Shown here one piece after another: positions 1-64,000 of a stretch of DNA of 64,000 nucleotides. The position numbers were made by a program, and so were the translations under genes. A model generated the notes under the pieces. That model ran no database searches. It saw nothing but the letters and a program-made list of their open reading frames with translations, and had not been told where the DNA came from. Within the stretch, counting starts at the first letter, position 1; every line of letters begins with the position of its first letter. Source of the DNA: an uncultured Candidatus Saccharibacteria bacterium (GTDB lineage Bacteria; Patescibacteriota; Minisyncoccia; Phycocordibacterales; DATDWN01); NCBI GenBank assembly GCA_964603545.1, contig CAZRVD010000003.1, positions 4,945-68,944 of the forward strand, given 5' to 3'.

Positions 1-370
1 CAAGAAAGCCATCAGTAATAACAAATTCCTTTTCACTATCCAGATGTATATTTTTTGTTTTTGATAAAAACCAAGGAGATGAAAATGAGATTAATATTCT
101 ACTGATTTCTTTGTCTTTGCTTTTCCAGTATTTATGTTCAGATCCTCTTTTTATTAGATCAGAAAGCATTTCTTCTAAAAGAGAGTTCATTTCCATTTCA
201 AGCTTAACAGCATCCAGTTTCTCGGTTGTAGCAAAAAACTTTTTAGCAATGTATATGAATCTTGGTTTTTGATCTTTTTCAAAAACCACAAGCGCACCAG
301 TCGTTGTGCCGTTTCCAATGTCAATTAAAATAGCGACTTCTTCTTTATTAGAGCTTAAAAAAGAAAACAT
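1..370 (-). CDS. Partial CDS (N-terminal ~123 aa; gene continues beyond the window start): ASKHA/actin-like ATPase-fold protein, Ppx/GppA- or PilM-like
   Basis: Own translation of the minus strand from the ATG at 370: MFSFLSSNKEEVAILIDIGNGTTTGALVVFEK... The DIGNGTT phosphate-1 loop is typical of sugar-kinase/actin-fold ATPases. No stop codon before the window edge. Confidence 0.3.
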   Translation of the reverse strand, partial: MFSFLSSNKEEVAILIDIGNGTTTGALVVFEKDQKPRFIYIAKKFFATTEKLDAVKLEMEMNSLLEEMLSDLIKRGSEHKYWKSKDKEISRILISFSSPWFLSKTKNIHLDSEKEFVITDGFL

Positions 371-417
371 ATACAAATAAGTATATAGTAGCTAGGTTCT
401 AGTTGCTAGTTGAAAAA

Positions 418-2190
418 CTATTCGAGAATTGCCTTGATACGACGCACACCTGCGGACACCGCCTCTTCCTTTATTATTTTAAAATTTCCTAACACCCCAG
501 TGTTTTCAACATGAGGACCTCCACAAAACTCTTTTGAGTAAGCGTTTTCAAGTGAGTTACCTATATAGTAGACATTTACCTCATCTCCATACTTGTCTCC
601 AAAAAAATGATGAGCTCCTGTTTTCTCTGCATCCTCTTTTTTCATTACCACTTTGTTTACAGGTAAATTTGCTTGAATTTTTTCATTTACAAGCTTTTCT
701 ACTTTTTGCTTTTCTTCGTCAGTTAGTTTTTTATCAAAAGCAAAGTCAAAACGAGTCCTTTCAGTAGTGATATTGCTTCCCTTTTGTGACACTGTCTCTC
801 CTAAAACATCCCTAAGTGCCTGGTGGAGTAAGTGTGTGGCTGTATGATACTTTGTTTCCATTTCTCCCGTACCAGAAAGCCCTCCTTTAAATTTTTGTTC
901 GGAACCAACTCGCGAGAGTTCCTGATGTTCCTTCATGTCTTTTTTAAATTTTTCATAGTCAGGTCGTTCTTTTTTTTGAGCAATAAGAATTGAATCCGTA
1001 AGTTCAAACGGAATTCCGTAAGATGTGTACAAAATAAAAGGATCTATTTCGCCAATATATTTTACCCCTTCCTTTAATTTTGATCTAAATTTACCCTCTT
1101 CATTACTAATAATTTCGTTAATCTTTTCTTTATTTAAAAATAAATTAGGGTAAATATCTTTATATTTTTTAATAAAAATTTCAGAAATGTTTATTAACCC
1201 CCCTTCTTCTATTGATAAAGAATCGGTCCATCTTATTGCCATTCTAATTAGTCTACGCAAAATATAACCTTTTTCTGTATTTGATGGTGTTACTCCATCC
1301 GATATTAGAAAAATTGATGTTCTAATATGATCGGCCAAAACCCTAGTACCCTTTGTTAGCTCATTTTCATTAGTTGTTATAGAAAGACTTTTAATAAGTT
1401 TCATAACATCTTCAAAAATATCCGTTTCAAAGACACTTTTTTTCCCTTGCACAACCGCAACTATTCTTTCAAAACCGGCTCCGGTGTCTACATTCTTATT
1501 TGGAAGTTCTGAGACAACTTTGCCATCTTTTGCCAAAAACTGCATAAAAACATTGTTCCATATCTCAACAACCTTCTGTTCGTCGTCAGCTTTTAAGTAT
1601 TCATCAAGAGTCATTCCAGAATTAAGTTCTCCTGTAAGGTCGTAAAACATTTCTGTGTCAGGACCGCAGGGACCATTTGGACCAGCAGACCACCAGTTTT
1701 TTTCTTTTGGTCTGAAGTAAATTCTTTCGCCCGTTACTCCGTTTTTCTCAAAAATTTCTTTCCATATTTGAGCAGTTTCCTCATCTTTTGGAGCATTTTC
1801 GTCACCTTCAAAGCAAGTTACATAAAGTCTCTGTGGATCTAGGCCAAAACCTTCTTCTTTCGAGGTCAATAGTTCATAACTCCAGTTAATAGACTCTGTT
1901 TTCCAGTAGTCTCCCAAAGACCAGTTGCCCATCATTTCAAAAAAAGTAAGGTGTGTATTGTCCCCAACTTCATCTATGTCATTTGTTCTTACACATTTTT
2001 GAATGTTAACCAGTCTTTTGCCTTGCGGATGTTCTTGGCCTAAAAGATATGGGACCAAAGGTTGCATTCCTGCCGTGTTAAATAAAACGGAAGGATCGTT
2101 TTCTGGCACGAGTGATGCCGAAGGTATGATTTTATGACCTCTTTTTTCAAAAAAATGTAAAAATTTTTGTCTAATTTCGTTTGAAGTCAT
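418..2190 (-). CDS. alaS: Alanyl-tRNA synthetase, short form (catalytic + tRNA-recognition + editing domains, no C-Ala domain)
   Basis: N-terminus FLHFFEKRGHKIIPSASLVP. The editing domain has HTATHLLHQALRDVLG and CGGPHV. 590 aa versus ~870 aa canonical. Confidence 0.9.
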   Translation of the reverse strand: MTSNEIRQKFLHFFEKRGHKIIPSASLVPENDPSVLFNTAGMQPLVPYLLGQEHPQGKRLVNIQKCVRTNDIDEVGDNTHLTFFEMMGNWSLGDYWKTESINWSYELLTSKEEGFGLDPQRLYVTCFEGDENAPKDEETAQIWKEIFEKNGVTGERIYFRPKEKNWWSAGPNGPCGPDTEMFYDLTGELNSGMTLDEYLKADDEQKVVEIWNNVFMQFLAKDGKVVSELPNKNVDTGAGFERIVAVVQGKKSVFETDIFEDVMKLIKSLSITTNENELTKGTRVLADHIRTSIFLISDGVTPSNTEKGYILRRLIRMAIRWTDSLSIEEGGLINISEIFIKKYKDIYPNLFLNKEKINEIISNEEGKFRSKLKEGVKYIGEIDPFILYTSYGIPFELTDSILIAQKKERPDYEKFKKDMKEHQELSRVGSEQKFKGGLSGTGEMETKYHTATHLLHQALRDVLGETVSQKGSNITTERTRFDFAFDKKLTDEEKQKVEKLVNEKIQANLPVNKVVMKKEDAEKTGAHHFFGDKYGDEVNVYYIGNSLENAYSKEFCGGPHVENTGVLGNFKIIKEEAVSAGVRRIKAILE

Positions 2191-2191
2191 A

Positions 2192-4000
2192 TTATGATTT
2201 TTGTTTACTTAACCATATTTTATATTTATTTGCCATATCTTCAAAACTTATACTGTTACTAGCAATCTCGTCTTTACCATGAACCATATATATTATTGCA
2301 TTCAAATCAACTTTTTTACGTGAACTTTTTACTGCTTTTGCTTTTGAAATTCTACTTTTAGCTCTTTTTAATATCTCAGGAAGTTTTAGTGTTACATTTC
2401 TAATATATGGATCAGCACTTAGCTTTTTGCCAGTAGATATTTTGACTAGTTCATTGAATGTCCTTGAACCTGCTAGTTTCCAGACTTTTGCCATATCTTC
2501 TCCAACTTTTGGGTTGTCTACTATATATCCATACTTTTCAAAGAAATACTCTCTCCATTGTGTTAAGGCTAGAGTTGCGAGTCCGTAACCGTGGTAGGAT
2601 CCTGATGATTCCCAAGAGTAAATATGCGGAACATTCAAAGCCCCCAATGATTCTTCTGATCTTACATAGTACTTTTTAAAATTTGCTTTTGCTATATCCA
2701 AAACTTTTTTTTCTGTAAGATTTTTTGTCTCATATATTTCTTTTTCAAAATTTGCCACAAAAATAATTCCATTTAGTCCAAGAGGTCTAACTGTGTAAGT
2801 TTTTTTAACAATTCTTTCATAAAGATCAAATGGATAGGACTCACCTTTTGAATTTACTGCATATTTAGCTTCCCACTCAGGACTAGAAAACACTGTATCT
2901 AAAAACATGCTTTGGGTTTCAGCCCAAGAAGTAGACATGGGATAATACTCATGATTTACGCAAACATCGACTTGTTCAGAGTTTAAAAGATGTGCGGCAT
3001 GCCCCCCTTCATGAAATAAAGTATGAATTCCTTGAGTACCAGAACCGATTTGATCGGGCACTACATTGCAAGTAAAGTTAGTTGAACCCGCTAATCTTTT
3101 ACCGTTTTCATATTTAACTAGTCCTGGCCAGTGGCAAAAACCATTGCTGTATTTTCCTTTTCTATCTAACAAGTCTAATCTCAATGTGCCGTTTCTAAAA
3201 TCTATTCCCATTCGGCTAAATGATAAACCCCATCTCAACAGAGCATCGCTGAATTGGAAATACTGGTCTTCTTCTTTTGCAAAACTTCCGGACATCATAA
3301 AACTAAAGTTCCAAGGTTTAGTTATGCCCGGCGTCTCGGTTTCAAGTTTTACCACTTCTTTCATTGCGTATTTAGTTTTTATATGAATCTTATCAAAAAT
3401 AGTAAAGAGCTCCTTTTTTGTCATTCCATCTTCTTTTCTAACTTTAAAATCATAAAAATCACTGTACCCGATAGTTTTAGCGTACTTGTTTCTTAGTTTT
3501 ACTACTTTTATGTAATCTTTTACTAAATATGTTGCTAGTTTTTCTTTTGCCTTAAAACAAGCTTCTCTGACTTTTTCATCAGGATCAGTGTATGTCATTG
3601 TAGACATCTTATTAATTGACGCTTTTACGAATTTTTTTGTATTCGGATCAACATAGCCTTCTTTTCTCGTAGCAAGTTTCTTATGTAAAAAATCTTCAAG
3701 TTTATCGATTTCTTTTTTAATTCCTCTTGCTTTGTCGGGTATTTGATAACCTTCAAAAAATTTTAACCATGTGTTTAGTCTTGTTACTTCTTCTTTATTT
3801 GCGCCTTTCAACAACTCTTTGATTTTTTTTGTATACCTTGAGTCTGATCTAAAAGCATCTCTTTTTGCTAGTGCATCAGCCTTCTTTTTATTAACTGAGT
3901 GGTCTCCCATATATGATAACCAAAAATAGTCTTCATAATTTTTATGCAGTTCAAAATACTTATTGTTTAATTCTTCCAAATATTCAGTCGCTTTGCTCAT
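2192..4000 (-). CDS. M3-family zinc metallopeptidase (oligoendopeptidase F-like)
   Basis: HEGGH zinc-binding motif ([13 protein letters not shown]) in a ~600-aa protein, in the position and length typical of PepF-like M3B peptidases. Confidence 0.55.
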
Positions 4001-4612
4001 TTACTTAATATATTTTGTTAAAACTTGAAAGTCTTTAAGGATGGTCTCCTTATTTGAGCCATCATACAGGGCGACAGCAGGGTGGTAAAGGGGTATTACA
4101 GCTATGGGACCGTAACTTGCCTTCGCCACAAACTCCTTGCCGTGGAGCTCTCCAATAGGTCCTATTTGATCGGTTAGGCCAAAGTGGTTCATAATATAGT
4201 TCATAGAAAACCTACCGAGGGTTGCGATAACTTCCGGCTGGATAATATCTATTTGTCTCTCCAAAAAAGGTGCATAAAGTTTTATTTCTTCTTCTGTGGG
4301 ATCACGGTTTTCTTGCGGACGGTCTTTTACAATATTAGTTATATACACATCACTCCTGTTAAGTTTTATTGATTCCAACATATTGTCTAGAACTTTTCCC
4401 GACTTACCACAAAAAGGTCTTCCTGTTTCGGCTTCGTTTTTCCCTGGAGCTTCTCCAATAAACATAATGTGCGCTGTGTGACTTCCCTCCCCAACTACTG
4501 GAAAATACTTATTCTCAACTCGGTAATCATATAACGGAGATTCTTTCAACTGCAAAACATCATTTCTAATCTCCTTCATTTTTTCAAATCTTTCTTCAAG
4601 TGTGAGTGACAT
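4001..4612 (-). CDS. Uracil-DNA glycosylase, family 4
   Basis: GEAPGKNEAETGRPFCGKSGKVL (family-4 motif A) and HPAVALY (motif B); 203 aa. Confidence 0.8.
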   Translation of the reverse strand: MSLTLEERFEKMKEIRNDVLQLKESPLYDYRVENKYFPVVGEGSHTAHIMFIGEAPGKNEAETGRPFCGKSGKVLDNMLESIKLNRSDVYITNIVKDRPQENRDPTEEEIKLYAPFLERQIDIIQPEVIATLGRFSMNYIMNHFGLTDQIGPIGELHGKEFVAKASYGPIAVIPLYHPAVALYDGSNKETILKDFQVLTKYIK

Positions 4613-4652
4613 AAAATAAATTTTAAATTAAAAATTTTAAATTTCAAACAAA

Positions 4653-5264
4653 CTACAAATACTTCTTTTTCCTAATAACTGAATCTTCTGGAAACCACCA
4701 ATCATTTGAATTACTGTCCATAATTGATTTTGCTAGCACCTTCGCATTGTCTGTTTTTAACTTACTTATTCCAATTCTTGCCCATTCCACCGCTCGAGTG
4801 TTACCAGTATCAATCTCTTCTTTAAGTGAAATTACCCATTCTAAAGTATCCGCATCTTTCACAAGCACAGCTTCTTTTGATATTCTTTTTTCATATTCGG
4901 AAATAGTTTGAAACATATCACCGCCAAAAGGAACCGAGTCCGAAATATCTTTCACCGCACTGTGCTCTTTTCTCTCAACGTATTTCTGATGAATATGATT
5001 TAGGTCAGAAATCCGTGCTTCGGACAAATCATGAAAAAGACACATCTTCAAAACTTTTAATACATCAACCGTGCCATCCATTTGGGCCAATGCGTAGCCA
5101 ATAAAAGCAGTTCTGTTTAAATGCTCAGCAACGGATTGTTCTCCAGTACCCAGAAAATGAAAACCACTTCTTGGTGTTTTTGCCAGCATCCCAACTTCAA
5201 ACAAAAAGTTGACAATACTTTTATTTGTTTCTTTTTTGCTTTTCTTACTACTTTTCTTTTTCAT
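4653..5264 (-). CDS. HD-domain phosphohydrolase (YfbR-like 5'-deoxynucleotidase family)
   Basis: Motifs H...HDLSE...DADTLE; ~200 aa. Confidence 0.6.
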   Translation of the reverse strand: MKKKSSKKSKKETNKSIVNFLFEVGMLAKTPRSGFHFLGTGEQSVAEHLNRTAFIGYALAQMDGTVDVLKVLKMCLFHDLSEARISDLNHIHQKYVERKEHSAVKDISDSVPFGGDMFQTISEYEKRISKEAVLVKDADTLEWVISLKEEIDTGNTRAVEWARIGISKLKTDNAKVLAKSIMDSNSNDWWFPEDSVIRKKKYL

Positions 5265-5265
5265 A

Positions 5266-6111
5266 TTAAAGTGATTCTATTTCCTCTATGACTTTTTGTG
5301 ATTTTGAACTGTTAAGTCCGATAGTAATAAGTAAATCCGGATTAAGTAAGATTGTTTTACATAGTACCACTCCTTTATCCAATAGCTCTTTTTTCTCTCT
5401 TCCGTTTAGACTAAGCAGGCAGGTTAATGGATGTAGTTTGGACTCCAGTATCATATCGTGCAAGTTTCCTACTGGTGGGTAATTCCAACCTATCATCCGT
5501 AGTCCACCCTGGCAAGAGCCGTACTCTATAGCGGTTGAGGTAAATTTGGTATTGGTGACTAACCAACCTTCATCAAGATTTCTCTCCTTACCATATCTAA
5601 AAGTCATTTTCCTCAAATCATCAAAACGAGCTTTCACATATAAAGCAATCTTTAGATCAGATTTTATACCAAGTTCATTGTGAAATTTTGCTTCAACCAT
5701 GATTAATTTTTCGTCATTCCAAGCCACCACATCTACCTCATGCTCAACACAAAAACCTCTAACTATTTTACCAGTTTCTGCTTTAAAGCCTTTTTGTCTA
5801 AATATTTCAGCCACAAAGTCCTCAAAGGGAAATCCAGACGGCCCAAGTTCCATTATTGCCCTTTTCAATGAATACTTTAAGGCTATTGGCTTTTCTGCTT
5901 TCTCTAGAAGCTCAAATGCGTGTTTATACAAATCATGAGTTGTAACTTCGTGATTTGTATGAGATTTTATATGAGACTTTGTATGCTCTACTATATCTTG
6001 TACAGACCGGCTGGAAGCCCCGGCCTTTTTAAGTGATCTCTCTAGTTTATCAATATCAAATAGTTCTTTTGTTCCGTCCGCTTTTATTACATAGATTTGT
6101 TCATTTACCAT
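5266..6111 (-). CDS. ATP-cone domain protein fused to a restriction-endonuclease-like (Mrr-cat-like) C-terminal domain
   Basis: N-terminus IYVIKADGTKELFDIDKLERSLKKAG is an ATP-cone signature. The C-terminal half has a D...E.K-like core (VDVVAWNDEKLIMVEAKF). Confidence 0.5.
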   Translation of the reverse strand: MVNEQIYVIKADGTKELFDIDKLERSLKKAGASSRSVQDIVEHTKSHIKSHTNHEVTTHDLYKHAFELLEKAEKPIALKYSLKRAIMELGPSGFPFEDFVAEIFRQKGFKAETGKIVRGFCVEHEVDVVAWNDEKLIMVEAKFHNELGIKSDLKIALYVKARFDDLRKMTFRYGKERNLDEGWLVTNTKFTSTAIEYGSCQGGLRMIGWNYPPVGNLHDMILESKLHPLTCLLSLNGREKKELLDKGVVLCKTILLNPDLLITIGLNSSKSQKVIEEIESL

Positions 6112-6140
6112 TCAATCATTATCTCATACTTGAAAATCAA

Positions 6141-7238
6141 TTAAAATATACTTTCGATCACTCCACCACCAAGACATACTTCATCTGTATAAAAAACGGC
6201 AGACTGTCCTACGGATATGGCATTTTGTGGTTCGGCAAAGGCAATTTCATAAAAATCACCTCCTTTGTTTATTATGCAATTTCTTTTTTCTTGTCTATAT
6301 CTAATACGAACCGAAGTTTGTAGTGGAAGTTTTGGTACAATTTCAGAAACAAAATGAAAATCTTTTATAATAATACCTTTAATATTATCAATATTTTCTA
6401 TCTCCAGTTCCTTACTAGCAACCGTAATTGTATTTTTCTCTAAATCCTTTTTGACAACAAAAAACCTCGGGTCTTCTGCAGATTTTTTTGTAATAGTGAA
6501 TCCGTGTCTTTGTCCTATTGTTAGAAACTGTGCTCCGTCGTGGTATCCGATCATTTCTCCATCTGTGTTAAGCACATCTCCTTTTTTTACTTCAATGTAA
6601 TGAGAAAGAAATTCCTTAATATCAATATTACCCATAAAACATAGCCCCTGGCTGTCTTTTTTGTTCGCAGTAGATAGACCAAACTCCTGTGCAAGTTTTC
6701 TTACTTCTGGTTTTGTAAGATGTCCTACAGGAAAAAGGGTACGACTTAACTGATCTTGGTCTAATGTGTATAGAAAGTAACTTTGATCTTTCTCTTTATC
6801 TCTTGATTCTCTCAATTCGTAAACATTCGTATTGTTTTCGCTCTTATATTCGTATCTTATTGCATAGTGTCCTGTTGCGATAAAATCTGCCCCCATTTCA
6901 AGTGCCTTTTGTAAAAAAACTCCAAATTTTACATATTTATTGCAAAAAATATCTGGATTCGGCACTCTACCCCCCTTGTATTCACGTATCATATAGTCCA
7001 CTACCTCTTTTTTGTACTCCTTTTCACAATCAATAGTTATAAAAGGTACATTTAGAGTCGCGCAAACCCGCATGGCAGATAATCTCTCTTCTTTCCAGTC
7101 ACAAGGCATAAAATCTGGATACCAAACCTTCAAAAACACACCCGTTACATCATAACCTTGCTGTTTCAGTAACGCCAAAGCCACAGAAGAGTCTACTCCT
7201 CCCGAAACCCCCACAAAAACTTTCTTCCTTTTAGTCAT
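6141..7238 (-). CDS. mnmA: tRNA-specific 2-thiouridylase MnmA
   Basis: PP-loop VGVSGGVDSSVA, conserved Cys, typical length and C-terminal domain. Confidence 0.9.
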   Translation of the reverse strand: MTKRKKVFVGVSGGVDSSVALALLKQQGYDVTGVFLKVWYPDFMPCDWKEERLSAMRVCATLNVPFITIDCEKEYKKEVVDYMIREYKGGRVPNPDIFCNKYVKFGVFLQKALEMGADFIATGHYAIRYEYKSENNTNVYELRESRDKEKDQSYFLYTLDQDQLSRTLFPVGHLTKPEVRKLAQEFGLSTANKKDSQGLCFMGNIDIKEFLSHYIEVKKGDVLNTDGEMIGYHDGAQFLTIGQRHGFTITKKSAEDPRFFVVKKDLEKNTITVASKELEIENIDNIKGIIIKDFHFVSEIVPKLPLQTSVRIRYRQEKRNCIINKGGDFYEIAFAEPQNAISVGQSAVFYTDEVCLGGGVIESIF

Positions 7239-7320
7239 GAGAATTAATTAATAACACAAAAAATCTATCTTGAAAAGTCAGAACTTTCATAATCTAGATG
7301 AAATCCGACGTTGAGGATTT

Positions 7321-7363
7321 GAAAATGAGAGGAGCCTTACAATTAGTAAGGTGACGAACATTT
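7321..7363. repeat. Intergenic conserved motif, copy 1 (GAAAATGAGAGGAG ... TTACAA ... TAGTAAGGTGACGAACATTT)
   Basis: Matches 15210-15333, which carries an ~80-nt insertion between the two conserved blocks. Both copies sit in the gap between two minus-strand genes. Confidence 0.5.
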
Positions 7364-7401
7364 CCAAGTGCGAAGCTAGGAGTTCGCTAGATTTGGAAGT
7401 T

Positions 7402-8391
7402 CTAGTTATAGAGATAGCGTTCTTTGTTCTTCTTATGCTGATCAAAAGTAATAGCATAATACATCTTCCCATTCTTTCCAGTTAAAAAGTATAGATATTT
7501 GGTTTTTGTTGGATTTAACGTAGCTTCTATGGCGTCTATCCCTGGGTTGCTTATCGGAGTTGGCGGAAGACCCTTATACTCGTATGTGTTGTACGGAGAG
7601 TCAATTTCTAAGTCATCTAGTGTCAACTCTGCAGTACCCTTACCATTTATGTAAGAAAAAGTTGAATCAACCTGAAGTGGCATCCCCATAGAAAGCCTCT
7701 TCCATAATATCCCAGAGACAATTCTTCGACTTTCAGGAGTATTTGCTTCACCTTCTATAATAGAAGCCATTGTTATTATTTCATCCAAACTATAAGTGGT
7801 TGTGGCAAGTCCTGTTATGTTTTTTATCTTTGCTTCAAAAGTATTGTTCATTAATTTTATTATTGACCTTGGTCTTGTGGCATTGGTAATAAAATAAGTA
7901 TCTGGAAAAAGATAACCCTCTTTATTTTTAGCCAATCTCAAAAATTCTTCTTTGTTAAAATCTACCAAACTGTCTTCCAAAAAATCTCCTATCTCAAAAA
8001 TATCCCAACCTTCTGGTATTGTTACTTTTTTTGATTCTGTATGAAACTCTCCTTTTGTAAGTCTGTAGGCAATATCTACTGGCCCAACCTTCTCATTTAA
8101 TAAGTAATCTCCAGCGATAACCTTTCTCTCTCCACCAAGCACAATAACCGCTGTTCTAAAAACAAAAGGAAATTTTATTACATGTGCATCATGCAAAAAG
8201 TTTGTTATGTTTTGTAAAGATTCACCTTCTTCTATGGTTACAACTTCATTAAATGGAAAATTTTCTAGAGGTTTGTGAACATATGCATAAAATGAGAATG
8301 AAACTAGAACAAAAATTGCAAAAAGATAGACGTATTTGTCTCTTTTAGGCAATGCCTTAAAATTTTTAAGAAGTTCTTCCATCATACTCAT
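7402..8391 (-). CDS. mltG: Endolytic murein transglycosylase MltG/YceG family
   Basis: C-terminal DSPYNTYEYKGLPPTPISNPG; N-terminal TM anchor. Confidence 0.8.
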   Translation of the reverse strand: MSMMEELLKNFKALPKRDKYVYLFAIFVLVSFSFYAYVHKPLENFPFNEVVTIEEGESLQNITNFLHDAHVIKFPFVFRTAVIVLGGERKVIAGDYLLNEKVGPVDIAYRLTKGEFHTESKKVTIPEGWDIFEIGDFLEDSLVDFNKEEFLRLAKNKEGYLFPDTYFITNATRPRSIIKLMNNTFEAKIKNITGLATTTYSLDEIITMASIIEGEANTPESRRIVSGILWKRLSMGMPLQVDSTFSYINGKGTAELTLDDLEIDSPYNTYEYKGLPPTPISNPGIDAIEATLNPTKTKYLYFLTGKNGKMYYAITFDQHKKNKERYLYN

Positions 8392-8393
8392 AA

Positions 8394-9662
8394 CTATACT
8401 GGAAGATTGGCTGGAGCCTCAGCTTTTTTAGATTCAATTCTAGTAAACGATGGAGTAGTCGATACACCCCCAGGAAAGTGAAATAGAGTGGCGAGTTCTT
8501 CTGTGTTCAGTATAAAATGTGGTCTCTTGTATGGCCAGTAAAAATGTTCTCGTCTTTTGTATGCATCTAGAAAATCCTGCTTATCAGTGCTTAATGTTTT
8601 GGCATTTCTGTCTTTCCATGCCAAAAGAGGAGTTTTATATTTTGGAGAAAGTGCTCCTGTTGGAGCAAAATTGTTAAGTGACGAGTTAAAGTGCATTATT
8701 CCACCAACAACACCACCGACATTGCCCATACTAAAAACATCTTTTAGGGCAAAGTAAATAACTCTAATACCCGTATCAAATCCTTTTTTTGAAACACTCC
8801 TATCTAGTGCACTAATAGTATCCTTTTCTACTTCAGTTAACTGCCTGCCTGTTCCTGGGATAAGTTTTCCGTCTTTGTCTTTCTCACCTTTTGCTTTAGC
8901 AACAATATCATCAATTTCTTTCTTTGCTCCTTCCTTCCACCTTAAGTCTTTTTTTTCAAATATGTTCCACCATTTTCTGTCAGGATCTCTTTCTTCTGAA
9001 ACATGTGCACGTATTAGAATCTGAATCCAGACCTGGTTACCCTTGTCTAATGATCCCAAAAACTCTATTAATGGTGTCATTGGATCTAACTTGTACTCTT
9101 CTTCTGGGTTTTTATCCATCCCGTAATCAATATATGTCTTGATAGGAAAAGCATCTGCTTTTTTTAATTCAAACTCTGTAACCCACATACTGTTAACCTC
9201 AGGGTCGTAAACTACAGGCAACGTGTAGTCTTCTACTTCATAAATTTCTACTCCAGGATATTGGGAGTAAATATTGGCTTCTATTTTCTTTTTTTCTCTT
9301 TTTTTGGTTCTAATATAAAAATGGACACTACCGTCTATTGAGACTATTTCTAAAGAATGCTGATTTCTAACACTACCCTTCCAGTACTTTTCATACCAGT
9401 TCGCTTCTCCCAGAGTACTATGCATAGCAGCAATACAAAATTCCATAGCTGCAGGAGATTTGAATATCTCCCGTGGTAGTTTTATTTCTAAAAGAACATA
9501 TTCTTGTTTTGCAAAAAAAAGAGCTCTTCTGTATTTAACCCAAAAATCCCATGCTGTGTTTATTAAAAACAAAGGAACAGCAACGTATAAAAAGTAGTAA
9601 ACCACACTCCAAATCTGCCTAAACATGTCACTTCGGAGCACGTCAGTAATTAAATCAAACAT
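8394..9662 (-). CDS. Hypothetical membrane-anchored protein
   Basis: Long ORF with an N-terminal TM segment; no motif I can name. Confidence 0.4.
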   Translation of the reverse strand: MFDLITDVLRSDMFRQIWSVVYYFLYVAVPLFLINTAWDFWVKYRRALFFAKQEYVLLEIKLPREIFKSPAAMEFCIAAMHSTLGEANWYEKYWKGSVRNQHSLEIVSIDGSVHFYIRTKKREKKKIEANIYSQYPGVEIYEVEDYTLPVVYDPEVNSMWVTEFELKKADAFPIKTYIDYGMDKNPEEEYKLDPMTPLIEFLGSLDKGNQVWIQILIRAHVSEERDPDRKWWNIFEKKDLRWKEGAKKEIDDIVAKAKGEKDKDGKLIPGTGRQLTEVEKDTISALDRSVSKKGFDTGIRVIYFALKDVFSMGNVGGVVGGIMHFNSSLNNFAPTGALSPKYKTPLLAWKDRNAKTLSTDKQDFLDAYKRREHFYWPYKRPHFILNTEELATLFHFPGGVSTTPSFTRIESKKAEAPANLPV

Positions 9663-9727
9663 AAAATAATTATATCAATTGGGGACAAAAAAACCACCCC
9701 GCTGTTTCTATGGGATGGTTTTTTTGT

Positions 9728-10765
9728 CTAAACAACACTATACTTACCGTCTTTTGATTTTTTAAAAAATTTAGGATTCTGAAGATTCACCATAATTGTA
9801 TTTTCCTTAACGTATCTTTCCTTCAAAACCTTCTTTACTATCTCCTCTTTAGTTAATGGTCCGCTTTTCTCTAGTATGCCTTTTATAACATCTCTTACAA
9901 CACCACTCATATATCCCCACTCAGAAAGTGCATAAAGTCCTCTTCCAACTAGAACAAACCTAGGATCTTTTATAAGTTCATTGTGAGTAGTGGCTACATG
10001 AGCCTTTTTGTTAAATAACTCAGTAATTAGCTTAGCAACTTCCCTAAAGTGTATTGGAGAGCCATGTCGTCTGATAACTAGATACGCGTAGTCTCTCATA
10101 CCCTTTGCATTGATGTTTGAAGAAGTAGCCTTACCCCATTCACCAAGCGGATTTTTGTCTATTAGTTTTGAAAGCGCCAACCATCTTTTTGCAATTTCTA
10201 CATTTTTATATTTTTCTGAAACTTCCTTAACGTTTTCTAGAAACTTTTCAATCATATCTGATTCAAGTAAAATCTCGTCGTCAGACAAAGTTGAATAAAG
10301 CTGTCGCAATGAATTATGAATCTTTTTTGATAGCTCTTTGTCTACAGACCATCTGTGCTTGAATTCTGTATCTTCTTTTTCTTTTGTAAAATCCTCACCA
10401 ATGACTAGTAGGAAGTGAATTTGGTTTTGAGTAGCCTTATCCTTTGATATGTGTTTCAAAAGTGCCTCTTCTGAAACAGTAGAACCAAGGTCAGTTATTA
10501 GTTTAAAAAGTTCGTCAAAAGCCTCCTTTTCCTTTACATACTCCTTAGACTTTCTAATATTTATAATTGAATAGTTTTCAATTTGTCTAACTCTTTCTCT
10601 TGTTATTTTGTACTTTTTACCAATAGCCTCAAGGGTCATTCTCTTTGTATCGTCACCTAGTCCAAAACGAGACACAAGAACATCTCTTGATCTGTCAGAA
10701 GCAACTCCAAGTAGTCTTTTTACTACTTGCTTTGGTTTAAATTTAATTGGTGTTTTTTCGCTCAT
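9728..10765 (-). CDS. DNA-binding protein with an N-terminal sigma-70 region-4-like HTH and a C-terminal HARE-HTH-like domain
   Basis: LTLEAIGKKYKITRERVRQIE resembles sigma region 4.2. RFVLVGRGLYALSEWGY resembles HARE-HTH. Confidence 0.45.
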   Translation of the reverse strand: MSEKTPIKFKPKQVVKRLLGVASDRSRDVLVSRFGLGDDTKRMTLEAIGKKYKITRERVRQIENYSIINIRKSKEYVKEKEAFDELFKLITDLGSTVSEEALLKHISKDKATQNQIHFLLVIGEDFTKEKEDTEFKHRWSVDKELSKKIHNSLRQLYSTLSDDEILLESDMIEKFLENVKEVSEKYKNVEIAKRWLALSKLIDKNPLGEWGKATSSNINAKGMRDYAYLVIRRHGSPIHFREVAKLITELFNKKAHVATTHNELIKDPRFVLVGRGLYALSEWGYMSGVVRDVIKGILEKSGPLTKEEIVKKVLKERYVKENTIMVNLQNPKFFKKSKDGKYSVV

Positions 10766-10880
10766 AATTTGATAAAAAGCCTATAATTTCATAATGTCCT
10801 TAGACTTATACCGTCTATTTGTATCATTATACTGTATCCAAGTCAAGCCTTGACCAATATTGTTAAAATAGGGGTGAAAT

Positions 10881-13736
10881 TTATCCTATAACAAAGTTGA
10901 CCAGTCTATTTTTTACAAATATCACCTTTTGTATCGGTTTACCTATAAGCCACTTATCCACACCTGGAACTTCTTTAGCCATATTCACAATCTGCTCTTC
11001 TGTCATATCAAAAGTTACTAAACATTCACCTCTAACTTTGCCATTAATCTGTATTGCCATCTTAACTTCTACTTCTTGTAATTTTTTAGGGTCTGCTTTT
11101 GGCCAAGCTTCTAGAGCAAGTAAATTTTTATGTCCTAACTCTCTCCAAAGTTCTTCCGTTATATGTGGGGCAAATGGAGAAAGAATTTTTAAGAAAATTT
11201 CAAAATCTTTTTTCGAAATCGAATCAAATTTTTCCATTTCGTTAAGCAAAATCATCATGCTGGAGACCGCTGTGTTAAATGCCATTGTTTCAATGTCATC
11301 GGAGACCTTTTTTACAGTTTTATTGAGCAATATTTCAAATTTATCCTGGGATTTACCTTTTTTACTTACTTTTTCTTTAATCCTCCACACTCTTTCAAGA
11401 AACCTCCTAACCCCGAAAATATTGTCTTCATTCCAGGCTATCGGCTCAGAAAAAGGCCCCATGAACATCTCATACATTCGTAAAGTGTCTGCCCCATAAT
11501 GCTTTACTATTTCGTCTGGATTAATAACATTACCCTTTGATTTTGACATTTTTTCTCCCCCTTTTGCCAAAACTAAACCATGCGATGTTCGTTTCTTATA
11601 AGGTTCAGAGAATGGAACTAACTTAATATCATATAAAAACTTATTCCAAAAACGTGAGTATAAAAGGTGAAGAGTAGTATGTTCCATACCTCCGTTGTAC
11701 CAATCAACTGGCATGAAATATTTTAACTTCTTCGGATCAGCTAGTTTTTTGCTATTCTTTGGATCAGTGTATCTTAAAAAGTACCAAGAAGAACCAGCCC
11801 AGTTGGGCATAGTATCTGTTTCTCGTTTAGCAAAACCCTTACACTTTGGACATTTGGTATTTACCCAGCTGGAAATAGAAGCGAGTGGCGACTCTCCTGT
11901 GTCTGTTGGTTCGTACCTTCCTATTTTAGGTAATTTAAGTGGTAATTCTTTCTCTGGGAGTGGAACGACTCCACATTTTTCGCAATGCACGACAGGAATA
12001 GGTTCTCCCCAATACCTCTGACGACTAAAAACCCAATCTCTAAGCTTATACTTTGTAACAACTTTACCTCTTACGAATCTAGTAATCTCTGCTTTCGCTT
12101 TTTCTGAATCCATTCCTGAAAATTTACCGGAATTAATTAAAATACCATCTCCAGAGTAAGTTAACTCTTCTAAAAATGATTGCCAAGCATATTTATGAGC
12201 CTCTGGGGACAGAAACTCCATCATTTCTTTTTTAGATAACCACTGCACCTCATGAATCGCTTGTTCTTCCATTGACATTTCTTCTCTTTTTCCGTCCTGA
12301 AGTTCAAAATACATAGTTTCAAAATGTGCTAATCGATTTACTTTTTTCGGTACGTGGTAAAACTTACTGTGTATTTTTCCAAGATTCTTAATAAACTTTG
12401 GATGCAAATAACCTGTCTCTTGGATAATTTCCGAAATTGCTCCATCTTTCATACTCTGACCTTCTTCTGGTGCACCAGTAATTAATGTCCTCCAATCCAC
12501 TTTTTTCCATTTTAGCCCTATATATTTATCCTCTGACCAATGTTTAACGATTGCCATTACAGCACTTCTTTCAACAAAAGGTACCCCATCTTTAACCTTT
12601 CCTTGTATCGTTTTATCAACAAAAAGAGGCTCAATTACATTTTTAATTTTTATATTGTATTTTTTGGCGAAGTCCCCATCCCTCTCGTCATGTGCTGGAA
12701 CAGCCATTATGGCTCCAGTTCCATACGAAGCCAAGACATAGTCCGCAATCCAAACCGGAATTTGCTCATTGTTTGCAGGGTTTACAGCATGAATACCTTT
12801 TATTTCTACACCAGTTTTATCTTTTTCTTCTTTTGTTCTTTCTATTTCTGTCTTATCTTTAATTTGCTTAAAATATCTTAGAACTTCCTCCTTGTTCTCT
12901 ATTTGAGGCCAAAGTTTCTCAATTACTCCATGCTCTGGAGCAAGAACAAGATAAGTTGCACCAAAAATAGTATCAGGTCGAGTTGTAAAAACTTTTATTT
13001 TTTCACTACTTCTCCAAACATCAAAATCAATCTCACTACCCTCAGACTTTCCTATCCAATTCCTTTGCTGAATTTTAATTTTTTCTAAATAATCTACTGT
13101 ATCTAAGTCCTTATCTAACCTATCTGCATATCTTGTAATTCTAAGCATCCATTGTTCTTTTTCTCTTTTTTCAACTTTTGTTCCACATCTTTCACAACAA
13201 CCATCCACCACCTCTTCGTTCGCCAAGCCTATCTTATCCTTTGGACACCAGTTAATATTTATTCTATCTTTATAGGCTAAATCGTGTTTAAGTAGCTGTA
13301 AAAAAATCCACTGCGTCCACTTGAAGTATTTTGGATCTGTTGTGTTCACCTCACGAGACCAATCAAAAGAAAAACCAAGTGCTTGAAGTTGTCTTCTAAA
13401 TATATCTGTATTCTTTTTTGTAACAACTGCAGGTGGGATACCCGTTTTAATTGAGTAATTTTCAGTTGGAAGTCCGAACGCATCCCATCCTATCGGATAT
13501 AGAACATTAAATCCTTGTGCTCGCCTCTTTCGAGCTATTATATCCATTGCTGTGTTACTTCTAATATGACCTACATGAAGCCCATCCCCAGAAGGATAAG
13601 GAAACTCTATAAGTCCGTAAAATTTCTTTTTTTTAGATAGATCTTTAGCTTGAAAAACTTTCTTTCTCACCCACTCTTTCTGCCACTTTTTCTCTACCGT
13701 TAAGTGATTGTAGTCTTTCTTCATGATTTTCTTCAT
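10881..13736 (-). CDS. leuS: Leucyl-tRNA synthetase carrying an extra ~150-aa Nudix-like insertion
   Basis: HIGH-type motif PYPSGDGLHVGHIRS, editing-domain TTRPDT, AHDERD, KMSKSKGN. Insertion at about aa 375-525. Confidence 0.95.
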   Translation of the reverse strand: MKKIMKKDYNHLTVEKKWQKEWVRKKVFQAKDLSKKKKFYGLIEFPYPSGDGLHVGHIRSNTAMDIIARKRRAQGFNVLYPIGWDAFGLPTENYSIKTGIPPAVVTKKNTDIFRRQLQALGFSFDWSREVNTTDPKYFKWTQWIFLQLLKHDLAYKDRININWCPKDKIGLANEEVVDGCCERCGTKVEKREKEQWMLRITRYADRLDKDLDTVDYLEKIKIQQRNWIGKSEGSEIDFDVWRSSEKIKVFTTRPDTIFGATYLVLAPEHGVIEKLWPQIENKEEVLRYFKQIKDKTEIERTKEEKDKTGVEIKGIHAVNPANNEQIPVWIADYVLASYGTGAIMAVPAHDERDGDFAKKYNIKIKNVIEPLFVDKTIQGKVKDGVPFVERSAVMAIVKHWSEDKYIGLKWKKVDWRTLITGAPEEGQSMKDGAISEIIQETGYLHPKFIKNLGKIHSKFYHVPKKVNRLAHFETMYFELQDGKREEMSMEEQAIHEVQWLSKKEMMEFLSPEAHKYAWQSFLEELTYSGDGILINSGKFSGMDSEKAKAEITRFVRGKVVTKYKLRDWVFSRQRYWGEPIPVVHCEKCGVVPLPEKELPLKLPKIGRYEPTDTGESPLASISSWVNTKCPKCKGFAKRETDTMPNWAGSSWYFLRYTDPKNSKKLADPKKLKYFMPVDWYNGGMEHTTLHLLYSRFWNKFLYDIKLVPFSEPYKKRTSHGLVLAKGGEKMSKSKGNVINPDEIVKHYGADTLRMYEMFMGPFSEPIAWNEDNIFGVRRFLERVWRIKEKVSKKGKSQDKFEILLNKTVKKVSDDIETMAFNTAVSSMMILLNEMEKFDSISKKDFEIFLKILSPFAPHITEELWRELGHKNLLALEAWPKADPKKLQEVEVKMAIQINGKVRGECLVTFDMTEEQIVNMAKEVPGVDKWLIGKPIQKVIFVKNRLVNFVIG

Positions 13737-13742
13737 ATAACC

Positions 13743-13790
13743 ATGTTACAAAAAAATCACCCCTTAGTCCATAAGGGGTGATTTTTTATT
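13743..13790 (-). terminator. Bidirectional intrinsic terminator
   Basis: ATCACCCCTTAgtccaTAAGGGGTGAT hairpin flanked by A-run and T-run, just downstream of the 13796-14722 gene. Confidence 0.6.
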
Positions 13791-13795
13791 TTAAC

Positions 13796-14722
13796 CTAGT
13801 AACCTAAAGGCTTCGGGTACATCGCTGTGTTTATTTTTTGTTCAAAACAATGTCTTCCAGCTGGGTGTGTCCAGATGACATCTCCGTAATATGGATAAGC
13901 TTGGTTGTTAGTTAGTTGTTCATCAGATGCCTTGTTGAATTCCGCACAAAGTGAATACGTCAGAGTTCCTGTTTTTACATACTCGTAGGGTTTCTGGCTT
14001 TGTGGATCAACCATCGAACCATAGTAGGCAGCTGCCTTAAGTTCATCTACGTTATTTGGTAACTTTGAATTTGTTGCGTAATAAGTTTGTACCTGACTGT
14101 TTAAATTCTGTAAATCACTTAGTTTTTGCTGGTCGTATTTATACAATCTTTGTGTCCGAGGAGAACCTAAAACTGAAAAACCCCAGACTATAGAGCCAAG
14201 AACAATTACAAAAGCAAAAATTCTCCACATATTTCTAGATTTTGGAGTCAGTTTTCCTCTTATATCAGAAATATAATATGTAAACACCCCTCCAGTTATA
14301 ACTAATAGGACAAGGACCTTTAGAATGAAGCCTGTAGTGAGTTCCTGTCCATCAATAAAGTAGTAAAGGACTGTGATAAGATCTATCGCGAGAGCTACCC
14401 CCGCAATAAAAAGTGTTAGAAATGTTAACCATTTGTGTACTCCAGCATTTTTTCTCTCAGGATCAGAGTCATAGTCCTTCGCTAAAAGCCACATTAACAA
14501 AATAAATATTGGGAAAAATATTGCCAGGATAGAAACAGGCCACGATATAGAGCTACTACCAAAATAATAATAACCGTTAGTTATTTGTGGATATGCCTTG
14601 TTAATAACAGAGAACAAAAGAGTAACCAGACTTCCCACTACCGTGTACAGGGAAATAGTTGCTCCCAAGTTTAAGAAAAAATCCTTAACGTTACTTTTTG
14701 ACTTCATTGTTGTTGGTTCCAT
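13796..14722 (-). CDS. Hypothetical polytopic membrane protein
   Basis: Multiple hydrophobic helices; no catalytic motif recognised. Confidence 0.4.
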   Translation of the reverse strand: MEPTTMKSKSNVKDFFLNLGATISLYTVVGSLVTLLFSVINKAYPQITNGYYYFGSSSISWPVSILAIFFPIFILLMWLLAKDYDSDPERKNAGVHKWLTFLTLFIAGVALAIDLITVLYYFIDGQELTTGFILKVLVLLVITGGVFTYYISDIRGKLTPKSRNMWRIFAFVIVLGSIVWGFSVLGSPRTQRLYKYDQQKLSDLQNLNSQVQTYYATNSKLPNNVDELKAAAYYGSMVDPQSQKPYEYVKTGTLTYSLCAEFNKASDEQLTNNQAYPYYGDVIWTHPAGRHCFEQKINTAMYPKPLGY

Positions 14723-14742
14723 AAATTTTTATTAATTAATAA

Positions 14743-15162
14743 TTATTCTGTTGTTGTGCCTTCAAATTCGGCTTCATTTGCCATAGCGTCTACCTTTGTT
14801 TGCCGTACTATACCGTCCTTATGGTGAGCTGGGCTATATATAGTGTACATCTTTAGAGCCGTATTACTACTAGTGTTTATGACATTGTGTGTAGCTCCTT
14901 TTGGTATAACCACGGCATCCCCGTCTGCCACCTCATACTCTGTTTGATTTATAACCACCTTTCCTTTCCCTTCTTCAAATCTAAAAAACTGGTCGTTATC
15001 AGGGTGAACTTCACCACTAATCTCCTCTCCAGGAAGAAGACTCATAAGAACCAGTTGTGATTGTTCTCCTGTGTACAAAACCTTTCTAAAATTTGTATTT
15101 TCCCTTGTTAATTTTTCTATATTATCTTTGTATCCTTTTTTCATAACCGTATTATACCACAC
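14743..15162 (-). CDS. Cupin-domain protein
   Basis: Small beta-barrel signature GEVHPDNDQFFRFEEGKGKVVINQTEY...GDAVVIPKGATH. Confidence 0.55.
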   Translation of the reverse strand: MWYNTVMKKGYKDNIEKLTRENTNFRKVLYTGEQSQLVLMSLLPGEEISGEVHPDNDQFFRFEEGKGKVVINQTEYEVADGDAVVIPKGATHNVINTSSNTALKMYTIYSPAHHKDGIVRQTKVDAMANEAEFEGTTTE

Positions 15163-15209
15163 TTTGAACTTATCGAGTTTAAAATTTAAATGCAGTTCTA
15201 GGCAGACAA

Positions 15210-15333
15210 GAAAAATGAGAGGAGTGAGAAATGATGTGCATCATTTCGCAAGACTTTGAACGTTCTGTAATCAGAATGTGAAAAGTGTACAGAACCTGTA
15301 AGGTTTACAAGTAGTAAGGTGACGAACATTTTT
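15210..15333. repeat. Intergenic conserved motif, copy 2 (with ~80-nt insertion)
   Basis: Shares GAAAAATGAGAGGAG and TTACAAGTAGTAAGGTGACGAACATTT with 7321-7363. Confidence 0.5.
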
Positions 15334-15355
15334 TGAAGTCCAACAACGAAATGCG

Positions 15356-16453
15356 TTAAATTTTAAACTCGATCACATCGCCGTCTTGGACTATGTATTC
15401 TTTTCCTTCTGTACGTACCAGCCCTTTTTCACGAGCAGAACCATACGAACCAACAGAAAGTAAATCATCACAATGCACAACTTCTGCTCGAATAAATTTG
15501 TCTTTAAAGTCCGTGTGGATAGCTTGACCCGCAACAGGTGCTGTAGAGTCACGCAATATTGTCCAAGCACGAGTTTCATCTTCTCCAGTTGTAAAGTATG
15601 TTATTAAGTTAAGAAGTTTATAGCCACCCTTAATTAAACTATCTATTCCATCGTCTTTTCCACCAAGTTCGACTCTAAAAACTTCTTTCTCCTCACCCTC
15701 CAAATCTTTTAATTCATTTTCTATGTTGGCGTCAATTATTACGTATTGATATTTATTCTCTTTAAAAAATTCTAAAAGTTTTTGAAACCTTAGGTCATTT
15801 GTTTCATCTAAGTTTTTTCCGCCTGCTTTTTTGTTAAGTGCGTACATTATTGGTTTAAATGTTAAAAGATTTAACATTTTTACAACAAATTTTTCTTTTT
15901 CATCTATTTCTAAGCTATTTACAAGTTTTCCTTCTTTTAAATGAGCCAAGACTTTTTGCAAAACTTCATTTTCAAAAACCGCCTCCTTTTTTCCTGCTTT
16001 TACGTCTTTTTGTAGATTACTGAGACGCTTTGTAACAGTATCTGTGTCTACTAACATAAGTTCAAAGTTTATAACTTCAATATCTGAAAGAGGGTCTATC
16101 ATTCCATGAACATGAATTACTTTGTCATCTTCAAAAATTCTTACCACCTCTACAATAGCATCAACTTCTCTAATGTTTGCTAGAAACTTATTGCCAAGAC
16201 CCTCTCCTTCACTCGCGCCCTTCACAAGCCCTGCGATATCAACAAATTCAACTACTGCTGGAATAGTTTTTTTTGATTTAGAAAATTCTGAAAGTTTCCA
16301 AAGTCTAGGATCTGGCACAGGAACAATACCTACAGATGGATCAATAGTACAAAAAGGATAGTTCTCTGCAGGGACAGACTTTTTTGTAAGTGCATTAAAA
16401 AGCGTGGACTTACCCACGTTTGGCAAACCGACAATTCCGATTGAAAGTGACAT
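15356..16453 (-). CDS. ychF: Ribosome-binding ATPase YchF (Obg-family GTPase/ATPase)
   Basis: [16 protein letters not shown]-loop and a C-terminal TGS domain. Confidence 0.9.
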
Positions 16454-16594
16454 GATTGCTACTATACATCAAAACTACATTTTTTTAAACATGGTACAAT
16501 TTTATTAGAGAGGTGTGCATGAAAATCTTTTGCGCATTGCTTATGCTCCTTATTACATCATTCACCGCAAAAGCTTTTTTTTATTAAAGAAAAG

Positions 16595-16645
16595 GCCGGT
16601 CACACGCATTGCATGACCGGGCCTTGAACCCCCTCGACCGAAGCC
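16595..16645 (-). terminator. Intrinsic terminator of the collagen-like gene
   Basis: GGCCGGTCAcacgcattgcaTGACCGGGCC hairpin, followed on the minus strand by a T-rich run. Confidence 0.55.
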
Positions 16646-16652
16646 GAGGAAC

Positions 16653-17678
16653 TTACTGCGGGGTGTGCTCGTGTATCGCCACTGCACTCAAGAGGTCTTG
16701 AGTGAGTGGAATGAGCGGAATCTTACCGTAGGTCAGAAATTGGTCGAGTGGTACCCACCCGCTGATCCAGGCCTTCCGTGCCTTGACGATTGCCAGGACG
16801 GTGTCGAGGTTGACCACGCACATGTGGAACCGCGGATTCTCCCACTGATTCTTCTCCCTGTTCAGTGTGTACATGTTGCCGATGAAGTAAAACGAGGCGG
16901 TTGAGGCCGGCTCGATGTTCGTCCATCGGAACGGTGCGACTTCTCCTCCCCGAGTGAAGCCGATGACTTCCTTCTTGTTGAGGTTGAAGAGTACCATCAC
17001 GTCCGTTTCGGGCGTGAACATGTACAGCCACTCACAGGGGCCATCCGGAGCTGGCACGGTGCCTGTGACGGTATTCGCCGTCACCACGAGACCTGGAATC
17101 TCGAAGTCCGCATGAACCTGCTTGAGGCGTTCACACATCGCGATCGTTCCCGGAGGGCCTGCCGGACCTTGCGGACCAGTTGCACCGGGAACGCCCTGTG
17201 GACCCATGGGGCCAGCCGGTCCGGGAGGTCCCGGAGGGCCGGGTTCACCATTGACCTGGTTCAGAAACCAGATCACGTGCCCAACGTACGCTCCAGCTTT
17301 AAGCTGGGTCACGCCGTTGTTGAACACCGATTTGGTGATCACGTCAACTCCATTCACCTTTTCGATAGTGTAGACCCATGCGTCGACCAGTCCCGGTGAC
17401 ACCTGCTTGACGCTGATGTTGTGAAGAGCTCCGCCCACCACGTGGACGACCTTGCACTGCCCGATTCCGAGACGTGCCGTTGTCAGCACTCCGAGGGACT
17501 CAATGCGGTAACCTGCGTAGACATTGCTACGCAGATCCTCGCAGATTTGAACGACCTCATATGTTGGCACCCCTGAAGCGTCCTCACCGACGGCTGGAAC
17601 GTTGGCCTGGGCACCTTCGGCCAACAAGTTCATGCCCAGAAAGATCGCGAGCCAGAGAACTGCCTTTATCACCTTCAT
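16653..17678 (-). CDS. Secreted collagen-like triple-helix-repeat protein (signal peptide + 11 G-X-Y triplets + C-terminal globular domain), G+C-rich foreign gene
   Basis: Start at [25 protein letters not shown], preceded by [41 protein letters not shown] run. Composition is visibly G+C-rich versus flanks. Confidence 0.7.
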
Positions 17679-17753
17679 CACTTTCTTTCTCCCTTGCCAA
17701 CTTAATGGCTTTTTGCACTGCCGAAAATGGCAACACAAATCTGTTCTGTGCGC

Positions 17754-17782
17754 ACCGTAGCACCTTTCACAATTTTTGTCAA
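17754..17782 (-). promoter_or_regulatory. sigma70-like promoter of the collagen-like gene (TTGACA -17- TACGGT)
   Basis: On the minus strand: TTGACAaaaattgtgaaaggtgcTACGGT. SD AAGGGAG lies upstream of the ATG. Confidence 0.5.
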
Positions 17783-17794
17783 GAGGTACTCCTA

Positions 17795-18058
17795 CTACAT
17801 CAAACTCTTTAAATCTGACTCATATTTTTTAACAACATTCATTGTGGCTGTCATTTGGTCCAAACCTTTTTTCATTTCTTCCTGTACCTCAAGTCCAATT
17901 TTTTCAAAAAGCTGTGGATTTTTCTCTAACATACTAAAAATCTTTTCTTGTTCGGCCTGCGGAACACCTTTCATTTTTGAAGCCAGCATTTTTTTTATAA
18001 AAAAATTTTTTATTGACATAGGGCTCATAATATCAACAAATAAACTAGTCGTCCACAT
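17795..18058 (-). CDS. Hypothetical small protein (87 aa), native composition
   Basis: ORF only. It may be a remnant or C-terminal fragment adjacent to the foreign insertion. Confidence 0.25.
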
Positions 18059-18079
18059 AAGTTATGTTATGATATTTAT

Positions 18080-18874
18080 ATGTCCTGGAAAACAACGATT
18101 ATATTCTTCACTCTGTCAGTTGGTGGCCTTATCGGAATGATGACTTACTATAATCTAGATTTTTCTCTCCTTACTTCCCTTTCCTTTTATGAAAGTCTAG
18201 CAAATCCTTCTATTAGAATTGTAAAAGTGCAAGAGGGTCTCCGAAAAGAAGAAATAGCGGAAGTAGTGGGAACGAAACTTAGTTGGAGTGAGAAGGAGAA
18301 GACAAACTTTATAAATGCCCACCTAGCTCTAAACAGTGACAACTTGGAAGGAAAATACTTTCCAAAAACTTATATGTTAGACAAGGACGAGGACCCGATG
18401 GGAGTAACCGCCCTAATGCTAAAACAATTTTCTAAAGAAACTTCGACAATAAAAAAACAAAAAACAATGCAGGTGGTAAACCAGGACACTGCGGTAATTA
18501 TTGCATCAATCATTCAAAGAGAAGCTGCGGGTAAAAGAGATATGAAGTTAATCTCTGGGATTATTTGGAATAGACTTTGGAAAGGTATGAAACTCCAGAT
18601 GGATGCTACGCTACAATATGCAAAAGGTAGTGAGGAAGAAGGTTGGTGGATGAGAGTGGAATCCGCAGATAAGAAAATAGATTCTCCATATAATACTTAC
18701 ATAGAAGAAGGTCTCCCTCCATCTGCCATAGCAAATCCGGGGCTAGCCGCACTAGACGCTGCTTACAATCCACAAAAAACATCTTGCTTGTTTTATCTAC
18801 ACGACAAAAAAAGGAATATTCATTGCGCCAAGACATACGAGGAGCATAAGAGAAATATAAAGAGATATTTATAA
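18080..18874 (+). CDS. Second MltG/YceG-family endolytic transglycosylase paralog
   Basis: C-terminal DSPYNTYIEEGLPPSAIANPG; N-terminal TM. Confidence 0.75.
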   Translation: MSWKTTIIFFTLSVGGLIGMMTYYNLDFSLLTSLSFYESLANPSIRIVKVQEGLRKEEIAEVVGTKLSWSEKEKTNFINAHLALNSDNLEGKYFPKTYMLDKDEDPMGVTALMLKQFSKETSTIKKQKTMQVVNQDTAVIIASIIQREAAGKRDMKLISGIIWNRLWKGMKLQMDATLQYAKGSEEEGWWMRVESADKKIDSPYNTYIEEGLPPSAIANPGLAALDAAYNPQKTSCLFYLHDKKRNIHCAKTYEEHKRNIKRYL

Positions 18875-18993
18875 TAGTTGCTAGTAACTAGTTGTTAATT
18901 GCCAGTATTAATTTCTAGTTAGCAACCAAAAAACCCACAAAGTGAGTCTTTTGATTGCTACAACCTAAAACCTATCACCTAACCACTATTTTA

Positions 18994-19902
18994 TTACCAA
19001 GCTAGGAAATTCCACCAAGGTCTACCAGAAACTGTAGTTGTTCCGGTTGCTGAAATTGAGTAAGTAATCTCAGGTGTTACTGGGAAAAGGAAGAGTAGTC
19101 TTGCTTTTCTTTTTGCCTTAACTTCATAAGTCGCAGGCGCATCATCTGTACTTTCTACTTTTACAGCAGAGACAAAACTTTCATCAGCTTTTAGTTCCAA
19201 AACTGGTGGATTGTTAAATCCTCCAACTTTTGCTCCAGGACTTGTGGCACTACCGCCTCCGCCAGAAACAGGTTTGTCTGGAACGCAATTACCATTTGCA
19301 CAAATAGAACAGTTTTCTCCCTCTTCACCATTTGGACAAATTATAATCTTATCGACATAATTTATTGTTCCCCGACCAAAATCTCTTCCCACAGGAATGA
19401 TTCCAGGCCCAGGTGTTGGAGTAGGTGTTGGACCTCCTGAAGTATCATCGTCTCCATCACTGTCATCTGCTTCAGCAACACTAACACTAAAAGTAGCACT
19501 AGTATCTGTTATATTTGCAACTTTTACCTTAAGAGCTAGAGCATTTACAGAACCGCCTTCGCTTATGGTAAATGTCTGACTATAAGCTGGAGCTCCTAGA
19601 CATCTTGGGTCAGCATTTGGTCCACACCCACCAGCAGTTGAGATATTTACTTGAACACTTCTGTTTCCACTAGACGGATTAACTGGATTTCCTAGAGGAC
19701 AAGGAGTCATGCTTGGGACACAATCACCAACACTAGAGCTTACTTTTAGAAGCTCTATCTGCATATTTTGATAATTGGTAATAGTTACTTTCTCACCAAC
19801 TTTTAAAGAAAAAGTTGAAGGATAGTTAACTGAACTGTCAGCATAGGCTACTCCAGCAGAAAGTAGTAATGCAAAAACCCCCACTAATAATGTTTTTTTC
19901 AT
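18994..19902 (-). CDS. Secreted hypothetical protein (signal peptide, Cys-rich, acidic DSDGDDD linker)
   Basis: MKKTLLVGVFALLLSAGVAYA signal peptide. Confidence 0.5.
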   Translation of the reverse strand: MKKTLLVGVFALLLSAGVAYADSSVNYPSTFSLKVGEKVTITNYQNMQIELLKVSSSVGDCVPSMTPCPLGNPVNPSSGNRSVQVNISTAGGCGPNADPRCLGAPAYSQTFTISEGGSVNALALKVKVANITDTSATFSVSVAEADDSDGDDDTSGGPTPTPTPGPGIIPVGRDFGRGTINYVDKIIICPNGEEGENCSICANGNCVPDKPVSGGGGSATSPGAKVGGFNNPPVLELKADESFVSAVKVESTDDAPATYEVKAKRKARLLFLFPVTPEITYSISATGTTTVSGRPWWNFLAW

Positions 19903-19939
19903 TTTTTTAAAATTTTAAATAATTATAACTAGCTAAATA

Positions 19940-20434
19940 ATACCACCAAAAGTGGATTTTGGGAATGGTTATCCACACATCTGGTGCTAACTGTATAGAC
20001 GCTTTGGCACGGTGAATATTACATAAACAACAAACCGGGCGCTTTTGGGCGACCGGTTGCAGGTTTACTGCGGGAGACCAGGAAAAATCCCCGCAGTCAT
20101 AGACGTCTTGCTCGAGGCAAGAATCGTCTGAATAGTATCAAAGAACGCCAGAAGGGTTCGTTCGATACCAGAGAAAATCTCTGGGGTAAGGAACTTAATC
20201 GTGATAATTAGCATTCCAAACCCAACAGTTCGTAGTATTTTCATACTTTTGTTGTAGAGGGAGAGACCTAAGTTACTGTTCCGACAAACAGTAACCTGAT
20301 ATTGCTAATTACCAGATTGCCCCCCTCATCCACGATGACCAATAAATTGATCAGAATGGAAGAAAAGAGGTTCCGATTTATCCGTACGCCAGCTTGCCAG
20401 CGTTTTAGGATTGTTTAATTATCAAATAACTTAC
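19940..20434 (-). ncRNA. Candidate ~500-nt structured non-coding RNA of unknown class, promoter-to-terminator unit
   Basis: No ORF of 60 aa or more on either strand across ~500 nt. Extended -10 TGGTATAAT on the minus strand at 20441-20449. Terminator-like hairpin CCAAAAgtggatTTTTGG at 19946-19962 followed by a T-run. Many strong internal hairpins (GTTACTGTTtgtcggAACAGTAAC, CTGCGGG...CCCGCAG, CTTGCctcgaGCAAG). G+C above flanks. Confidence 0.35.
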
Positions 20435-20473
20435 GCCCGCATTATACCACACATTCAATGAAAAAAGCAATGC

Positions 20474-20887
20474 CTATTTTAAGACTTTAATATAGTAGTC
20501 AGAGCTCCCATATAGGGTATACTCTCCACCACTAGTCCTTTCAGCATAAACTTCTGCTTTTTTACCAATATGTTGCTCCACTTCACTAATAGAATCTACT
20601 CCTATAAGATTACCTGCTTCTTGATCAGGCAAAAGCCTACCTCCAGAAACAACGATGATCTCTTTACCATCAACTGTTACACTACAGACGCCATCAAAAA
20701 TACAGTCGAGTTTAACTCCAGTAATATTTCCTACCCATTTCACACCCTTACCACCTACTTCTGTACTAGAACTAGATTCTTGTGAGATTATAAAATTTAC
20801 CAATGGGTCAACCCAATACTTTTGGGTGCTAAGTAATCCCAGACCTATGATTATGAGAATTAAAAGTATTACTTGTATAAATCTCAT
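20474..20887 (-). CDS. Hypothetical membrane-anchored or secreted small protein
   Basis: N-terminal hydrophobic helix MRFIQVILLILIIIGLGLL. Confidence 0.4.
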   Translation of the reverse strand: MRFIQVILLILIIIGLGLLSTQKYWVDPLVNFIISQESSSSTEVGGKGVKWVGNITGVKLDCIFDGVCSVTVDGKEIIVVSGGRLLPDQEAGNLIGVDSISEVEQHIGKKAEVYAERTSGGEYTLYGSSDYYIKVLK

Positions 20888-20906
20888 CCTGTTAATTGAT
20901 TATGGA

Positions 20907-21278
20907 TTATTTTAAGAAAAACAGATATGCACCTACTAGTATAGCAGCAACTCCATAAAATCCGAAAAATCCTCTATATTTTCTAACAATTCCTTCACTT
21001 AATGTCTTAGGAGCAAAAATATAAACTAGTCCCTTGACCAATACGAGCCACGCAAACAAAGTTACTAGTGTTTTCCATGTTCCATCCCAAAGATTATATT
21101 GAATCAAATACATTGATGATAGAAAAACTAATATAACTCCTGTTAGATAAACAGTAGCAGGGTGACCAAAAAAATCATTAAGTAAATGTGGAATACTTTT
21201 TTGTTTGAAAAGTAGAAATAAACCACTAACCACCAAATAAATTGATAGAATTTTTAAAGTTAAAAGTGAGACGTCCAT
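20907..21278 (-). CDS. Hypothetical small integral membrane protein
   Basis: Four predicted hydrophobic helices in 123 aa. Confidence 0.4.
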   Translation of the reverse strand: MDVSLLTLKILSIYLVVSGLFLLFKQKSIPHLLNDFFGHPATVYLTGVILVFLSSMYLIQYNLWDGTWKTLVTLFAWLVLVKGLVYIFAPKTLSEGIVRKYRGFFGFYGVAAILVGAYLFFLK

Positions 21279-21364
21279 ATTTTTTATTTAATTGTAATGA
21301 CTTAATTATAACAAATGTATAAATTTATATGACACTACGCTATCCACTTTCAAAAATTCTAGAA

Positions 21365-21402
21365 AATCACCGACAAAACAAAGCCACGTCGATGCGTGGC
21401 TT
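21365..21402 (-). terminator. Intrinsic terminator of the 21443-21679 foreign gene
   Basis: AAGCCACGtcgatgCGTGGCTT hairpin followed by a T-rich run on the minus strand. Confidence 0.5.
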
Positions 21403-21442
21403 AGATTTCCAAGGGAACCAGTCTTGCCAGTCGTGCCAGGGT

Positions 21443-21679
21443 CTAGACCTGCCGACGACACGGGTCGCCGGAGCAGATGTTTACAAACTTGCATCTGCTA
21501 CAGTCCAGATTTGGGTCTGAAAACCCACCAACTCCATCCCGATTCTCCGTCATTGCGATCGTGCGCCTGTTGGCATCATTGGAGAACATTACTGCCTCTG
21601 ATGATGACATGCCCACCATGGCAAGAACCGAGAACTGCTGTGCGATAGCCTCTCTTATCTGACGTGACTTGAATGCCAT
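21443..21679 (-). CDS. Small G+C-rich foreign protein (~78 aa) with a C-terminal 4-Cys cluster
   Basis: Start chosen at MAFKSRQ because GGGGAGGG SD lies 9 nt upstream. C-terminus CSRCKFVNICSGDPC. Has its own promoter (TTGACA -17- TAGAAT at 21710-21738) and terminator. Confidence 0.4.
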   Translation of the reverse strand: MAFKSRQIREAIAQQFSVLAMVGMSSSEAVMFSNDANRRTIAMTENRDGVGGFSDPNLDCSRCKFVNICSGDPCRRQV

Positions 21680-21733
21680 AACCCTGACCCTCCCCATACA
21701 TCCTTTTTTATTCTATTCCTCCTGTTTAATCTG

Positions 21734-22642
21734 TCAATTTTTTTTAAAAAAAGTTTTGTTTATGTCAAAGTTAAAAATTTTATCTCCCACAATAAAACAT
21801 ATGCGCTGAAGTGGTTTGTAGTTGGAAATAAATTCCGTTTCTTTTATTTTTCCATCCGCATAAATAATTTCATAATTAATTTTTGCTGTATAACCTATTT
21901 GTGGAGTATTTATACATTCGCTTTGACCTTCTTCAAGCTCAGGAATCCATATGTATTTGGTTGGCAAAATATTTTTTATATTTGTTATCTCTGCTTCTGA
22001 AGTACTAGCAACTCTACCATCTTTTGTTCCATATATTTCAAAAATGGCATTTAAATTTTCTGTCCTACCTTTTATCATTATGGGATTCGCTGTGTCGTTT
22101 ACAAATTTAAAGTCTGGGCCAGGGTCAGAATAAGTTGCGTCCAACCCCACATCATACAAGGACACGGTGAAACTATGATTCGCTCGCTCTGTTACAGGTA
22201 GAGCCGAAGCCATTGCCGTCATAAAAAGTAGAGTTGAAACTTGGCAAAGCCCCCCACCAATACCTTTTGTTACTTCTCCATTCAAAAAAATCCTTTCTAC
22301 ACTCCAGCCATCTTCCACAGTTGTTGTACCTAGAGCTTTTTTAAAAGAGAATTCTTCTCCAGGAGCAAGTTTTATACCGTTCATTCTGCTAATACCAAGT
22401 TCTATATTTTTATGTCGTCCCTCTGTTCCTCCGGCATAAGATAGTTGTGCTCGACCCAGTAGGTCTTTACCGATTTCTTCTTCTTTTATGGGGGTTACCG
22501 CAACTTCTGGAATTTTTGTTTCGGTTTTTATTTCTATATTTTGTGGTTTGGGTTTACCAAGAAGTCCAAAAAGAAAAAGGATGAGAAGACAAAAAACCAA
22601 AAAGTATGTGACTGATTTCGTACTATGGTTTTTCGGGTCCAT
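21734..22642 (-). CDS. VanW-family protein
   Basis: GGGLCQVSTLLF motif, N-terminal TM. Confidence 0.7.
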   Translation of the reverse strand: MDPKNHSTKSVTYFLVFCLLILFLFGLLGKPKPQNIEIKTETKIPEVAVTPIKEEEIGKDLLGRAQLSYAGGTEGRHKNIELGISRMNGIKLAPGEEFSFKKALGTTTVEDGWSVERIFLNGEVTKGIGGGLCQVSTLLFMTAMASALPVTERANHSFTVSLYDVGLDATYSDPGPDFKFVNDTANPIMIKGRTENLNAIFEIYGTKDGRVASTSEAEITNIKNILPTKYIWIPELEEGQSECINTPQIGYTAKINYEIIYADGKIKETEFISNYKPLQRICFIVGDKIFNFDINKTFFKKN

Positions 22643-22672
22643 AAATCAAGTATAACAGGGTTGTAGAATTTT

Positions 22673-23740
22673 TTGACTATACCGTACATAGGAGTAACAT
22701 TGTGTAAGATGAAAACTTACTACTCTCTACTCGACGGGGTACGATTCTTTGCAGCTTTTTGGGTAATGAATTTTCACTACTTGTTTAACCAATCAGGAGA
22801 TCTGGAATGGTACAGATATGGTAATCTGGGAGTACAACTCTTTTTTATAATCAGCGGATTTGTTATCGTCCAGTCGTTGCACGGTAAAACACTTAAAGAC
22901 TTTGCTGTGGGACGTTTCCTACGACTCTTTCCACTTTTTTGGATACTTTGTACTGCAACATATTTGATAACACTATTAATCCCAGACACTAGCACAGTAA
23001 GTTTTACAGAATACCTACGAAGCATGACAATGTTCGGAGATTTATTTAATGGTATTGTTGGTTACACTCGATTAATTGACCCTTCATACTGGACACTTAC
23101 AGTAGAACTAATTTTTTACATAGCAATAGGAATTTTCACTTATTTTTTTAGAAGTAAAAATATTAGATACTTTCTAGGATTTTGGTTAGTACTTAGCGGA
23201 ATAGCTTTTGTGCTCAAGATTGATCACAACTTTTTTGTAAAACTTTTTCTAGTTCGACATGCATCATATTTTGCCTTTGGCGGTGCGCTAGCACTTCTTG
23301 CGACAAAACAAGCTGAAAATATTTATGAAAGATATATAGATTGGTCTCTGCTTTTTATTAGTAGTATTTACGCAACAATCATTCATCCTAGAGCATTAGA
23401 ACCCTACTACACCATTAATCCCCTCGACACAAATATTATTACAATTTTACACATTATATTTTTTGTCTTGGTTCCAGTTCTTGTTTATTCATCATCTAAA
23501 GTAAAAAATATAAAAACTATTCACCTCCTTTCTATTTTAGGTGGTATTACTTATCCTCTATATCTTCTCCATCAGAAAATCGGTAACGCTTTAATCAATT
23601 TTATTATTTCTAAAAATCAAAACTTTTCCTGGAATCATGTTTCAATAGGTTTTGAGGTGGTTATTATATTTATAGCTTATTTTGCTTATATTCAGGATAA
23701 AAAACTACGAATCTGGTTAAAAGAAAAATATTTTAAGTAA
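22673..23740 (+). CDS. Acyltransferase family 3 (OafA-like) integral membrane protein
   Basis: LDGVRFFAAFWVMNFHY start of the acyltransferase_3 fold; polytopic. True start may be the Met at 22709. Confidence 0.65.
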   Translation: MTIPYIGVTLCKMKTYYSLLDGVRFFAAFWVMNFHYLFNQSGDLEWYRYGNLGVQLFFIISGFVIVQSLHGKTLKDFAVGRFLRLFPLFWILCTATYLITLLIPDTSTVSFTEYLRSMTMFGDLFNGIVGYTRLIDPSYWTLTVELIFYIAIGIFTYFFRSKNIRYFLGFWLVLSGIAFVLKIDHNFFVKLFLVRHASYFAFGGALALLATKQAENIYERYIDWSLLFISSIYATIIHPRALEPYYTINPLDTNIITILHIIFFVLVPVLVYSSSKVKNIKTIHLLSILGGITYPLYLLHQKIGNALINFIISKNQNFSWNHVSIGFEVVIIFIAYFAYIQDKKLRIWLKEKYFK

Positions 23741-23770
23741 ACAAACAAATGAATTCCTATTGCTTAAACC

Positions 23771-24949
23771 CTACTGGGTAGAAAAGCATTCCTTTTGACC
23801 TAAATCTTTTTTGGTTAATGTTGAAAGATTAACTGTTATTTTTGACATTATTACTGCACCTAGACCATCAGCGGTATATTCACTAAGAGATGGACAATTT
23901 TTAGTGGTTACTTTTTCACTAGTTACTGATAAATATGTGATGTTATCACCTATTTGTGTTACGGGTCCTCTATACAAATCAGTAAAAACTTTCTTACGAG
24001 AGTTTAAATCATAAACTATCAACTCCCTAGGTGGAGGTGCTGTTCCACTATCCAACAGAAGAAAATTATCAGTAAAAGCTAGAAAATATTCTGCTGAAAC
24101 ATTTTTTAATTCAAAATCTTCATTTTCAACTTTATAAACACAAGGCATAATCTGATTTAGATTTGTTTTGTATTTAATTAAAATATCTGAACCTACTGAA
24201 TCAGTTAAACTTTTTTCTATAACAAAGTACTTTGGTGAATCGTGACACTCTAAACTAGCAGAAACACTTTGAACCTTATTATTTTTTATATAAACAGTTT
24301 GTTTTACTCTTTCTTCACCGCGTTCAAACATAATGTCATATGATCCAAATTCTTCATATGAGTTAAAGGAAACAACGGTCAGAGCGTAACTGCGACCAAT
24401 ATAATTAACTGCCATTTTTGCAGCTTTCATAATATCTGGAGTCATATCAAAAGCACGAATACAAGCACCAACATCTTTACTGAATGCATATCCAGCAGAA
24501 ATAAGACATCCTTCACTATCCCTATCACCCCCGATAACATTAGCTTTTTTTATAATAAACTGCTCGCTCTCTCCTGAAATCGGATTTGTGATTGGAATAG
24601 ATGCGTAACTAGTTATATCTAAAATATAGTTTCCTTCCGGATACATATTAGATACTGTCCACTCATGGCTCCCTGTGTTTGGAAGATTTATAAAAATTAT
24701 TGGGTCAAATTCTTGTCCTTCTTCTTGTAATGGTGGCGGGGGTATTCTTCTTATTGATACGGAAATCTTATATGATTCCGGAATATTTTTTGTTTCCCAT
24801 TCTATTTTTTGAATTGAACCAATGACTACAACATCTCCAGTTTTTGGAGAAAGAACTTTAACACTTTGGTCATTGTTATTTTTTAATACATAAATCAAAC
24901 CATAAATAGTAATAGCTAAGACGATGATAAAAATTAGAGCTTTTTTCAT
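23771..24949 (-). CDS. Secreted or membrane-anchored hypothetical protein
   Basis: N-terminal signal anchor MKKALIFIIVLAITIYGLIYVL. Confidence 0.45.
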   Translation of the reverse strand: MKKALIFIIVLAITIYGLIYVLKNNNDQSVKVLSPKTGDVVVIGSIQKIEWETKNIPESYKISVSIRRIPPPPLQEEGQEFDPIIFINLPNTGSHEWTVSNMYPEGNYILDITSYASIPITNPISGESEQFIIKKANVIGGDRDSEGCLISAGYAFSKDVGACIRAFDMTPDIMKAAKMAVNYIGRSYALTVVSFNSYEEFGSYDIMFERGEERVKQTVYIKNNKVQSVSASLECHDSPKYFVIEKSLTDSVGSDILIKYKTNLNQIMPCVYKVENEDFELKNVSAEYFLAFTDNFLLLDSGTAPPPRELIVYDLNSRKKVFTDLYRGPVTQIGDNITYLSVTSEKVTTKNCPSLSEYTADGLGAVIMSKITVNLSTLTKKDLGQKECFSTQ

Positions 24950-25092
24950 AACTACATTTTACCATTATTAACTTGAAATGGCTTAATTAAGAGAATTGGG
25001 TGTTTGAGGGATTAAATTTATATAAAGACGAAGACCGCTGGGCGAACCATGCGGTCTTAACGAGTGAGAGTCTGAACTAGGAGAGACTCAGG

Positions 25093-25350
25093 ATGGCCGT
25101 TGCGAACGCATACGAAGTTCGCAACGTTGTCTCGTCATCCATTGTTCCGTTTGCCATTGCATCTGCAGTTTCGCTGCCGAGACATGCACGGAAAAAACCA
25201 GGCTCCGCCGCCTTCTCTCTCAACCAAGCGACAATCTCGCTTTTAACCATCGGCTTCTCCTCCTCTGATTATCAGAATATCATGTTAATCGGATTTGTCA
25301 AGTTTGTGGACCATAGGACTCTTCCTTCATTCTGTTTCGCCGTCGCTTAA
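25093..25350 (+). CDS. Doubtful small ORF in a G+C-rich, hairpin-dense region; may be non-coding
   Basis: AGGAGA sits 10 nt upstream of the ATG. But the reading frame contains perfect palindromes (GTTGCGAACgcatacgaaGTTCGCAAC). Confidence 0.2.
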   Translation: MAVANAYEVRNVVSSSIVPFAIASAVSLPRHARKKPGSAAFSLNQATISLLTIGFSSSDYQNIMLIGFVKFVDHRTLPSFCFAVA

Positions 25351-25481
25351 CAGAATTCAGGACGCAGATTCACGACAAGCGCTACTGCGCTCGTAAACCG
25401 TGAATCTGTTCGAGTCCTGACGTAAAGCTTTGCTTTACTTCGGGTCCACAACGAAAAAAGCGCCTCTCGGCGTTTTCGTTG

Positions 25482-25554
25482 TGGACCCGACAGGACTCGA
25501 ACCTGCCACCCCATCATTGCAAATGATGTGCTCTACCAGATGAGCTACGGGCCC
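25482..25554 (-). tRNA. tRNA-Ala (anticodon UGC)
   Basis: Reverse complement GGGCCCGTAGCTCATCTGGTAGAGCACATCATTTGCAATGATGGGGTGGCAGGTTCGAGTCCTGTCGGGTCCA. Cloverleaf folds, anticodon loop TTTGCAA, G3:U70 Ala identity pair, 73 nt, CCA not encoded. Confidence 0.85.
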
Positions 25555-25761
25555 ATTATGCCTAAGTAAATTAAACTGCTTTAATTTACTTTGGACTTAT
25601 GGGAGCCAGAGACATGTTTCGCTACCAAGCTAAACAGTCGAGGCGGGGTCGCGGAATTCTGCGAACGACGGTGAGCAAAATATCTGTGACCTAATGAAGA
25701 TTACCAAAATTATTTACAAAATTCAAGCGGGCACTTCGCGTGCCCGCTCGTGTGAGCTGTA

Positions 25762-26019
25762 CTACTTCTTTCGCTTGAGCTCGGCCAGTTCGTGTGAGGT
25801 CTCGTTCAACTGCGCACGAAGAGAAGCGATGAGCTTCACGGCTTCACTATTCTCCTTAAGGAGTCTTTTCAGCTCATCTTTGTGCTCGTTCCGCTTTGCA
25901 AAGTACTCACGAGCCTGGAAATTCCTGTTGTTCACTAAGGTTTGAACCTGTCGTTTGGTACGAGACTTGCGGTCTTTACGCGGTGGAAGTTCCTCGAGTC
26001 TTTTTCTGGTTTTGCCCAT
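25762..26019 (-). CDS. Small basic coiled-coil protein (85 aa), G+C-rich foreign
   Basis: GGAGGA SD 9 nt upstream. K/R/E-rich heptad-like sequence. GCGGGCACttcgCGTGCCCGC terminator at 25728-25755. Confidence 0.45.
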   Translation of the reverse strand: MGKTRKRLEELPPRKDRKSRTKRQVQTLVNNRNFQAREYFAKRNEHKDELKRLLKENSEAVKLIASLRAQLNETSHELAELKRKK

Positions 26020-26113
26020 CAGCGTTATCCTCCGTCTGGTAGATAGCTTATTGGTTTAAGACAGACTAGTCAACTTTGGTTAAAATTTCTTTCATTTACA
26101 AATAACAATAATA

Positions 26114-26584
26114 ATGCTTTTATATTATGCGGAAATGGAGGTGGGTGTGGAAATCGATGCGACGATACTGATGACCAGGCAAGTTCGACTGGAAGCCAGG
26201 ATGAGACAAAATGACATCACCAGGCAAACCATCAACAAGGTTCGAAGGGTAATGGAGGAAAGGGGCTACCGTCCCGTGACTGGAGCAGACCTGATTCCCA
26301 ACCAGGAAGCTGTCCAGATTGAAATTAGCACCTGGTTCGAAGAGGGTCGACTCATGGGTGAATTTGGGGTTGCCCCAGGGACTACCATCGTGACACTCAG
26401 TGACCCACCGGTCAGAAAAATAACTGCTCCCGGGAAGTCGACCAACATGGTCTTCTTTCGTTGCGTGAAGCCAGAAAGCTCAATCGAAATGAGCATGCCG
26501 GCATACGAATTCATTCAGGAACAGTTCCAAACACGAGACCCCCAGGGTCACACCAACCTCGCCAGATACTTCGTCAAGATATGA
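26114..26584 (+). CDS. Hypothetical protein (up to 156 aa), G+C-rich foreign
   Basis: GGAGG SD before an in-frame GTG at 26147 suggests a slightly shorter product. No recognisable motif. Confidence 0.4.
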   Translation: MLLYYAEMEVGVEIDATILMTRQVRLEARMRQNDITRQTINKVRRVMEERGYRPVTGADLIPNQEAVQIEISTWFEEGRLMGEFGVAPGTTIVTLSDPPVRKITAPGKSTNMVFFRCVKPESSIEMSMPAYEFIQEQFQTRDPQGHTNLARYFVKI

Positions 26585-26663
26585 AGGAGGGCGATGAAAG
26601 CAAAACGAGCTACGACAAGGAGGAGCTACGGCACTCTCCGGTCGGGCTCTTTCTTTTATAAAA

Positions 26664-27665
26664 TTATCTACTATTTAGAGAAAGTAAAAGTACGTGGTGG
26701 AGAAAATCTTTTACAGACGAGCCGACAGACTTAAGTGCAAGCGGAAAAAGAGAATTTTTTGCCATACCCGGAAGAGTATTAACTTCTAGAAAATAAACTC
26801 CCCTCTTTGGTGAGACAATAAAATCTGATCTTGAATAGTGTCGTAGTCCCAAGTGGTCATGAACTAGTGTGGCAAGAGCTTCCATTTCTCTTTTTTCTTT
26901 TGCTGTAAAATTTCCAGGACAAATTTCCTGACTTTCGCCATTGTATTTTGAATTGTAATCCCAAAAATCTGTATCTTTTTCTTTGTTAGAATTCTCACCT
27001 TTGTATCTTATTTCCACAGGAGGTAGAGAATATGTTTTACTGTTTCTAAAATTTTCTATCACTCCCACAGTTGCTTCTTTTCCAACAATAAACTCCTCAA
27101 CCAAAGCGTCCGACTGCAAAGATAAAACCTCATAAAGTGCATTATAAAAATCAACATAGGTGTTTACTATTTTTATTCCAAGAGAAGACCCGCCTTGAGT
27201 AGGTTTTACAACAAGTGGTCCTGGGATTGAATTGAAAATTTCTTTTGATTTAGCCTTTAAATCATCAGTCTGTCTTACTAATGCATATGTTGGAGTTTTT
27301 ATTCCAAAATTTTTTAAATGTTCCTTTGTTAGCCATTTATTCATAGCAAGAGCTGATGAATACTTGCCAGAACCGTTATGTTTCACCCCGTGATGAGCTA
27401 GAAGTTCTTGTAGTTTTCCGTCTTCACCATACTGCCCATGTAAAGCGTTCCAAACAACATCTACATTTTTTAAAATTTTCTCTGGTGACTTTTCTACTCC
27501 ATGCATGTGCCAAGACCCATCTTTTGAAATAAAAATGTCTATTGGTCTATGAGTTTCAGAAAGTAGTTCTAGAACATGGGCACCGCCAAGTAGAGATACT
27601 TCGTACTCGTTTGATGGTCCTCCACGTATCACCCCAATTCTAAGTGAGTCTGGTAATGTTTGCAT
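26664..27665 (-). CDS. ddl: D-alanine--D-alanine ligase
   Basis: ATP-grasp signature EEFIVGKEATVGVI, typical N-terminal domain, 333 aa. Confidence 0.9.
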   Translation of the reverse strand: MQTLPDSLRIGVIRGGPSNEYEVSLLGGAHVLELLSETHRPIDIFISKDGSWHMHGVEKSPEKILKNVDVVWNALHGQYGEDGKLQELLAHHGVKHNGSGKYSSALAMNKWLTKEHLKNFGIKTPTYALVRQTDDLKAKSKEIFNSIPGPLVVKPTQGGSSLGIKIVNTYVDFYNALYEVLSLQSDALVEEFIVGKEATVGVIENFRNSKTYSLPPVEIRYKGENSNKEKDTDFWDYNSKYNGESQEICPGNFTAKEKREMEALATLVHDHLGLRHYSRSDFIVSPKRGVYFLEVNTLPGMAKNSLFPLALKSVGSSVKDFLHHVLLLSLNSR

Positions 27666-27683
27666 TTATATATTATACACAAA

Positions 27684-28922
27684 CTATATCTTATTCCTTA
27701 GTAATTTGTGGAAACCAACCGCGTATCTATGTGCCTCAGCATTTGAAAGAAGTATTTCCCTTTCATATTTCAACCATTTTTTATCTCCCAATATTTCTTT
27801 CGCTCTGTGCCTCTCATCTTTTACAACAGAAACTATGGGAATATCTAGATTGTGTTCTTTTAAGACTCTTTCCATTACTCTCTTTTGCGCGACTCCCCCG
27901 TCTACAACGACAAGATCTGGAAATCTCCACTCTATATGTCCAAGTCTACGCGAAAGCACTTCACTTAATGCTTTTGTATCGTTTACTCCAGGACTTTCTT
28001 TGATTTTAAATTTTCTATAATCAGATTTTTTTATTTCTCCATCTTCCACCACAGTCATCACTCCAACAACATTTTCCCCAGACATATGAGCAATATCATA
28101 TGACTCAATTCGAAAACTGTGCAACATCGGATGTTGCACAAGTTTGCCTTCTTCTTTTATTAAAGACACATCCTGGATATGATTTAAAGTAAATAATGTA
28201 CGTTTAGTAATGTTTGCCTCCTCAAACTTTTTTTCTTTCGCGAAACTTCGCATTTGTTTCTCAAGGTTTTTCACTAGTTTCTTTTTATCTCCTTCAAAAA
28301 ACAGTTTTATGTTTTCAATTTGCTTCACATAATTCTCTTTTGAAATTTCACCAGTACAAACTCCAGGACAAAGTCCTATCTGGCGGTTGAAGCAAGGCTT
28401 ACCTGTGTTTGGTTCACATTTGTCACGAAAAGGAAACATTTTACGAACAATTTTCAAGGCTTCTTTTAATTGTGTTCCGTTTGGAAAAGGTCCAAATGAA
28501 TATGATATTTCATATTTTTCATCCTTAAGAAAATGCGAGTTTAAAAGTTCTCTACCACGTAGAATCAAAACTCTAGGAAATTCCTCATTTGTGACAGCAA
28601 CAAAGTTAAAACTTTTGTTGTCTTTCTCTTTTAAATTAGCCTCGGGTTGATATTTTTTTATCAAATGAGCTTCTAAAACAAGAGCCTCCAATACTGAGTC
28701 TGTTTTTGTAAAATTGATTGTACTAAACCCTCTCAACATTTTAGAAATAAGTGGTGAGCGCGTATTTACAATATCTTTATTGAAATAGCTTTTAACTCGA
28801 TCTTTTAGTGAAGTGGCTTTGCCTATATACAATATCTTTCCTTTTTTATTCAAGAAAAAATACACCCCAGGTGAATCTGGCAGTTTAGCTAAAATTTTCT
28901 TTGACGTTTGACTTTTCTTCAT
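27684..28922 (-). CDS. uvrC: Excinuclease ABC subunit C, short form (GIY-YIG + UvrBC-interaction + RNase-H-like endonuclease; no C-terminal HhH2)
   Basis: GVYFFLNKKGKILYIGKATSLKDRVKSYF GIY-YIG N-terminus. Start taken at MKKSQTSKK (ATG 28922) with TATAAT just upstream. The longer ORF to 29069 runs into G+C-rich foreign DNA. Confidence 0.85.
   Translation of the reverse strand: MKKSQTSKKILAKLPDSPGVYFFLNKKGKILYIGKATSLKDRVKSYFNKDIVNTRSPLISKMLRGFSTINFTKTDSVLEALVLEAHLIKKYQPEANLKEKDNKSFNFVAVTNEEFPRVLILRGRELLNSHFLKDEKYEISYSFGPFPNGTQLKEALKIVRKMFPFRDKCEPNTGKPCFNRQIGLCPGVCTGEISKENYVKQIENIKLFFEGDKKKLVKNLEKQMRSFAKEKKFEEANITKRTLFTLNHIQDVSLIKEEGKLVQHPMLHSFRIESYDIAHMSGENVVGVMTVVEDGEIKKSDYRKFKIKESPGVNDTKALSEVLSRRLGHIEWRFPDLVVVDGGVAQKRVMERVLKEHNLDIPIVSVVKDERHRAKEILGDKKWLKYEREILLSNAEAHRYAVGFHKLLRNKI
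28118..28140. repeat. 23-bp palindrome TGTGCAACATCGGATGTTGCACA, copy a (inside the uvrC CDS, in frame, encoding VQHPMLH)
   Basis: Exact identity with 57258-57280 and 59618-59640. Confidence 0.8.
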
Positions 28923-28957
28923 TTTATCATCATCATTATACACGGAGGGAAGGTGAA

Positions 28958-29092
28958 TGCACCTACAAACCAATTTGGCGTTTTGGGTTCTCGTCGGTGG
29001 TCTTGGACTTCTCATCATCTGGAAGAGACACAGGTTGATGGACAGGATTCTTGACGTGATGGACAGCATAGACGAAATACTTGGGTGGTGAC
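28958..29092 (+). CDS. Small hydrophobic peptide (44 aa, single TM), G+C-rich foreign
   Basis: GGAGGGAAGG SD then ATG. MHLQTNLAFWVLVGGLGLLIIWKRHRLMDRILDVMDSIDEILGW. Below the 60-aa cutoff of the ORF track. Confidence 0.4.
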
Positions 29093-29203
29093 ATCCAACG
29101 AGAGCACACGGGTGCTGGGAGACCTATCTCCTGGCATGCCGTTTTTTTATCTTGACTTAACAGCATTTGGATTGTAGCATAAACAGAAGGAGACCTAGAC
29201 ACC

Positions 29204-29314
29204 ATGATCAGAACCCTTTTGATTATAGCCGGGTTTTGTGTGGTCGCGGGAGTAGTTGTCTGGTGTGTAGAACACCTATACGGTGGAACACCAGGCAGGA
29301 ATATCGGCGACTAA
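29204..29314 (+). CDS. Second small hydrophobic peptide (36 aa, single TM), G+C-rich foreign
   Basis: AAGGAGACC SD then ATG. MIRTLLIIAGFCVVAGVVVWCVEHLYGGTPGRNIGD. Confidence 0.35.
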   Translation: MIRTLLIIAGFCVVAGVVVWCVEHLYGGTPGRNIGD

Positions 29315-29328
29315 TGCGCACACGTGTG

Positions 29329-29360
29329 CCGGGAAGTGATTCCCGGCGCCGTTTTTCATT
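29329..29360 (+). terminator. Intrinsic terminator of the two-peptide cassette
   Basis: CCGGGAagtgatTCCCGG hairpin followed by CGCCGTTTTTCATTTATTTTATTTT. Confidence 0.55.
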
Positions 29361-29364
29361 TATT

Positions 29365-31995
29365 TTATTTTCTATACGCTCTAAATTGTTTTAAAGCTTT
29401 TTTTAAGTACTTGCCTGTATATGAAAGATCATTATTTGCTACTTCTTCTGGAGTTCCTTTTGCTACCAGCTGTCCCCCACCTTCCCCACCCTCTGGACCG
29501 ATATCCAAAATATAGTCGCTAGACTTTATAATATCCATATTGTGTTCAATAACAAGAACAGTGTTTCCTTTATTTACTAGTTTTTGCAAAATTTCTATAA
29601 GTTTTTTTACATCTTCATAATGCAGTCCAATAGTCGGTTCATCTAAAAGATAAATAGTTTTTTGAACATGAGGTCTGTAAAGTTCTGAGGAAATTTTCAC
29701 ACGTTGCGCCTCTCCTCCAGAAAGAGTTGTGGCAGACTGTCCAAGCTCCAAATACCCTAGCCCTACATCATCCATAGATTGGAGTCTGTCAGAAATTGCC
29801 GGGATATCTTCAAAAAACTTCAGAGCTTCCTCCACTGTCATTTTAAGCACATCGTGAATGCTTTTCTTTTTATAATGAACTTCCAGGGTTTCTTTCATAA
29901 ATCTTTTGCCCTTACAGACGTCGCAAGGCACGTAAACAGTCGGCAAGAAATGCATTTCCACTTCTATCATTCCGTTCCCTTGACAAGTTTCGCAACGACC
30001 CCCTTTTACATTGAAAGAAAATCTGTTACTTCTCCACCCACGGGCACGAGCTTCAGATGTTTCTGCGAACAAATCACGAATAAAGGTCCACGCCCCTGTA
30101 TATGTTGCTGGATTAGAGCGTGGAGTTCTGCCTATGGGTGACTGGTCAATAAGTATTGCCCTGCCCAAATACTCTGTTCCTGTAAAAGACTTACAGTTAT
30201 AAACTTCCGCGGAGCGGTACTTTCTTTCAAAACGCGCCTGCAAGTTTCTGTGCAAAATTTCATAAACAAAAGAAGATTTTCCCGAACCTGATACTCCAGT
30301 GACAGCAACAAATTTACCAAGTGGAATATCCACATTCATATTTTTGATATTAAAAATTTTTCCTCCACGAATCTGTATCTCACCCCGAGGTTCCTCACGT
30401 CTATTTTCTGGAACTTCTATAACTTTGTCTCCACGTAAGTAATCCAAAGTAACAGAGCCAGACAAATTTTTCTTTGCTGTTAACAAATCTTCTAGGTAGT
30501 CAGCCACGACCACATGACCTCCATGTATGCCAGCACCAGGACCAATGTCCACTATGTAGTCAGATGCAAATATTGTATCTTCATCGTGCTCCACAATAAT
30601 AATAGTGTTACCAAGATTTTTTAAATCTATTAGTGTTTGTATAAGTCTGTCATTGTCGCGAGAGTGCAGTCCTATAGTCGGCTCGTCGAGTACGTACAAT
30701 GCTCCCACAAGTCCAGAGCCAAGCTGCGAGGCCAAACGAATTCTCTGGGCTTCTCCACCAGAGAGAGTGTGAGCTCGACGGTCAAGGGATAAATATTCAA
30801 TACCAACATTAATCATAAAAAGAAGTCGTGATTCTATTTCTCGCATCACCACCTTTGAAATATTTTTCTCTCTCTCAGAAAGTTTAAGTCCGTCAAGAAA
30901 GGCAAAGGCATCTTTGATAGACATACTTGTCAGCTCCACAATATTTTTTTTACCAATTAGAACATGTAACGCCTCTTCTCGTAGTCTTGCTCCTTTACAC
31001 TTCAGACAAGCTTCTTTACCAAAAAAATGTCTTGTTCCCAAACCATTACATTCTGGACAAGCACCGTATGGAGAGTTGAAAGAGAAAAGTCTTGGTTCAA
31101 CTTCTGGATACGAGTAACCATCCTTTGGACAAGAAAGTTTAGATGACATGAAAAATTCCTCGGGTTTATAGTCTTTGTTTTTCTCCAGAGCCATATCGCG
31201 AAAAACTATTTTCACTTGACCGTCAGATTCCAGAAGCGACTTTTCTAAATCTTCAGAAAGTCTTTCCTCTGCGCTTTTACTATCTGTCTTGAAATCAAGC
31301 AAAGAAATACTATCTACCAAAACATCTATTGTATGTCTTTTTGTTTTTGAAAGTTCTACTCTATCACGCAAAGATTTTCTTACTCCATCTACTAATATAT
31401 GTGAATATCCTTTACCAAGTAAGTCATATAAAAGTTGGTAGTACTCACCTTTTCTTCCTTTTACAACTGGTGCAAAAATCTCTACGTACATTGGAAGTTG
31501 AATCTTTTTTGAATTTGTTATAAAAATTTTCTTTTTAGCTTCAACTCTTTCTAAAACAAAGTTTTTTATCTCTTCGTTTGAAAGCTTTGTTATTTCATCG
31601 CCACAAACAAGACAATGCGGATGACCAATACGAGAATACAAAATACGGAGATAGTCGTAAATTTCAGTAATAGTCGCTACAGTTGAACGTGGATTATTTG
31701 ATCTAGATTTTTGATCTATAGAAATTGCTGGAGAGAGTCCCACAATTTCATCTACATCTGGTTTTTGCATTTGCCGAAGAAACTGACGAGCATACGAAGA
31801 AAGAGACTCAACATATCTTCTCTGTCCCTCAGCAAAAATAGTATCAAAAGCAAGGGATGATTTTCCCGAACCAGAGAGACCAGTGAAAACCACCATTTTA
31901 TTTCTCGGCATTTCTACAGTTATATTTTTAAGGTTGTGAGTTCTTGCTCCCTTAACGATAATTTTTTCTTGTGATTTGTCTTCTTTTTTAACCAT
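29365..31995 (-). CDS. uvrA: Excinuclease ABC subunit A
   Basis: Two ABC ATPase modules with Walker [13 protein letters not shown] and [10 protein letters not shown], zinc-finger Cys pairs, 876 aa. Confidence 0.95.
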
Positions 31996-32129
31996 AATAT
32001 ATCAAAAAATTAACCCTGTCGGCCGTATGGGTTATCTATAGTCAAATATACTAACACGTACTAACTACAATGTACATTGACTTTGTAGCTCTAAATGATA
32101 ATGTCTTTAAAGAAGGGGGTGATGTGACT

Positions 32130-32381
32130 ATGCTGACAAATACCAATGCAAATTTCAAGTTGCCTCCTGAAGAGAAGGTGACATGGATCGACCCTAGCGA
32201 GGCTGGAGATCTTGCGGAGACTGTCACGGAATACATCAGAGTATATGGTAGGGAGGGACTCACACTTCACTCAACCACCAACTCAACAGCACTGGAAAGG
32301 AATATCGTCCTTGCAACCTTGAGAAAAGACGGCAAGATCCTTCCAGGCACCTTCATAAAGTCTCTTCTCCGTAAAGTGTAG
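32130..32381 (+). CDS. Small G+C-rich foreign protein (~83 aa)
   Basis: GGGGGTG SD upstream of the MLTNTNANFK start. Own terminator downstream. Confidence 0.4.
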   Translation: MLTNTNANFKLPPEEKVTWIDPSEAGDLAETVTEYIRVYGREGLTLHSTTNSTALERNIVLATLRKDGKILPGTFIKSLLRKV

Positions 32382-32390
32382 AAAAGAAAC

Positions 32391-32435
32391 GCGGCGCTCC
32401 TCGGAAGTTCGAGGGCGCCGCTGTATCGTATTTAC
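32391..32435 (+). terminator. Intrinsic terminator of the 32130-32381 gene
   Basis: GCGGCGCTCctcggaagttcGAGGGCGCCGC hairpin then a T-rich tail. Confidence 0.45.
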
Positions 32436-34546
32436 ATGAGTAAATCCTTATTTCTTGGATTTTTTAGTTTCATTACTTTCGGTACTTCGAGCTTTTTTTG
32501 AAGTTCTAATATCTCATCACGAAGTATTGCAGCTGTCTCAAAATCCAATATTTTTACCGCTCCATCCATTTGTTTCTCTTTTTGCCTAATAAGTTTCTGT
32601 GGATCTTTTTCAAATAATTTTTTATCTAACTCAAGTAGTGAATCCACAGTTTTTTTGTGTTCTGTTCTCATTTGGTCTGTAATGTCCTGAATTTTCTTGA
32701 TAATAGTTTTTGGAGTTATTCCATGCTTTTTATTGTATTCAATCTGCAAAGTTCTTCTTCGATTTGTTTCGTTTATTGCATACTCCATTGAACCCGTCAT
32801 CCTGTCTGCATACAAAATAACACGACCATCTACATTTCTAGCTGCTCGTCCAATTATTTGCACCAGACTCGTGTCACTTCGAAGAAATCCTTCTTTATCT
32901 GCGTCTAGAATTCCTATTAGTGTTACTTCTGGCAAATCTAACCCTTCTCGAAGTAAATTAACTCCGACAAGCACATCAAACTCACCCTTACGAAGTGAAG
33001 TTAGTATTTCAATTCTGTGAATTGTTTTTATATCACTGTGAAGGTACTCTGCCTTGATTCCCTTTTCTTTTAGATACTCACTTAAATCTTCTGCCATTTT
33101 TTTTGTCAGAGTCGTGGCAATAACTCTACCTCCTTTTTTGATTGCTTTTTCTGCTTCCTGTATAAAATCTTTTATTTGACCAGGATATGCGCTATCGGAG
33201 CCTCCGACCTCAGATGTCTTTGAAGAAGTAATGCGTCTAACTAGAACGACAGGATCTATTAAACCGGTTGGTCGTATTACTTGTTCAACTATTTGCTCAC
33301 TATGTTCTGCTTCATACTTACTTGGTGTTGCTGATGTGTAAATGACTTGACCTACTCGCTCTTCAAATTCTTCAAACTTTAATGGTCTGTTATCTTTTGC
33401 ACTTGGTAACCTAAATCCAAAATCAACTAAAGATTGTTTTCTTGAAGCATCCCCTGCATACATTGCACCGATTTGAGGAACGGAAACATGTGATTCGTCA
33501 ATAACCGTAAGAAAATCTGGATTGCCGTTTTTATCATGAGGAAAATACGAAAGTAAAGTATCCGGCGCTTCGCCAGCTTTTTTGCCCGAGAAATGTCTAG
33601 AGTAGTTTTCTATACCGTTGCAGTAACCCATTTCACGAATAAGAGCTAAGTCATATGTCGTTCTTCTTTTTAATCTTTCCACTTCCAAAAGTTTTCCCTC
33701 TTTTTCAAGCTCTTTTAGTCTAGTTGTTAACTCTAACTTGATGGATTTGAAAGCTCTTTCGTTTTGCTCTTTGTTTGAGATAAAATGTTTTGCAGGAAAG
33801 AGGAAAAAAACTTCAACTGTTTTGATGATTTCTCTGGTTATAGCGTCTATCACTAAAATCTCTTTTATTTTGCCACCAGAAATATCAGAGGCTATTTCCA
33901 ATCTATAAATAACTTTTTCGGAAACTGGCATTATCTCTATCATGTTTCCAATAGCTCGAAACATCCCTGGATTTAAATCTGCGGTAGTTCTTTCAAAATG
34001 AATATCTATAAGATTTCTAATAAAGTCTGCTCTTGATATTTTCTCCCCAGTTTGTATTTTTAAATTTACTTTTTCGTATTCTACTGGAGAACCTAAACCA
34101 TAAATGCATGAGACTGATGCCACAATTATCACATCTTTCCGAGTCAAAAGCGCCTGGGTTGAGGCGTGTCTAAGTCTGTCTATTTCTTCGTTTATCATCG
34201 CTTCCTTCTCTATATACGTGTCAGAAACTGGCATATACGCTTCCGGCTGATAATAGTCATAGTAAGAAACAAAAAAATGTACTGCATTGTTGGGAAAAAA
34301 TTCTCTGTATTCTTGTGCTAGCTGAGCTGCAAGAGTTTTGTTATGAGCAATAACTAGAGTTGGTTTTTGAATTTCTTGTATTACATTGGCTACTGTATAT
34401 GTTTTACCACTTCCAGTCACACCCAAAAGAGTCTGATGTCTCAGACCCTTTTTAAGACCATCCACCAAACCCTTTATGGCTTTTGGCTGGTCTCCCGCCG
34501 GTTCAAATTCTCTCTTTATCTCAAATTTCATTTGGTTACTATACAA
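32432..34546 (-). CDS. uvrB: Excinuclease ABC subunit B
   Basis: GSGKTYTVANVI Walker A, helicase motifs, C-terminal UVR domain. Confidence 0.95.
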   Translation of the reverse strand: MYSNQMKFEIKREFEPAGDQPKAIKGLVDGLKKGLRHQTLLGVTGSGKTYTVANVIQEIQKPTLVIAHNKTLAAQLAQEYREFFPNNAVHFFVSYYDYYQPEAYMPVSDTYIEKEAMINEEIDRLRHASTQALLTRKDVIIVASVSCIYGLGSPVEYEKVNLKIQTGEKISRADFIRNLIDIHFERTTADLNPGMFRAIGNMIEIMPVSEKVIYRLEIASDISGGKIKEILVIDAITREIIKTVEVFFLFPAKHFISNKEQNERAFKSIKLELTTRLKELEKEGKLLEVERLKRRTTYDLALIREMGYCNGIENYSRHFSGKKAGEAPDTLLSYFPHDKNGNPDFLTVIDESHVSVPQIGAMYAGDASRKQSLVDFGFRLPSAKDNRPLKFEEFEERVGQVIYTSATPSKYEAEHSEQIVEQVIRPTGLIDPVVLVRRITSSKTSEVGGSDSAYPGQIKDFIQEAEKAIKKGGRVIATTLTKKMAEDLSEYLKEKGIKAEYLHSDIKTIHRIEILTSLRKGEFDVLVGVNLLREGLDLPEVTLIGILDADKEGFLRSDTSLVQIIGRAARNVDGRVILYADRMTGSMEYAINETNRRRTLQIEYNKKHGITPKTIIKKIQDITDQMRTEHKKTVDSLLELDKKLFEKDPQKLIRQKEKQMDGAVKILDFETAAILRDEILELQKKLEVPKVMKLKNPRNKDLLM

Positions 34547-34622
34547 TAATTTTATATATAACTAAACCCCGTGTTTTACACGAGGGCCTTGTGGGCCGGT
34601 GTAATGTTTTACACCAGCCCAC

Positions 34623-34943
34623 CTACTTTTTTTTCTTAATTGGTAGTTCGTCCTGGTAAACACGACTCACACCACTTGCAGTCCAGACTTCAGTCAACAA
34701 GCCTTGGTTAATCCAATTGTAAATAGCCTTGGTGGAATAACCTGAGTATCTTGAAGCTCTCGTGATTGTCAGCGTGTTTCGATCGGGTTCAGAGGTCACA
34801 AGGCTGTCCCTGTACACAACTTTGTATCCACTCGGAGTCTCGTGACACTCTAGTTTACCCTCCGAAATCCATCTCTTAATGGTACGGATGTCGACACCAA
34901 CGATTTCAGCAGCTTTCTTCTTAGAAATAAGTTCTCTGCTCAC
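34623..34943 (-). CDS. Tandem helix-turn-helix DNA-binding protein (two excisionase/MerR-like HTH repeats)
   Basis: Two HTH units, AAEIVGVDIRTIKRWISEGKL and YSTKAIYNWINQGLL. G+C moderately elevated. Hairpins and a T-run lie downstream on the minus strand. Confidence 0.5.
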   Translation of the reverse strand: MSRELISKKKAAEIVGVDIRTIKRWISEGKLECHETPSGYKVVYRDSLVTSEPDRNTLTITRASRYSGYSTKAIYNWINQGLLTEVWTASGVSRVYQDELPIKKKK

Positions 34944-35007
34944 TACCCCTCCAATCCAATAGACAATAAAACATTATTTTAAATTTTAGTCAAACAAAAA
35001 ACTGTAG

Positions 35008-36219
35008 CTAATTTTTATCGTATTTTACCAAAAACTCCTTTTTATATTTTTTAAAATCACCAAACAACATTTCTTCTCGCATTTTAGAGACTAGGTGTGT
35101 AATAAAGTAAATATTGTGTATGGAAGTTAGCGTAGAAGCTAGCATTTCTTTGCTATGAAAAAGATGAGCAACATAGCTTCTAGTAAAGTTCACGCAGGTG
35201 TAACAACCACAATCCTCGTCGAGCGGTCTTAGATCACTTCTAAACTTTTCGTTAAGTAAATTTATCTTACCAAATTTTGTGTAAGCCCCTCCATTTCTGG
35301 CAATCCTTGTTGGCACGACACAATCAAAAAGATCACAACCATTTTCTACTGCCATAAAAAGATCTTCAGGTTCTCCTATACCAAGTAAATGTCTTGGTTT
35401 TTCTTTTGGAAGTATTTCGTTTACCCATTGCACTGCCTTGTCCATATCTTCTTTATCAAAGGAACCTCCAATACCAAAACCATCAAAATCTAATCCTCCA
35501 ATAAAATCAGCGGACTCTTTTCTTAACCTTTCACTTCTTCCTCCTTGAACTATCCCGAAAAGTGCCTGATACTCTGAATTCGGTTTTGATTTGTGGTATT
35601 CCAAAGATTGTTTTGCCCAACGATGTGTTCTGTCGAGTGCTTCTGCTTGATAATGGTCGCTTTCATTTGGAGAGGTGCACTCATCAAAAGCAAAAATAAT
35701 ATCTGCACCTAGATTATGTTGAATATCAATAGATTTTTCTGGAGTAAAATAATGAGCATCTCCGCTAATATGATCGCGAAACATGACACCATTTGGGTCT
35801 ATTTTTGCTATTTTGGGTAAATCATTTTCTTCATTTAATTCATCTAGTAGAATTTCTTCGTTTTTTTTGTGAGCAATTTTACTTAGTCCATTTTTACCGT
35901 ACGCCACACCAAGAGAAAATACTTGAAATCCTCCAGAGTCTGTCATAAGTGGCCCATTCCAATTCATTGCCTTATGAAGGCCACCAATTTTTGATATCTG
36001 CTCGTGTCCTGGTTCCAAATACAAATGATAAGTATTAGCAATAATAGTCTGCACTCCCGTTTCTTTCACTTGTTCTGGAGTAAGTGACTTTACGGTACCC
36101 TTTGTTCCAACCGCAACAAAAGCTGGAGTCTGTATGTCTCCATGTAGTGTATGTATTGTCCCAACTCTTCCCAAAGTTCCCGCCAACTCTTTATGTATTT
36201 CAAATTTAAGTGACTTCAT
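35008..36219 (-). CDS. tgt: Queuine tRNA-ribosyltransferase
   Basis: DSGGFQ, LLGIGEPEDL, zinc site CGCYTCVNFTRSYVAHL. Confidence 0.9.
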   Translation of the reverse strand: MKSLKFEIHKELAGTLGRVGTIHTLHGDIQTPAFVAVGTKGTVKSLTPEQVKETGVQTIIANTYHLYLEPGHEQISKIGGLHKAMNWNGPLMTDSGGFQVFSLGVAYGKNGLSKIAHKKNEEILLDELNEENDLPKIAKIDPNGVMFRDHISGDAHYFTPEKSIDIQHNLGADIIFAFDECTSPNESDHYQAEALDRTHRWAKQSLEYHKSKPNSEYQALFGIVQGGRSERLRKESADFIGGLDFDGFGIGGSFDKEDMDKAVQWVNEILPKEKPRHLLGIGEPEDLFMAVENGCDLFDCVVPTRIARNGGAYTKFGKINLLNEKFRSDLRPLDEDCGCYTCVNFTRSYVAHLFHSKEMLASTLTSIHNIYFITHLVSKMREEMLFGDFKKYKKEFLVKYDKN

Positions 36220-36283
36220 ATAATTTTTTTAAATCTAACACACTAAAGACCTTTTTCAAAAAACACCTGTATTCACTAACTTT

Positions 36284-36313
36284 TATTTCACAGCGATATA
36301 TCGCTGTGAAATA
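36284..36313. repeat. Perfect 30-bp palindrome TATTTCACAGCGATATATCGCTGTGAAATA, copy 1 (24-bp core TTCACAGCGATATATCGCTGTGAA)
   Basis: Identical to 36584-36613, exactly 300 bp apart. The core also occurs at 63101-63124 and 63561-63584. Confidence 0.9.
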
Positions 36314-36323
36314 TTCTATGTAT

Positions 36324-36540
36324 AAAAAAACGGGTGGGTTGGGAGCGATAGATTGCTCCCTTCCCACCCGGTTCGGACGGTTTCTTTCCACCGTCATTGG
36401 TATTGCTGGCCGACTGCGGCCCTGACACGGACGATCGAACGTGAGTACGAGCGTAAGGTCGAAACAAGCTAGGAGTTCGAAACGGACGAGACAGAGTCGA
36501 AGTTTCCGAGGCAATAGGTGAAGGCATCCCTCCACCGCTA
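36324..36540 (-). ncRNA. Candidate ~215-nt small RNA in a G+C-rich cassette bracketed by the palindromes
   Basis: Promoter TTGACT(36570-36575)-17-TATGCT(36547-36552) on the minus strand. Terminator CGGGTGGGaagggagcaatctatcgctcccaaCCCACCCG + T7 at 36324-36370. No credible ORF (only low-complexity S/P/R read-through frames). Repeated UUCGA-containing hairpins. Confidence 0.35.
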
Positions 36541-36546
36541 ACAGCA

Positions 36547-36575
36547 AGCATACACCCATTCTCTAGTAAAGTCAA
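36547..36575 (-). promoter_or_regulatory. sigma70-like promoter (TTGACT -17- TATGCT) of the candidate sRNA, directly abutting palindrome copy 2
   Basis: Read directly on the minus strand. The palindrome centre lies ~60 nt upstream of the predicted TSS. Confidence 0.45.
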
Positions 36576-36583
36576 GTACACTT

Positions 36584-36613
36584 TATTTCACAGCGATATA
36601 TCGCTGTGAAATA
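36584..36613. repeat. Palindrome copy 2 (identical 30-mer)
   Basis: See 36284-36313. Confidence 0.9.
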
Positions 36614-36624
36614 AAAGAGAGTAA

Positions 36625-36662
36625 CCAAAAAACAGACTTACTTTAGTCTGTTTTTTGGTTTG
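36625..36662 (-). terminator. Bidirectional intrinsic terminator downstream of the FKBP gene
   Basis: CAGACTtactttAGTCTG hairpin with T6 on both strands. Confidence 0.5.
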
Positions 36663-36681
36663 CTTTTTTAAAGTTATTCAA

Positions 36682-37131
36682 TTACTCCACCTTTAACAAC
36701 TCGATTTCGAAAATAAGTGTTGAACCAGCTGGTATGGGCCCATAATCCTGATACCCATACCCAAGCTCTGGAGGAACAACTACTATTCTCTTTCCACCAA
36801 CCCTCATTCCAACAAGTCCTTCATCCCAACCTTTTATAACCTGCCCACTACCTAGCACAAACTGAAACGGTTCACCTCTCGTTACTGAACTGTCAAAAAC
36901 ATTTCCATCTGTAAACTTGCCCGTATAGTGAACCACAACCCTACTTCCAGTTTTTGCTTCTTCTCCTGTTCCAACTACAATATCTTGTCCCATAATTTGT
37001 GAAGTTTGAGCAGTGCTCTCATTTGTTTTACTAAACATTGAAACTAATCCTTGCCCAAAAATAAAGAAAAATCCAACAATAAAAACAGAAACTACTACTG
37101 CTACCCATTCATTTTTACTTAATTTTTTCAT
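36682..37131 (-). CDS. FKBP-type peptidyl-prolyl cis-trans isomerase with N-terminal membrane anchor
   Basis: VVVHYTGKFTDGNVFDSS...GWDEGLVGMRVGGKRIVVVPPELGYG. Confidence 0.8.
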   Translation of the reverse strand: MKKLSKNEWVAVVVSVFIVGFFFIFGQGLVSMFSKTNESTAQTSQIMGQDIVVGTGEEAKTGSRVVVHYTGKFTDGNVFDSSVTRGEPFQFVLGSGQVIKGWDEGLVGMRVGGKRIVVVPPELGYGYQDYGPIPAGSTLIFEIELLKVE

Positions 37132-37217
37132 ATTTTTAATAGAAACTTACAATAATATTTAATGTCTTTGTATATTTATAGTATATACGGTAGGATAAGA
37201 AAAGCAAAATCCATCAA

Positions 37218-37997
37218 ATGAAAAGTAGGCCTAAAAAAACAGTAAAGCAGAAGAGGGTAAATCCGATATCCACACTAGACGTATACCCCATGAGAATAAA
37301 CAAGTACCTTGCTCACAAGGGTGTGGCTACTCGTACAGGGGTAGATGACCTCATAAAAAGCAGTAAAGTTCTTATAAATGGCGTGGTAGCAAAACTCGGA
37401 GATAAAGTAAGTGAAAGCGATAAAGTAGAGGTACGAGGAATACACTCTAAAAAAACTTACGTTTATTTAGCTTACAACAAGCCCAAAGGCACAGTTAGTA
37501 CAAACCCTCAAAGAGATGAGAAAGACATAATGCAGAGCCTAAAATCTTTACCAAAGTCAGACTTTGGCAAGGGTATTTTCCCTGTGGGTAGGATAGACAA
37601 GGAGTCACATGGGTTAATGATACTAACAAACGATGGGAGAATTACAGACAGATTACTTAACCCTATTTATAACCACGAGAAAGAATACGCAGTAAAAGTG
37701 GACAGAGCTTTTACTCCAGGTTTTTTAAGAAACATGCAAGACGGTGTAAACCTTGAAGATGGAGTTACAAAACCAGCAATTGTTAAAAAAATAAAAGAAG
37801 ATACTTTTAGTATCACCTTAACAGAAGGTCGCAATCGCCAAATCAGAAGAATGACAGAAAAATTGGGCTACACAGTCAGAGACTTGGAAAGAATTAGAAT
37901 CCAAAATATAAAATTAGAAAAAACTCCCGAAAACTCTGCTAGAGAAATAACTGGGAACGAAAAAATTGAATTTTTAAAAGGAATTGGTCTGGAATAG
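37218..37997 (+). CDS. rRNA pseudouridine synthase, RsuA/RluB family (S4 + PseudoU_synth_2)
   Basis: S4 domain MRINKYLAHKGVATRTGVDDLIKSSKVLINGV; catalytic PVGRIDKESHGLMILTNDG. Confidence 0.8.
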   Translation: MKSRPKKTVKQKRVNPISTLDVYPMRINKYLAHKGVATRTGVDDLIKSSKVLINGVVAKLGDKVSESDKVEVRGIHSKKTYVYLAYNKPKGTVSTNPQRDEKDIMQSLKSLPKSDFGKGIFPVGRIDKESHGLMILTNDGRITDRLLNPIYNHEKEYAVKVDRAFTPGFLRNMQDGVNLEDGVTKPAIVKKIKEDTFSITLTEGRNRQIRRMTEKLGYTVRDLERIRIQNIKLEKTPENSAREITGNEKIEFLKGIGLE

Positions 37998-38045
37998 TAA
38001 AAAATCACTCTTGCCAGCCTTGCTCCACCCAAGTACAATAGTCCT

Positions 38046-38786
38046 ATGACACAAAAAGAAATAATCAATACTACGCCAAAGAAATCCCCTGTTGAAATAC
38101 TTACAAGACAACAACTTCACAAAACAGCGGTAGAAAGAGTTCATCTTATAGCAGAAGAATTCACAGATGCTTTTAATTTCCTTCAGAAATACCCGAAATC
38201 TGTAACAGTATTTGGAGGTACTCGTTTCGTAGAAACCGACCCTCAATACGCAAGTGCAAGATCGCTTAGTGGAAGGATAGCAAAAGAACTAAACTATTCT
38301 GTAATCACAGGTGGTGGTCCAGGAATAATGGAAGCAGCAAACAGAGGTGCCTTTGAGGCAGGCGGAACATCCTTAGGATTGACTATTGAACTTTCTAACC
38401 ATCAAATAAAAAACGATTACCTTACAGATAATTTGGATTTTTACTATTTCTTCAGTAGAAAAGTTTGTATGTCTTTTTCTGCAGAAGCCTACATCTTCTT
38501 CCCTGGTGGATATGGAACGCTAGATGAGTTTTTTGAAATAGTTACCTTAGTTCAAACTAAAAAAATCGAAGCTGTTCCTATTATTCTTGTCGGTAGTGAC
38601 TTCTGGAAACCATTGGATGAACTTATGAGAAAAGAACTCCTAGGTAGAGGCACTATAGACCCGGACGACCTAGACTTATATAAAATAGTTGATGATGAAA
38701 ACGAGATAATGGAAATAGTCAAAAACTCACCTATTAGAAATGGCGTCCAATTCACTCATAACCATATTCATAGTGAGCAGAAATAA
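38046..38786 (+). CDS. LOG-family (TIGR00730) Rossmann-fold nucleotide-binding protein
   Basis: VFGGTRF ... GGGPGIMEAANRGA ... FFPGGYGTLDEFFE. Confidence 0.7.
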   Translation: MTQKEIINTTPKKSPVEILTRQQLHKTAVERVHLIAEEFTDAFNFLQKYPKSVTVFGGTRFVETDPQYASARSLSGRIAKELNYSVITGGGPGIMEAANRGAFEAGGTSLGLTIELSNHQIKNDYLTDNLDFYYFFSRKVCMSFSAEAYIFFPGGYGTLDEFFEIVTLVQTKKIEAVPIILVGSDFWKPLDELMRKELLGRGTIDPDDLDLYKIVDDENEIMEIVKNSPIRNGVQFTHNHIHSEQK

Positions 38787-38788
38787 GA

Positions 38789-39007
38789 TTATTTTACCTC
38801 AATAGATTTTTTAACCTCCTTAAACTCATTTTCTATCTGGGTCAGCCTTTCCCTTGATTCTTTAATGAGTTCTGCACCTTCTTTTACATATTCTAGACCT
38901 TTTTCTACATCTAATTCAGATTGAGATTCAAACCAAGAAACTATTCCTGCTAGTTTTTTCAGCGTCTCATTTAGATTTACTTTTGTTCCTGTCTTTTTTG
39001 GCGTCAT
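38789..39007 (-). CDS. xseB: Exodeoxyribonuclease VII small subunit
   Basis: 72-aa helical protein directly downstream of xseA; LEKLAGIVSWFE-type sequence. Confidence 0.75.
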   Translation of the reverse strand: MTPKKTGTKVNLNETLKKLAGIVSWFESQSELDVEKGLEYVKEGAELIKESRERLTQIENEFKEVKKSIEVK

Positions 39008-39011
39008 ATTT

Positions 39012-40193
39012 TTATATTACTTTACTCGTTATCCTACCATCAGAAACCATTATATCCAAGTCGTCTCCCGACCTTACATCTTTTTTGCTTTTAACTATTT
39101 TGTTACCACTTCGCACTATGCTGTATCCATGAGCTAGCTGTCTCTCTGGGTTTGAAAGTTCTATTACTTTGCCAGAGTTTTGCAGTAACTCACCCAAATC
39201 TCCCACCAAATTTTCAAATCCAGAAACCAAATCCTTTGTAAAACCGGTTATGTTTTCTTTGTAGCGATCTATACTAGACTCTATCCTATCTACAGAACGA
39301 AGTAGTGTATCTTCTGCTTTTCTAAACACTTCAATAAGTGCGTTAAAATTTGAGAAGATTTTTTCTTCATATGAATTCACCTTATAAAGCGCTTCGTTCC
39401 AAGACTGGTTCAAAAGATTAGCCACGGCAGTAGGAGTAGAAACATTTTTGTCACTTACCATACTAACAAGCGGTGCATCTTTGTCGTGCCCAATGCCCGT
39501 TATTACTGGCACACCAAAATCAGCAACTGCTCGCACCAAAACTTCGTTGTTAAAAGCTTGGAAGGACTCCAGCGAGCCTCCCCCGCGCATCATAACTAGC
39601 ACATCTAAATCTTTGTTTTTTAAAGTTTCCAAGGCTGAAAGTAAATCTTTCACAGCATCAATCCCTTCCACTTTTGAATCAACAAAAATTATTTCAAAAC
39701 CAAACTTACCAATATTTGTTAGGAAATCATTTATTACCGCACCACTTTTTGAAGTAATTACTCCAATCTTGTGTGGATACTCTGGTAAAGCTTTTTTTCT
39801 CTCAATACTAAAAAGTCCTTCTAGTTCAAGTTTCTTTTTTAATTTCTCGTAAGCTATTTGTAGTGCTCCTTCACCGACAAGTTCTATAGTTTCTACTTGT
39901 AGAGTTAGCCCACCATTTGGTTTATAAATACTTGGATAGGCAGAAACGATGATCTCCAAACCGTCGCGTAGCTCCACACCAGATACAGTAAAATCTCTCT
40001 TCCACATAAAACACTTCATGGTGCTTGCGTCTTTAGAATCTTTTATAGAAAAGTACAAATATGACCGTCCTGGATATTCCTGCACTCCAGAAACTTCTCC
40101 TATTATTCTGGCCTTCTCCTCCTTAAGATTTAAGTTTAACTTATCCAAATACTCACTAACTGAAATAATATCCGTTTGACTGTTTTGTGACAT
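39012..40193 (-). CDS. xseA: Exodeoxyribonuclease VII large subunit
   Basis: N-terminal OB-fold, 393 aa, operon with xseB. Confidence 0.85.
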   Translation of the reverse strand: MSQNSQTDIISVSEYLDKLNLNLKEEKARIIGEVSGVQEYPGRSYLYFSIKDSKDASTMKCFMWKRDFTVSGVELRDGLEIIVSAYPSIYKPNGGLTLQVETIELVGEGALQIAYEKLKKKLELEGLFSIERKKALPEYPHKIGVITSKSGAVINDFLTNIGKFGFEIIFVDSKVEGIDAVKDLLSALETLKNKDLDVLVMMRGGGSLESFQAFNNEVLVRAVADFGVPVITGIGHDKDAPLVSMVSDKNVSTPTAVANLLNQSWNEALYKVNSYEEKIFSNFNALIEVFRKAEDTLLRSVDRIESSIDRYKENITGFTKDLVSGFENLVGDLGELLQNSGKVIELSNPERQLAHGYSIVRSGNKIVKSKKDVRSGDDLDIMVSDGRITSKVI

Positions 40194-40204
40194 GAAAAAA
40201 TTTT

Positions 40205-40251
40205 ATCATAGTATACGAAACCGCCCAAGCGAAGCGCGGCTTCGCTTGGGC
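40205..40251 (-). terminator. Intrinsic terminator of the Cys-rich foreign gene
   Basis: Perfect 14-bp stem CGCCCAAGCGAAGCgcgGCTTCGCTTGGGCG then a T-rich tail on the minus strand. Confidence 0.55.
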
Positions 40252-40252
40252 G

Positions 40253-40573
40253 TCATCCAAGAATTTCTCTCTTGATCTGCTCGAGGGTCTCGAGATCATG
40301 TTCACAGGAAATGCCCTGCTCTGCACAGTTGACGCACCCGCAGTCTCTTGAAGAGCCAGCGGGGTTGACCCAAACTGCACACCATGGGCCGACAACGTCC
40401 TGACCGAGATCATCAAACGCACAAAGCGCAACCTCACAATCTCCCTCAACGAAACGGGCGAGAAGGTCATTGGGTTGACCAGGTTGGGGGAAAATCCCCA
40501 CGTAGTAGAAACCACTTGCCTGCGCGGACTCGGGTGATTTGACTTGTTCCTCCACGTATCTCATCATGCGCAC
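40253..40573 (-). CDS. Small G+C-rich foreign Cys-rich protein (106 aa, 7 Cys)
   Basis: TTGACA -35, SD GGTAGAGGTG, DCEVALCAFDD...RDCGCVNCAEQGISCEHD. Confidence 0.4.
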   Translation of the reverse strand: MRMMRYVEEQVKSPESAQASGFYYVGIFPQPGQPNDLLARFVEGDCEVALCAFDDLGQDVVGPWCAVWVNPAGSSRDCGCVNCAEQGISCEHDLETLEQIKREILG

Positions 40574-40613
40574 CTCTACCCTACATGATGTAACTGCAAA
40601 GCAAAAATGTCAA

Positions 40614-41852
40614 TTATTCTATAAATGTAAGTGCTTTGCCACTCTTACCTGCTCTACCAGTACGACCAATACGGTGCACATAGTCCTCATAAGTCGCTGG
40701 CAAATCAAAGTTAATAACGTGTGACACGCCACTTATGTCTAGCCCTCGTGCAGCGACATCTGTAGCAACAAGTATTTGAGTTCTATCTTCTTTAAAAGTT
40801 TTCAGCGCACGCTGTCTTGCTGACTGGTTTTTGTCTCCATGAATTGACTCCGCTTTAAATCCTCTGTCTTTCAAAAGATTTGTTAGTTTTTCTACCCCGT
40901 GTTTTGTTCTGCCGAAAATCAAAACTTTGTTAAAGTCAGGTTGAATTAGCATGCTGTGTAGCACGTCTAGTTTGTTTTCCCCCCTCTGCACTTTTACAAC
41001 ATCTTGATCAACATTTTTTGAAGTGTCCCCTGTTTTAACAGAAATAGAAATCGGATTTTTTAGAAAATCTTTTATAAGCGCCTCAATCTCTGGTGAAATT
41101 GTAGCTGAAAAGAAAAGTGTATGTCTGTCTTTTGGCATAAGTGCCATCATGAACTTCATATCATTTATGAAACCCATATCCAGCATTCTGTCTGCTTCGT
41201 CTAGCACAACTGTTTTAAAAAACGAAAGGTTTAAAACTTTTCTCTCTATCAAATCTTTTATTCTTCCAGGTGTACCTATAACAAACTCATTTCTATATCG
41301 TAAATCCCGTATTTGAGACCCAATCGGTGCACCTCCAACGCAAACGGTAGAAAAAAGCCTCATGTTTCCTACAAACCCTCTCAGCTCTTCCTGAATCTGC
41401 AGTGCCAGTTCACGAGTAGGAACAACGATAAGAATGTTTTCTTTGTCATTACTTAAAACTTTATGAATTAGTGGTATTAGAAAAGCCGCCGTCTTTCCTG
41501 TACCTGTGTTTGCGATACCAACAACATCTTGCCCGCGTAGAACATGAGGGATGGCTTTATCTTGAATTGGTGTCGGGGTAACGTAGCCTTTTTCTATAAT
41601 ATTTTTCTTTAATCTTTCATCTATCAGAAAATCACTGAACTTGTGTTCAGGTACGAAAATAGTAGCTGTCTCCGTAACGACAGCTTTGTTAACAAATTTT
41701 GAAGGATGAATAGAATCCATTCTTCCTCTACCCCGTGATGGAGCTCTGCGAATTGGTGTGCCGAAACTTCTCCTCGCGCCCACGTTTCTACTTCCGCCAA
41801 ACGACGGCCGTCCAAAGGATCTTACGACCCTTCTTTGTGTATTTCTTTCCAT
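40614..41852 (-). CDS. DEAD-box ATP-dependent RNA helicase with N-terminal RG-rich extension
   Basis: Q-motif, ANTGTGKTAAF, DEAD in VVLDEADRMLDMGF, SAT, HRIGRTGRAG. Confidence 0.9.
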   Translation of the reverse strand: MERNTQRRVVRSFGRPSFGGSRNVGARRSFGTPIRRAPSRGRGRMDSIHPSKFVNKAVVTETATIFVPEHKFSDFLIDERLKKNIIEKGYVTPTPIQDKAIPHVLRGQDVVGIANTGTGKTAAFLIPLIHKVLSNDKENILIVVPTRELALQIQEELRGFVGNMRLFSTVCVGGAPIGSQIRDLRYRNEFVIGTPGRIKDLIERKVLNLSFFKTVVLDEADRMLDMGFINDMKFMMALMPKDRHTLFFSATISPEIEALIKDFLKNPISISVKTGDTSKNVDQDVVKVQRGENKLDVLHSMLIQPDFNKVLIFGRTKHGVEKLTNLLKDRGFKAESIHGDKNQSARQRALKTFKEDRTQILVATDVAARGLDISGVSHVINFDLPATYEDYVHRIGRTGRAGKSGKALTFIE

Positions 41853-42039
41853 TTATTTAATTATTGAGAATTATTAAAGAACTTATTCGTTTAATATTTT
41901 TGCCTAAATTCTTATCTCGTAAGTTCAAAATGGAAGCAATGCTTACCAACAATTAGAGAAAAATCTCTGAAGGAAACTAGTGAGAATAACTCAATGCTTA
42001 CACTATAAACTATTGCGTTTCAAATGTCAAACTTGATAC

Positions 42040-42068
42040 TTGACTTTCTACATTAGAGATGCTATAAT
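42040..42068 (+). promoter_or_regulatory. Consensus sigma70 promoter (TTGACT -17- TATAAT) of the Pro-rich membrane protein cassette
   Basis: acTTGACTttctacattagagatgcTATAATtaag. Confidence 0.55.
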
Positions 42069-42147
42069 TAAGTGCAGGAATTCGTTGGTGTTGGTCTCCC
42101 CGAGGATGGGGTGAGACACTCTCGAATCTTTGACAGGGAGTACGCTC

Positions 42148-43047
42148 ATGACTCGACTGGTTCGGATTTTCGTCCTCGCCTTGGCGGTTACGCTGGTCGC
42201 CAGCACCGCAATGGCACAGAAGGGACAGTTCGTTGCTCCTGTGAATGCGGAACTCGACAAGTTCCCCATCTACAACGACGTGCTGACAGTGGCCCAGATG
42301 GCCAAGCACGAACTCACGGTGAAGGTTCTCACGGAGCCCACCGTCGTGCACAACCACTTCCGTGGCCTGCACGGCAAGGACGGGCGCTTCGTCCTGGAAC
42401 TCTTGCCCACCGGAACAATCGTGTTGGTGGACAAGGACGGTAGGATCCGCTACAAAGCGGACTGCGGGAATCGGCTGAGCGAAATGCCGCCGCCTCCCGC
42501 ACCCGTCTTGGGACCGGCGACACCCGTACCGTGCATCCCGGAAATTCTTCCGCTCGCTCCCAAACAGAGTGGGTGGTCGTGGTTCTGGGGTGGCATGTGG
42601 AATTTCCTTGCCTGGATCGCCAACGGTCTGGGCGGGTTGCTGGCAGGAATCTGGCACTGCCTGTGGTTCCTGCTGACCAGCATCGGCTGGCTGTTCCTCT
42701 TGGCGCTCATTCTGTGGTTGACATGGCGACTGTTGCGCTACCTCTTCGGAGGTAACCAGCAGAACAACGCCTGGGGAGGGGGCAACAACCCGCCTGCTCC
42801 AGTCGCACCGCTCGTCACACCGCGACAGACGGCGACGCCACCGCCGGCTCCGACACCTTCAGCAGTCGCCCCTTCGGCGATTCCTGTGGTGGCGGGACCG
42901 CTCACCACCCCCGATCGCTCTTTCCTGAACTTCAACCCAGGGGATGTGGGTCGTCCGGACATGCTGACGTGGGGCGGGCGGATCACTCCGCACTCCTACG
43001 AGGACCGGCCGGACGGGAGTCACGCACTCCGATTCTATCGGAGGTAA
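42148..43047 (+). CDS. G+C-rich foreign secreted/membrane protein (signal peptide, two central TM helices, Pro/Ala-rich C-terminal region)
   Basis: AGGGAG SD before the MTRLVRIFVLALAVTLVASTAMAQ start. The region is very G+C-rich. Confidence 0.5.
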   Translation: MTRLVRIFVLALAVTLVASTAMAQKGQFVAPVNAELDKFPIYNDVLTVAQMAKHELTVKVLTEPTVVHNHFRGLHGKDGRFVLELLPTGTIVLVDKDGRIRYKADCGNRLSEMPPPPAPVLGPATPVPCIPEILPLAPKQSGWSWFWGGMWNFLAWIANGLGGLLAGIWHCLWFLLTSIGWLFLLALILWLTWRLLRYLFGGNQQNNAWGGGNNPPAPVAPLVTPRQTATPPPAPTPSAVAPSAIPVVAGPLTTPDRSFLNFNPGDVGRPDMLTWGGRITPHSYEDRPDGSHALRFYRR

Positions 43048-43066
43048 CATAGAGGGGTCATCCCTC

Positions 43067-43105
43067 GGCGGCAGGTCCCACAAGACCTGCCGCCATTTCG
43101 TATAC
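43067..43105 (+). terminator. Intrinsic terminator of the 42148-43047 gene
   Basis: Perfect 11-bp stem GGCGGCAGGTCccacaaGACCTGCCGCC followed by ATTTCGTAT. Confidence 0.6.
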
Positions 43106-43418
43106 AAAATATAATATTTGTGGTCTATATTTTTATGCACAGAAAATTGACACTTGTAAACAAGATATGCACAGTATATCCACTAAATTCACACTTATAT
43201 ATTATTGACAAATGGTACCCTTGGAACAAAATTATAGTAGGTACAAAATCAATGAAGACATCCTCAAAATAAATAGTGAAATTAGTCTCGTCCCCGTGAG
43301 CCTTATGAACTCACACAAGAGACAAAAATTATCACAAATCGGGATGCGCCTTCACCCGAAAGTACCAGCGAAAACAAAGCCTCTCGTAATATCTACGGAG
43401 GTCTTTGTTTTGCATTTT

Positions 43419-43814
43419 TTAGTTCATTCTTATTTTTTTAAGCTCTGAAATTAACTTTGTATAATTCGGCATTGTTTCTCCTACCAAATTCCAGAATTTT
43501 TGAGAATGGTTAAATTGTCCTATATGGCAAAGTTCATGCACAATTATATAATCAGTTAGATATGGAGGCAGTGTAATTATCCTAAAATTAAAATTTAAGT
43601 TCCCCTTGCTTGAGCAACTTCCCCACCGACTTCTCTGGTTTCTAATACTTACCCTCCCGTATTTAAATTTATAATGCTTGTTCCAATACTCCAATCTTTC
43701 TTTCACAAATTTTCTCGCATTCTCTTTCTCCTCTAAATATCTTTTACTCCCAATAGGTTTTCTCCTCACTCTCCTCCTAACCTTTCTAAAATAGAATTTA
43801 ATTATATTTCGCAT
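43419..43814 (-). CDS. DUF45/YgjP-like zinc metallohydrolase
   Basis: RWGSCSSKGNLNFN ... YIIVHELCHIGQFNHSQKFW (HExxH). Confidence 0.6.
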   Translation of the reverse strand: MRNIIKFYFRKVRRRVRRKPIGSKRYLEEKENARKFVKERLEYWNKHYKFKYGRVSIRNQRSRWGSCSSKGNLNFNFRIITLPPYLTDYIIVHELCHIGQFNHSQKFWNLVGETMPNYTKLISELKKIRMN

Positions 43815-43815
43815 A

Positions 43816-43845
43816 TTGACTTTTGTATATATATCGTGTTATAAT
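43816..43845 (+). promoter_or_regulatory. sigma70 promoter (TTGACT -18- TATAAT) of the 43892-44542 cassette
   Basis: atTTGACTtttgtatatatatcgtgtTATAAT. Confidence 0.5.
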
Positions 43846-43891
43846 ATAGTTAGAAATTACAACCCTGTGTTAACCACGAGAGGAGGTTCGA

Positions 43892-44542
43892 ATGTCTTCA
43901 CGACAGAAAGTAACGGACCTGCTTTTTGCGGTCCAGTTTGTTGGTGCAGCCTTGTTTTGTGGTGGCTACATCATGCGGTCGTTCTCAGACGTCACTGGAT
44001 CAAGCGTAGCACAGTTTGGCCTGGTAGAGATGTTTCTCTTGTTTCAATTGGCTCTAACGGTTAGTGCACACCGCACTTCCCCGAGTCGCTTAACGGAACA
44101 AGCAATCTGTACCTACCTGTTCTGGTTCATCCTCATGTTCCTCGTTATTGCTGTGGTGCTACTAAACCCAGCATACCGATGGAATGAAAAGGACACCACA
44201 ACTGCAATCGTTGCATTGGTTCTGACAGTTCTGACCCTTAGCTTTAACTACGCAAACGGGTCATCACTCAAAGACCCTTTCATCCGAGCACTGTTCGCAA
44301 TCGCGTACAAGTCAGTTCCCCAAGTACTCCTTGCCTGGAAATTCCTGGCAGAGGGCGCCTCGGGTACACCTGACTTGTCTGTGTATGTTGGACACGCCAC
44401 AATTCTCATTCGTCTTGGCCAGATCTACTTCATGGGAAAGGAAGCAGGCTGGGACCGAAACAGAATGTGGCTCTGGAGAAGCGAATGGGCCAACGAGATT
44501 AGTTGGCTTGTCGCCACAGTTGCGTGGTTTTTGGTTTCCTGA
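43892..44542 (+). CDS. G+C-rich foreign polytopic membrane protein (216 aa)
   Basis: GAGAGGAGG SD. Five to six hydrophobic helices. GGCCCTGGTCgaaaGACCCGGGCC terminator hairpin at 44549-44572. Confidence 0.5.
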   Translation: MSSRQKVTDLLFAVQFVGAALFCGGYIMRSFSDVTGSSVAQFGLVEMFLLFQLALTVSAHRTSPSRLTEQAICTYLFWFILMFLVIAVVLLNPAYRWNEKDTTTAIVALVLTVLTLSFNYANGSSLKDPFIRALFAIAYKSVPQVLLAWKFLAEGASGTPDLSVYVGHATILIRLGQIYFMGKEAGWDRNRMWLWRSEWANEISWLVATVAWFLVS

Positions 44543-44740
44543 GGCCCTGGTCGAAAGACCCGGGCCTCTTCTGTAATATAAAATCTCGTTGAACACATAT
44601 CTTTTTTGAGACTCCGCAGACCCAAAGCTTGGTTCCGTCAAGGCATTCCATCTTGACGGATTTAGGTCGAGGACTAAACGAACTCTCCGCAGGAGAGAGT
44701 GAGTGGTCTCAAAAAAGATATGTGTGAGAAAGAGATTACA

Positions 44741-46192
44741 CTACTTATCAATTGCCAAAACTTCATCTATTCTGATTTGTTTTACGAATTCCGGTACATG
44801 AGAAACAAGTATCATCGCGCCCTCGTATTTGTCCAACGCTTCAGCAATGACTGGGATGTGTCTAAAGTTTATATGGTTTGTAGGCTCGTCTAGAATAAGT
44901 AGTCCTGGTTTTTGGAGTACAAGTTGTGCAAAGGCAACCAAACCTTTTTGACCCTCAGATAGCGAACCTATTTTTGTATTTATTATCTCCCCTATGAGTA
45001 AAAACCCTGCTGCAACTGAGCGCATATTCTCCTCAATATGCTCTGTCATAACGCTCATTAGCGATTCGCGTACTGTGTCTTCAAAATTTAATGTTGAAAA
45101 ATCTTGCCTGTAGTATCCCACTTTTATACCCTCTGTAATTTTTGCCCCTTTAGCAGTCCCGGAAGCTAATTGTTCAAGAAGAGTACTTTTTCCGATACCG
45201 TTTGGTCCAGTTAAAAGTAAGTGTTCTTTTTTGCGTAAAACAACATCGCATTTTCGAGAAACCGGTTTGTGATTTTTTATCATTGAAAAAGATTTGATTT
45301 TTATTATGTCTCCGTTTATATCTGGCTGTACTGGAATAATAAAAGAACGAATAGCTTTGTCTTCTTTCCGAACATCTACCTTTTCTTCCTCAAGTTCATC
45401 TGCTTTTTCTCGCATTCGCCTTGCGACAAGACGCATCTGACCACCCTTGTTGGCAAAAAAGTTTGCTTTATCTTTGTTCTCTTGTATTTCTTTTGCCAAC
45501 TGGGCATTTTTCTTGTTTTCTTTTTCTATTCTGGTAGAAATTTCCGCCACCACATCAAAATAGTTACCCACGTACTGCTCTACCTTTCTAGTATGAACAT
45601 CCAAATACAGAACTCCCTGTGTAAAAGCGTTTAGAAATTCCGCATCGTGGGAAATTACAAGAACTGTTTTTGTGTAATCAACCAAAAACTTTGTTAAATG
45701 TTCTATACCGTCTTTGTCTAAGTTGTTTGTTGGCTCGTCTAGAAGTAAGATGTCTGGATCTTGTATTAAAGCAGATGCCAAAAGAAGTCGTGCTTGCTGT
45801 CCACCAGAAAAAGATTTTACTACTCTATCTATCGGTGCATTTAGGTTTACAACCTCTAGAACTTTTTTAATTTTTGGTTCAATATTGTAAATCTTTTCAG
45901 AAAAACAATTTTGAAAAAACTGGAGGACCGTCATCTCCATTTCATTTCTTGGAATAACCTGCCTTGCAATAGCTATACTCAAATCCTGTCCTAAGTGAAT
46001 TTGACCCCCCTCTGGTTTATAAACTCCTGTAATAAGGCCAAAAAGAGTGCTCTTTCCAGCGCCGTTTTGCCCCATAATAGTAACTTTTGATCCTCGCCTT
46101 ACTGTGAAATTTACTTCGTCCAGTATAGGTTTTTTTATTCCAAAATTAAATGAAACAGTATCAAAGTTTATAATAACTTCGTTTTTTGCCAT
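44741..46192 (-). CDS. ABC-F family ATPase (tandem ABC domains, no TMD)
   Basis: Two Walker A sites, GQNGAGKSTLF and GPNGIGKSTLL, each with an LSGGQ-type signature. Confidence 0.85.
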   Translation of the reverse strand: MAKNEVIINFDTVSFNFGIKKPILDEVNFTVRRGSKVTIMGQNGAGKSTLFGLITGVYKPEGGQIHLGQDLSIAIARQVIPRNEMEMTVLQFFQNCFSEKIYNIEPKIKKVLEVVNLNAPIDRVVKSFSGGQQARLLLASALIQDPDILLLDEPTNNLDKDGIEHLTKFLVDYTKTVLVISHDAEFLNAFTQGVLYLDVHTRKVEQYVGNYFDVVAEISTRIEKENKKNAQLAKEIQENKDKANFFANKGGQMRLVARRMREKADELEEEKVDVRKEDKAIRSFIIPVQPDINGDIIKIKSFSMIKNHKPVSRKCDVVLRKKEHLLLTGPNGIGKSTLLEQLASGTAKGAKITEGIKVGYYRQDFSTLNFEDTVRESLMSVMTEHIEENMRSVAAGFLLIGEIINTKIGSLSEGQKGLVAFAQLVLQKPGLLILDEPTNHINFRHIPVIAEALDKYEGAMILVSHVPEFVKQIRIDEVLAIDK

Positions 46193-46231
46193 GAGTAGCT
46201 ATTCTATAACAATTTTGAGTGGAAAGAAAGA

Positions 46232-46741
46232 CTACCTTCCTGTTTTTAGAATATAATAGTCCAAACCAATATACCCTGCAATCCTATGAGCTAACATTAT
46301 TAAAATAGCCAAAACAAGCATAACTGGGTTTGAACTAACTGTTCCCGCAAGGAGATAATTCACATTCATAAAAGCACCGAAAAATGCCGCTAGAAAAGTA
46401 AACGCTCCAAGTATGAGCCCAATTCCCACAAGAACCTCTCCATACGCTATTGCGTGCGACCAAGTGTTTGCATGTGGTAAAACTGCGTGCTGTAGAAACC
46501 ATGCATACCAGACGGAAACATCTGGATGCTCCCCCACAGTTTTACCGAGGGCTTCATTTACAAAACCTGTTATAGCACCACCTGCTGTACTCCCAACCCA
46601 AACAGAATTAAGCACCTTATGATACCCCGCTATTGCCCACTCGTAACCCAAATAGACTCTTGCCACTGTCCAAACTGGTGACATTACTCTGCTTGAAAAA
46701 ATAAAATGATAAATTGATGTCAAAAATCCTGGTGTTCTCAT
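46232..46741 (-). CDS. DoxX-family membrane protein
   Basis: Four TM helices; DoxX-like VYLGYEWAIAGYHK. Confidence 0.5.
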   Translation of the reverse strand: MRTPGFLTSIYHFIFSSRVMSPVWTVARVYLGYEWAIAGYHKVLNSVWVGSTAGGAITGFVNEALGKTVGEHPDVSVWYAWFLQHAVLPHANTWSHAIAYGEVLVGIGLILGAFTFLAAFFGAFMNVNYLLAGTVSSNPVMLVLAILIMLAHRIAGYIGLDYYILKTGR

Positions 46742-46757
46742 CTGTTTAATTGTTTAG

Positions 46758-47789
46758 TTATAAAGATTTATTGTCTAAAATTAAATTCTGATAAATATCT
46801 ATTAGCGCAAAGAAAAGCCCAATAATTAATGGTCCAAAAATAAAACCAATAGGTCCAAAAACTGCAATCCCGCCAAGCACAGCAAAAAGCATTATTAGTT
46901 GATGTACTTCTGTTCCTTTTGAATACAGATAAGGCCCAAGAATATTATCCACTAATCCAACAATAAGTCCTCCCCACAAAGTAAGACCTACAGCAAAAGG
47001 AACATTTCCTGCAATATACATGTATGCTACAGCAGGAATAAAAACCACAGCAGTGCCGAGTCCTGGTACAAGAGAAGCTATCGCTGATATACTCCCCCAT
47101 AAAGTCGGGTTAGGAACTCCAAAAACCCACAAGCCTATCCCCGCCAAAAGACCCTGTGCCACAGCCACTAAAAGAACACCCCTCACTGTTGAATTTACTG
47201 TTTGTTTTATCCTTACGAAAATCTCGTCGTCATATTTATCTTTAAGTGGGCTAAGATCAATAAGTATTTTTTTAAACTTAGCTCCGTCTTTTAAAAAGAA
47301 GTAAAGAGAAATAAATATAAGTATAATTCCTGTAAATATACCGAGAACACTCGAAAGAATCGCACTCAAATGGCCCGTAATCCAGTCTGCAATAACTTCC
47401 GCATATTCTCCTATATTCACTTCAAAAGCTGGATAAATTTTTTGAATCGGTTTTTCTATAACATTTGTGACTTTTTGAATATAATCAATCTCTGAGTCAT
47501 TAGTTAGTTGGGCATAAATACCCCTAGATTCATTGAAAACAGTCATCGTTAAAAAAATAGTTGGGGTAATAATGACAACTGCAAAAAGTATAACTACAAG
47601 AAAAGCGGAGATACCACTTCTGCCTCCGATAGAATTCGTTATTTTTCTATGAAGTGGAGTGAGCACTACTCCAAAAATCATAGACAACACCAGAACCTCA
47701 AGAAAAGGGGAAAACAGGGCAAGAACAAGGACTGTTGCAATAAGTAGTAACCCTACAAAAAAATATGTTTGTAATGAACTTCTTTCCAT
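46758..47789 (-). CDS. AI-2E (PerM/UPF0118) family transporter
   Basis: ~340-aa polytopic membrane protein with the characteristic topology and Gly-rich C-terminal helices. Confidence 0.55.
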   Translation of the reverse strand: MERSSLQTYFFVGLLLIATVLVLALFSPFLEVLVLSMIFGVVLTPLHRKITNSIGGRSGISAFLVVILFAVVIITPTIFLTMTVFNESRGIYAQLTNDSEIDYIQKVTNVIEKPIQKIYPAFEVNIGEYAEVIADWITGHLSAILSSVLGIFTGIILIFISLYFFLKDGAKFKKILIDLSPLKDKYDDEIFVRIKQTVNSTVRGVLLVAVAQGLLAGIGLWVFGVPNPTLWGSISAIASLVPGLGTAVVFIPAVAYMYIAGNVPFAVGLTLWGGLIVGLVDNILGPYLYSKGTEVHQLIMLFAVLGGIAVFGPIGFIFGPLIIGLFFALIDIYQNLILDNKSL

Positions 47790-47796
47790 TACTACA

Positions 47797-48180
47797 TTAT
47801 ACGAGGCAAATTGAATTTAAACAATATCTTTTCCCTGTATCTGTCGGTCCGTCTGGGAAGACGTGTCCTAAATGTGAGCCACACCTACTACATGTTATTT
47901 CTGTCCTCACCATTCCATGATCTTTATCTTCTTTTTCCACAACACTTCCTGGGAGAGCCTGGTCAAAGCTTGGCCAACCGGTGCCAGAATCAAATTTGGC
48001 TTCTGATGAAAATAGATCTTGTCCACAGACTTTACATTTATACATCCCATCCCTATCATCATGTAATAATTTTCCAGAAAAAGGCGCTTCCGTTCCCTTT
48101 TCACGAAGAACGGCATACTCCTCTGGAGTTAACCTAGTCCTCAACTCTTCTTCATTCACCTTTACTTTTATTTCATTCAT
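47797..48180 (-). CDS. msrB: Peptide-methionine (R)-S-oxide reductase
   Basis: CxxC ... GTGWPSF ... RTEITCSRCGSHLGHVF. Confidence 0.9.
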   Translation of the reverse strand: MNEIKVKVNEEELRTRLTPEEYAVLREKGTEAPFSGKLLHDDRDGMYKCKVCGQDLFSSEAKFDSGTGWPSFDQALPGSVVEKEDKDHGMVRTEITCSRCGSHLGHVFPDGPTDTGKRYCLNSICLV

Positions 48181-48247
48181 ATTTTGTGAATTTATTTAAT
48201 TCTGGAATTCTTGAGAATTCCAGAATTAACTTCTTTTTGTAATTCTG

Positions 48248-48799
48248 CTAAAGTTTTCCTGTATTATTTTTCAAAAGTTCTCCGAACTTTTGAATGACTT
48301 TTTCTAATTTTGGGTTTATCACCACTTCGCAATAAGCTTCACTCTTATTTCTCTCAAAATAATCCTGATGATAATTCTCTGCCGGGTAGAATGCTTCAAG
48401 CGGCACAACCTCTGTCACTACTTTTTCACCACCCTTATTTGATCGGTTTATCTCCTTTATAAAGTCCTCTGCAGTTTTCTTCTGTTTTGGAGTTGTATAG
48501 AAAATAACAGAGCGATACTGTTCTCCCACATCTTTCCCTTGTCTATTTACTGTAGTTGGATCGTGTGAACCAAAGAAAACTGTAAGTAAATCTTTATATG
48601 AAATTTCTTTTGGGTCAAACGTCACCTGAGTACACTCTGCATGTCCCGAATCACCCATACTGACTTCTGCGTATGTAGGATTTTTAGTTCTACCACCAGA
48701 GTATCCAGGTAAAACCTCCGAAACTCCCTTTAGCATTTTGAAAACCGCCTCGGTGCACCAAAAACAGCCTCCACCAAAAACAGCTATCTCATTTTTCAT
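48248..48799 (-). CDS. msrA: Peptide-methionine (S)-S-oxide reductase
   Basis: AVFGGGCFWCTEAVF active site. Confidence 0.9.
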   Translation of the reverse strand: MKNEIAVFGGGCFWCTEAVFKMLKGVSEVLPGYSGGRTKNPTYAEVSMGDSGHAECTQVTFDPKEISYKDLLTVFFGSHDPTTVNRQGKDVGEQYRSVIFYTTPKQKKTAEDFIKEINRSNKGGEKVVTEVVPLEAFYPAENYHQDYFERNKSEAYCEVVINPKLEKVIQKFGELLKNNTGKL

Positions 48800-48827
48800 C
48801 CCTTAATTATATCACACAAACCTAAAC

Positions 48828-49958
48828 TTATTTTAGTATCCCTATTTTATATGAAGCTATGGTACTAGTCGGTTTACTCTGTCCCTTATGCTGAGCTAGA
48901 AATCCTGCAGTAGCATCTACTCCACACATACTTTTTATAGCTTCTTGTCCTCCAGGATGCTGTGCTATCCAAGATGTTAAGTTATATACCCCACCAGAGA
49001 CTATTGACCAACAATCTGTTGATTTATTATGAACGGCAACCTGAACCAAAGTGTAACTTGCAATAGTAGGTGTAGGTGGAGTTACAGTAGTTGTGGTTGT
49101 AGAAGTTGGAGAAACAACTGGGGGAGTAACTACCTCGCCGCGGTCATCATCATCCTTGTCTTCATCTTCATCATTATCTCCCTCATCGTCATCAAGACCG
49201 TGATCTTTTTCAATTTCTTTTTGTTTACTTGTAGGTGTAGCTACCCTAACTGATGACATCATTATTATCCCGTTATCTCCAGAGCGACTCTTTTTTGATG
49301 TAAATATACTTGCAAATGTTGGGCTGTTGGAAGCACTGTTTGAAATAGTGACAAAAGCATCAAAGTGGTCGTCAATTTCTCTATCAAAATCTTGGGTTAC
49401 TTTTTCTGCCTTTTTTGTATTACCTTTCTTTTTTACCTTATCAATACTTTTATTTAACGCTTGAACTTTTTTAGAAAAGTTATTTTGTACAGTGACAGTT
49501 TGAACTTCTGTTAAACTTCCAGAACTACTCAAGGCCTCTACTTCGTCTAATCTAGCTGATACTTGCTTCAAATTAACATCCGCTTGTGATTCCGGTGTCA
49601 TAGCCAAAAGTGACTCAACATTTTCATTGATTCCAGTCTTAACTCCATATAAGGTATCTCCAGGTAGTGAACTTTGTGCATAATAACTTGTTCCAGTACC
49701 AAGAAATACAAGAAGAAGTACTAACGCCGGCATAATATATATTTGTCGAGATAAACCAAAAAAGTCATGAACTGTAATAGAACTTTTACGTGTTTTTGTT
49801 TCTCCAAAAGTAGAGGAGACTAACCCAGATTCAATATGTGAAATAATTCCGCCTTTAATTTTGGATTTTTCTTCCGCACTCAAAACAATACCCATTGCGG
49901 ATTGTGATATTTTTCCGATTAAAGCCTCTTCTTCGTTTGTAAATTTTTGTGGATCCAT
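48828..49958 (-). CDS. Putative anti-sigma factor: cytoplasmic N-terminus, one TM, extracytoplasmic domain, acidic linker and C-terminal cytochrome b5-like heme-binding domain
   Basis: Adjacent to and co-oriented with the ECF sigma. TM YIMPALVLLLVFLGTG. DDDEGDNDEDEDKDDDD linker. C-terminal WSIVSGGVYNLTSWIAQHPGGQEAI. Confidence 0.5.
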   Translation of the reverse strand: MDPQKFTNEEEALIGKISQSAMGIVLSAEEKSKIKGGIISHIESGLVSSTFGETKTRKSSITVHDFFGLSRQIYIMPALVLLLVFLGTGTSYYAQSSLPGDTLYGVKTGINENVESLLAMTPESQADVNLKQVSARLDEVEALSSSGSLTEVQTVTVQNNFSKKVQALNKSIDKVKKKGNTKKAEKVTQDFDREIDDHFDAFVTISNSASNSPTFASIFTSKKSRSGDNGIIMMSSVRVATPTSKQKEIEKDHGLDDDEGDNDEDEDKDDDDRGEVVTPPVVSPTSTTTTTVTPPTPTIASYTLVQVAVHNKSTDCWSIVSGGVYNLTSWIAQHPGGQEAIKSMCGVDATAGFLAQHKGQSKPTSTIASYKIGILK

Positions 49959-49959
49959 A

Positions 49960-50520
49960 TTATTCTAATTTAAATAATTCTCTTAGTTTGTTTATTCCGC
50001 GGTGGACGTGAACCGAAACCGTGTTCTCTGTTTCTCCTGTAATCTCTGCAATTTCGTGAAGCTCAAGACCTGAAACAAATCTCATAAAAACTGCTTCCCT
50101 GTAAACATCTGGAAGTTTTTCCAAAAGCTGTAGAGCTCTTTCTCCTTCAAGTCTATCATTTGCAGAGATTCCTTCTGGGGCTTCTGGACTAAACCCATCC
50201 TCTTCCAGAGAATCAAGCGAAACGGCCTTCTTCTTTCTATACTGATCTATGACGAGGTTGTTCATGGTTCTATACAAAAAAGCCCTCATGTTCAAAATGG
50301 TGTTGCCTTTTCCAATATAGTCCCAGGTTCTGACAAATGTATCTTGCAAGATATCCTTAGCAAGCTCCCTGTCGTGTACCTTGAAAAAACACTGCCTAAA
50401 CAAAGCGTCTGAATTATCATCATATGCCCGCAGAAAGTCCTGTTGCATCTTCTCTCTATTCATAGACGCTATATTATACCACTTATTACAGGTGTAGACA
50501 AAAATGGGCACCAAGCCCAT
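49960..50520 (-). CDS. ECF-type RNA polymerase sigma-70 factor
   Basis: Region 2 ILQDTFVRTW. Region 4 VYREAVFMRFVSGLELHEIAEITGETENTVSVHVHRGINKL. The true start is probably MNREKMQQ, around 50463. Confidence 0.8.
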   Translation of the reverse strand: MGLVPIFVYTCNKWYNIASMNREKMQQDFLRAYDDNSDALFRQCFFKVHDRELAKDILQDTFVRTWDYIGKGNTILNMRAFLYRTMNNLVIDQYRKKKAVSLDSLEEDGFSPEAPEGISANDRLEGERALQLLEKLPDVYREAVFMRFVSGLELHEIAEITGETENTVSVHVHRGINKLRELFKLE

Positions 50521-50532
50521 TTTTGTCCTTTC

Positions 50533-51495
50533 TTATATAGTTACTTCCAAAGGAGGAGTTACCTCTGTAGGTGGAGGTGATGGCTCAGGGTTTGGCTCTG
50601 GAATGACTGGAAGCACAACCTCATTTAAGACTGGAGTTTCTTCAGCAACCTCTATTACAGGGTCTGGAGGAACTTCAATAGTTTCAACTACCGAAACCCC
50701 TGGTTCTGTAACTGCCACTGGTTCTGGAGAGGGCTCTGTTTCCTTTATGACAGGTTCTGGTTGTTTTTCTAGAGTAGTTCCTTCTACCGTCGGTAGAACA
50801 TCTTCTACTATTGCTGGAACAACTAAACTCTCTACAACAGGAGGCGGAATATACGGAACAATAAATGTTATAGAAACTTTTTGTGTATCTCTATAACCCT
50901 TTCCAAATGGCACACCTGAGTTCCAACCCTTGTAGACCAGCTCCACCGTACAAGATTTGTCAGAAAACATCGTGTAGTCTGGCACAGACAAAGCCATGGT
51001 CCAAGGTCCTACTTCAGTTGTCGTTCCTGTATTTAGAGAAACTAACCCACCATCATATGGAAAGGGATACGTAGCAAACAAGTGAATAGTATTACACAAT
51101 TCACTGTCACCGTTTATCATCTCCGCCTTAACAAAATACTGTATAGGCTCACTATCCGAGTTTGGTGTCATAATCGGAGTGACAACAACCTCCCCCAAAC
51201 TCAAATCAACTTGAGCAGAATCCGCACTGTCGATTTCAACTTCAAAACCAATAGGATCCGCTCGCAAAAAGTTTCCTATCGTCTGCTCAACATCGTTAAA
51301 ATAAGAAATGGTATTTCCTACTGATGAAAGACTGAAAGAAACCAAAACTGAGACCAAGGAAATACTGGCGATTTTCAGACTAAATTTTTTAAACTGAAAA
51401 ACTTCAGTTTTATTTTCCTCTGGTCCAGAAGGTTTTAGTTGTTTCCTTCTAACTCCGTGGAATGGATATATTTCTTTGTTCAATTTGCTCCGCAT
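50533..51495 (-). CDS. SipW-cognate-type secreted protein with Pro/Glu/Val-rich C-terminal repeat region
   Basis: After the TM segment: SSVGNTISYFNDVEQTIGNFLRADPI matches the xFFSDxExSxGNxF SipW-cognate pattern. C-terminal PEPxP low complexity. Confidence 0.5.
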   Translation of the reverse strand: MRSKLNKEIYPFHGVRRKQLKPSGPEENKTEVFQFKKFSLKIASISLVSVLVSFSLSSVGNTISYFNDVEQTIGNFLRADPIGFEVEIDSADSAQVDLSLGEVVVTPIMTPNSDSEPIQYFVKAEMINGDSELCNTIHLFATYPFPYDGGLVSLNTGTTTEVGPWTMALSVPDYTMFSDKSCTVELVYKGWNSGVPFGKGYRDTQKVSITFIVPYIPPPVVESLVVPAIVEDVLPTVEGTTLEKQPEPVIKETEPSPEPVAVTEPGVSVVETIEVPPDPVIEVAEETPVLNEVVLPVIPEPNPEPSPPPTEVTPPLEVTI

Positions 51496-52012
51496 CTGTT
51501 TCTTTTTTATTTTTCAACTTACGAATCTCCGCCACTATCTTTCCTATTTCATCAACAATAATCACAAGCGCCGGAATTCCAACAAGGAGTGCAAAACCCA
51601 TGGGTTTTTTAGCAAAGTCTAAGACAAAACCTAAATAAGGAAGTGTGAAAACTACTTTGCCACTTATGTCACTTAGCCTTATTGGTGTTTGGTCTTCTGC
51701 ATCATTGGCATCCCCTTTTGTTGTAAATGTCCGAAGTGGTCCTGTGCCATCTATTTTCACAATACGATGGGTTGTAGGAATTTGGTCTTTCGTGTCCTTA
51801 CCAAAGGTCACCACATCATTTACCTCGTATGAACTAGACGGTCTTAGAACCACAACCCCGCCTGTTTTTATGTATGGCTCCATAGAACCAGACTTCACCA
51901 CTTTTATTTTGAAGTTGCCAGGGGTAGGCACTAGTGTTACCAGAAGTAACAAAGCAATAGCCACTATCCCCGCAACAAAAGTGTAGTAGATAAGATTGAG
52001 AAAGAATTTCAT
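51449..52012 (-). CDS. sipW: Signal peptidase I, SipW (archaeal-type, S26B) family
   Basis: N-terminal TM then VVKSGSMEPYIKTGGVVVLRP; a second TM at the C-terminus. Confidence 0.8.
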   Translation of the reverse strand: MKFFLNLIYYTFVAGIVAIALLLLVTLVPTPGNFKIKVVKSGSMEPYIKTGGVVVLRPSSSYEVNDVVTFGKDTKDQIPTTHRIVKIDGTGPLRTFTTKGDANDAEDQTPIRLSDISGKVVFTLPYLGFVLDFAKKPMGFALLVGIPALVIIVDEIGKIVAEIRKLKNKKETDAEQIEQRNISIPRS

Positions 52013-52030
52013 TTAGCTTTATTTACTCAG

Positions 52031-53392
52031 TTAGTTTTTAGCGTTAGTTATTGTACAAGTAATAGCTTCGCCTTCGTTTAGAACTATAGGAGTACTGGTA
52101 CTAGCTGGACATCCCACTCCAGTAATAGAGACAAAATGATAACCCACTCTACCTGTTTCGTTTATAAGATGTGGTGTGTTGGAAGTAACAGCAATAGATG
52201 CGCCCGTTGGAACTCCTACACCATCAACTCTTAGACCAAACAATGTGTTTGAGGCAAGTGGTGGAGTACCGGTTACGACTTTTATTAGAGTAATGTGTGC
52301 TGGAAGCTCTGTGTTTGTTATAACACAAGACTTCAGCTCATTTGCTCCAACATTTATATTCCCTTCAAAGTCACAATCCCCACTAAATGTAGCTTGATAT
52401 CCGTTTGAGCCAGCTTCACTTATGTTGTACAAACCTACTGGAACAGTTGTTGTTGCTCCAGAAGAAACTTCTGTAGAAACAAAACCATCATCAATAAAGT
52501 AATGGAAGTCTGTCACGGTATTGTTTCCGCCATTATTGTTTACAACAACTTTTGTTACAACAATTTTACCCATCTGTTGCACTACTGGTGGGACACATAG
52601 GAAATTTGGATTGTGCCTAGACTGAACCGCAGAAAACTTTACATCCGCAGTCAAACTATCTGTTTGAGTTGAATTGTTTAAGTTTGAGCCATCACAGACA
52701 ATACCTCCACTTGAGTTAGCTGGGGTTCTAGGTGAGGTAGAACCTAGTCCGTCTTGCACAAGTGCAGATTGACTAAGATTCCCAAAACACCATGCTTTGC
52801 CTATGTACAAAGTCTGTTCTCCAGGAACTGGCCCAGGAACTCCTGTCCATATGTTTGTACTGGAATCTGCTAGAGCCACAGTTGTTGAACCATTTAAACC
52901 AAGTGCCCCTATAGGTCCTTGAGAAATAACGTCCTCGTCATTCTCTAGAACATTATCCCCATCATCAGCCCACCATACGAAATTCACATTACTAGCAAGT
53001 TCGCCGTTTCCGGGACCATCACTAGCATCAACTTCTGCTTCCGGTTCATTTATTCCGTTATCATCATTTGAAGTCAGCTTAACGTTGGCACAAAGATATG
53101 AATCATTGTTGTCTACATGAAGAGAGATCGTGTCTTCTCCTAGATCTCCAGGTTTAACATCTGGAAAATCAAAAAACTTTTGAATAGTTAAGTCCGCCAT
53201 TTCCCATGTCGTACTAGCATTCAAAAATCCGTTGTAGTAGCTGTGATTGTCTATCATTAGGTCTATAGCTCCAGCAGTAAAAGTGTTTCCACTCGACAGT
53301 TCTCTGTCAGAGAAAAACGCACCTGTTCCACCTAGAACTAAGGCCGAACCAACAAACAAGATTAGAGCTGAACTTAGTAATATTCTTTTCAT
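52031..53392 (-). CDS. TasA/camelysin-like secreted protein with SipW-cognate signal peptide, paralog 1 (453 aa)
   Basis: MKRILLSSALILFVGSALVLGGTGAFFSDRELSSGNTFTAGAIDL. Confidence 0.7.
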   Translation of the reverse strand: MKRILLSSALILFVGSALVLGGTGAFFSDRELSSGNTFTAGAIDLMIDNHSYYNGFLNASTTWEMADLTIQKFFDFPDVKPGDLGEDTISLHVDNNDSYLCANVKLTSNDDNGINEPEAEVDASDGPGNGELASNVNFVWWADDGDNVLENDEDVISQGPIGALGLNGSTTVALADSSTNIWTGVPGPVPGEQTLYIGKAWCFGNLSQSALVQDGLGSTSPRTPANSSGGIVCDGSNLNNSTQTDSLTADVKFSAVQSRHNPNFLCVPPVVQQMGKIVVTKVVVNNNGGNNTVTDFHYFIDDGFVSTEVSSGATTTVPVGLYNISEAGSNGYQATFSGDCDFEGNINVGANELKSCVITNTELPAHITLIKVVTGTPPLASNTLFGLRVDGVGVPTGASIAVTSNTPHLINETGRVGYHFVSITGVGCPASTSTPIVLNEGEAITCTITNAKN

Positions 53393-53407
53393 TCCGTTTT
53401 CTGTTTA

Positions 53408-53443
53408 CCCCCGAACTAATTTTAGTAAATTCAGTTCTGGGGG
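53408..53443. repeat. Hairpin element CCCCCGAACTaattttagtaaattcAGTTCTGGGGG, copy 1
   Basis: Near-identical copies at 54905-54940 and 56793-56830; split copy at 56453-56471 / 56731-56749. Confidence 0.8.
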
Positions 53444-53459
53444 TGGATAATAATTTTAC

Positions 53460-54896
53460 CTAGTTAAGTGGACAATTTTCTGGAATAACAAACTGACCAA
53501 CCAAAGTTGAGTAAGCTGTGTTTGTTCCAGGATAAGCCCCGTTAAACATCGATATGACTTGTGCTTGGCTGTAAGGGAAGTCCAAACTGCCTGCGTTGAG
53601 TAGTGCTACCACCGTCTCTCTTCCAAGCTGATTTAATCCCCCACCACCCAGTTGCAAAACTTGTAACAAAGTTTTACCAGGAAAAGCGTTGTCGAAGACA
53701 GAAGAGTATAGTTGGTTCGGTGAGTAACCAGACCAGCTGTCAAAATGTTGACTTGCCTTCCAGTAACCATGTGAACAGTACTGGTTATTTTCTTCCTCAA
53801 CTTTAAGTTTATTTACAACTATAAATGTTTCTGTGGGATCATTAACAATAACTCCTAGACCCCCCGCGCCCGAAACATGTTCCCAGCCTTCCTGTAACAC
53901 CTCACTTATCTCATGAGTACCATAAGACACGCCAGTGAAAGCAACACAGCCATTTTGCAGAGTTACTCCAGAGTAATCCTCAATATTACCCGGTAGACCA
54001 TCATTTAAATTCAAGGTCCAACCAGAAAGAGGTTTACCTGTTTCATCTGTTTTACACAAAGTTACAGTTGATTTGTCTTCTTCTTCGTCATTTCCACAAA
54101 TAAACCCATCGTTACCCCTAGATTGAATCACAGAGAAAGTGACATCGGCTTTTACGCCGTCACTTTGAACTATGTTTCCTATTTCTTCACCTTCGCATTT
54201 AAAACCAGTTCCTCTTACTAGAGGTCCGTTGTTACCTGTTTTACCTAAACCATCTTGAGTTACTGGATAGTCCTGCATATCGCCAAAGCACCAGGCTTTA
54301 CCAATATACCTGACAGAATTTCCAATAAGCGGGTCATCACCTCCCCAAATGTTTCCATTTGAGTCAGCGATAGCCCAATTTTCTCCATTCCAAATATCTT
54401 TTACCAAACCTTTTTTGAATATTTTTTCTCCTATCTCATAAACATTATCTCCGTCGTCTGCCCAGAATTTGAAATACAATTTGTCTTGTAACTCACCACT
54501 GTTTTCTCCGGTGGTTACGTCCACAAGACTTTCTGGTTCATTCTGACCATTCTCTGGAGTGGCAGTAAGCAGTATATTCATACACGCCCAAGCATTGTTA
54601 TTGTTTACGTGAAGTGAAATAGTATCCTCTCCAATATCTCCTGGCTTTATATCAAGAAAGTTAAAGAAAAACTTACCCGCAAGCGGAGAAAGTTCCCAAG
54701 AAGTGGATGTGCTGTAAACCAGCTTGCCCCACTCGTTTGTTATATAACTTTCGTTGTCGATTTTTAGGTCGATAACCCCTGTGGCAAAAGTATTACCTGT
54801 GGACTTTTCTGTATCGGAGAGGTATGCTCCTGTACCAGTGGCCAGGATTGCTCCAGCAAAGATTATGGAAGTTATACTTAATAGTATTTTTTTCAT
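53460..54896 (-). CDS. TasA/camelysin-like secreted protein, paralog 2 (479 aa from MKKILLSITS)
   Basis: MKKILLSITSIIFAGAILATGTGAYLSDTEKSTGNTFATGVIDL. The longer ORF to 55007 reads through the upstream hairpin element. Confidence 0.7.
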   Translation of the reverse strand: MKKILLSITSIIFAGAILATGTGAYLSDTEKSTGNTFATGVIDLKIDNESYITNEWGKLVYSTSTSWELSPLAGKFFFNFLDIKPGDIGEDTISLHVNNNNAWACMNILLTATPENGQNEPESLVDVTTGENSGELQDKLYFKFWADDGDNVYEIGEKIFKKGLVKDIWNGENWAIADSNGNIWGGDDPLIGNSVRYIGKAWCFGDMQDYPVTQDGLGKTGNNGPLVRGTGFKCEGEEIGNIVQSDGVKADVTFSVIQSRGNDGFICGNDEEEDKSTVTLCKTDETGKPLSGWTLNLNDGLPGNIEDYSGVTLQNGCVAFTGVSYGTHEISEVLQEGWEHVSGAGGLGVIVNDPTETFIVVNKLKVEEENNQYCSHGYWKASQHFDSWSGYSPNQLYSSVFDNAFPGKTLLQVLQLGGGGLNQLGRETVVALLNAGSLDFPYSQAQVISMFNGAYPGTNTAYSTLVGQFVIPENCPLN

Positions 54897-54904
54897 TTTT
54901 TCTT

Positions 54905-54940
54905 GCCCCCGAACTAATTTTAATAAATTCAGTTCTGGGG
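54905..54940. repeat. Hairpin element, copy 2
   Basis: CCCCCGAACTAATTTTAATAAATTCAGTTCTGGGGG. Confidence 0.8.
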
Positions 54941-55051
54941 GTAACTTTCTAACCCACTTTCTTTGTTTGGTTGCGAAGCACGACTCTAGAGAGTTATGCC
55001 CCGCCACCTACAAAGATTAATGAGTTAGGAAAATTTTAGTTTAGAGTTCTA

Positions 55052-56434
55052 CTAATCAAATGTATTTGTAACAGTACATGTGATTGTATCCCCTGGGGTC
55101 AAAACAACTGATCCTGGGAAAGATGCTGGGCAAGAAACCCCCAAGAAGGATGTTCCTGTAACTGATGTTTGAGAATAACCAGCCACCAAAACTTCTTCGT
55201 CAAGTTCATGTGAAGCATTTGCGCTAACACCATTAGAAGATCCTGAAGTTACAATTCCACTATCGATTGATAGATCAAAGTCGTCTGGAGCAGATTCTCC
55301 CCCAACAACATTTTTAATTAAAGTAACTACTGGTTGAATATCATCATTAGTTATAGTACAGCTAGCAGCTCCCCCGGCTGGAACATTCACAGTTCCGTCT
55401 GATGCACAATCTCCACTAAATGTAGCAGAGTAACCAAACAGACCAGATTCACTCACTGTATGAAGACCAGCACTTGTTGTTGTCGCTACACCAGATGAAA
55501 TAGACATTGAATCAACAAAGAGTGGAAAGCCACCAACTACAGCTGTTCCACCATTATCATTTGTTACAACCTTAGTAACTGTAAGAGTTCCTGTTGTTGG
55601 CTCACCTTGTCTTTGTACACACTGGAAGTTTCCATTGTTTCTAGACTGAACAGCTCTGAAAGCAACGTTTGCTGTCAAACTGTCTGTTTGTGCAGTATTG
55701 CCAACTTGTGAACCATCACAAGTAAATCCTGTTCCAACTGTAAGAGGACTTCGTCCTACATCTGCGCCATTGTCTTGAGCAACTGGGTTTGGCGTAATTG
55801 TTCCAAAGCACCATGCTTTACCAACGTACCTTACAGATGCTCCTGGTACTGGACCACCTTGTAATGTCCAAATGTTATAAACAGAGTCAGCTAGTGTAAC
55901 AGTTGTTGTTGCACCTATTGCAAGAGCTCCTAAAGGACCGCCTTGTAGCAGGTTCTCCCCTGTTTCCAAAACGTTGTCTCCATCGTCAGCCCACCAAGCA
56001 AAGTTTACTTGCTGTGCTAGTTCACCTCCGTTTGGATCATTTGTTATATCTCCATCTTCTGCTTCTGGCTCAACAAGAGTGTTTTCATTGTTAGATGTAA
56101 GTGTTACATCAGCACAAAGGTATGAATCGTTGTTGTCCACGTGTAGAGAGATAGTGTCTTCGCCAATGTCTCCAGGTTTTAAGTCACTGAAGTCAAAAAA
56201 CTTCTCAATTGTTAAATCTCTCATTGTCCAAGTTGTCCAAGGACTAGCTACAAGCTGTCCTGTAGATGTACTTGTAACATAACTCGTATTATCTATCTGC
56301 AAATCAATAGCTCCAGCAGCCAAAACATTGCCTACTGAAGTTTCACTATCACTGAAAAAAGCTCCTGTTGCTGTTATAGCCATCGCCGCAACAAAAACAA
56401 CCACTCCTAAACTCATTAATATTTTTCTATTCAT
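55052..56434 (-). CDS. TasA/camelysin-like secreted protein, paralog 3 (460 aa)
   Basis: MNRKILMSLGVVVFVAAMAITATGAFFSDSETSVGNVLAAGAIDL. Confidence 0.7.
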   Translation of the reverse strand: MNRKILMSLGVVVFVAAMAITATGAFFSDSETSVGNVLAAGAIDLQIDNTSYVTSTSTGQLVASPWTTWTMRDLTIEKFFDFSDLKPGDIGEDTISLHVDNNDSYLCADVTLTSNNENTLVEPEAEDGDITNDPNGGELAQQVNFAWWADDGDNVLETGENLLQGGPLGALAIGATTTVTLADSVYNIWTLQGGPVPGASVRYVGKAWCFGTITPNPVAQDNGADVGRSPLTVGTGFTCDGSQVGNTAQTDSLTANVAFRAVQSRNNGNFQCVQRQGEPTTGTLTVTKVVTNDNGGTAVVGGFPLFVDSMSISSGVATTTSAGLHTVSESGLFGYSATFSGDCASDGTVNVPAGGAASCTITNDDIQPVVTLIKNVVGGESAPDDFDLSIDSGIVTSGSSNGVSANASHELDEEVLVAGYSQTSVTGTSFLGVSCPASFPGSVVLTPGDTITCTVTNTFD

Positions 56435-56452
56435 AATTAATTTTATTTTTTA

Positions 56453-56749
56453 CCCCCGAACTAATTAGGACTTAAGACTCTTACTTATCCTCCTTTTCAA
56501 ACCACCTAAAGACCTACCGTGCTCCTTGAGCATTTTCTCTCTATGTGTGGCGTCTTCCCTTAGTTTATATGCTTCGTAATATATCAACTCAAATGGCTTT
56601 CGTAATTTGGTTGATGTACTCTTACCCGAATTATGTTCTTCTATTCTCCTCTTGAGATTATTTGTGTATCCGGTGTAAAGATTTCCATCTTTCTCACTTT
56701 TTAAAATATACACATAGAACATAATTCAAAGTCCTAATTAGTTCGGGGG
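56453..56749 (-). mobile_element. GIY-YIG nuclease gene inserted into the loop of a hairpin element, bounded by 19-bp inverted repeats CCCCCGAACTAATTAGGAC
   Basis: Left arm 56453-56471, right arm (reverse complement) 56731-56749. The interior 56465-56722 encodes the GIY-YIG protein. Confidence 0.5.
56465..56722 (-). CDS. Small GIY-YIG domain nuclease (UPF0213/YhbQ-like, 85 aa)
   Basis: MFYVYILKSEKDGNLYTGYTNNLKRRIEEHNSGKS. Confidence 0.8.
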   Translation of the reverse strand: MFYVYILKSEKDGNLYTGYTNNLKRRIEEHNSGKSTSTKLRKPFELIYYEAYKLREDATHREKMLKEHGRSLGGLKRRISKSLKS

Positions 56750-56792
56750 TTGATTAATTTTTATAATACTTTTTATAATTTTGTTTACTTTA

Positions 56793-56830
56793 CCCCCGAA
56801 CTAAATTTTAATAAATTTCAGTTCAGGGGG
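56793..56830. repeat. Hairpin element, copy 3 (intact, upstream of the TasA-like array)
   Basis: CCCCCGAACTAAATTTTAATAAATTTCAGTTCAGGGGG. Confidence 0.75.
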
Positions 56831-57257
56831 TCGACCTTCTCTTCTCAAACTAAGCCCTTGGAATTCGCAAATAATTACAAAAACAAAAAGAGCTGTCTCT
56901 GTTGTAATATTAAAATTACTGCAGAGATAGCTCTTTTGCGTGTTCCAAGTGGTTTGTTTCAAGAAAAGTAACTAACATCTTTTCTAACTTACTTAAGAAC
57001 TAATTTATATCTTGATCTAAACCAAGATAAAGTTCATCGTATCACGCTGTTTTTTTATCAAAATAATAAATACTAAAAAAGTGTATAACTTGTGGAGAAC
57101 AAGTGTAAAACTCTACAAATATGAGTGAAAAAACGTGAAAATATAGTAAAATTTGACAAAATTTTAAAAAATTGAAAAACAAAAAATACCTTGACCAAAT
57201 TGAGATTTACAAAAAACTACACCATACTTGTGTAGCTTTTTGTAACCTATTGAGTAT

Positions 57258-57280
57258 TGTGCAACATCGGATGTTGCACA
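57258..57280. repeat. 23-bp palindrome TGTGCAACATCGGATGTTGCACA, copy b (8 nt past the stop of the 57289-57969 gene)
   Basis: Exact match to copies a and c. Confidence 0.8.
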
Positions 57281-57288
57281 GTAGAAAA

Positions 57289-57969
57289 CTATTGTGACAA
57301 AGTTGTGAAATTTCTTTCTGTACTCGTTGCACTGTTACCTCTTTCGTCAGTAATTTTTATCATGTAGTAGTATGTCGTGCTTGTGGAAAGGCCGGGAAGA
57401 TTTACAGAGTGTGTAAAGCTTAAATTATTTACAAAAAAATTTGCGGGTGAGGTAGAGGCTACTGGGGTGGTGTTGCTATACCAAAATTCTGACTTTACAT
57501 TTTTGTTTGCTGTCCAGAAAACATATCCTCGTGTTGGAGAATTGCTAGATGACTCAATTACAAACAACTGTGGTGTCACTATATAGTTGGTGGCCATTGC
57601 AAATAAGCTGTTTTTAGAAATTTTGTTCAGAAGTTCTCTAGTTTTTGGACCAACAATTCCGACTACCTCTAGGCCATTTTCCCCTTGTAGCTTCTTTATT
57701 GCCCGCTCTGTCAAAGTGCCAAAATAGCCCGTAATAAGGCCTTCTGGATATATGTTTGGCACCTTTGAAAGCTGTGACTGTAGAACCTTAACAGCATCCC
57801 CGCGTGAACCAAGCCGCAGACTAGGTGTAGGATTTGGCGGAGTATCCACCAAAGCCACCGTAGCCCCAGCCGTCTGCACTACAAAAAGCCCAGCCAAAAC
57901 CAAACCAAATATTGAAAAAGTTTTTTGTCTCATACTAAAATTATACCAATTTTCCACCAGAATAATCAA
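57289..57969 (-). CDS. Secreted protein with peptidoglycan-binding (PG_binding_1-like) domain and Ig/FN3-like C-terminal domain
   Basis: LRLGSRGDAVKVLQSQL...GYFGTLTERAIKKLQGENGL. Probable start at MRQKTFSIFGLVLAGLFVV, around 57933. Confidence 0.55.
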   Translation of the reverse strand: MIILVENWYNFSMRQKTFSIFGLVLAGLFVVQTAGATVALVDTPPNPTPSLRLGSRGDAVKVLQSQLSKVPNIYPEGLITGYFGTLTERAIKKLQGENGLEVVGIVGPKTRELLNKISKNSLFAMATNYIVTPQLFVIESSSNSPTRGYVFWTANKNVKSEFWYSNTTPVASTSPANFFVNNLSFTHSVNLPGLSTSTTYYYMIKITDERGNSATSTERNFTTLSQ

Positions 57970-58031
57970 TTTTAGACAAGACGATGGGGGCGCATCCCCC
58001 GAAGGAAATGCGCCCGTAGTACACGTCAGAT

Positions 58032-58439
58032 CTAGCCGACCTGGAAGGTCCTCATCAGGGTTTCCGAGGTCGCCGCCTCGAGGTCGCTTGCGAGAATCCT
58101 CGCCAGCATCGGATGCTCTCCGCTGACTGCGGTTCCACAGCTCTTCGGGATGACCCCGTCCACTGCCTCGTTCCGGTGTGGCATGACTGAGTACATGTAG
58201 AACCGAACCTGCGGATTGACCTGCTTTACCAGGCGGGCCAACTGCGAGCCCTCGATATGGCTGTCGAAGACCTGACCAGAGACCACGAACGCCGGAGAGC
58301 CATCCATCACAGCGTCCAGAACGGCTTCTGGAATACTGGTGAAGAGGATCTCCCGGGATCTCGCAGGATCGATCTTGGCAACCCCCTCCTTGATTCCGAG
58401 CAGATTCTCGCGATGACGCTGAGCCACGATGATCTTCAT
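58032..58439 (-). CDS. G+C-rich foreign hypothetical protein (136 aa)
   Basis: AAGGGAGGG SD before MKIIVAQ. GGGCGCATcccccgaaggaaATGCGCCC hairpin downstream at 57988-58015. No confident family assignment. Confidence 0.4.
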   Translation of the reverse strand: MKIIVAQRHRENLLGIKEGVAKIDPARSREILFTSIPEAVLDAVMDGSPAFVVSGQVFDSHIEGSQLARLVKQVNPQVRFYMYSVMPHRNEAVDGVIPKSCGTAVSGEHPMLARILASDLEAATSETLMRTFQVG

Positions 58440-58564
58440 ATGCCCTCCCTTGGGTAGAAACAACGAACAGAAATCCTGAACCTTATGACATTATACACCC
58501 GTTTACTATTATTGTCAAATACAATTTTAGTACTAAAACAACCTTACTTATACGACCAAAATTA

Positions 58565-58903
58565 TCAAAAAATCTTTGTGCCATTTGGCACCTGTCTTTC
58601 GGGTATGGTTAGAACGACGTCCCCGTTTTCATCTGCAAAACCAGTCGTCAAACATTCCGATACAAAAGGACCGATTTTTTTATTTGGGAAATTAACAACA
58701 CAAACAACTTGTTTACCAACAAGCTCTTCTTTTTTATAATGCTTGGTAATTTGAGCACTAGATTTTTTGATTCCTATTTCTTGTCCAAAATCAATTTCTA
58801 ATTTGTAAGCGAGTTTCCTTGCTTCAGGAAAATCATCCACTTTTATTACAGTGCCCACCCTTAGCTCCACTTTTTCAAAATCATTCCAGGTAATCTCATT
58901 CAT
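58565..58903 (-). CDS. tRNA-binding OB-fold protein (CsaA/Trbp111/MetRS C-terminal-like)
   Basis: WNDFEKVELRVGTVIKVDDFPEARKLAYKLEIDFG. Confidence 0.75.
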   Translation of the reverse strand: MNEITWNDFEKVELRVGTVIKVDDFPEARKLAYKLEIDFGQEIGIKKSSAQITKHYKKEELVGKQVVCVVNFPNKKIGPFVSECLTTGFADENGDVVLTIPERQVPNGTKIF

Positions 58904-58933
58904 ACTAAAATTCTACCACAACCCAACTTAAAC

Positions 58934-59479
58934 TTAGCTACGGTTGTCGTTTAAAAGTTCCTTCATGTGCGAAGCTATGGGGCCTCTAATTACATTGGTA
59001 AGTTTCAAAAGAGATTCTAGCCTTTTTAACCCCTCAACCGTCTTGGACTTAAATTCAATCGTATAAAAATCTTTCAAGCCCTCCACTCTCTCAAGATCCA
59101 CCTGATCTTCGCCAATATTGTACTGCCAACCCGTACGGGTAAACTCAAATTCGTATTTGTATTGATTTAGGAGATTTTCCTCAATAAACTTTTTTGCATC
59201 TTCCTCCAATTCAAATTCTTTCCTAAGTGGTACGTCCGTGTCCACACCAATCTCTTTTTGATAGTGTTTTTTAACAGACACAATTACATCCGCTTCACCC
59301 CAAATATTTTTCTCATAAGTTCTTAATCTCAAAAATTCCTCATCCAGTCCTTTTTTGGGGTTGTATGAAGAATATATTTTGTCAGTTAAAACATACTCAC
59401 CCTTAAAAATTGCTTTGTTCTCTAGGAGAATCTTCCTATAAGTTTCTATTTCTGGAACAAATGACCTAGCTTCTATCAT
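58934..59479 (-). CDS. CYTH-domain protein (class IV adenylate cyclase / triphosphatase-like)
   Basis: Alternating acidic pattern EIE...E.E ... VDLERVEGLKDFYTIEF, typical of CYTH barrels. Confidence 0.5.
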   Translation of the reverse strand: MIEARSFVPEIETYRKILLENKAIFKGEYVLTDKIYSSYNPKKGLDEEFLRLRTYEKNIWGEADVIVSVKKHYQKEIGVDTDVPLRKEFELEEDAKKFIEENLLNQYKYEFEFTRTGWQYNIGEDQVDLERVEGLKDFYTIEFKSKTVEGLKRLESLLKLTNVIRGPIASHMKELLNDNRS

Positions 59480-59617
59480 ATGAAAAATTATTGTATATGA
59501 TTCCTCACCACTTTTTCGTTACTTTTTGCCTCAATTTCCCTCCAATCTTCTTCACTAAAATGTCTACCCTCCGCCTTTCCTTCGTAATGTGCTCGCCAAT
59601 TTTGATACGTCTCTGCT

Positions 59618-59640
59618 TGTGCAACATCGGATGTTGCACA
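59618..59640. repeat. 23-bp palindrome, copy c (5 nt past the stop of the 59645-60052 gene)
   Basis: Exact match. Confidence 0.8.
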
Positions 59641-59644
59641 ATTA

Positions 59645-60052
59645 CTAAATTTGATCTTTTTTGAGAGATTTGTAGAGAATTAGGATGAGAGAGAAGACTA
59701 AATATATCAATGAAATAAAAATTGCAACTAAATCTTTTTCTGTGTGTAAAAATTCATCACCACTATACCATGGGACAAAAATTAAAATTAAAATGTAGAT
59801 TATAAAATAAATTATTAAAGTTTTTCTCCATATAGAAAAAATATTTTTGTTCCAAAAATATATAAGAAGTGAAGGAATAATAACGGTCAAGCTAGATAAT
59901 GATACCAACAACAGATAATTCAAAAAACCAACACACAAAGAACTTCCTTCACTACAAATCTTAAATACTGTATATTTGGGAATTAATAGAAAAAAAACTA
60001 TGGACCCAATAACTCCCCAGTAAATCAAGAGTTTGTTTGACAACCAGTTCAT
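59645..60052 (-). CDS. Hypothetical small integral membrane protein
   Basis: Four hydrophobic helices. Confidence 0.4.
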   Translation of the reverse strand: MNWLSNKLLIYWGVIGSIVFFLLIPKYTVFKICSEGSSLCVGFLNYLLLVSLSSLTVIIPSLLIYFWNKNIFSIWRKTLIIYFIIYILILIFVPWYSGDEFLHTEKDLVAIFISLIYLVFSLILILYKSLKKDQI

Positions 60053-60067
60053 AACATAATTCTAACC

Positions 60068-63061
60068 CTAATAACTAATTTTTAAAAGGTCTCCATCCGT
60101 TTTAACAGTAACCACAACAAGCCCTGGTTTTGTACTCACCACTGCCCCGTCCCTGGTTTTCTCCCTTACAACTGTAGTATTGGTTGCCTTTCTGTAGTTA
60201 AATACATACTTTTCCACACCCTTCGCAACAACCCTTGTATCTAAGTCTGTTAGAACTCCTTTCTTTTCCTGCCAATCATAAACTATATCTGTATTTGGAA
60301 GATTTGTTGTAACCCCGTTTCTAATAATTTTGTTATAAGTAAATCTAAATCTCGTTGGGAACTCTATAAATTTAGTAAACGGAATAACTGTTGTGTTACC
60401 CTGGTTGTCTATAAGAGTTGTGGAAGTACTAGTTGTCAGTATTGTTGGATTTGGGTCTATCAAATTTACTGCAGAGAAAACAACGTCCTTTGTACTAGTT
60501 GAGAAAGTAACCTGTAGCTCTGGAGGAGTACTGTCATATACAGTTACACTATTTTCTTTGGCTTCTAGTATTTTATCTACTATTCCATCTCCATTTCCAT
60601 CAATTTTCAGTGTAGAGCTAGCTACACTTGTATTTGGAACTATATTCATTTCTACCAAAGTAGAAACTGTGGATGGAACACCTTGGAAAGAAGTAGTTTC
60701 TATAATATTGTTCCCAACTTGCTTATCTACATCCAGCGAGAAACTCCCACTATGAAGACCCTTAAGTTTCAAAGTAAGTGTTAGGTCGTTTGGAGTAGAA
60801 ATAAACTGTACGTCACCTATTTGCTCATAATTAACATCTGGAATTTCCTCTCTTATTTTACCTGTTACTGGATCCTTTCCTGTATACCTACCAAATGAAT
60901 CTGTTACCCCCAATGTGAGTGGTGAATGAAGTGTGTAATGCAGACGATTTTTACTAGAAATTAAAGTTGATGCATTGTCTACAACTATATTACTTGAATC
61001 AGAAAAAACTGTATTATTAAAAGTTGATGAAATAAAATCTAATATGTTTGGAATTTCTAAAATATCCCTGTGCTTCCTATTTACTCCACCAACCGGATCA
61101 TTGTACTTCCACAAATCCACCCACCACCTCTCAACATTCGGTGTGGATGTAGACATCCACAAGGCACTAGGCACAACAACCGTACCGTCACCATCTACCA
61201 CATACCGAGGTTTGTAAGAAAGATATTCTGTTCCAGAAGAATTCAAATAGGATTTATAATCCACCCCAGCTATTGTTTCCTCTCCCCATCCGGCTATTTG
61301 TATAACTTTGGTTGTAGAAGCTGGTTGCCACAAATCTAATACAGCATGCATACTCTGTGCATCTGCATACAAACCAGAGTTTCCAATATTTGGGTGAACG
61401 GTGTCATCAAAGGCAGGTTTGCTTCTTCCGTCTGTTCCTAAAATATAATTTTTAAGCTCCGTATTATTTGAAACAAAAAGTCCGTACTCTGAAGTCTGTG
61501 GATTGAAAAACGGTTTATCTTCAAAAGTAGCCACCTTATCTACCACAAACCCTGGATCAACTATTGAAAAATATCCTTCAGAAGGTAATAGGTTGTAAAT
61601 AGCCGGCATGTTCTCAGAAAGGTCTCTGGAACGAGCGTTGTCCATAATCAGCCCATAACCCAAACCTTTCCCGTGAAGTAAAGCTACTACGGCATCTGGT
61701 GTTCCCACTTGTGGCACAGCAACAAAAATTATTTTATCTATTTTGTTGTAAATTGGATTGTTGGTATCCTTCAATTTTTGAACTAAAGCTTTTATTACCA
61801 AGCCTCCGTTTGAATGCCCAATGAGTGTCACTTTACCTGTCCCAGAATTTTGCTGTAACTCTTGTAATTTTTTAAGAATGTAACTTTCAGAAAAATTTTG
61901 TGAATTGTTATAGAAAAGTCTGTTTCTAGTTGTACTCGCACCAAATGTTATGATGTCATTTAAAGAAAGTCGCCAGTCATAAGGGATAAAAGCATAGTCA
62001 GGTATAATGCCGTCATTTTTCCAATTTCGGAGTTCTGTTATGAAAGAATTGTAAACATTCGCTCCAAATACTTCATCCATCACTCCAGTCTCCGCTTCAT
62101 CACTTATACTCTGGGTATCGTCTTTTGTATAAATAGGATTTAAACTTTTACCGGTAGTATTAAGTGAAAGTTTGGTATGTTTTGAATCAGATGTTGAAAG
62201 CCACAACTCATCGTCGTGGAAACACTCATTACCAATCAAACTAGTCCCACAATCAATCGTTCCCAATTCTTCATAAAGTCTAGAACTCATTACCCCAGGA
62301 AAAAACATCACGCTCGAATTACCTGTCGGTGGTGGAGATACAACTTCACCAGTAAAAACTGCCGAAACAGTCACAATATTTGTCCCAGAAGAGGCATAAG
62401 TAGTATTCCCACTCAAAATTCTTTGAGCCAAAACTGGTGGATCAATCGACTCAATACTCAAATCACAATTAAAAACTTTTCCTTTTAGGCTTTGCGGAAG
62501 AGGATTCCCGTACTTACTAGAATCATAATCTGCCGGGCATTCACCTTCGAAACATGGCGACTTAATACTTACATTCCAGTCATCCACCGCATCAGTCGGA
62601 CCGTTTATCTCACCGGTCGCAACCAAAGACACATGAGAAGCATCCTGAAGAAAACCAACTTCAGTTACTTCAGTTGTCGTTGATTGGATATTTGGTTCTA
62701 TTCCAATATATGGACAAAGGTTGTAATTTCCATCAATACAGTTGTAATCATCATCATACAAACTACATGACTGAAAACGGTTTATTTTGTAACCCGCCAA
62801 GCCCTCATCCCACTCAAAATGAGAAGCAAAAGCTGGATCAATAGAAATAGCAAGTGGGGTTGTAGTACTTTCAAGAGACGCTAATATAACATTAGTAGAA
62901 GGACTGTTTACCTCATAAAGAGCAAAAAACGCAGAGACAAACGGCGTACTTAGTAGAAAAAAGAGCAATAGTGATAGGGCAAAAACAAATAATGACTTTG
63001 TTTTCTTTTCCATATTGACCGTCATATTACTCACAGCCCTCCCTTGGTCAATATTGCTCAC
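60068..63061 (-). CDS. Large (~980-997 aa) secreted/membrane-anchored protein containing an alpha/beta-hydrolase (lipase/esterase, GHSxG) domain
   Basis: N-terminal TM LFVFALSLLLFFLLSTPFVSAFF. VTLIGHSNGGLVIKALV nucleophile elbow. Long Thr/Ser/Val-rich beta-rich C-terminal region. Confidence 0.5.
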   Translation of the reverse strand: MSNIDQGRAVSNMTVNMEKKTKSLFVFALSLLLFFLLSTPFVSAFFALYEVNSPSTNVILASLESTTTPLAISIDPAFASHFEWDEGLAGYKINRFQSCSLYDDDYNCIDGNYNLCPYIGIEPNIQSTTTEVTEVGFLQDASHVSLVATGEINGPTDAVDDWNVSIKSPCFEGECPADYDSSKYGNPLPQSLKGKVFNCDLSIESIDPPVLAQRILSGNTTYASSGTNIVTVSAVFTGEVVSPPPTGNSSVMFFPGVMSSRLYEELGTIDCGTSLIGNECFHDDELWLSTSDSKHTKLSLNTTGKSLNPIYTKDDTQSISDEAETGVMDEVFGANVYNSFITELRNWKNDGIIPDYAFIPYDWRLSLNDIITFGASTTRNRLFYNNSQNFSESYILKKLQELQQNSGTGKVTLIGHSNGGLVIKALVQKLKDTNNPIYNKIDKIIFVAVPQVGTPDAVVALLHGKGLGYGLIMDNARSRDLSENMPAIYNLLPSEGYFSIVDPGFVVDKVATFEDKPFFNPQTSEYGLFVSNNTELKNYILGTDGRSKPAFDDTVHPNIGNSGLYADAQSMHAVLDLWQPASTTKVIQIAGWGEETIAGVDYKSYLNSSGTEYLSYKPRYVVDGDGTVVVPSALWMSTSTPNVERWWVDLWKYNDPVGGVNRKHRDILEIPNILDFISSTFNNTVFSDSSNIVVDNASTLISSKNRLHYTLHSPLTLGVTDSFGRYTGKDPVTGKIREEIPDVNYEQIGDVQFISTPNDLTLTLKLKGLHSGSFSLDVDKQVGNNIIETTSFQGVPSTVSTLVEMNIVPNTSVASSTLKIDGNGDGIVDKILEAKENSVTVYDSTPPELQVTFSTSTKDVVFSAVNLIDPNPTILTTSTSTTLIDNQGNTTVIPFTKFIEFPTRFRFTYNKIIRNGVTTNLPNTDIVYDWQEKKGVLTDLDTRVVAKGVEKYVFNYRKATNTTVVREKTRDGAVVSTKPGLVVVTVKTDGDLLKISY

Positions 63062-63094
63062 GCTCCAAAAAAATGTTCTAATTTTTTACTCCAG

Positions 63095-63130
63095 TATTAA
63101 TTCACAGCGATATATCGCTGTGAATTAATA
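63095..63130. repeat. Perfect 36-bp palindrome TATTAATTCACAGCGATATATCGCTGTGAATTAATA, copy 3 of the 24-bp core
   Basis: Between the stop of the YerC-like gene and the start of the large hydrolase gene. Confidence 0.9.
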
Positions 63131-63131
63131 C

Positions 63132-63536
63132 CTATTTTGCATATTTTCTCCAATACTTTTTTCCTATCTTGGGTGGCATTAATCCACCCACCGTCATAAT
63201 GCTCCAAATTATTTTCTCTAGATCTATTTTTTCTCTCTGAGATGTTTTTAAAATGGAATTATACTTCCCTATTTCCATCTTTAGAGAAATCATTGTAATA
63301 GTTGAAGTACTTACCTTTAATATTTCTGAGATTGAAAGCTGTGGTATTTTTGAATTCAACAATAATACAATAGCAATTCTTTTAGCTAGCATTAGCTTTT
63401 CTGTATCGGTCAAAAGTTCATTGACTACCCCAGACAACAACTTTTTATTCTGAGATTTATTCAAGATCAGTATTAGATCATTAAATAACTTGTCTGAAAG
63501 TTCCTTATCCAATTCCTTACTAGAGATATGTGGCAT
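63132..63536 (-). CDS. TrpR/YerC/YecD-family helix-turn-helix protein (135 aa)
   Basis: LTDTEKLMLAKRIAIVLLLNSKIPQLSISEILKVSTSTITMIS matches the YerC/TrpR-like HTH. Start at MPHISS. The longer ORF to 63800 reads through palindrome copy 4. Confidence 0.5.
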   Translation of the reverse strand: MPHISSKELDKELSDKLFNDLILILNKSQNKKLLSGVVNELLTDTEKLMLAKRIAIVLLLNSKIPQLSISEILKVSTSTITMISLKMEIGKYNSILKTSQREKIDLEKIIWSIMTVGGLMPPKIGKKYWRKYAK

Positions 63537-63556
63537 ATATTCATCAATTATTGATA

Positions 63557-63588
63557 ATATTTCACAGCGATATATCGCTGTGAAATAT
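63557..63588. repeat. Perfect 32-bp palindrome ATATTTCACAGCGATATATCGCTGTGAAATAT, copy 4, ~25 nt upstream of the YerC-like start codon
   Basis: Read directly. Confidence 0.9.
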
Positions 63589-63726
63589 ATTAATGGCGAA
63601 TTATAGGATGTCAAATGAGAGAATGTCAAAGGATTGAGAACTAAGAAATCTAGAGTAAGTAAAATTTTAAAATAAGAAAAAGCAATCTTGCTATTTATTA
63701 TTACAAAAAAACAATCCGCGATAGTT

Positions 63727-64000
63727 TTAGACAAAGCCGGGGAAGAAATCCGTTTTGATTTGTGAGCCGGGAACACCAAGTTTTTGGAGGGTCGTTTCAA
63801 ATGTAGATACCATTCCGTGAGTACCAGATATGTAGAACATTCTGTCTTTGTAATCTGGAACTTCTTTTGTAATCATATCCCCTGTTATAAAACCGGTACG
63901 CATATTATTTAAATCAGTATTTGTTCCAGACTCATTTACAACATATATATTTTTCCAGCCCACTTCCCTATTTGCTGTGTCAAAAATATCTCTATAGGCG
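63727..64000 (-). CDS. Partial CDS (C-terminal end; gene starts beyond the window), possibly FAD/NAD(P)-binding oxidoreductase-like
   Basis: The ORF is open to the window edge. C-terminal FYISGTHGMVSTFETTLQKLGVP resembles NAD-binding tails of ferredoxin-reductase-type enzymes. Confidence 0.25.
   Translation of the reverse strand, partial: AYRDIFDTANREVGWKNIYVVNESGTNTDLNNMRTGFITGDMITKEVPDYKDRMFYISGTHGMVSTFETTLQKLGVPGSQIKTDFFPGFV

Follow-up and report, generated by a model that had tools for sequence, protein, structure and literature searches.

The window, which is the whole 64,000-nucleotide stretch of DNA analysed here, contains a minus-strand region between two protein genes (positions 19940-20450) that lacks open reading frames (ORFs) of at least 60 amino acids. 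A preliminary description had portrayed this region as an ORF-free, hairpin-dense and G+C-enriched unit. Its freedom from ORFs holds at that length, but a conserved ORF of 59 codons, one codon short of the cut-off that had been applied, is present on the minus strand (Table 1). The abundance of hairpins was described correctly. The minus strand has a predicted folding energy of -175.1 kcal/mol, compared with -128.9 ± 6.1 kcal/mol for dinucleotide shuffles (z = -7.57), and z for the plus strand of the same region is only -3.62. This asymmetry is the pattern expected from an RNA that is read off the minus strand. G+C content is raised, but the rise is modest rather than 'well above' the surroundings (0.41-0.49, against a window mean of 0.38). 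Stronger G+C islands exist in the window; a scan of 16653-17738 returned a sub-threshold collagen-repeat match only. No second copy of the region is found elsewhere in the window, and a reading as a repeat or mobile element was therefore dropped.

Table 1. Features of the transcription unit and the adjoining promoter, in the order in which they are read on the minus strand
Feature	Position	Strand	Remarks
-35-like hexamer TTGCTT	20465-20470	-	weak, 3/6 matches to TTGACA; 18 nt upstream of the -10 box
Extended -10 box TGGTATAAT	20441-20449	-	probable promoter; relatives carry TGnTATAAT, then GUA(A/G)G 6-9 nt on
5'-terminal motif GUAAGUUAUUUGAUAAUUAAAC	20413-20434	-	consensus GUArG...(A/C/U)UUGAAA, from a promoter-proximal comparison of ~40 loci
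Extra leader segment	20375-20412	-	from comparison with relatives
Helix A, leader strand GGAAC	20370-20374	-	nearly invariant
P1, long hairpin	20320-20369	-	20 pairs, 93.4% paired, 11 with compensatory changes
CAG linker	between P1 and P2		
Helix B, leader strand	20303-20318	-	P2 region
P2, local hairpin CUGGUA / UAUCAG	20296-20315	-	loop AUUAGCAA; 4/4 modelled pairs compensatory
P3, hairpin, core GUUACUGUU / AACAGUAAC	20270-20297	-	9 pairs, all compensatory, 91.1% paired
Pyrimidine-rich tail	20245-20269	-	family consensus CUUCUCUC-AA, then an A/U-rich spacer of ~10-15 nt and AUG
Small ORF, MKILRTVGFGMLIITIKFLTPEIFSGIERTLLAFFDTIQTILASSKTSMTAGIFPGLPQ	20065-20244	-	59 codons and stop; amino acids conserved, synonymous sites change
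Helix B, ORF strand UGCUAAUUAUCACGAUU	20197-20213	-	nt +32 to +48, codons 11-16; 16 bp in the minimum free energy (MFE) fold of the window's copy
Helix A, ORF strand GUUCC	20190-20194	-	nt +51 to +55, Lys17-Phe18-Leu19
Candidate hairpin inside the ORF, core GAGAACAC / GUGUUCUU	20135-20168	-	nt +77 to +110; 87% paired, mostly invariant
Intrinsic terminator AACCGGUCGC...GCGCCCGGUU, then UGUUGUUU	20025-20058	-	immediately downstream of the stop codon
Promoter of the next gene, outside the unit	19937-19965	-	-35 TTCCCA at 19965-19960; TG-extended -10 TATTAT

Boundaries of the transcription unit

The extended -10 sequence noticed in the preliminary description probably marks a real promoter. Relatives of the unit mostly have TGnTATAAT at the equivalent site, upstream of the conserved GGAAC sequence, and the layout of promoter and start in the window (TGGTATAAT-GCGGGC-GUAAG) fits their pattern. 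The accompanying -35-like hexamer was seen by reading the sequence, and a consensus promoter scan did not call it. Judging from the arrangement of these motifs, transcription would start near G20434. The distance from the end of the -10 box to GGAAC is ~59 nt in the window and 21-41 nt in most relatives.

As had been proposed, a promoter and a terminator bracket the unit, but the terminator is not the one originally assigned at ~19946-19962. The hairpin at that site (19943-19955) is a 5-bp stem overlapping the TG-extended -10 box (TGGTATTAT; hexamer 19942-19937) of the next gene, which lies at 18994-19902. One relative (L002) carries TGGTATAAT at the position aligned with this -10 box. The actual terminator immediately follows the stop codon of the small ORF, and 38 of 41 relatives likewise have a hairpin of -8 kcal/mol or lower, with a U-run, just behind the stop codon. 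The transcript therefore carries one gene and measures ~410 nt, from ~20434 to ~20027 on the minus strand.

These boundaries assign the leader to the small ORF inside the flagged region. The preliminary description had also considered a leader of the downstream secreted-protein gene. Such an arrangement is contradicted by the terminator that lies between the two, by the promoter that the downstream gene has of its own, and by the neighbour itself, which varies or is on the other strand in relatives.

A conserved small protein gene

A protein search with the 59-aa sequence yielded four relatives with 65-75% identity, and a scan of species-representative genomes yielded 25 loci. The titles of the latter name Parcubacteria, Paceibacterota, Zambryskibacteria, Taylorbacteria and Ryanbacteria, and some carry a pipeline-assigned Saccharibacteria label. 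The unit has been found so far only in genomes of the Parcubacteria/Paceibacteria type within the candidate phyla radiation. The comparative set consists of 45 fetched loci, in which all relatives are metagenome-derived, and an open frame of 54-69 codons is kept in every one.

The encoded proteins share the motif MKILRVxGxGLxIIxLKFLxPxIFxGxENTLLxFF, which is followed by a variable C-terminus. Across loci, Leu4 is encoded by CTA, TTA, CTT, CTC or TTG, and Arg5 by CGA, AGA, CGC, AGG or CGT. The ratio pN/pS is 0.38, with pS ~0.63. Because leucine and arginine codons switch within their six-fold families and amino acid changes are held back to this degree, the substitution pattern argues that the 59-codon ORF is a translated protein-coding gene.

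A profile search of 1.84 billion representatives retrieved 162 cluster representatives at E <= 0.001, nearly all of them 45-120 aa long; one long repetitive match that was inspected (P0055, 1295 aa) appears to be false. Pfam, NCBIfam and PADLOC contain no family that matches the 59-aa ORF. The N-terminal ~17 residues are hydrophobic and the remainder is amphipathic. The maximum Kyte-Doolittle value over 19 residues, at the N terminus, reaches 1.5 in the window's protein and 2.25 in the family consensus. AlphaFold predicts one long helix at low confidence (pLDDT 69). These properties suggest a small protein that is probably membrane-anchored.

An additional hairpin may form inside the ORF, with evidence that is weaker than for the leader helices described below. 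Its loop is CCCUCCU-like, and synonymous sites in codons 31-35 (hairpin +82 to +104) are frozen. RNAalifold applied to ORF nt 55-147 found no column-consistent structure. Other hairpin candidates at +61 to +77 and +116 to +144 were not upheld, and that at +82 to +104 alone holds.

Three hairpins in the leader

Upstream of the ORF is a leader of ~125 nt in which compensatory changes among relatives show conservation of three predicted hairpins, P1, P2 and P3. P1 has a pyrimidine-rich 5' strand (CCUCUUUUCUUCC) and a purine-rich 3' strand (GGAUGAGGGGGG). Its base contains conserved tandem U-G pairs and its apex is variable. P2 is a stem of 4-6 bp across the family, with the loop (U)AAUUAG. P3 carries a conserved U-n-GUC motif in its loop. 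No Shine-Dalgarno (SD) sequence precedes the AUG of the small ORF. The purine strand of P1 was considered as an SD mimic, an idea that was dropped since the genome does not use SD sequences.

Five sequences alone already revealed the long hairpin and a second one with compensatory changes. An outer helix CGGA/UCUG that RNAalifold proposed from those five sequences has since been replaced by P2. In an alignment of 43 distinct sequences, 91.7% of cells are standard pairs, compared with 74.3% in shuffled and 53-60% in slid controls; this alignment was fitted to the covariance model and so favours the structure, and a MAFFT alignment points in the same direction. Compensatory changes occur in 24 of 33 leader pairs (239 cells, compared with 60.5 ± 7), and the covariation score of the leader is 0.522, versus 0.214 for shuffled and at most 0.13 for slid controls.

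The association between leader and gene is found from either side. A covariance model built from 25 leaders detects exactly one copy per locus, which always ends at the AUG of the ORF; the copy in the window spans 20380-20239 and scores 90.9 bits. Among loci found through the protein, 28 of 29 have a leader that the model detects, and the exception (L017) has a divergent version. When metagenome contigs were searched with a pattern made of RNA features only (the P1 base and the P2 loop), 26 stretches were retrieved. The model confirmed 22 of these, and the same small ORF follows the leader in all 22.

Base pairing of the leader with its own coding sequence

Comparison among relatives shows that the leader can pair with the opening ~55 nt of its own ORF, and three helices are predicted to form between them. 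Helix A joins GGAAC to codons 17-19, is paired in 98% of cells, and appears in the MFE structure of 38 of 39 members. The synonymous sites of its codons are frozen, with AAG in all 36 and TTC in all 39 sequences compared. Helix C pairs the pyrimidine-rich tail with ORF nt +4 to +33 (codons 2-11), and its mean duplex energy is -16.0 kcal/mol for cognate and -11.8 kcal/mol for non-cognate combinations, a cognate value that none of 10,000 permutations reaches.

For helix B, the best leader site that RNAduplex finds in the first 150 nt of the ORF falls at nt 28-48 in 34 of 40 members. Cognate duplexes have a mean energy of -16.0 kcal/mol, compared with -10.3 kcal/mol for non-cognate ones, and again 0 of 10,000 permutations reach the cognate mean. 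The helix B columns are 85.8% paired (79% when shuffled, 25-57% when slid), and 9 of 14 pairs show compensatory changes (44 cells, compared with 12.6 ± 3.4). These changes sit at synonymous or conservative codon positions. For example, the codon for Ile13 (AUU, AUC or AUA) tracks the leader loop. Most members combine the loop AAUUAG with CUA AUU, whereas GAUUAG is matched by CUA AUC (L010, L032 and L042) and UAUUAG by CUA AUA (L013). Further changes follow the same rule, with AAUCA facing UUG AUU (L016), UAGUC facing G ACU A (L011) and UAGCC facing G GCU A (L001).

When leaders are folded with nt 1-60 of their ORFs, the MFE structure contains helix B in 39 of 39 members, helix A in 38 and helix C in 37. 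The gain in energy over separate folding is -14.1 ± 3.4 kcal/mol for cognate molecules and -7.1 kcal/mol for non-cognate chimeras. In the window itself helix B has 16 bp, helix A has 5 bp and helix C is weak (5 bp). The most distant members, L017, L027 and L029, whose proteins are 35-52% identical, retain a helix B of 13-19 bp built from other sequences; L017 and L027 also have a helix of 12-13 bp adjoining the AUG, whose sequence again differs. L017 has GGGGCGG in place of GGAAC, facing CGC GCU at codons 17-18. Overall, a leader-ORF helix of ~45 bp with interruptions is conserved, from which P1 and P3 remain as side branches.

Pairing to the ORF does not account for the conservation of every leader element. 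It leaves unexplained the tandem U-G pairs in P1, the GUC in the P3 loop and the 5'-terminal UUGAAA. The purine strand of P1 also has other potential partners, at ORF +88 to +107 in ~20 of 39 members and in the tail in ~7 of 39. Together with the frozen codons 31-35, these observations hint at further folds or at a bound factor.

Two mutually exclusive conformations

Helix B uses the 5' strand and the loop of P2, such that P2 and helix B are mutually exclusive. Between the 3' strand of P2 and the ORF, pairing is incomplete and its register varies. Yet the P2 stem covaries, with variants that include CUGG/CCAG, CUGAC/GUCAG, GCUC/GAGC, GCCU/GGGC and GCGG/CCGC. Because helix B does not need the two strands of P2 to match one another, this covariation implies that P2 and helix B are both under selection. 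The maintenance of two exclusive structures by compensatory changes is the signature of a conformational switch. We consider it probable, though far from certain, that the structured leader acts in cis as such a switch on the mRNA of the small, probably membrane-anchored, protein.

The switch might operate as follows. During transcription, the leader would adopt a local fold of P1, P2 and P3 that leaves the A/U-rich start region open. After codons 2-19 have been transcribed, and if they are free of ribosomes, they would displace P2 and zip together with the three leader strands (GGAAC, P2 region, tail). The resulting closed fold-back is predicted to be ~14 kcal/mol more stable than the local fold. 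Sequences flanking the AUG and the ~50 nt that follow would then lie in helices, which would limit initiation where this relies on a start region without structure. Expression would therefore be possible only briefly while the RNA is being made, or under conditions, or with a factor, by which the fold-back is opened again or cut.

Calculated accessibilities are consistent with a start region that is occluded in part. The mean unpaired probability for -15 to +18 is 0.43, compared with 0.52 for the other genes of the window (p ~1e-4), and that for +5 to +55 is 0.31, compared with 0.46. The first five nucleotides (+1 to +5) lie near an apical loop and have an unpaired probability of 0.65. Occlusion may thus be partial, and a role of the duplex in processing or stability is an alternative.

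Similar logic operates in other systems. In the MS2 maturation-protein gene and in the thermosensor of the E. coli cspA 5' UTR, alternative folds of a long 5' leader, including pairing with early coding sequence, gate the start of translation by ribosomes. Translation there is favoured on the nascent or an alternative conformer, and initiation depends on SD sequences. The kinetic control proposed for the present unit recalls these examples, which are unrelated to it in sequence and organism.

Translation in the host and gene neighbourhood

SD-like motifs precede only 3 of 50 genes in the window. Of 49 genes, 17 have a -10-like hexamer whose end lies 6-7 nt ahead of the start codon, and in 22 of the 49 the distance is 4-11 nt. 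With -10 boxes this close to start codons, many mRNAs of the window should be leaderless. In a host that appears largely leaderless and lacks SD sequences, a leader of ~150-190 nt without an SD sequence is exceptional.

The surroundings of the small gene recur among relatives. In 15 loci, yceG/mltG lies downstream and is read from the opposite strand, in 7 of them as the direct neighbour, and VanW and an acyltransferase gene are recurrent upstream. In the window, a gene for a 302-aa protein is inserted between the small gene and yceG.

Alternative explanations

The ORFs of type I toxins usually encode fewer than 60-70 aa, and the 59-aa ORF is comparable in size and hydrophobicity. This raises the alternative that the transcript is a type I toxin mRNA, encoding a toxic hydrophobic peptide, whose primary form is silenced by the fold-back (as in hok, tisB and aapA1/aapA3) and whose activated form is neutralised by an antisense RNA. 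The unit resembles hok/Sok of plasmid R1, aapA1/IsoA1 and aapA3/IsoA3 of Helicobacter pylori, and tisB/IstR. Like them, it combines a small hydrophobic ORF and a highly structured transcript of a few hundred nucleotides with predicted long-range pairing around the start and with local hairpins competing against the final fold. The unit offers an ORF of 54-69 aa with a hydrophobic N-terminal helix, a compact mRNA (z = -7.6), long-range pairing of the start region and a metastable local hairpin, ingredients that are also reported for aapA1 and aapA3 (PMC5416894, PMC6733600). In addition, P2 and its target in the ORF look like a loop-loop antisense pair. Type I toxin mRNAs have long-distance pairing that encloses the start, as the pairing predicted here may do, and also share transient hairpins and joint constraints of coding and structure with the unit (PMC5416894, PMC6733600, PMC9841398).

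Several differences make this explanation unlikely. No antisense antitoxin was detected, nor a positionally conserved antisense promoter that is independent of the codons. An antisense -10-like GATAAT at +42 was rejected as a candidate, being the reverse complement of Leu-Ile-Ile codons and absent where these codons differ. There is no SD sequence to sequester, and the pairing partner is formed by codons 2-19 of the coding region rather than by the 3' end. The gene is present in one copy per locus, with a constant neighbourhood (yceG/mltG, VanW), across a broad lineage of the candidate phyla radiation. Good conservation of its protein (52-76% identity, 162 cluster representatives) is unusual for type I toxins, and PADLOC returns no match. 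Three points keep the unit from being filed as a type I toxin mRNA: the absence of an evident antisense RNA, the single copy and constant surroundings of the gene, and the conservation of the protein.

Another explanation to which we give little weight is that the duplex is a processing or stability element. A double-strand-specific RNase would cut it near the AUG, yielding a leaderless mRNA, the kind of substrate that this host would prefer, and a stable RNA comprising P1 to P3. This would suit a largely leaderless, SD-less host in which such a long SD-less leader is exceptional, as well as the location of the AUG at the apical end of helix C and the conservation of the interrupted ~45-bp helix. 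Activation by 3' processing has a precedent in aapA1 (PMC5416894). The explanation is, on the other hand, purely inferential, and a cleavage site is not predictable.

The unit also resembles riboswitches and other cis-regulatory leaders in Rfam, as it has a covarying leader fixed upstream of one gene family and two exclusive conformations. The P1-P2-P3 leader might then sense a ligand, an ion or a protein, with pairing to the ORF as the expression platform. We regard this as improbable, even though its tie to one gene family is strict and neither the tandem U-G pairs of P1 nor the GUC loop of P3 is explained by ORF pairing. Conservation of GGAAC, the P2 loop and the tail is explained by pairing to the ORF rather than by a binding pocket, and no ligand pocket is evident. 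The platform would consist of 55 nt of coding sequence, unlike those of Rfam leaders, and the gene that would be regulated does not point to any ligand. No riboswitch in Rfam matches, even at E <= 10. What the unit does share with cis-regulatory leaders is compensatory structure at a constant position upstream of one gene family.

Searches for known RNA families were negative throughout. Rfam 15 (4227 families), searched over the whole window at the gathering score, gives no match. At E <= 10, the interval 19700-20700 contains no RNase P RNA (RNaseP_bact_a/b covariance models), tmRNA, 6S, SRP, OLE, ROOL, GOLLD or raiA; the matches that do occur in the region (rli60, SNORA32 and mir-1256) are at chance level. 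Six relatives likewise match no family, riboswitch aptamers included. ARAGORN identifies no tmRNA, its sole find being a tRNA-Ala at 25481-25554. The preliminary description had named RNase P RNA, tmRNA, OLE, ROOL, GOLLD and raiA as the Infernal/Rfam families to compare and had suggested a divergent rnpB or ssrA or an OLE/ROOL/GOLLD-like RNA, neither of which agrees with the results. Its broader claim of a structured RNA stands in that RNA structure is under selection, but this structure is not a stand-alone RNA, since ~180 of the ~410 transcribed bases belong to the translated ORF. Despite strong predicted structure and the promoter and terminator that frame it, it is very hard to credit either a stand-alone large structured RNA (RNase P RNA, tmRNA or OLE/ROOL/GOLLD-like) or a leader serving the downstream secreted-protein gene, given 180 nt of conserved translated ORF without Rfam or ARAGORN matches to the region in the one case, and an intervening terminator and a neighbour that differs in relatives in the other.

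Significance of the leader-ORF unit

Literature searches on structured RNAs and riboswitches in Parcubacteria, Patescibacteria and the candidate phyla radiation yielded no account of this element. The unit of leader and small ORF is real and conserved, and apparently has no earlier description. Beyond the cis-acting switch favoured above, a bolder and distinctly tentative proposal is that the unit represents a new class of self-antisense mRNA switches specific to the SD-less bacteria of the candidate phyla radiation. It might be the radiation's first type I toxin-like module, or a leader that is refolded or cleaved to give a leaderless mRNA, and the P1 and P3 arms might serve as the sensor or recognition site for a factor.

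The finding adds a well-supported RNA structure family and a small-protein family (the 162 cluster representatives) to a group in which regulatory RNA is almost unrecorded. Selection acts on the same nucleotides in two ways, through the protein that they encode and through their pairing with the leader, and synonymous codons track mutations in the leader. There is also a lesson for annotation: an ORF cut-off of 60 aa and a view confined to RNA would each misfile the locus. The element provides a route to asking how access to start sites is controlled in bacteria that lack SD sequences and are largely leaderless.

The 5' end of the leader transcript

Comparison with relatives reveals a conserved motif, GUArG...(A/C/U)UUGAAA, where the transcript that carries the structured leader and the small 59-codon gene is inferred to start. 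It lies about 20-25 nt upstream of the nearly invariant leader segment GGAAC in the relatives, and it often contains a second GAAC. The copy in the window, UUUGAUAAUUA, is complementary to codons 12-15 of the small gene.

Gene neighborhood

The small gene and yceG/mltG are convergent in seven relatives (loci L005, L013, L016, L028, L037, L040 and L047), where they look as if they share a terminator. In the window and in L006, L007 and L041, a gene of ~300 codons, whose product has no Pfam match, is inserted between the two. At another relative's locus, L004, positions 733-782 (minus strand) weakly resemble the tmRNA 3' end (13.1 bits, E = 0.04), in a match truncated by the contig end; these positions adjoin a tRNA and lie on the downstream side of the small gene.

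Other gaps and G+C-rich regions

Two further stretches of the window are devoid of ORFs of at least 100 amino acids. The longer, of 1.16 kb, holds a lone tRNA gene, and searching it against Rfam in E-value mode returned nothing else credible. No rRNA, RNase P RNA or tmRNA was found in the 64-kb window. The other stretch begins with AGGAGG...AUG, encloses ORFs of 62 and 84 codons and a clean terminator, and has a fold z-score of only -2.6; it probably represents a further small gene, not an RNA. Islands of elevated G+C content reach 0.55-0.67, compared to 0.38 for the window. In the one island scanned, the ORF at 16653-17738 resembles the Collagen triple-helix repeat below threshold (E = 8e-6; 25.9 bits, cut-off 27.2).

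Positions of features in the window
Feature	Position	Strand	Details
G+C island	16600-17800		G+C content
Site in the small gene-yceG/mltG neighborhood	18080-18874
5'-end motif	20413-20434		UUUGAUAAUUA
Stretch without ORF >=100 aa	21279-21733	minus	G+C 0.44-0.53
Terminator within this stretch	21402-21381	minus
Gap without ORFs >=100 aa	24950-26113		G+C 0.46-0.51
tRNA-Ala(UGC) inside this gap	25481-25554
G+C island	40200-40600		G+C content
G+C island	42000-43100		G+C content
G+C island	58000-58500		G+C content

Translation starts

Because a Shine-Dalgarno-like motif precedes only three of the 50 ORF starts examined across the window, this genome seems to dispense with Shine-Dalgarno sequences. 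In 17 of 49 genes, the start codon follows the end of a -10-like hexamer by exactly 6-7 nt, a spacing which implies that leaderless mRNAs are widespread in the genome.

Follow-up and report, generated by a model that had tools for sequence, protein, structure and literature searches.

The tRNA-Ala gene's 3′ end in this tiny-genome groundwater bacterium, a member of the Parcubacteria, adjoins a conserved, hairpin-rich, non-coding module of 175 bp (25302-25476). Its parts are a decayed copy of the tRNA 3′ end in direct orientation, two hairpins (H1 and H2), an inverted copy of that end split by a third hairpin (H3) and a bidirectional terminator. It occurs in nine genomes, namely that of the window (W; the whole 64-kb stretch of DNA analysed here) and those of L006, L007, L017, L018, L027, L030, L031 and L033, where L-numbers denote the loci or genomes of the relatives compared. 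The locus looks like the worn remnant of repeated insertion at a tRNA gene, rather than a fresh island or an RNA gene. Our preferred explanation, held tentatively, is that the module is an att-type insertion scar or a miniature, non-autonomous unit situated at a hot spot of recombination, with any function putative.

The genomes of Candidate Phyla Radiation bacteria are tiny, and few mobile elements have been recognised in them; the findings bear on how such organisms acquire their many lineage-specific small genes. The locus offers a concrete and comparable case in which a conserved tRNA gene appears to have repeatedly collected DNA bounded by tRNA ends.

The tRNA-Ala gene and its setting

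The tRNA-Ala(UGC) gene lies on the minus strand, at 25481-25554 according to ARAGORN, which types it as Ala(tgc), and at 25482-25554 according to Rfam (RF00005, 63.9 bits against a gathering score of 29). CCA is not encoded, and the G3:U70 pair can be read from the sequence itself (GGGCCCG...CGGGTCC). This confirms the canonical tRNA-Ala(UGC) with G3:U70 described in the first-pass annotation of this DNA, which had also left room for an imported gene; comparison with relatives shows a native one. Linkage to Ddl is kept in 11 related loci, including the island-free L009 and L010, and persists across related Parcubacteria: the tRNA gene is native and ancestral. Ddl is followed by tRNA-Ala(UGC) in L008, L009, L010, L018/L020, L027 and L031, and the orientation of the tRNA gene relative to Ddl is inverted in L007, L029, L030 and L033.

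Upstream, the tRNA 5′ leader (25555-25690, minus strand) is also structured (fold z = -4.2). It contains decayed pieces resembling the tRNA 3′ end, and a hairpin at 25552-25603 overlaps tRNA nt 1-3; the leader has a homologous counterpart in L027 and an inverted one in L031. A possible decayed relic of the tRNA 5′ end (CCGTAGCTCCTC versus CCGTAGCTCATC) lies at 26616-26636 on the minus strand, ~27 nt past the Ddl stop, and the tRNA of island-free relatives starts close to this position, 34-46 nt from the Ddl stop. The relic scores 19, at about the 99th percentile of background, and is only a weak lead because it consists of a 12-nt match with one mismatch. A tmRNA, standard or permuted, is rejected: ARAGORN detects none, and the permuted tmRNA model scores 16.5 bits where its gathering score is 47, from a match that falls on the T-arm of the real tRNA-Ala.

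The gene sits, as first described, in a G+C-rich stretch: G+C content is 0.47-0.52 over 25000-26650 and 0.26-0.37 in the flanks, the left edge being marked by a hairpin at 25021-25048. G+C-rich small-gene islets are nevertheless a genome-wide feature of the window, with at least ten others spread across the 64 kb and no tie to tRNAs. What had been taken for a single island consists instead of one small non-coding module together with gene cassettes that are distinct from it.

Anatomy and distribution of the module

The interval 25040-25440 had been described as packed with perfect hairpins, and those at 25021-25048, 25098-25126 and 25365-25408 are all present. The degree of structure is unusual only within 25300-25480. 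The region 25300-25482 folds at -82.9 kcal/mol on the plus strand and -87.1 kcal/mol on the minus strand (z ~ -9.5), with none of 200 shuffles folding as well, whereas 25015-25275 does no better than its shuffles (z = -1.3) and is on that account not special structurally. The hairpin-dense segment is thus two things, an ordinary gene cassette (25015-25275) and the non-coding module (25302-25476).

At the outer edge of the module lies copy A (25302-25320, minus strand), which repeats the tRNA-Ala 3′ end in direct orientation but has decayed; it covers tRNA nt ~56-73 plus CAA and reads GAGTCCTAT--GGTCCACAA on the tRNA-sense strand. It had not figured in the first-pass annotation. Copy A of the window scores no better than the best background match, so the direct-repeat argument rests on the relatives, where well-kept equivalents (TTGTGGACCCGACAGGA[C/A]T) are found in L027, L031 and L033. 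Here direct repeats of tRNA nt 58-73 plus trailer bound the module, their length being 19 nt (L027), 17 nt (L033) or 16 nt (L031), and a second terminator follows the outer repeat copy; the first and second terminators are unrelated in sequence. The suspicion that att-type, tRNA-derived repeats flank the tRNA is therefore borne out, in the form of 16-19-bp direct repeats in better-preserved relatives.

Two hairpins follow, neither of them derived from the tRNA in sequence. H1 (25323-25362) has 14-bp arms and the loop TCGCCGTCGCTT, and its equivalent in L006 has a different stem with a similar loop. H2 (25365-25408) has a perfect 10-bp outer stem (CAGATTCACG/CGTGAATCTG), and relatives carry a hairpin of other sequence at its position. 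Next comes copy B (25408-25451, plus strand), in which repeat search finds tRNA-Ala nt 53-73 plus trailer in inverted orientation, broken between nt 64 and 65 by AC, the H3 hairpin (25422-25438) and T. The inverted T-arm copy noticed earlier belongs to it (25408-25422 versus 25488-25502, 15 nt at 93%). A 39-nt core of copy B is identical in L006, and in H3 all five outer pairs have changed on both sides, with pairing at 100% and no one-sided change. The module closes with the core of a bidirectional intrinsic terminator (25452-25476; A6-GCGCC-TCTC-GGCG-T4), homologous terminators being present in all nine modules. This core is the centre of an 18-bp perfect inverted repeat (25440-25490); the inverted repeat reported over the tRNA 3′ end is accordingly real and longer than claimed, with perfect 18-nt arms at 25440-25457 and 25473-25490.

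The module always adjoins the tRNA-Ala 3′ end and is present once per locus. No further copy exists elsewhere in the 64-kb window, which excludes a multi-copy repeat of the MITE or REP type. The set is small, at nine copies, and several were found with a pattern that demanded the conserved core, so that invariance of the core is overstated for L017 and L018. The predicted fold architecture is common to W, L018, L027, L031 and L033; G·U pairs number 0-5 among 43-79 pairs, and the two strands fold with similar energies. Hairpin loops are conserved, and stem sequences differ among relatives. Among types I and II, identity over the module's 3′ half is 83-93%, compared with 63-72% for Ddl DNA in the same pairs.

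The distribution of module subtypes disagrees with the host tree, as judged from Ddl. L027 (type III) and L030 (type I) are sisters on the Ddl tree, and L018/L020 carry a type II module with a Ddl only ~47% identical to that of the window. One relative provides a module-free site: in L029, the Ddl sister of L033 (83% amino acid identity), the region that aligns with L027 outside the module joins the tRNA directly, and nhmmer detects no module in L029, L009 or L010. Decayed tRNA-like pieces are also present at the L029 site, where the terminator stem includes the last tRNA bases. On account of these pieces, the site may never have been virgin and may instead hold a module that is older and has decayed.

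Origin of the module

Integrases reportedly insert DNA into the 3′ ends of tRNA genes, with the T-loop as one sublocation. In the insertion scar that we favour, a native tRNA-Ala(UGC) would have served as a hot spot of insertion and rearrangement within one clade of Parcubacteria, and a composite would have been built around it. Like an integrating element, the module would have supplied a replacement tRNA 3′ end together with its own bidirectional terminator; the old 3′ end, displaced downstream and since decayed, would be copy A. Several features are shared with tRNA-targeted islands and prophages: an apparent insertion point in the T-loop with the tRNA 3′ end restored by inserted DNA, a direct repeat of 16-19 bp that in relatives runs from the T-loop to just beyond the tRNA end, a displaced tRNA fragment at the far edge, and repeated events that seem to pile up at one tRNA. 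Unlike such islands, the insertion is only ~140-210 bp long and lacks an integrase and genes, it carries the target in inverted form, interrupted by a hairpin, and it is a single-copy feature conserved between genomes that are ~30% apart in a housekeeping protein. A simple integrase model leaves the inverted target copy unexplained.

As already noted in the first pass, no integrase is linked to the locus: Pfam domains of integrases, recombinases and transposases are absent from the ~45 ORFs checked across the window, and no recombinase was found in the flanks or gene tables of relatives. Lacking an integrase, the module would be non-autonomous or a remnant. We know of no free or circular form, nor of an attP. 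Cis-mobilizable elements (CIMEs), described in streptococci, are att-bounded, integrase-less derivatives of integrative elements. The module resembles them as a non-autonomous unit with attL- and attR-like repeats at a tRNA-type site, movable only by a recombinase in trans; however, CIMEs span kilobases and derive clearly from a known ICE, whereas the module is ~10 times smaller and has no known parent element or recombinase.

Anatomy, conservation, direct repeats, the empty site in one relative, hairpin covariation and composition are observed; we infer that the insertion was the work of a site-specific recombinase and that the hairpins function as DNA. Copy B, H1, H2 and H3 would act, or would once have acted, as DNA-level palindromes, serving as recombinase-binding or folded-strand sites; gene conversion, or correction by template switching, with the neighbouring tRNA as reference probably keeps them perfect. 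DNA-level hairpins fit better than RNA, since the stems covary without G·U pairs and the loops are fixed. Folded-hairpin recombination sites are familiar from integron attC and from the pdif modules of Acinetobacter plasmids, which alternate in orientation. As in these systems, structure is kept while stem sequence changes, perfect palindromes bear an asymmetric extra element on one arm, site copies alternate in orientation and bracket small modules, with orientation flipping between relatives, and the neighbouring small genes form self-contained cassettes. There are also differences: neither an IntI nor a Xer gene is linked to the locus, a tRNA 3′ end takes the place of an attC or dif consensus as the repeated site (the defining motifs were not found), and the gene cassettes have their own promoters. 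Our search of the full-text literature returned no description of such a tRNA-adjacent module.

Replication template switching might have produced the same arrangement with no mobile element involved, an explanation that we regard as unlikely. During replication, a fold-back at the long terminator palindrome, which already overlapped the tRNA 3′ end, would have yielded a direct-inverted-direct triplication of the tRNA 3′ end, of the known DUP-TRP/INV-DUP class, whose hairpins were later kept perfect by quasi-palindrome correction and whose product is functionless. The direct, inverted and direct copies are indeed centred on the terminator hairpin, and even the uninterrupted L029 site has the terminator stem with the last tRNA bases. 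Rearranged tRNA 5′ fragments also occur, in mirror image (sense, then antisense) upstream of the tRNA in L018 and as duplications in L031 and L012, and the perfect Watson-Crick stems, in which G·U pairs are nearly nil, are what correction would yield. Nevertheless, foreign sequence lies between the copies, H1 and H2 not coming from the tRNA and the two terminators being dissimilar. The loops are conserved where the stems change, the 3′ half is better conserved than a housekeeping gene, and at such divergence a neutral scar should have decayed. This conservation, with a subtype distribution that runs against the host tree, argues for something beyond a one-off replication error.

That the module is a functional structured RNA we likewise consider doubtful. 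Transcription would come by read-through, giving a trailer of tRNA-Ala, or in antisense, up to the shared terminator. The RNA would have a multi-branch fold, with a mimic of the tRNA 3′ strand pairing with its complement, and might serve in tRNA processing, insulation or as a decoy. The great stability of the fold on both strands, the architecture predicted alike in five genomes, the compensatory changes in H3, the conserved loops and a 3′ half more conserved than Ddl would all suit such an RNA. Conservation of the 3′ half and loops would fit a protein-binding site unrelated to mobility just as it would an RNA. A weak case nonetheless results. Rfam returns only tRNAs for the window and six relatives, both at the gathering threshold and at E<=10, and no promoter-like site, conserved or otherwise, was seen on the module strand. 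The module has a terminator directly upstream of it in three relatives (L027, L031 and L033), and on the tRNA strand it comes after a terminator. The stems are strand-symmetric as well as nearly devoid of G·U, and the closing stems, explained by common descent from the tRNA, carry no independent covariation. Hairpin clusters that flank tRNAs need not be RNA genes.

It is tempting to speculate that Parcubacteria harbour a class of miniature mobile units, based on hairpins and so far undescribed, of which the module would be a living example. Such units would target tRNA-Ala from the T-loop to the 3′ end by way of folded DNA strands, be moved by a recombinase encoded elsewhere and seed G+C-rich ORFan cassettes in the genome; we give this extension little credence. 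They could perhaps target other palindromic sites too. A casposon or transposon is rejected because the insertion ends lack terminal inverted repeats, and an IS110 bridge RNA or a TnpB/IscB guide RNA remnant is set aside because no recombinase or nuclease is adjacent, the segments that match the tRNA are stems of 15-20 nt and not short guides in loops, and the module is divided from the flank by a terminator. If mobile or functional, a small palindromic module with this conservation and distribution would point to an unrecognised recombination system; if it is only a scar, the locus would still serve to mark the way in which insertion hot spots age in streamlined genomes.

The flanking small genes

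The DNA at 25040-25300 is an ordinary minus-strand cassette with promoter, Shine-Dalgarno sequence, 57-aa ORF and terminator. The ORFan gene, p57 (25077-25250; GC3 0.55), is called in two independent assemblies and is preceded by the Shine-Dalgarno sequence GAGGAGGAG, 8 nt 5′ of its ATG; it has no match in Pfam or PHROGs and no tblastn homolog in the relatives. Its sigma-70-like promoter (TTGACA-16-TATTCT, 25274-25301, minus strand; 10/12 matches with a TG extension) abuts copy A, as the hexamer TTGACAAA does in L006. Its likely terminator is the hairpin at 25021-25048 (minus strand), read from the sequence as AAGACCGC-12 nt-GCGGTCTT, and a Logan unitig breaks at 25024-25053, a further unitig break lying at 26321. 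An 85-aa ORF on the plus strand (25093-25350) crosses the p57 promoter into the conserved module and has no homolog; within 25077-25350 gene callers choose the minus-strand 57-aa ORF instead. The first-pass annotation was right to doubt the plus-strand ORF at 25040-25440, but the structured RNA that it proposed in its place gives way to the p57 cassette and the module.

The 85-aa basic coiled-coil protein and the 156-aa protein beyond the tRNA exist as described. The ORFan p85 (25762-26019, minus strand; GC3 0.58), with its basic N-terminus and coiled coil, ends at an intrinsic terminator (25724-25750, minus strand) of 11 pairs, 8/11 of them G-C. It has homologs at the same locus in five related genomes and is 57% identical to that of L006. 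The gene for p156 (26114-26584, plus strand; GC3 0.59) belongs to a family of ~120 aa, and its true start is likely Met30 at 26201. The small ORFs are compositionally foreign, as had been supposed: third-codon GC (GC3) is 0.55-0.59 for those at the locus, 0.47-0.72 for their homologs and 0.19-0.29 for core genes. In every relative that carries them, these orphan genes have a GC3 two to three times that of the host.

From the searches made, p85 and p156 appear to be two clade-restricted families. Neither these proteins and p57 nor their homologs have any match above threshold in Pfam or PHROGs, and a word-index search of 5.8 billion proteins returned matches from their own clade only. An exhaustive HMMER search gave 14 relatives of p156, none annotated, among which a 943-aa repeat protein looks spurious. 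AF2 models p156 at a pLDDT of 36 from the single sequence and of 87 with 13 sequences, and the model has no PDB or viral fold match at E<0.01. No phage, plasmid or viral link of p85 or p156 emerged from tblastn against phages, an IMG/VR scan or PHROGs, and blastn against plasmids matched only the tRNA.

These genes bear on the original interpretation, a single recent island beside or including the tRNA, with two foreign ORFs and an RNA at 25040-25440. The G+C excess, the high GC3 of the ORFs, the tRNA-derived repeats and the lack of homologs outside the clade are as expected of an island, but comparison of the loci largely refutes it and we consider it improbable. The tRNA and its Ddl linkage are ancestral, G+C-rich islets are spread through the window, and the supposed RNA region includes 25015-25275, which folds like its shuffles and holds the p57 cassette. 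Relatives whose Ddl is 65-78% identical carry the p85 and p156 families at the same place, so these proteins are not recent cargo. The choice between an ancestral region and an island, which the first pass had made depend on conservation in all relatives, has a divided outcome: the tRNA is ancestral, and the module and both protein families are found, with high G+C, in some relatives, though with a patchy occurrence that does not follow the host tree. Within the insertion scar that we prefer, p57, p85 and p156 would be separate self-contained cassettes, each with its own promoter, Shine-Dalgarno sequence and terminator, gathered in the hot spot from a G+C-richer gene pool. Elsewhere in the window, a further cassette (36315-36580) lies between two copies of a palindrome that is perfect over 26-34 bp.

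A native tRNA-Ala in a variable setting

The window represents a segment of bacterial chromosome of ~35-38% G+C, in which positions 25000-26650 reach 47-52% against 26-37% in the flanks. Its Ddl protein (26664-27665, minus strand) and the one encoded by the MAG ‘Parcubacteria group bacterium Gr01-1014_46’ have the same sequence. The same DNA is carried by an ENA contig with only 2 SNPs over 21 kb (17307 and 26316, both within G+C-rich islets) and is also present in Logan unitigs. Those of SRR8863434 (L001, L005) stop at 25024-25053, exactly where the G+C-rich block begins on the left, and at 26321, within the 156-aa ORF, a hint that the population varies at these two places.

With Ddl as an anchor, 17 related loci were gathered. 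The tRNA-Ala(UGC) gene (25481-25554, minus strand) is the sole tRNA and sole Rfam match in the 64 kb, and the first-pass annotation had doubted that it was native. In relatives L009 and L010, a tRNA-Ala(UGC) lies 34-46 nt past the Ddl stop with nothing else around it and no island; it follows Ddl in L008, L018/L020, L027 and L031, where both genes share a strand, and in L007, L029, L030 and L033 it is encoded on the other strand. Since the linkage of Ddl and tRNA-Ala is shared among related loci, it is ancestral, and the tRNA native. Relatives differ in the DNA surrounding the tRNA, both in its content and in its orientation; almost every one has its own set of small genes in the interval from Ddl to the next shared genes (acyltransferase, VanW).

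The tRNA 5′ leader (25555-25690) is unusually long and structured (fold z = -4.2), is common to L027 and is inverted in L031; a hairpin at 25552-25603 takes in tRNA bases 1-3. Duplicated 19-20-nt fragments of the tRNA-Ala 5′ end precede the real tRNA by 106-153 nt in L018 (337-460), L031 (6652-6800) and L012 (3858-3960), and are interrupted by inserted hairpins in two of these three loci. Behind the L018 fragment comes the anticodon and D-arm region, copied in antisense; this arrangement mirrors the layout at the tRNA 3′ end.

Anatomy and proposed insertion history of the hairpin-rich module

The repeats and hairpins described in the first-pass annotation are all present in the sequence; the hairpin-dense segment is, however, two different things. 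Positions 25015-25275 give a fold no more stable than that of shuffled DNA (z = -1.3) and form an ordinary minus-strand gene cassette, with a promoter (TTGACA-16-TATTCT), a ribosome-binding site (GAGGAGGAG), a 57-aa ORF (p57) accepted by gene callers in two assemblies, and a hairpin (25021-25048) at the expected terminator place. The label ‘structured’ given to 25040-25300 is thus misplaced. No homolog of the cassette was found. An 85-aa plus-strand ORF proposed earlier was rejected, as it crosses the p57 promoter and enters conserved non-coding DNA.

Positions 25300-25482, by contrast, have an exceptional fold (-83 to -87 kcal/mol, with a z of about -9.5 whichever strand is folded). Here lies the non-coding module (25302-25476), reading on the plus strand from copy A (antisense of the tRNA 3′ end) through hairpins H1 and H2 to copy B, a bidirectional terminator and the real tRNA in opposite direction. 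Copy A (25302-25320), a third and previously unnoticed copy of the tRNA 3′ end, is direct and reads GAGTCCTAT--GGTCCACAA on the tRNA strand. Copy B holds tRNA nt 53-73 plus trailer, sense on the plus strand, with AC, hairpin H3 and T placed between nt 64 and 65. The arms of the inverted repeat that reuses the tRNA 3′ end are perfect and 18 nt long (25440-25457 / 25473-25490), and the inverted T-arm copy measures 15 nt. Minimum-energy folds of the window copy, L018, L027, L031 and L033 share one layout, in which the pairing of copies A and B closes the structure around H1 and H2, with H3 as a side branch.

The module was found in 9 genomes, always adjoining the tRNA-Ala 3′ end; in L006, only the last 8 nt of the tRNA are retained. 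It is single-copy per locus, and no second copy exists elsewhere in the 64-kb window. Its subtypes are I (window, L006, L017, L030), II (L007, L031, L018) and III (L027, L033). On a neighbour-joining tree of one protein, Ddl, from a small sample, the sisters L027 and L030 carry types III and I, the sisters L033 and L029 type III and no module, and L018/L020, far outside the clade (~47% identity, partial Ddl), nonetheless have type II, the module being absent from the intermediate L009 and L010. Within the limits of that small sample and one-protein tree, this mismatch points to replacement by recombination or to horizontal movement.

Copy A is well preserved in L027, L033 and L031 (TTGTGGACCCGACAGGA[C/A]T), where it forms with the tRNA gene a direct repeat of 19, 17 and 16 nt, respectively, extending from T-loop position 58 to 3 nt past the discriminator; beyond it lies a second terminator, unrelated in sequence. 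L029, with 83% aa identity to its Ddl sister L033, has no module, and its terminator region, which aligns with L027 sequence outside the module, is joined straight to the tRNA. Direct repeats and junction alike match what remains when elements insert into a tRNA T-loop and bring a replacement 3′ end, in support of the att-type repeats proposed at first pass. Decayed tRNA-3′-end-like pieces occur outside the module in L027, L029 and L033, and also in the tRNA 5′ leader of the window and L027 (inverted in L031). Together with the duplicated 5′ fragments, these pieces show that the locus has been hit many times, the site in L029 being ‘empty’ only in a relative sense. As had been stated, no integrase, recombinase or transposase domain is encoded in ~45 ORFs across the window, nor was any found in the called genes of the relatives’ flanks. 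The sole nuclease-like neighbour gene is a weak DUF559 match adjoining the module in L027 (6594-6929; 111 aa, Vsr-like endonuclease fold; score of 21 bits, with the cut-off at 20.6). The reading that we consider most likely, albeit tentatively, is an att-type insertion at a tRNA-Ala hot spot, miniature and non-autonomous, or a conserved remnant of one.

Conservation and level of action

The 3′ half of the module (copy B, H3 and terminator) retains 83-93% identity among subtypes I and II, against 63-72% for Ddl DNA in the same comparison; in the 5′ half, identity is close to random unless the pair is closely related. H3 occurs as five different stems, every one perfectly paired, and its outer pairs show double-sided changes in 5 of 5 cases and none that is one-sided. 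Loops stay fixed while stems vary: TCGCCGYC... in the window and L006, TTACA in L027 and L033, and TGTC in L007, L031 and L018. Only 0-5 of the 43-79 predicted pairs are G·U, folding energies are similar on both strands, and no promoter-like site was found on the module strand; in three relatives a terminator lies directly upstream, and on the tRNA strand the module sits behind one. Conservation, covariation, fixed loops, strand symmetry and promoter absence together favour hairpins that matter as DNA, whether as protein-binding palindromes or folded single strands; a functional RNA is the less probable alternative. The hairpin pattern may also owe something to template-switch correction and to gene conversion with the neighbouring tRNA; that replication error alone produced the module is about as probable as a functional RNA.

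Small G+C-rich genes and other repeats

Homologs of p85 (25762-26019, minus strand; 85 aa) were found only in L006 (57% identity), L008, L029 and L025/L026. The p156 family numbers 14 representatives among 1.84 billion proteins; because these are typically 117-128 aa long, the true start of p156 is probably Met30 at 26201. Family members adjoin Ddl in L006, L031 and L032. An AlphaFold model from 13 sequences is confident (pLDDT 87, pTM 0.80) and matched nothing in the PDB or among viral models; searches of Pfam, PHROG, phages, plasmids and viral contigs gave no relative of either family. With GC3 of 0.55-0.59 in the three window genes and 0.47-0.72 in homologs, against 0.19-0.29 in core genes of the same genomes, the small genes are compositionally foreign, as the first-pass annotation had it. 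They may have resided at the locus since before these lineages split, or may equally have been re-imported repeatedly. One recent island that arrived beside or with the tRNA is very improbable, given the ancestral tRNA linkage, a non-coding module distinct from the cassette, and the p85 and p156 homologs in relatives.

Small G+C-rich genes, moreover, have no special link to this tRNA as such: the window has at least 10 other islets of this kind, among them 16551-17750, 21376-21675, 28976-29350, 32151-32400, 34626-34900, 40201-40650, 42051-43125, 43876-44675 and 57676-58475. These are short (45-66% G+C against ~35% for the genome), and most hold a single ORFan gene, small or secreted, that has its own SD and a strong terminator hairpin; one encodes a collagen-repeat protein, another a 305-aa membrane protein (GC3 0.75). 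Relatives also have islets between the same core genes.

A perfect palindrome, TTTCACAGCGATATATCGCTGTGAAA, has four copies in the window where chance predicts none. One pair, 300 bp apart (36286-36311, 36586-36611), brackets a G+C-rich cassette with an 87-aa minus-strand ORF, and the other (63100-63125, 63560-63585) a Trp-repressor-domain gene; their arrangement suggests paired operators or duplicated targets of insertion. A conserved ~180-nt hairpin run (...GGGACCTTCGGGTCCAGC...GAGCGCTC...), absent from the window and unmatched in Rfam, lies upstream of Ddl in five relatives (L006 9800-9990; L025 2960-3130; L026 1-170; L029 4710-4890; L008 1700-1880) and is a candidate unknown RNA or leader. 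The flank of L006 additionally contains a LOOT RNA (15465-15582; Rfam RF03000, 52 bits).

Follow-up and report, generated by a model that had tools for sequence, protein, structure and literature searches.

How does a perfect 23-nt palindrome come to stand three times in a short stretch of a bacterial genome, once in frame inside the DNA-repair gene uvrC and twice between genes, and is it a regulatory site, a scattered piece of uvrC, or a dispersed repeat that the gene tolerates? In the 64-kb stretch of Patescibacteria DNA analysed here (the window), exact copies of TGTGCAACATCGGATGTTGCACA are found at 28118-28140 (copy a), 57258-57280 (copy b) and 59618-59640 (copy c). The sequences around them are mutually unrelated, none of 100 dinucleotide shuffles contained a match (0 expected by chance), and there is no further site in the window at up to three mismatches. 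The exact triplicate described in the original prediction, including its in-frame member in uvrC, is therefore confirmed, with two corrections of detail. The arms, given there as 10 bp around a central G, are actually 11 nt around that G (10-bp arms fit a CGG centre), the palindrome itself being perfect; and copies b and c do lie past the stop codons of minus-strand genes, at distances of 8 nt and 4 nt, respectively, rather than 5-8 nt. The features concerned are the following:

27684..28922, minus strand: uvrC (412 aa), the intact host of copy a, with GIY-YIG, UvrC_M and UvrC RNaseH domains (Pfam PF01541, PF27096 and PF08459)
28118..28140, minus strand: copy a, a probable REP-type hairpin of 23 nt within uvrC; it is translated in frame to (L)VQHPMLH(S) and lies in the linker that leads from the UVR/UvrC_M region to the RNaseH-like endonuclease domain
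57217..57235, unstranded: a short hairpin (CTACAC/GTGTAG) flanked on either side by A/T runs, a terminator-like site downstream of copy b and separate from the repeat
57258..57280, minus strand: copy b, a probable solo REP-type hairpin in the 3' untranslated region of a 226-aa gene (57289..57969, minus strand), 8 nt past its stop
59618..59640, minus strand: copy c, a probable solo REP-type hairpin, 4 nt past the stop of a 135-aa membrane-protein gene (59645..60052, minus strand)

Computed folding of the single-stranded 23-mer gives a hairpin of -9.5 kcal/mol (z -5), and none of the six frames of the element contains a stop codon. Lone half-sites (TGTGCAACAT, 0 mismatches) are absent from the window apart from the three palindromes, which are all singletons (with no inverted doublet as in REPIN/BIME) and reach a density of 3 per 64 kb, or about 1 per 20 kb. 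The stop codons upstream of copies b and c occupy 57289-57291 and 59645-59647, and 138 nt separate copy c from the start of the gene at 58934..59479 (minus strand). No T-run follows copy a, b or c, a terminator scan of 56900-60100 called no palindrome copy, and the separate hairpin at 57217..57235 is likely to be the terminator downstream of copy b. Rfam gave no match at the palindromes, the single Rfam match of the window being one tRNA.

The same repeat is dispersed in other genomes. A census in which one genome per species was scanned with GTGCAACATNNNATGTTGCAC yielded 59 loci. Patescibacteria MAGs account for about 45 of these, and several such MAGs have 4-8 copies each (8 being the maximum); the palindrome is present in dozens of Patescibacteria genomes, and one hairpin sequence, that of the window, in many species. 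The consensus is T-GTGCAACAT-YNR-ATGTTGCAC-A, with CGG, CCG, TGA, TCA or TCG at the centre; the few matches in other phyla look like chance or ordinary terminators. Strict copies in the Patescibacteria loci are intergenic in 37 of 54 cases, at least 17 of these 37 being no more than 12 nt from a stop codon (the gap between convergent genes is often filled), and about one quarter of the 23-mer copies lie inside long ORFs. Solo copies favour two kinds of site, the first few bases past a stop codon and permissive loops within coding sequences. Copies b and c match this post-stop placement and can therefore be read as ordinary solo REPs, which bears out the earlier suggestion that they occupy the position of a REP-like element. 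Extra half-sites stand beside some copies (L019, L036 and L051), and in some relatives (L012, L013, L014 and L046) A-runs and T-runs flank the hairpin, in the manner of a bidirectional terminator. A scan of viral contigs with the loose pattern TGTGCAA-N9-TTGCACA gave 121 matches, only 6 of them with complementary inner triplets, which amounts to background and to no viral link.

In relatives, nearby pairs of palindromes bracket whole genes. Pairs about 700 bp apart enclose an ORF of 205-224 aa (typically ~215 aa) in L001, L016, L020 and L027, a Y1 transposase gene is likewise flanked on both sides by the repeat in L188, and in L054, where the contig end cuts off a REP-associated tyrosine transposase (RAYT) ORF, one copy adjoins the 3' end of that ORF. 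The bracketed ORF matches Pfam Y1_Tnp (PF01797, 'Transposase IS200 like') above the cutoff, and its sole NCBIfam match is the equivalog REP_Tyr_transpos (NF047646), at 34-45 bits and hence below the 80-bit cutoff. The protein of ~215 aa, which has a C-terminal extension, belongs to a Patescibacteria family of at least 670 members that carry no annotation beyond 'transposase' and in which the HUH motif (NHFH) and the YIHxNP tyrosine motif are invariant; many members are on very short contigs. A sequence search against the PDB, including the solved RAYT structures, gave no significant match. An AlphaFold model built on a 40-sequence alignment (pLDDT 90.5) was compared by fold with solved structures. 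The top match of the predicted fold is 4ER8 (chain A; E 6.9e-6, target TM 0.69), a structure of the REP-associated tyrosine transposase of E. coli in complex with a REP hairpin; the transposases of ISDra2 and IS608 rank lower. Beside the paralogous Y1 genes of these loci stand other palindromes of equal size, each gene having its own hairpin, and several such paralogues can occur within one MAG.

For an independent test of this association, 80 RAYT loci were gathered from metagenomes by protein similarity alone; the best 23-nt hairpin in each 80-nt flank was taken, and counted as positive when at least 9 of its 10 stem pairs were formed, with 308 segments from the same loci as controls. Positive hairpins are present in 57 of 75 upstream and 62 of 79 downstream flanks (about 80%), against 1 of the 308 controls. 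TGT...ACA ends (TGT-N17-ACA) are found in 108 of the 119 positive hairpins, and in 47 of 49 loci the hairpin upstream of the gene matches the one downstream of it at 21 or more of 23 positions. Their placement is regular as well, the upstream hairpin typically ending ~28 nt before the start codon and the downstream one lying 0-12 nt past the stop codon or overlapping it. Among 61 distinct hairpins, 9 of the 10 stem pairs have changed on both sides and 93.8% of cells are paired, a percentage that is inflated by the selection of the best-pairing 23-mer per flank (neither the regular placement nor the control rate nor the compensated differences between loci are affected by this selection); none of 500 shuffles reached the observed covariation, and slid registers were likewise far off. 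The covariation, which includes some G-U pairs, fits a constraint on an RNA hairpin equally. A profile of the flanks of 96 hairpins has neither a GTAG nor a CGTC tag, only A-rich/T-rich extensions of the stem; what is conserved at the ends is the paired TGT/ACA.

Hairpin and protein vary together in these loci. All ten RAYTs that are at least 60% identical to P0243 have the hairpin of the window or a 1-2-nt variant of it, and those at 50-57% identity have other variants, such as TGTTAAACAC, TGTCAAACAC, TGTTGGAAAC, TGTTAGACAC and TGTGCAAAGT. In the subclade with the window's hairpin, tig is directly downstream of the RAYT gene in 10/10 loci and clpP is upstream where the contig reaches; no other RAYT subclade adjoins tig. 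The Tig proteins at these loci are 57-75% identical to the reference, and the transposase gene has therefore long been kept in place, by vertical inheritance and not by hopping. Such a stable position beside tig is the behaviour described for RAYTs, unlike that of insertion sequences (PMC5581495).

There is, then, a family of repeats that are constrained as hairpins, paired with a RAYT-like gene family and subject to placement rules, and we regard it as very probable that the 23-mer is a REP-type hairpin, the cognate DNA partner of Patescibacteria RAYT-like (Y1/HUH) transposases, with the window copies as solo members. The proposal in the original prediction that the palindrome is a target of protein recognition or recombination gains support in this form, the candidate partner being the Y1 (RAYT-like) transposase family. 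For this particular genome the link to the transposase is made through repeat homology: the window has no Y1/RAYT-like gene, nor does L064, a second assembly of the same organism (99.99% identical) that extends 9.6 kb past the window's left end, and both clpP and tig are absent from the window and from that assembly. Our prediction places this organism's cognate gene beyond the window, in the clpP-tig interval.

The binding, cutting and rejoining of a hairpin on single-stranded DNA are established for E. coli TnpA(REP) and for IS608 (PMC3733652). By analogy with E. coli TnpA(REP) and IS608 TnpA, the Patescibacteria element would fold on single-stranded DNA into a hairpin of 10-11 bp, a Y1 dimer would bind this hairpin and cut and rejoin the DNA at its foot, and copies of the element would in this way be spread or maintained. 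In transcripts, copies b and c would form hairpins in the 3' UTR or between cistrons, with a possible incidental stabilising effect on mRNA 3' ends. On this account a feature that looked odd becomes ordinary selfish or domesticated DNA, the suggested new regulatory link to uvrC is removed, and a REP/RAYT system would be documented in the candidate phyla radiation; our literature search found no description of RAYTs or REPs in Patescibacteria or the candidate phyla radiation. A clean TGT-N17-ACA family, a readable covariation with the transposase and a fixed position of the partner gene would also make it a convenient system in which to study RAYT function.

The evidence was weighed against four other explanations. 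The Y1 genes could be ordinary mobile insertion sequences of the IS200 type with hairpin ends, in which case the solo 23-mers would be dead end-fragments or miniature derivatives (PATE/MITE-like) and not the partners of a domesticated RAYT. The Pfam match to an IS200-like transposase, the scores below the RAYT equivalog cutoff, the many members on very short contigs (as is usual for repeated elements) and the several paralogues that can share one MAG all speak for this. We nevertheless consider it unlikely, given that both ends carry the same hairpin instead of distinct left and right ends, that every paralogue has a hairpin of its own, that the best fold match of the model is a RAYT structure, and that the window-hairpin subclade has stayed beside tig in 10/10 loci while Tig diverged to 57-75% identity, a sign of long vertical inheritance. 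Still less probable, in our judgement, is that the palindrome is primarily an RNA element (a protective hairpin of the 3' end or a terminator) selected at gene ends, with a secondary association to the transposase. Copies within essential genes cannot terminate transcription, copies a, b and c lack a T-run and copy b has its own terminator-like hairpin downstream, and the strong hairpins on ~80% of transposase flanks would be left unexplained, as would their co-variation with the protein. These points count against it even though the distance from the preceding stop is 0-12 nt, in transcribed DNA, for copies b and c and for many relatives, the flanking A- and T-runs of four relatives are like those of a bidirectional terminator, the stem covariation with some G-U pairs suits RNA too, and published REPs have such roles (PMC3733652). 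An intrinsic terminator in the usual sense, a G+C-rich hairpin followed by a T-run, was rejected on the missing T-runs and on the separate hairpin at 57217-57235 after copy b, and so the possibility that the motif is simply a terminator family, which the original prediction had kept in view, is not supported.

A Cheo-type SOS box is a CGAAC-N4-GTTCG-like dyad in the promoters of SOS genes. The half-sites of the palindrome had been likened to such boxes, and a double-stranded operator of a dimeric regulator, for instance a LexA-type SOS box tying uvrC to other genes, would suit the perfect dyad symmetry, the location of copy a in a DNA-repair gene and the extra half-sites that adjoin some copies. 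The sequence, however, does not match the Cheo consensus, the sites follow stops or lie within genes rather than in promoters, there is no copy upstream of uvrA or uvrC in the window, and what relatives conserve is the pairing and not the sequence, the stem covarying throughout; a LexA/Cheo box or other operator was accordingly rejected and is, in our view, most improbable. Hardly any weight can be given, either, to a DNA-uptake signal built up by biased uptake and recombination, which would account for coding copies that leave length unchanged. Patescibacteria are thought to depend on DNA uptake, and coding loops are indeed occupied without a change in length, but a signal of this kind sits poorly with a density of ~1 per 20 kb, with the absence of single half-sites and near-miss copies outside the three palindromes, and with the tight association with a Y1 transposase gene, and it too was rejected.

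The REP-type reading can also be set beside known systems. The IS200/IS605 elements (IS608, ISDra2) and their miniature derivatives share with the Patescibacteria system the Y1/HUH transposase fold and the recognition of DNA hairpins at element ends. Their left and right hairpins differ from each other, and they are mobile elements present in many copies; here, in contrast, identical hairpins stand on both sides and the gene keeps a fixed chromosomal position. The Rickettsia palindromic elements (RPE) are similar in being palindromic selfish DNA that is tolerated in frame in housekeeping genes of a small, reduced genome. RPE-1 insertions are longer and add tens of residues, whereas the Patescibacteria element is 23 nt long, length-neutral and accompanied by a transposase partner. 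The closest likeness is with the REPtrons of Proteobacteria (E. coli and Pseudomonas; PMC5581495, PMC3733652), where a short palindromic repeat is also dispersed mostly just downstream of genes, the same repeat stands on both sides of a Y1/HUH transposase gene, every variant of the transposase is paired with a repeat of its own (as is seen here in relatives) and the gene is syntenic and vertically inherited, with 4ER8 as the best predicted fold match in our case. There are also clear differences: the Patescibacteria hairpin, a perfect unit of 23 nt, has TGT...ACA at its foot and lacks an unpaired GTAG tag, its copies are singletons in low number and not REPIN/BIME doublets, one hairpin is shared across many species, and the ~215-aa protein, with its C-terminal extension, falls below the NCBIfam RAYT cutoff. 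The lack of an unpaired tetranucleotide tag likewise sets it apart from the GTAG- and CGTC-tagged REP superfamilies (PMC3733652).

With the intergenic copies placed in this way, the copy inside uvrC has to be accounted for. Copy a lies in an ORF of 27684..29069 (minus strand), within which the true uvrC starts internally at 28922, and the UvrC of the window is 100% identical over 412 aa to database protein P0001; the palindrome keeps the frame and is translated as LVQHPMLHS. By the names that the relatives of this UvrC bear, the organism belongs to the Parcubacteria/Patescibacteria. In an alignment of 39 orthologues this site is the sole stretch without a consensus, between HIQDVSLIKE(E/D) and FRIESYD, and across 120 orthologues the linker measures 9-24 residues and is free in sequence; the peptide is therefore not conserved 'by codon choice'. 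The refuting outcome named in the original prediction, a plain terminator family together with conservation of the peptide in all uvrC orthologues, does not hold, since the linker is hypervariable. In a codon alignment with four orthologues, the 23 nt of copy a fall on 23 positions taken up by unrelated linker codons in P0002, P0006 and P0007, and the sole length difference is one extra GGC codon upstream, by which a plain 23-nt insertion into uvrC is ruled out. Peptides of the hairpin type stand at the same UvrC site in P0011 (LVQHPVLNK), P0020, P0003, P0069, P0085 and P0117. At the DNA level, the uvrC of L192 has there a perfect hairpin variant, TGTGCAAGGT-TTA-ACCTTGCACA, and that of L062 a decayed hairpin, TTTGCAAGGC-CAG-GCTTTGCACA. 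Some uvrC orthologues therefore have compensated hairpin variants at this spot, and P0002, P0006 and P0007 have unrelated codons there. Hairpin-bearing linkers have 11-13 residues in four proteins and 17 in three others, and hairpin-free ones 9-14. The idea that the intergenic copies derive from uvrC is not supported, the uvrC segment being itself a newcomer in a hypervariable linker.

Copy a is probably tolerated because the element has no stop in six frames and the linker is free in both sequence and length. Intragenic REPs of the GTAG/CGTC type have been described in uvrA, uvrB, recB, polA and dnaE of Opitutus, Thioalkalivibrio, Rickettsia and Xanthomonas (Di Nocera et al. 2013, PMC3733652), more than half of them as dimers or groups that add 20-30 residues, and different REPs occupy about the same recB site in two Xanthomonas species. 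The published cases share with ours an in-frame REP at a flexible site of an excinuclease gene, and the recB sites parallel the shared uvrC and mnmA sites reported here; they differ in phylum and in hairpin family, and the REP described here does not lengthen the protein (PMC3733652). Intragenic REPs in uvr genes being already on record, the uvrC copy is an instance of a known phenomenon: copy a sits harmlessly in the flexible UvrC linker, a situation known for REPs in other bacteria.

In-frame copies are not confined to uvrC. The C-terminal beta-hairpin of MnmA carries one in four genomes (peptide CATSDVAQ), RuvX/YqgF carries one in two genomes, and the other in-frame hosts are KsgA, TsaE and two glycosyltransferases. 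The hairpins fill coding slots without lengthening the host proteins, something that simple transposition does not predict. The MnmA loop reads TGTGCAAAGT-CGA-ACTTTGCACA in L065 and TGTTCAACAC-CGA-GTGTTGCACA in L066, and has no palindrome in L067; it has 8 residues with or without the hairpin, and the variant of L065 is the one that flanks its own transposase gene in L267. Such length neutrality could possibly arise by insertion followed by trimming under selection, by rewriting in place by a resident enzyme, or by exchange of one hairpin for another. A more specific proposal, which we offer tentatively and hold to be rather doubtful, is that fixed 'slots' in housekeeping genes (the uvrC linker, the mnmA C-terminal loop, tsaE and ruvX) are rewritten in place, one 23-nt variant replacing another, or the loop sequence, at unchanged length. 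This would imply that what the Y1 enzyme drives is gene conversion or an exchange of hairpin for hairpin, and not simple insertion. If true, REPs would here be maintained in a way that has not yet been described, and protein loops would have a source of directed variation. Length-neutral in-frame copies at the same uvrC and mnmA sites across species call for caution in annotation and in alignment-based phylogeny, and these same-site copies may help to show how REPs are copied. In TsaE, the hairpin peptide of 8 aa in L026 corresponds to 11 aa in the L047 orthologue, and the L047 segment orthologous to it, a sequence with no second copy in the DNA searched, is itself another near-perfect palindrome.

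Across the whole window, 19 perfect palindromes whose arms measure 9 nt or more were observed, against 2.1 expected from shuffles; several of them are within long ORFs (16685, 48270 and 61142), and a G+C-rich 31-mer is located at position 40222. Besides the 23-nt REP-type palindrome, a second perfect palindrome family (TTTCACAGCGATATATCGCTGTGAAA, four copies) and a third hairpin family (CCCCCGAACT...AGTTCTGGGGG) are found in the window:

36282-36613, two TTTCACAGCGATATATCGCTGTGAAA copies and the stretch between them
63096-63127, TTTCACAGCGATATATCGCTGTGAAA copy
63556-63587, TTTCACAGCGATATATCGCTGTGAAA copy
53398-53444, CCCCCGAACT...AGTTCTGGGGG hairpin
54896-54942, CCCCCGAACT...AGTTCTGGGGG hairpin
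56785-56831, CCCCCGAACT...AGTTCTGGGGG hairpin

The hairpins of the third family, located behind paralogous surface-protein genes, look like terminators common to these genes. In the second family, one exact copy lies on either side of a G+C-rich, non-coding stretch of 268 nt (36314-36581), which has a folding energy of -93 kcal/mol (z -2.8) and, on the minus strand, a strong hairpin with U7 at its end. No Rfam family matched this stretch, which is possibly a structured RNA gene, so far unannotated, and the copies around it may be another REP-like or operator element. Roughly 500 bp separate copy b of the 23-nt palindrome (57258) from a stand-alone GIY-YIG nuclease ORF of 85 aa (56465-56722, minus strand), and no connection between the two was found.

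Solo copies of a further hairpin variant, TGTCAAACAC-TCG-GTGTTTGACA, are present in MAGs (L002 5361, L035 3146 and L056 5844) in which the window's variant is found too. This further variant flanks other RAYT-like (Y1/HUH transposase) genes in the metagenome set; several REP families therefore coexist in a single genome.

In a related MAG (L041), the MnmA gene contains, besides the 23-nt hairpin, two copies of a 49-nt palindromic element, each with perfect 19-nt arms (GTTSCAGACGTCCAACGTC) and an 11-nt loop:

3473-3529, first copy
3962-4018, second copy, in opposite orientation

Both are read in frame (..DVQR..DVGRL..) and are true insertions that lengthen MnmA, reminiscent of the Rickettsia palindromic elements. 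The TsaE gene of another relative (L047, 6715-6741) carries a near-perfect palindrome, ACTATTAAACAC-CCG-GTGTCTAATAGT, which differs from the L026 hairpin and occupies the orthologous TsaE position; no further copies were found in the DNA gathered for this analysis.

Outside Patescibacteria, the 21-nt core of the window's hairpin, flanked by A7 and T7, occurs in two Bacteroidota genomes (Ferruginibacter, L009 7188 and L030 2082), where it looks like a bidirectional terminator and probably reflects coincidental convergence.

Follow-up and report, generated by a model that had tools for sequence, protein, structure and literature searches.

Palindromes bracketing a TrpR-fold regulator gene and a small RNA gene in Patescibacteria: probable operators of the TrpR-like protein

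Introduction

Why should a bacterial genome carry the same perfect palindrome in pairs, one pair enclosing an apparently non-coding RNA gene and the other enclosing the gene of a small helix-turn-helix (HTH) protein? The question is raised by a stretch of 64,000 nucleotides from an uncultured Candidatus Saccharibacteria bacterium (contig CAZRVD010000003.1 of assembly GCA_964603545.1), which is referred to here as the window and to which coordinates refer unless another record is named. The MAG from which it comes is patescibacterial and resembles Paceibacteria/Zambryskibacteria. The initial annotation of this DNA offered three readings of the palindromes: a dimeric HTH regulator uses them as operators, a foreign cassette was captured at them as sites of recombination or insertion, or they form a REP/MITE-like insulator. 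The choice between them bears on a subject that is almost unexplored, namely gene regulation in Patescibacteria (CPR), which are uncultured and encode few recognisable regulators. For orientation, TrpR-family proteins bind palindromes of about 20 bp, and roughly half of hisR genes are autoregulated (PMC9413887).

Occurrence and extent of the palindromes

The 24-bp core, TTCACAGCGATATATCGCTGTGAA, is present in four exact copies in the window, starting at positions 36287, 36587, 63101 and 63561, with 0 expected. A search of the window at up to three mismatches returned no extra copy and 100 shuffles contained none. The identical 30-mer TATTTCACAGCGATATATCGCTGTGAAATA occupies 36284–36313 and 36584–36613, and the start-to-start distance of 300 bp is as originally described. 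The four sites are zero-spacer perfect palindromes of 34 bp (site A, 36582–36615), 30 bp (site B, 36284–36313), 32 bp (site C, 63557–63588) and 38 bp (site D, 63094–63131). The window has no other zero-spacer palindrome whose arms reach 12 bp, and 20 shuffles yielded none.

A fifth copy with one mismatch, site E, is found in the same genome about 7 kb outside the start of the window (record L103, positions 18764–18793). Thus, five copies are known from about 74 kb of this genome. Since this amounts to five copies among about 70 genes, they are not generic terminators placed at every gene end. An exact search with the 20-bp core gave 0 matches in 185,579 species genomes. Its single match in a metagenome collection, within the ORF of a histidine kinase from a high-G+C organism, was set aside as chance. 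With such counts, the REP/MITE-like insulator is not supported as a repeat family.

Four of the five sites are located at 3′ ends of transcription units: sites A, B and E come 9–17 nt past a terminator stem, and site D directly adjoins a stop codon. Site A begins 9 nt past the terminator of a gene for an FKBP-type isomerase and stands 6 nt before the −35 hexamer of the RNA gene described below. Site B is 10 nt past the U-run of the terminator of that RNA and 17 nt past its stem. Site D abuts the stop codon of the HTH gene, and site C lies 20 nt before its ATG. Site E comes after the terminator of a G+C-rich unit with a strong promoter and a 65-aa ORF, beside the grpE promoter; no recognisable promoter adjoining site E was found.

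The TrpR-like protein

The gene enclosed by sites D and C (63132–63536, minus strand) encodes a TrpR-fold HTH protein of 134 aa. Its residues 21–97 match the Pfam family Trp_repressor (PF01371) with E = 1.8e-8 and a score of 34.8 bits (cut-off 27), and its homologues carry precomputed PF01371 assignments. The HTH is predicted at helices 66–73 and 77–88. A monomer structure model built from an alignment of 88 sequences (pLDDT 82.6) predicts an all-helical architecture of the TrpR type with the HTH in helices D and E.

In comparison with TIGR01321, the equivalog model for TrpR, the window protein scored 27.5 bits and its homologues 17.6–35.6 bits, with a cut-off of 67.25. Against the YerC/YecD (HisR) model TIGR02531, the window protein reached at most 17.9 bits, with no match at E ≤ 1, and its homologues reached 12.9–24.9 bits, with a cut-off of 42.2. 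Since the Pfam threshold is passed and both curated models are failed, the protein belongs, as judged from its sequence, to a large uncharacterised Patescibacterial branch with the TrpR fold, and orthology with HisR/YerC is rejected.

The size of this branch is considerable: with clustering at 50% identity, an exhaustive profile search returned at least 1,172 clusters (E ≤ 1e-10). Cluster members are nearly all aligned from Met1, measure 130–140 aa, and have the signature MPHIS...ELLT.TE..MLAKR...LK.S(P/T)ST...GMPP..GK.RW. The exact sequence of the window protein is not on record, and the 74 kb contain no second copy of its gene. Like TrpR and HisR, the protein presumably acts as a dimer, a view to which the dyad symmetry of the sites that accompany the gene in 8/8 lineages (see below) lends indirect support.

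Palindromes around the regulator gene in other lineages

The window was compared with seven other lineages for which a homologue and its flanks were retrieved; the protein identities of the eight, relative to the window protein, are 100, 70, 69, 59, 55, 54, 52 and 35%. In 8/8 lineages the regulator gene is bracketed by two palindromes that have a common, lineage-specific core. The window has TTCAC-AGCG-ATATAT. CAYYOM01 (L088; 70%) carries ATATAGCGATATATCGCTATAT on each side of the gene, with the core ATAT-AGCG-ATATAT, and CAZSNI01 (L085; 69%) carries TTTCACTACA-RTATAY-TGTAGTGAAA on each side, with the core TTCAC-TACA-RTATAY. Palindromes of 44 and 50 bp around CTACTACATTATAATGTAGTAG flank the gene of CAYITW01 (L098; 59%), the core being CTACTACA-TTATAA. 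CAYMJQ01 (L089; 55%) has perfect palindromes of 44 and 30 bp around ACTACGATATATCGTAGT, and Ga0172379 (L091; 54%) has palindromes of 30 and 34 bp with the same core, CTACTACG-ATATAT. A lineage recovered from Logan (L092; 52%) has imperfect versions around ACAGTATACTGG, and the most distant lineage, CAZFBT01 (L105; 35%, higher G+C), has palindromes of 40 and 24 bp around TTTCGATATATCGAAA, with the core TTTCG-ATATAT. Within 6 kb on either side, the other species contain just the two gene-flanking copies.

Aligned by their centres, the half-sites share A-1, T-2 and C-5 in 36/36 cases and A-9 in 34/36, and the CGATATATCG centre is common. The resulting consensus is ..TYACWRCRATA|TATYGYWGTRA.., with a length of 24–30 bp or more. 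The invariance of A-1, T-2 and C-5 in 36 half-sites indicates that the sites are homologous across the family, while the remaining positions vary with it from lineage to lineage. The predicted recognition helix parallels the core, STST going with (A/T)(G/T)CG and SPxT with TAC(G/A), a correspondence that is confounded by phylogeny.

The bracket also stays with the gene when the surroundings change. The order ApbE, oxidoreductase, regulator, LCAT is kept in four species, in each of which the gene downstream of the bracket encodes a secreted protein with an LCAT/alpha-beta-hydrolase domain (in the window 985 aa, 60068–63025, minus strand; the centre of site D lies 87 nt upstream of its ATG at 63025). 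The neighbours are different in L091, L092, L098 and L105, which include a position between rpsJ and rplC, and the two palindromes are there nonetheless. Furthermore, the CAZSNI01 variant of the palindrome is found both around the regulator gene and in front of tgt, because the records of the two loci (L085 and L004) belong to one MAG.

In our opinion, the palindromes are best read as operators, since the bracketing holds in all lineages, the half-site is that of a family, the remainder is species-specific, and a second species carries its own variant at tgt. The operator reading of the initial annotation, which named the HTH protein as the obvious candidate, is thus strongly supported by comparative genomics: gene and palindromes occur together in 8/8 lineages, and the palindrome sequence changes together with the protein. 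On this comparison of sequences, we consider it likely that the palindromes are the cognate operators of the TrpR-fold protein encoded at 63132–63536.

The same comparison bears on the suggestion that the palindrome is itself a promoter element, readable on both strands as TTCACA-17-AATATT with a TG extension. A promoter scan does flag the palindrome at sites B, C and E (9/12 with TG). The −10-like part, however, falls into the variable flank and is missing at sites A and D, better promoters adjoin sites A, B and C, and orthologous palindromes (ACTACG..., ATAGCG..., TTTCG...) lose the TTCACA hexamer and keep the bracket. Since orthologous sites do not preserve the promoter-like hexamers, this suggestion fails, and we hold it to be extremely improbable.

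Geometry of promoter and sites at the regulator gene

The predicted promoter of the regulator gene, TTGACA-18-TATAAT (63600–63629, minus strand), matches the consensus at 12/12 positions and ends 11 nt before site C. With a predicted start at about 63593, site C would occupy approximately +5 to +36. The initial annotation had the site centred about −25 to the start of the gene; the centre is in fact 36.5 nt before the ATG and at about +20 from the consensus promoter. Analogously, L091 has a predicted 11/12 promoter with the site at about +15 to +44, and L089 shows the same arrangement with a weaker promoter. No clear upstream promoter was recognised in three lineages, the A+T-rich DNA making such assignments uncertain. 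Thus, in the window and in L091 a putative cognate site lies just 3′ of the regulator's own predicted promoter, as is characteristic of an autoregulated repressor.

In seven lineages the upstream palindrome is separated from the ATG by 7–28 nt, and in four of those seven the downstream palindrome touches or extends into the stop codon. The spacings of the pairs are 300, 452, 459, 460, 464, 476, 489 and 500 bp. The exact spacing of 300 bp is without counterpart, the gene brackets measuring 452–500 bp. No helical phase is common to the site pairs, their fractional turns being scattered.

If the palindromes are operators, the following mechanism may be proposed. Presumably as a dimer, the protein would bind a site of dyad symmetry through a core composed of C-5, the TA|TA centre and A-9, often within CGATATATCG, whereas the outer positions would be species-specific. 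Since site C adjoins the start point of a consensus promoter, we infer self-repression, which would come about by occupancy of the early-transcribed region. Site D, the second operator that always follows the gene, might cooperate with site C or block read-through into the next gene. The same factor could control tgt through site B, which is kept in the nearest relative, the RNA gene through the species-specific site A, and the small G+C-rich ORF unit near grpE through site E. The genes for tgt and the LCAT-domain protein are accordingly named here as candidate regulon members. Because sites A, B, D and E stand directly after 3′ ends, a roadblock to read-through is an alternative to promoter control. 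The operator reading has to accommodate the length of the sites, which at 24–30 bp or more exceed the 20 bp of TrpR and HisR.

The RNA gene between sites A and B

On the minus strand, the first pair of palindromes is embedded in a series of elements that are transcribed in the same direction. The series begins with the FKBP-type isomerase gene (36682–37131) and its bidirectional intrinsic terminator (36623–36660). Site A is followed by a predicted promoter, TTGACT-17-TATGCT (36547–36575), and by a predicted RNA of about 215 nt (36324–36540), which is G+C-rich and pyrimidine-rich, has a 5′ hairpin and UGCCUCG...CUUCGAC modules, and ends in a terminator with a strong hairpin (36370–36331) and seven U residues (to 36324). 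Site B comes next, and after it the tgt promoter, TTGAAA-16-TAGATT with a TG extension (36232–36259), whose extended −10 is kept across the clade, and tgt itself (35008–36219; queuine tRNA-ribosyltransferase, Pfam TGT, E = 6.6e-135). The folding of the RNA compared with shuffled controls gives z = −3.7.

The initial annotation held this unit to be a compositionally foreign promoter–RNA–terminator cassette. Its make-up, minus-strand orientation and G+C richness are as stated: the 270 bp between the two sites have 53–59% G+C against about 35% around them. The foreign origin did not hold up. The tRNA in the window has 58% G+C, and since structured RNAs show high G+C in this A+T-rich genome, the G+C richness is no sign of horizontal capture. 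In addition, a homologue of the unit exists in a related genome.

This homologue was found among 80 orthologous tgt loci collected from related MAGs. The nearest relative, L004 (MAG CAZSNI01; TGT 84% identical), has the same FKBP-to-tgt layout, with a TTGACT promoter, a G+C- and pyrimidine-rich RNA, a terminator and one palindrome upstream of tgt. The −35 region of the promoter is kept (TTGACT-17-TAAACT), and the RNA (3830–4035 of that record) has z = −4.1. The two RNAs have in common the 5′ hairpin and the UGCCUCG...CUUCGAC and CUGUCUCGUCC modules. No palindrome precedes the RNA promoter of L004, i.e., site A is missing at the orthologous position; site B is kept in position, but with that species' own core, its centre lying about 63 nt upstream of the predicted tgt start (about 73 nt in the window).

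Beyond these two genomes, the RNA was not recovered. Searches of the 80 loci with nhmmer and blastn returned a single 38-nt match, in L004, RNA motif searches found the motifs in the window and L004 only, and about 55 nucleotides are alignable between the two RNAs. At the same position, L005, L006 and L010 have nothing, and L007, L008 and L009 have different G+C-rich units. The two sequences of the 5′ hairpin have five invariant pairs, two one-sided changes and zero compensatory ones, which gives covariation no statistical support. Rfam 15 gave no relevant match for the window at the gathering score, for the cassette at E ≤ 10, for the L004 RNA at E ≤ 1, or for the site-E region. The unit contains no credible ORF conserved with L004; it is taken to be non-coding because the indel lengths are not divisible by three and the two genomes have no ORF in common. 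Prediction of RNA targets by duplex folding against 58 start regions was discarded, since its alignments were implausible and genes next to the sites were not enriched.

In terms of sequence and position, the enclosed RNA is a new, vertically inherited and lineage-specific small RNA (sRNA) of narrow distribution. The palindromes being putative operators, the cassette would therefore be an ordinary chromosomal RNA gene between two of them, and the sRNA is probably one regulon member of the TrpR-like protein.

These data also bear on the proposal that the pairs mark the ends of small mobile or invertible cassettes, as terminal inverted repeats or as recombination sites, with the HTH gene as the DNA-binding component of one cassette and the sRNA carried by another. 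In its favour, the layout of repeat, payload and repeat recurs with two different payloads, the asymmetric sites of L085 and L092 are reverse complements of each other, and the outer flanks of sites A and B match at 7/9 positions when inverted. The differing neighbourhoods of L091, L092, L098 and L105 and weak HTH cross-matches to the N-termini of IS630 transposases could be interpreted in the same way. However, the 134-aa protein has no catalytic domain, and no integrase, resolvase, transposase or recombinase was detected among the genes called up to 10 kb from the sites. Each locus set has one copy of the gene, synteny is conserved in four species, the orientation is identical in four contigs of one species, no target-site duplications are seen at either bracket, and 2.9 million viral contigs contain no relatives of the protein. 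Lastly, the homologous RNA gene at the same FKBP–tgt position in L004 is accompanied by one palindrome only, which leaves both the captured-cassette and the REP/MITE readings unsupported; it is this comparison with related genomes that had been advised at the outset. Mobility of the pairs is accordingly quite improbable in our estimation.

Symmetry beyond the core

The most puzzling property of the sites is the extent of their symmetry, which reaches 38–50 bp, with arms of up to 25 bp whose outer parts are copy-specific. Among positions within ±15 bp at which the gene-flanking copies of a genome differ, 24/32 cells are mirrored, compared with about 34% expected (P = 3e-6). Perfect symmetry outside the common core is more than a dimer operator needs.

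This property suggests that the palindromes may serve as RNA stem-loops or DNA cruciforms, with a role in boundary formation, stability or termination, and that the TrpR-like gene is merely delimited by them, or else that the protein binds the extruded hairpin. The preservation of pairing at copy-specific positions is what such a function predicts, and the placement of the sites agrees with it: sites A, B and E and the L004 site are 9–17 nt past the stems of intrinsic terminators, site D and its orthologues reach up to or into the stop codon, and site C would be transcribed from the 12/12 promoter as a 5′ hairpin. Read on the strand of the upstream small ORF, the mismatch of site E becomes a U-G wobble, and a second palindrome family, D6, likewise lies directly after stop codons. 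A purely structural role leaves unexplained, however, the link to one protein family in 8/8 lineages and the invariance of C-5, TA|TA and A-9 across lineages whose stems are otherwise different. Moreover, the L092 sites have two central mismatches that are non-wobble on either strand, which suits an operator better than a stem. Termination in the usual sense is contradicted by the DNA itself: the palindromes lack a following U-tract, and at sites A, B and E a strong canonical terminator is already in place ahead of the palindrome, so that a reading as intrinsic terminators is rejected. Taken together, we regard hairpins or cruciforms as an unlikely explanation of the sites.

If the sites are operators, their symmetry may have a mutational origin. 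Template-switch correction of quasipalindromes during replication makes inverted repeats more perfect (PMC7202029), and this process would be the most economical account of perfect symmetry at each individual site. It is favoured because the L092 sites are imperfect and certain bases are invariant. Alternatively, the symmetry may answer a hairpin- or cruciform-dependent need, an account kept alive by the consistent placement at 3′ ends. In its most developed form, which we think doubtful, the latter would be a self-bracketing boundary system in which the TrpR-fold protein recognises, where transcription units end, extruded DNA or RNA hairpins and not only duplex DNA. Were this correct, the perfect copy-specific symmetry would be a functional requirement, and Patescibacteria would possess a widespread protein-dependent insulator or terminator module, or the domesticated remnant of a hairpin-using mobile element.

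Comparison with known systems

The closest parallels to the proposed operators are found in the TrpR family. In HisR (YerC) of Bacillus subtilis (PMC9413887), as here, the operators are palindromic, have a lineage-specific consensus that co-varies with the protein, and frequently include a site at the regulator's own gene. Compared with HisR, the window protein has about 35 additional residues, a conserved MPHIS at the N-terminus and a C-terminal extension with GMPP..GK.RW; its sites differ from the 20-bp cacTTTAnnnnnnTAAAgtg operator (motif from PMC9413887); two sites flank its own gene in every case; and its candidate targets (tgt, the sRNA and the LCAT-like protein) are unrelated to histidine.

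In Escherichia coli TrpR, the operators of trp, aroH and trpR are likewise dyad-symmetric and overlap promoters or lie just past them, and trpR is autoregulated. The half-sites of both systems contain ACT, as TACTAC here and as GTACTAG in trpO, and the tandem binding of TrpR dimers (1TRR) is a precedent for long symmetric sites. The spacing of the ACT elements is 12 bp here versus 8 bp in E. coli, so that the binding geometry of TrpR is not simply transferable, and nothing points to tryptophan as the ligand. Furthermore, TrpR genes are not bracketed by two operators, unlike the regulator gene of the window.

Identical operators a few hundred base pairs apart, one of them near a transcription start, are also known from the lac O1/O2/O3, gal OE/OI and deo loops. 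Unlike those, the pairs described here have no conserved helical phasing, and the protein has no evident tetramerisation domain; looping between the window operators is a conjecture. REP/RAYT systems, for their part, have short extragenic palindromes at the 3′ ends of genes, and the gene of the presumed binder is flanked by two inverted copies. In contrast to RAYT, which is an HUH/Y1 transposase, the flanked gene here encodes a TrpR-fold HTH protein without a match to Y1_Tnp, and in contrast to REP, the palindromes are few in the 74 kb covered, perfect and without a bulge, and give no sign of dissemination.

The system thus differs from known TrpR-family regulators in its distinct and widespread subfamily, its longer sites, the two-operator bracket in every lineage examined, and the perfect symmetry of each site. 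Both the bracket and the symmetry beyond the core are unusual for the TrpR family and pose a mechanistic question. For Patescibacteria, the results provide a testable regulator–operator pair, with a subfamily of at least 1,172 clusters, a predictable motif and natural variants of protein and site, together with a first candidate regulon composed of tgt, the secreted LCAT-like hydrolase, a new sRNA and the small ORF beside grpE.

A practical observation concerns assembly: the palindromes cause metagenome assemblies to break or fold back. Thus, one contig (L003) stops inside site B, another (L100) is a fold-back contig of 968 bp, and two more (L101 and L102) terminate just past site C, within 140–190 bp. 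The window is 99.995–100% identical to contigs of ENA and Logan and to "Parcubacteria group bacterium Gr01-1014_46".

Small transcription units and a possible origin of site A

The sRNA gene between the FKBP gene and tgt (queuine tRNA-ribosyltransferase; 35008-36219, minus strand) is bracketed by two perfect palindromes, sites A (36582-36615) and B (36284-36313). When the outer flanks of these sites are compared in inverted orientation, 7 of 9 further bases agree, the likeness then spanning 39 nt at 95% (36275-36313 and 36584-36622). This agreement hints that site A may have been derived from site B by inverted duplication. Site A is absent from the nearest relative (L004, MAG CAZSNI01).

In related genomes, the FKBP-tgt region contains differing G+C-rich units (L007 5640-5960, L008 2330-2640, and L009 5830-5960), which have strong TTGACA...TATAAT promoters and terminators; no G+C-rich unit is present in this region of L005, L006, or L010. 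This intergenic position seems to be a hotspot for small transcription units.

Another small G+C-rich unit, comprising a 65-aa ORF, is located beside the divergently oriented grpE in the same genome, ~7 kb beyond the window start (L103 18854-19099). Its G+C content is 48% vs 35%; its promoter (TTGACA-18-TACAAT) is close to the consensus, its Shine-Dalgarno sequence is GGGAGG, and its terminator is strong. The ORF has no Pfam match. The fifth copy of the palindrome (site E, L103 18764-18793, one mismatch) follows 13 nt after this unit.

Palindromes in assemblies and in other Paceibacteria

The palindromes of this family coincide with assembly breaks or fold-backs. One Logan contig (L003) terminates, at its start, within site B; the entire 968 bp of another (L100) form a perfect fold-back about the palindrome downstream of the TrpR-like regulator gene; and in L101 and L102, the assembly ends 140-190 bp past site C (63557-63588).

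Other Paceibacteria have perfect zero-spacer palindromes of their own, 30-40 bp in length (L058 6364-6393 and 9432-9471, L040 2666-2697, L059 10424-10455, and L069 3537-3566). The two copies in L058 are related and lie 3 kb apart, one of them apparently within tgt. None of these four loci contains a TrpR-like gene.

Other repeat families and neighboring genes

A second palindrome family is represented in the window by identical copies of TGTGCAACATCGGATGTTGCACA (28118-28140, 57258-57280, and 59617-59641). Two copies, neither followed by a U-tract, are located 3-8 nt past the stop codons of genes on the minus strand, and one lies within a 461-aa ORF (27684-29069). Repeats of the third family, ACCCCCGAACT...AGTTCNGGGGGT (53398-53444, 54896-54942, and 56785-56831; 56452-56473/56729-56750), are G+C-rich stems 3' of paralogous SpaA-like surface-protein genes, and look like terminators co-duplicated with these genes.

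The genes rpsJ (S10) and rplC (L3) are adjacent as a rule. In MAG CAYITW01 (L098 2265-5311), the bracketed regulator gene sits between them, together with a PG_binding_1 gene, small ORFs, and a 660-bp gap. Between tgt and uvrB, the window has a minus-strand gene (34623-34943) for a protein of 106 aa in which a MerR/excisionase-like HTH occurs twice; this protein is conserved at the same place in L002 and L003.
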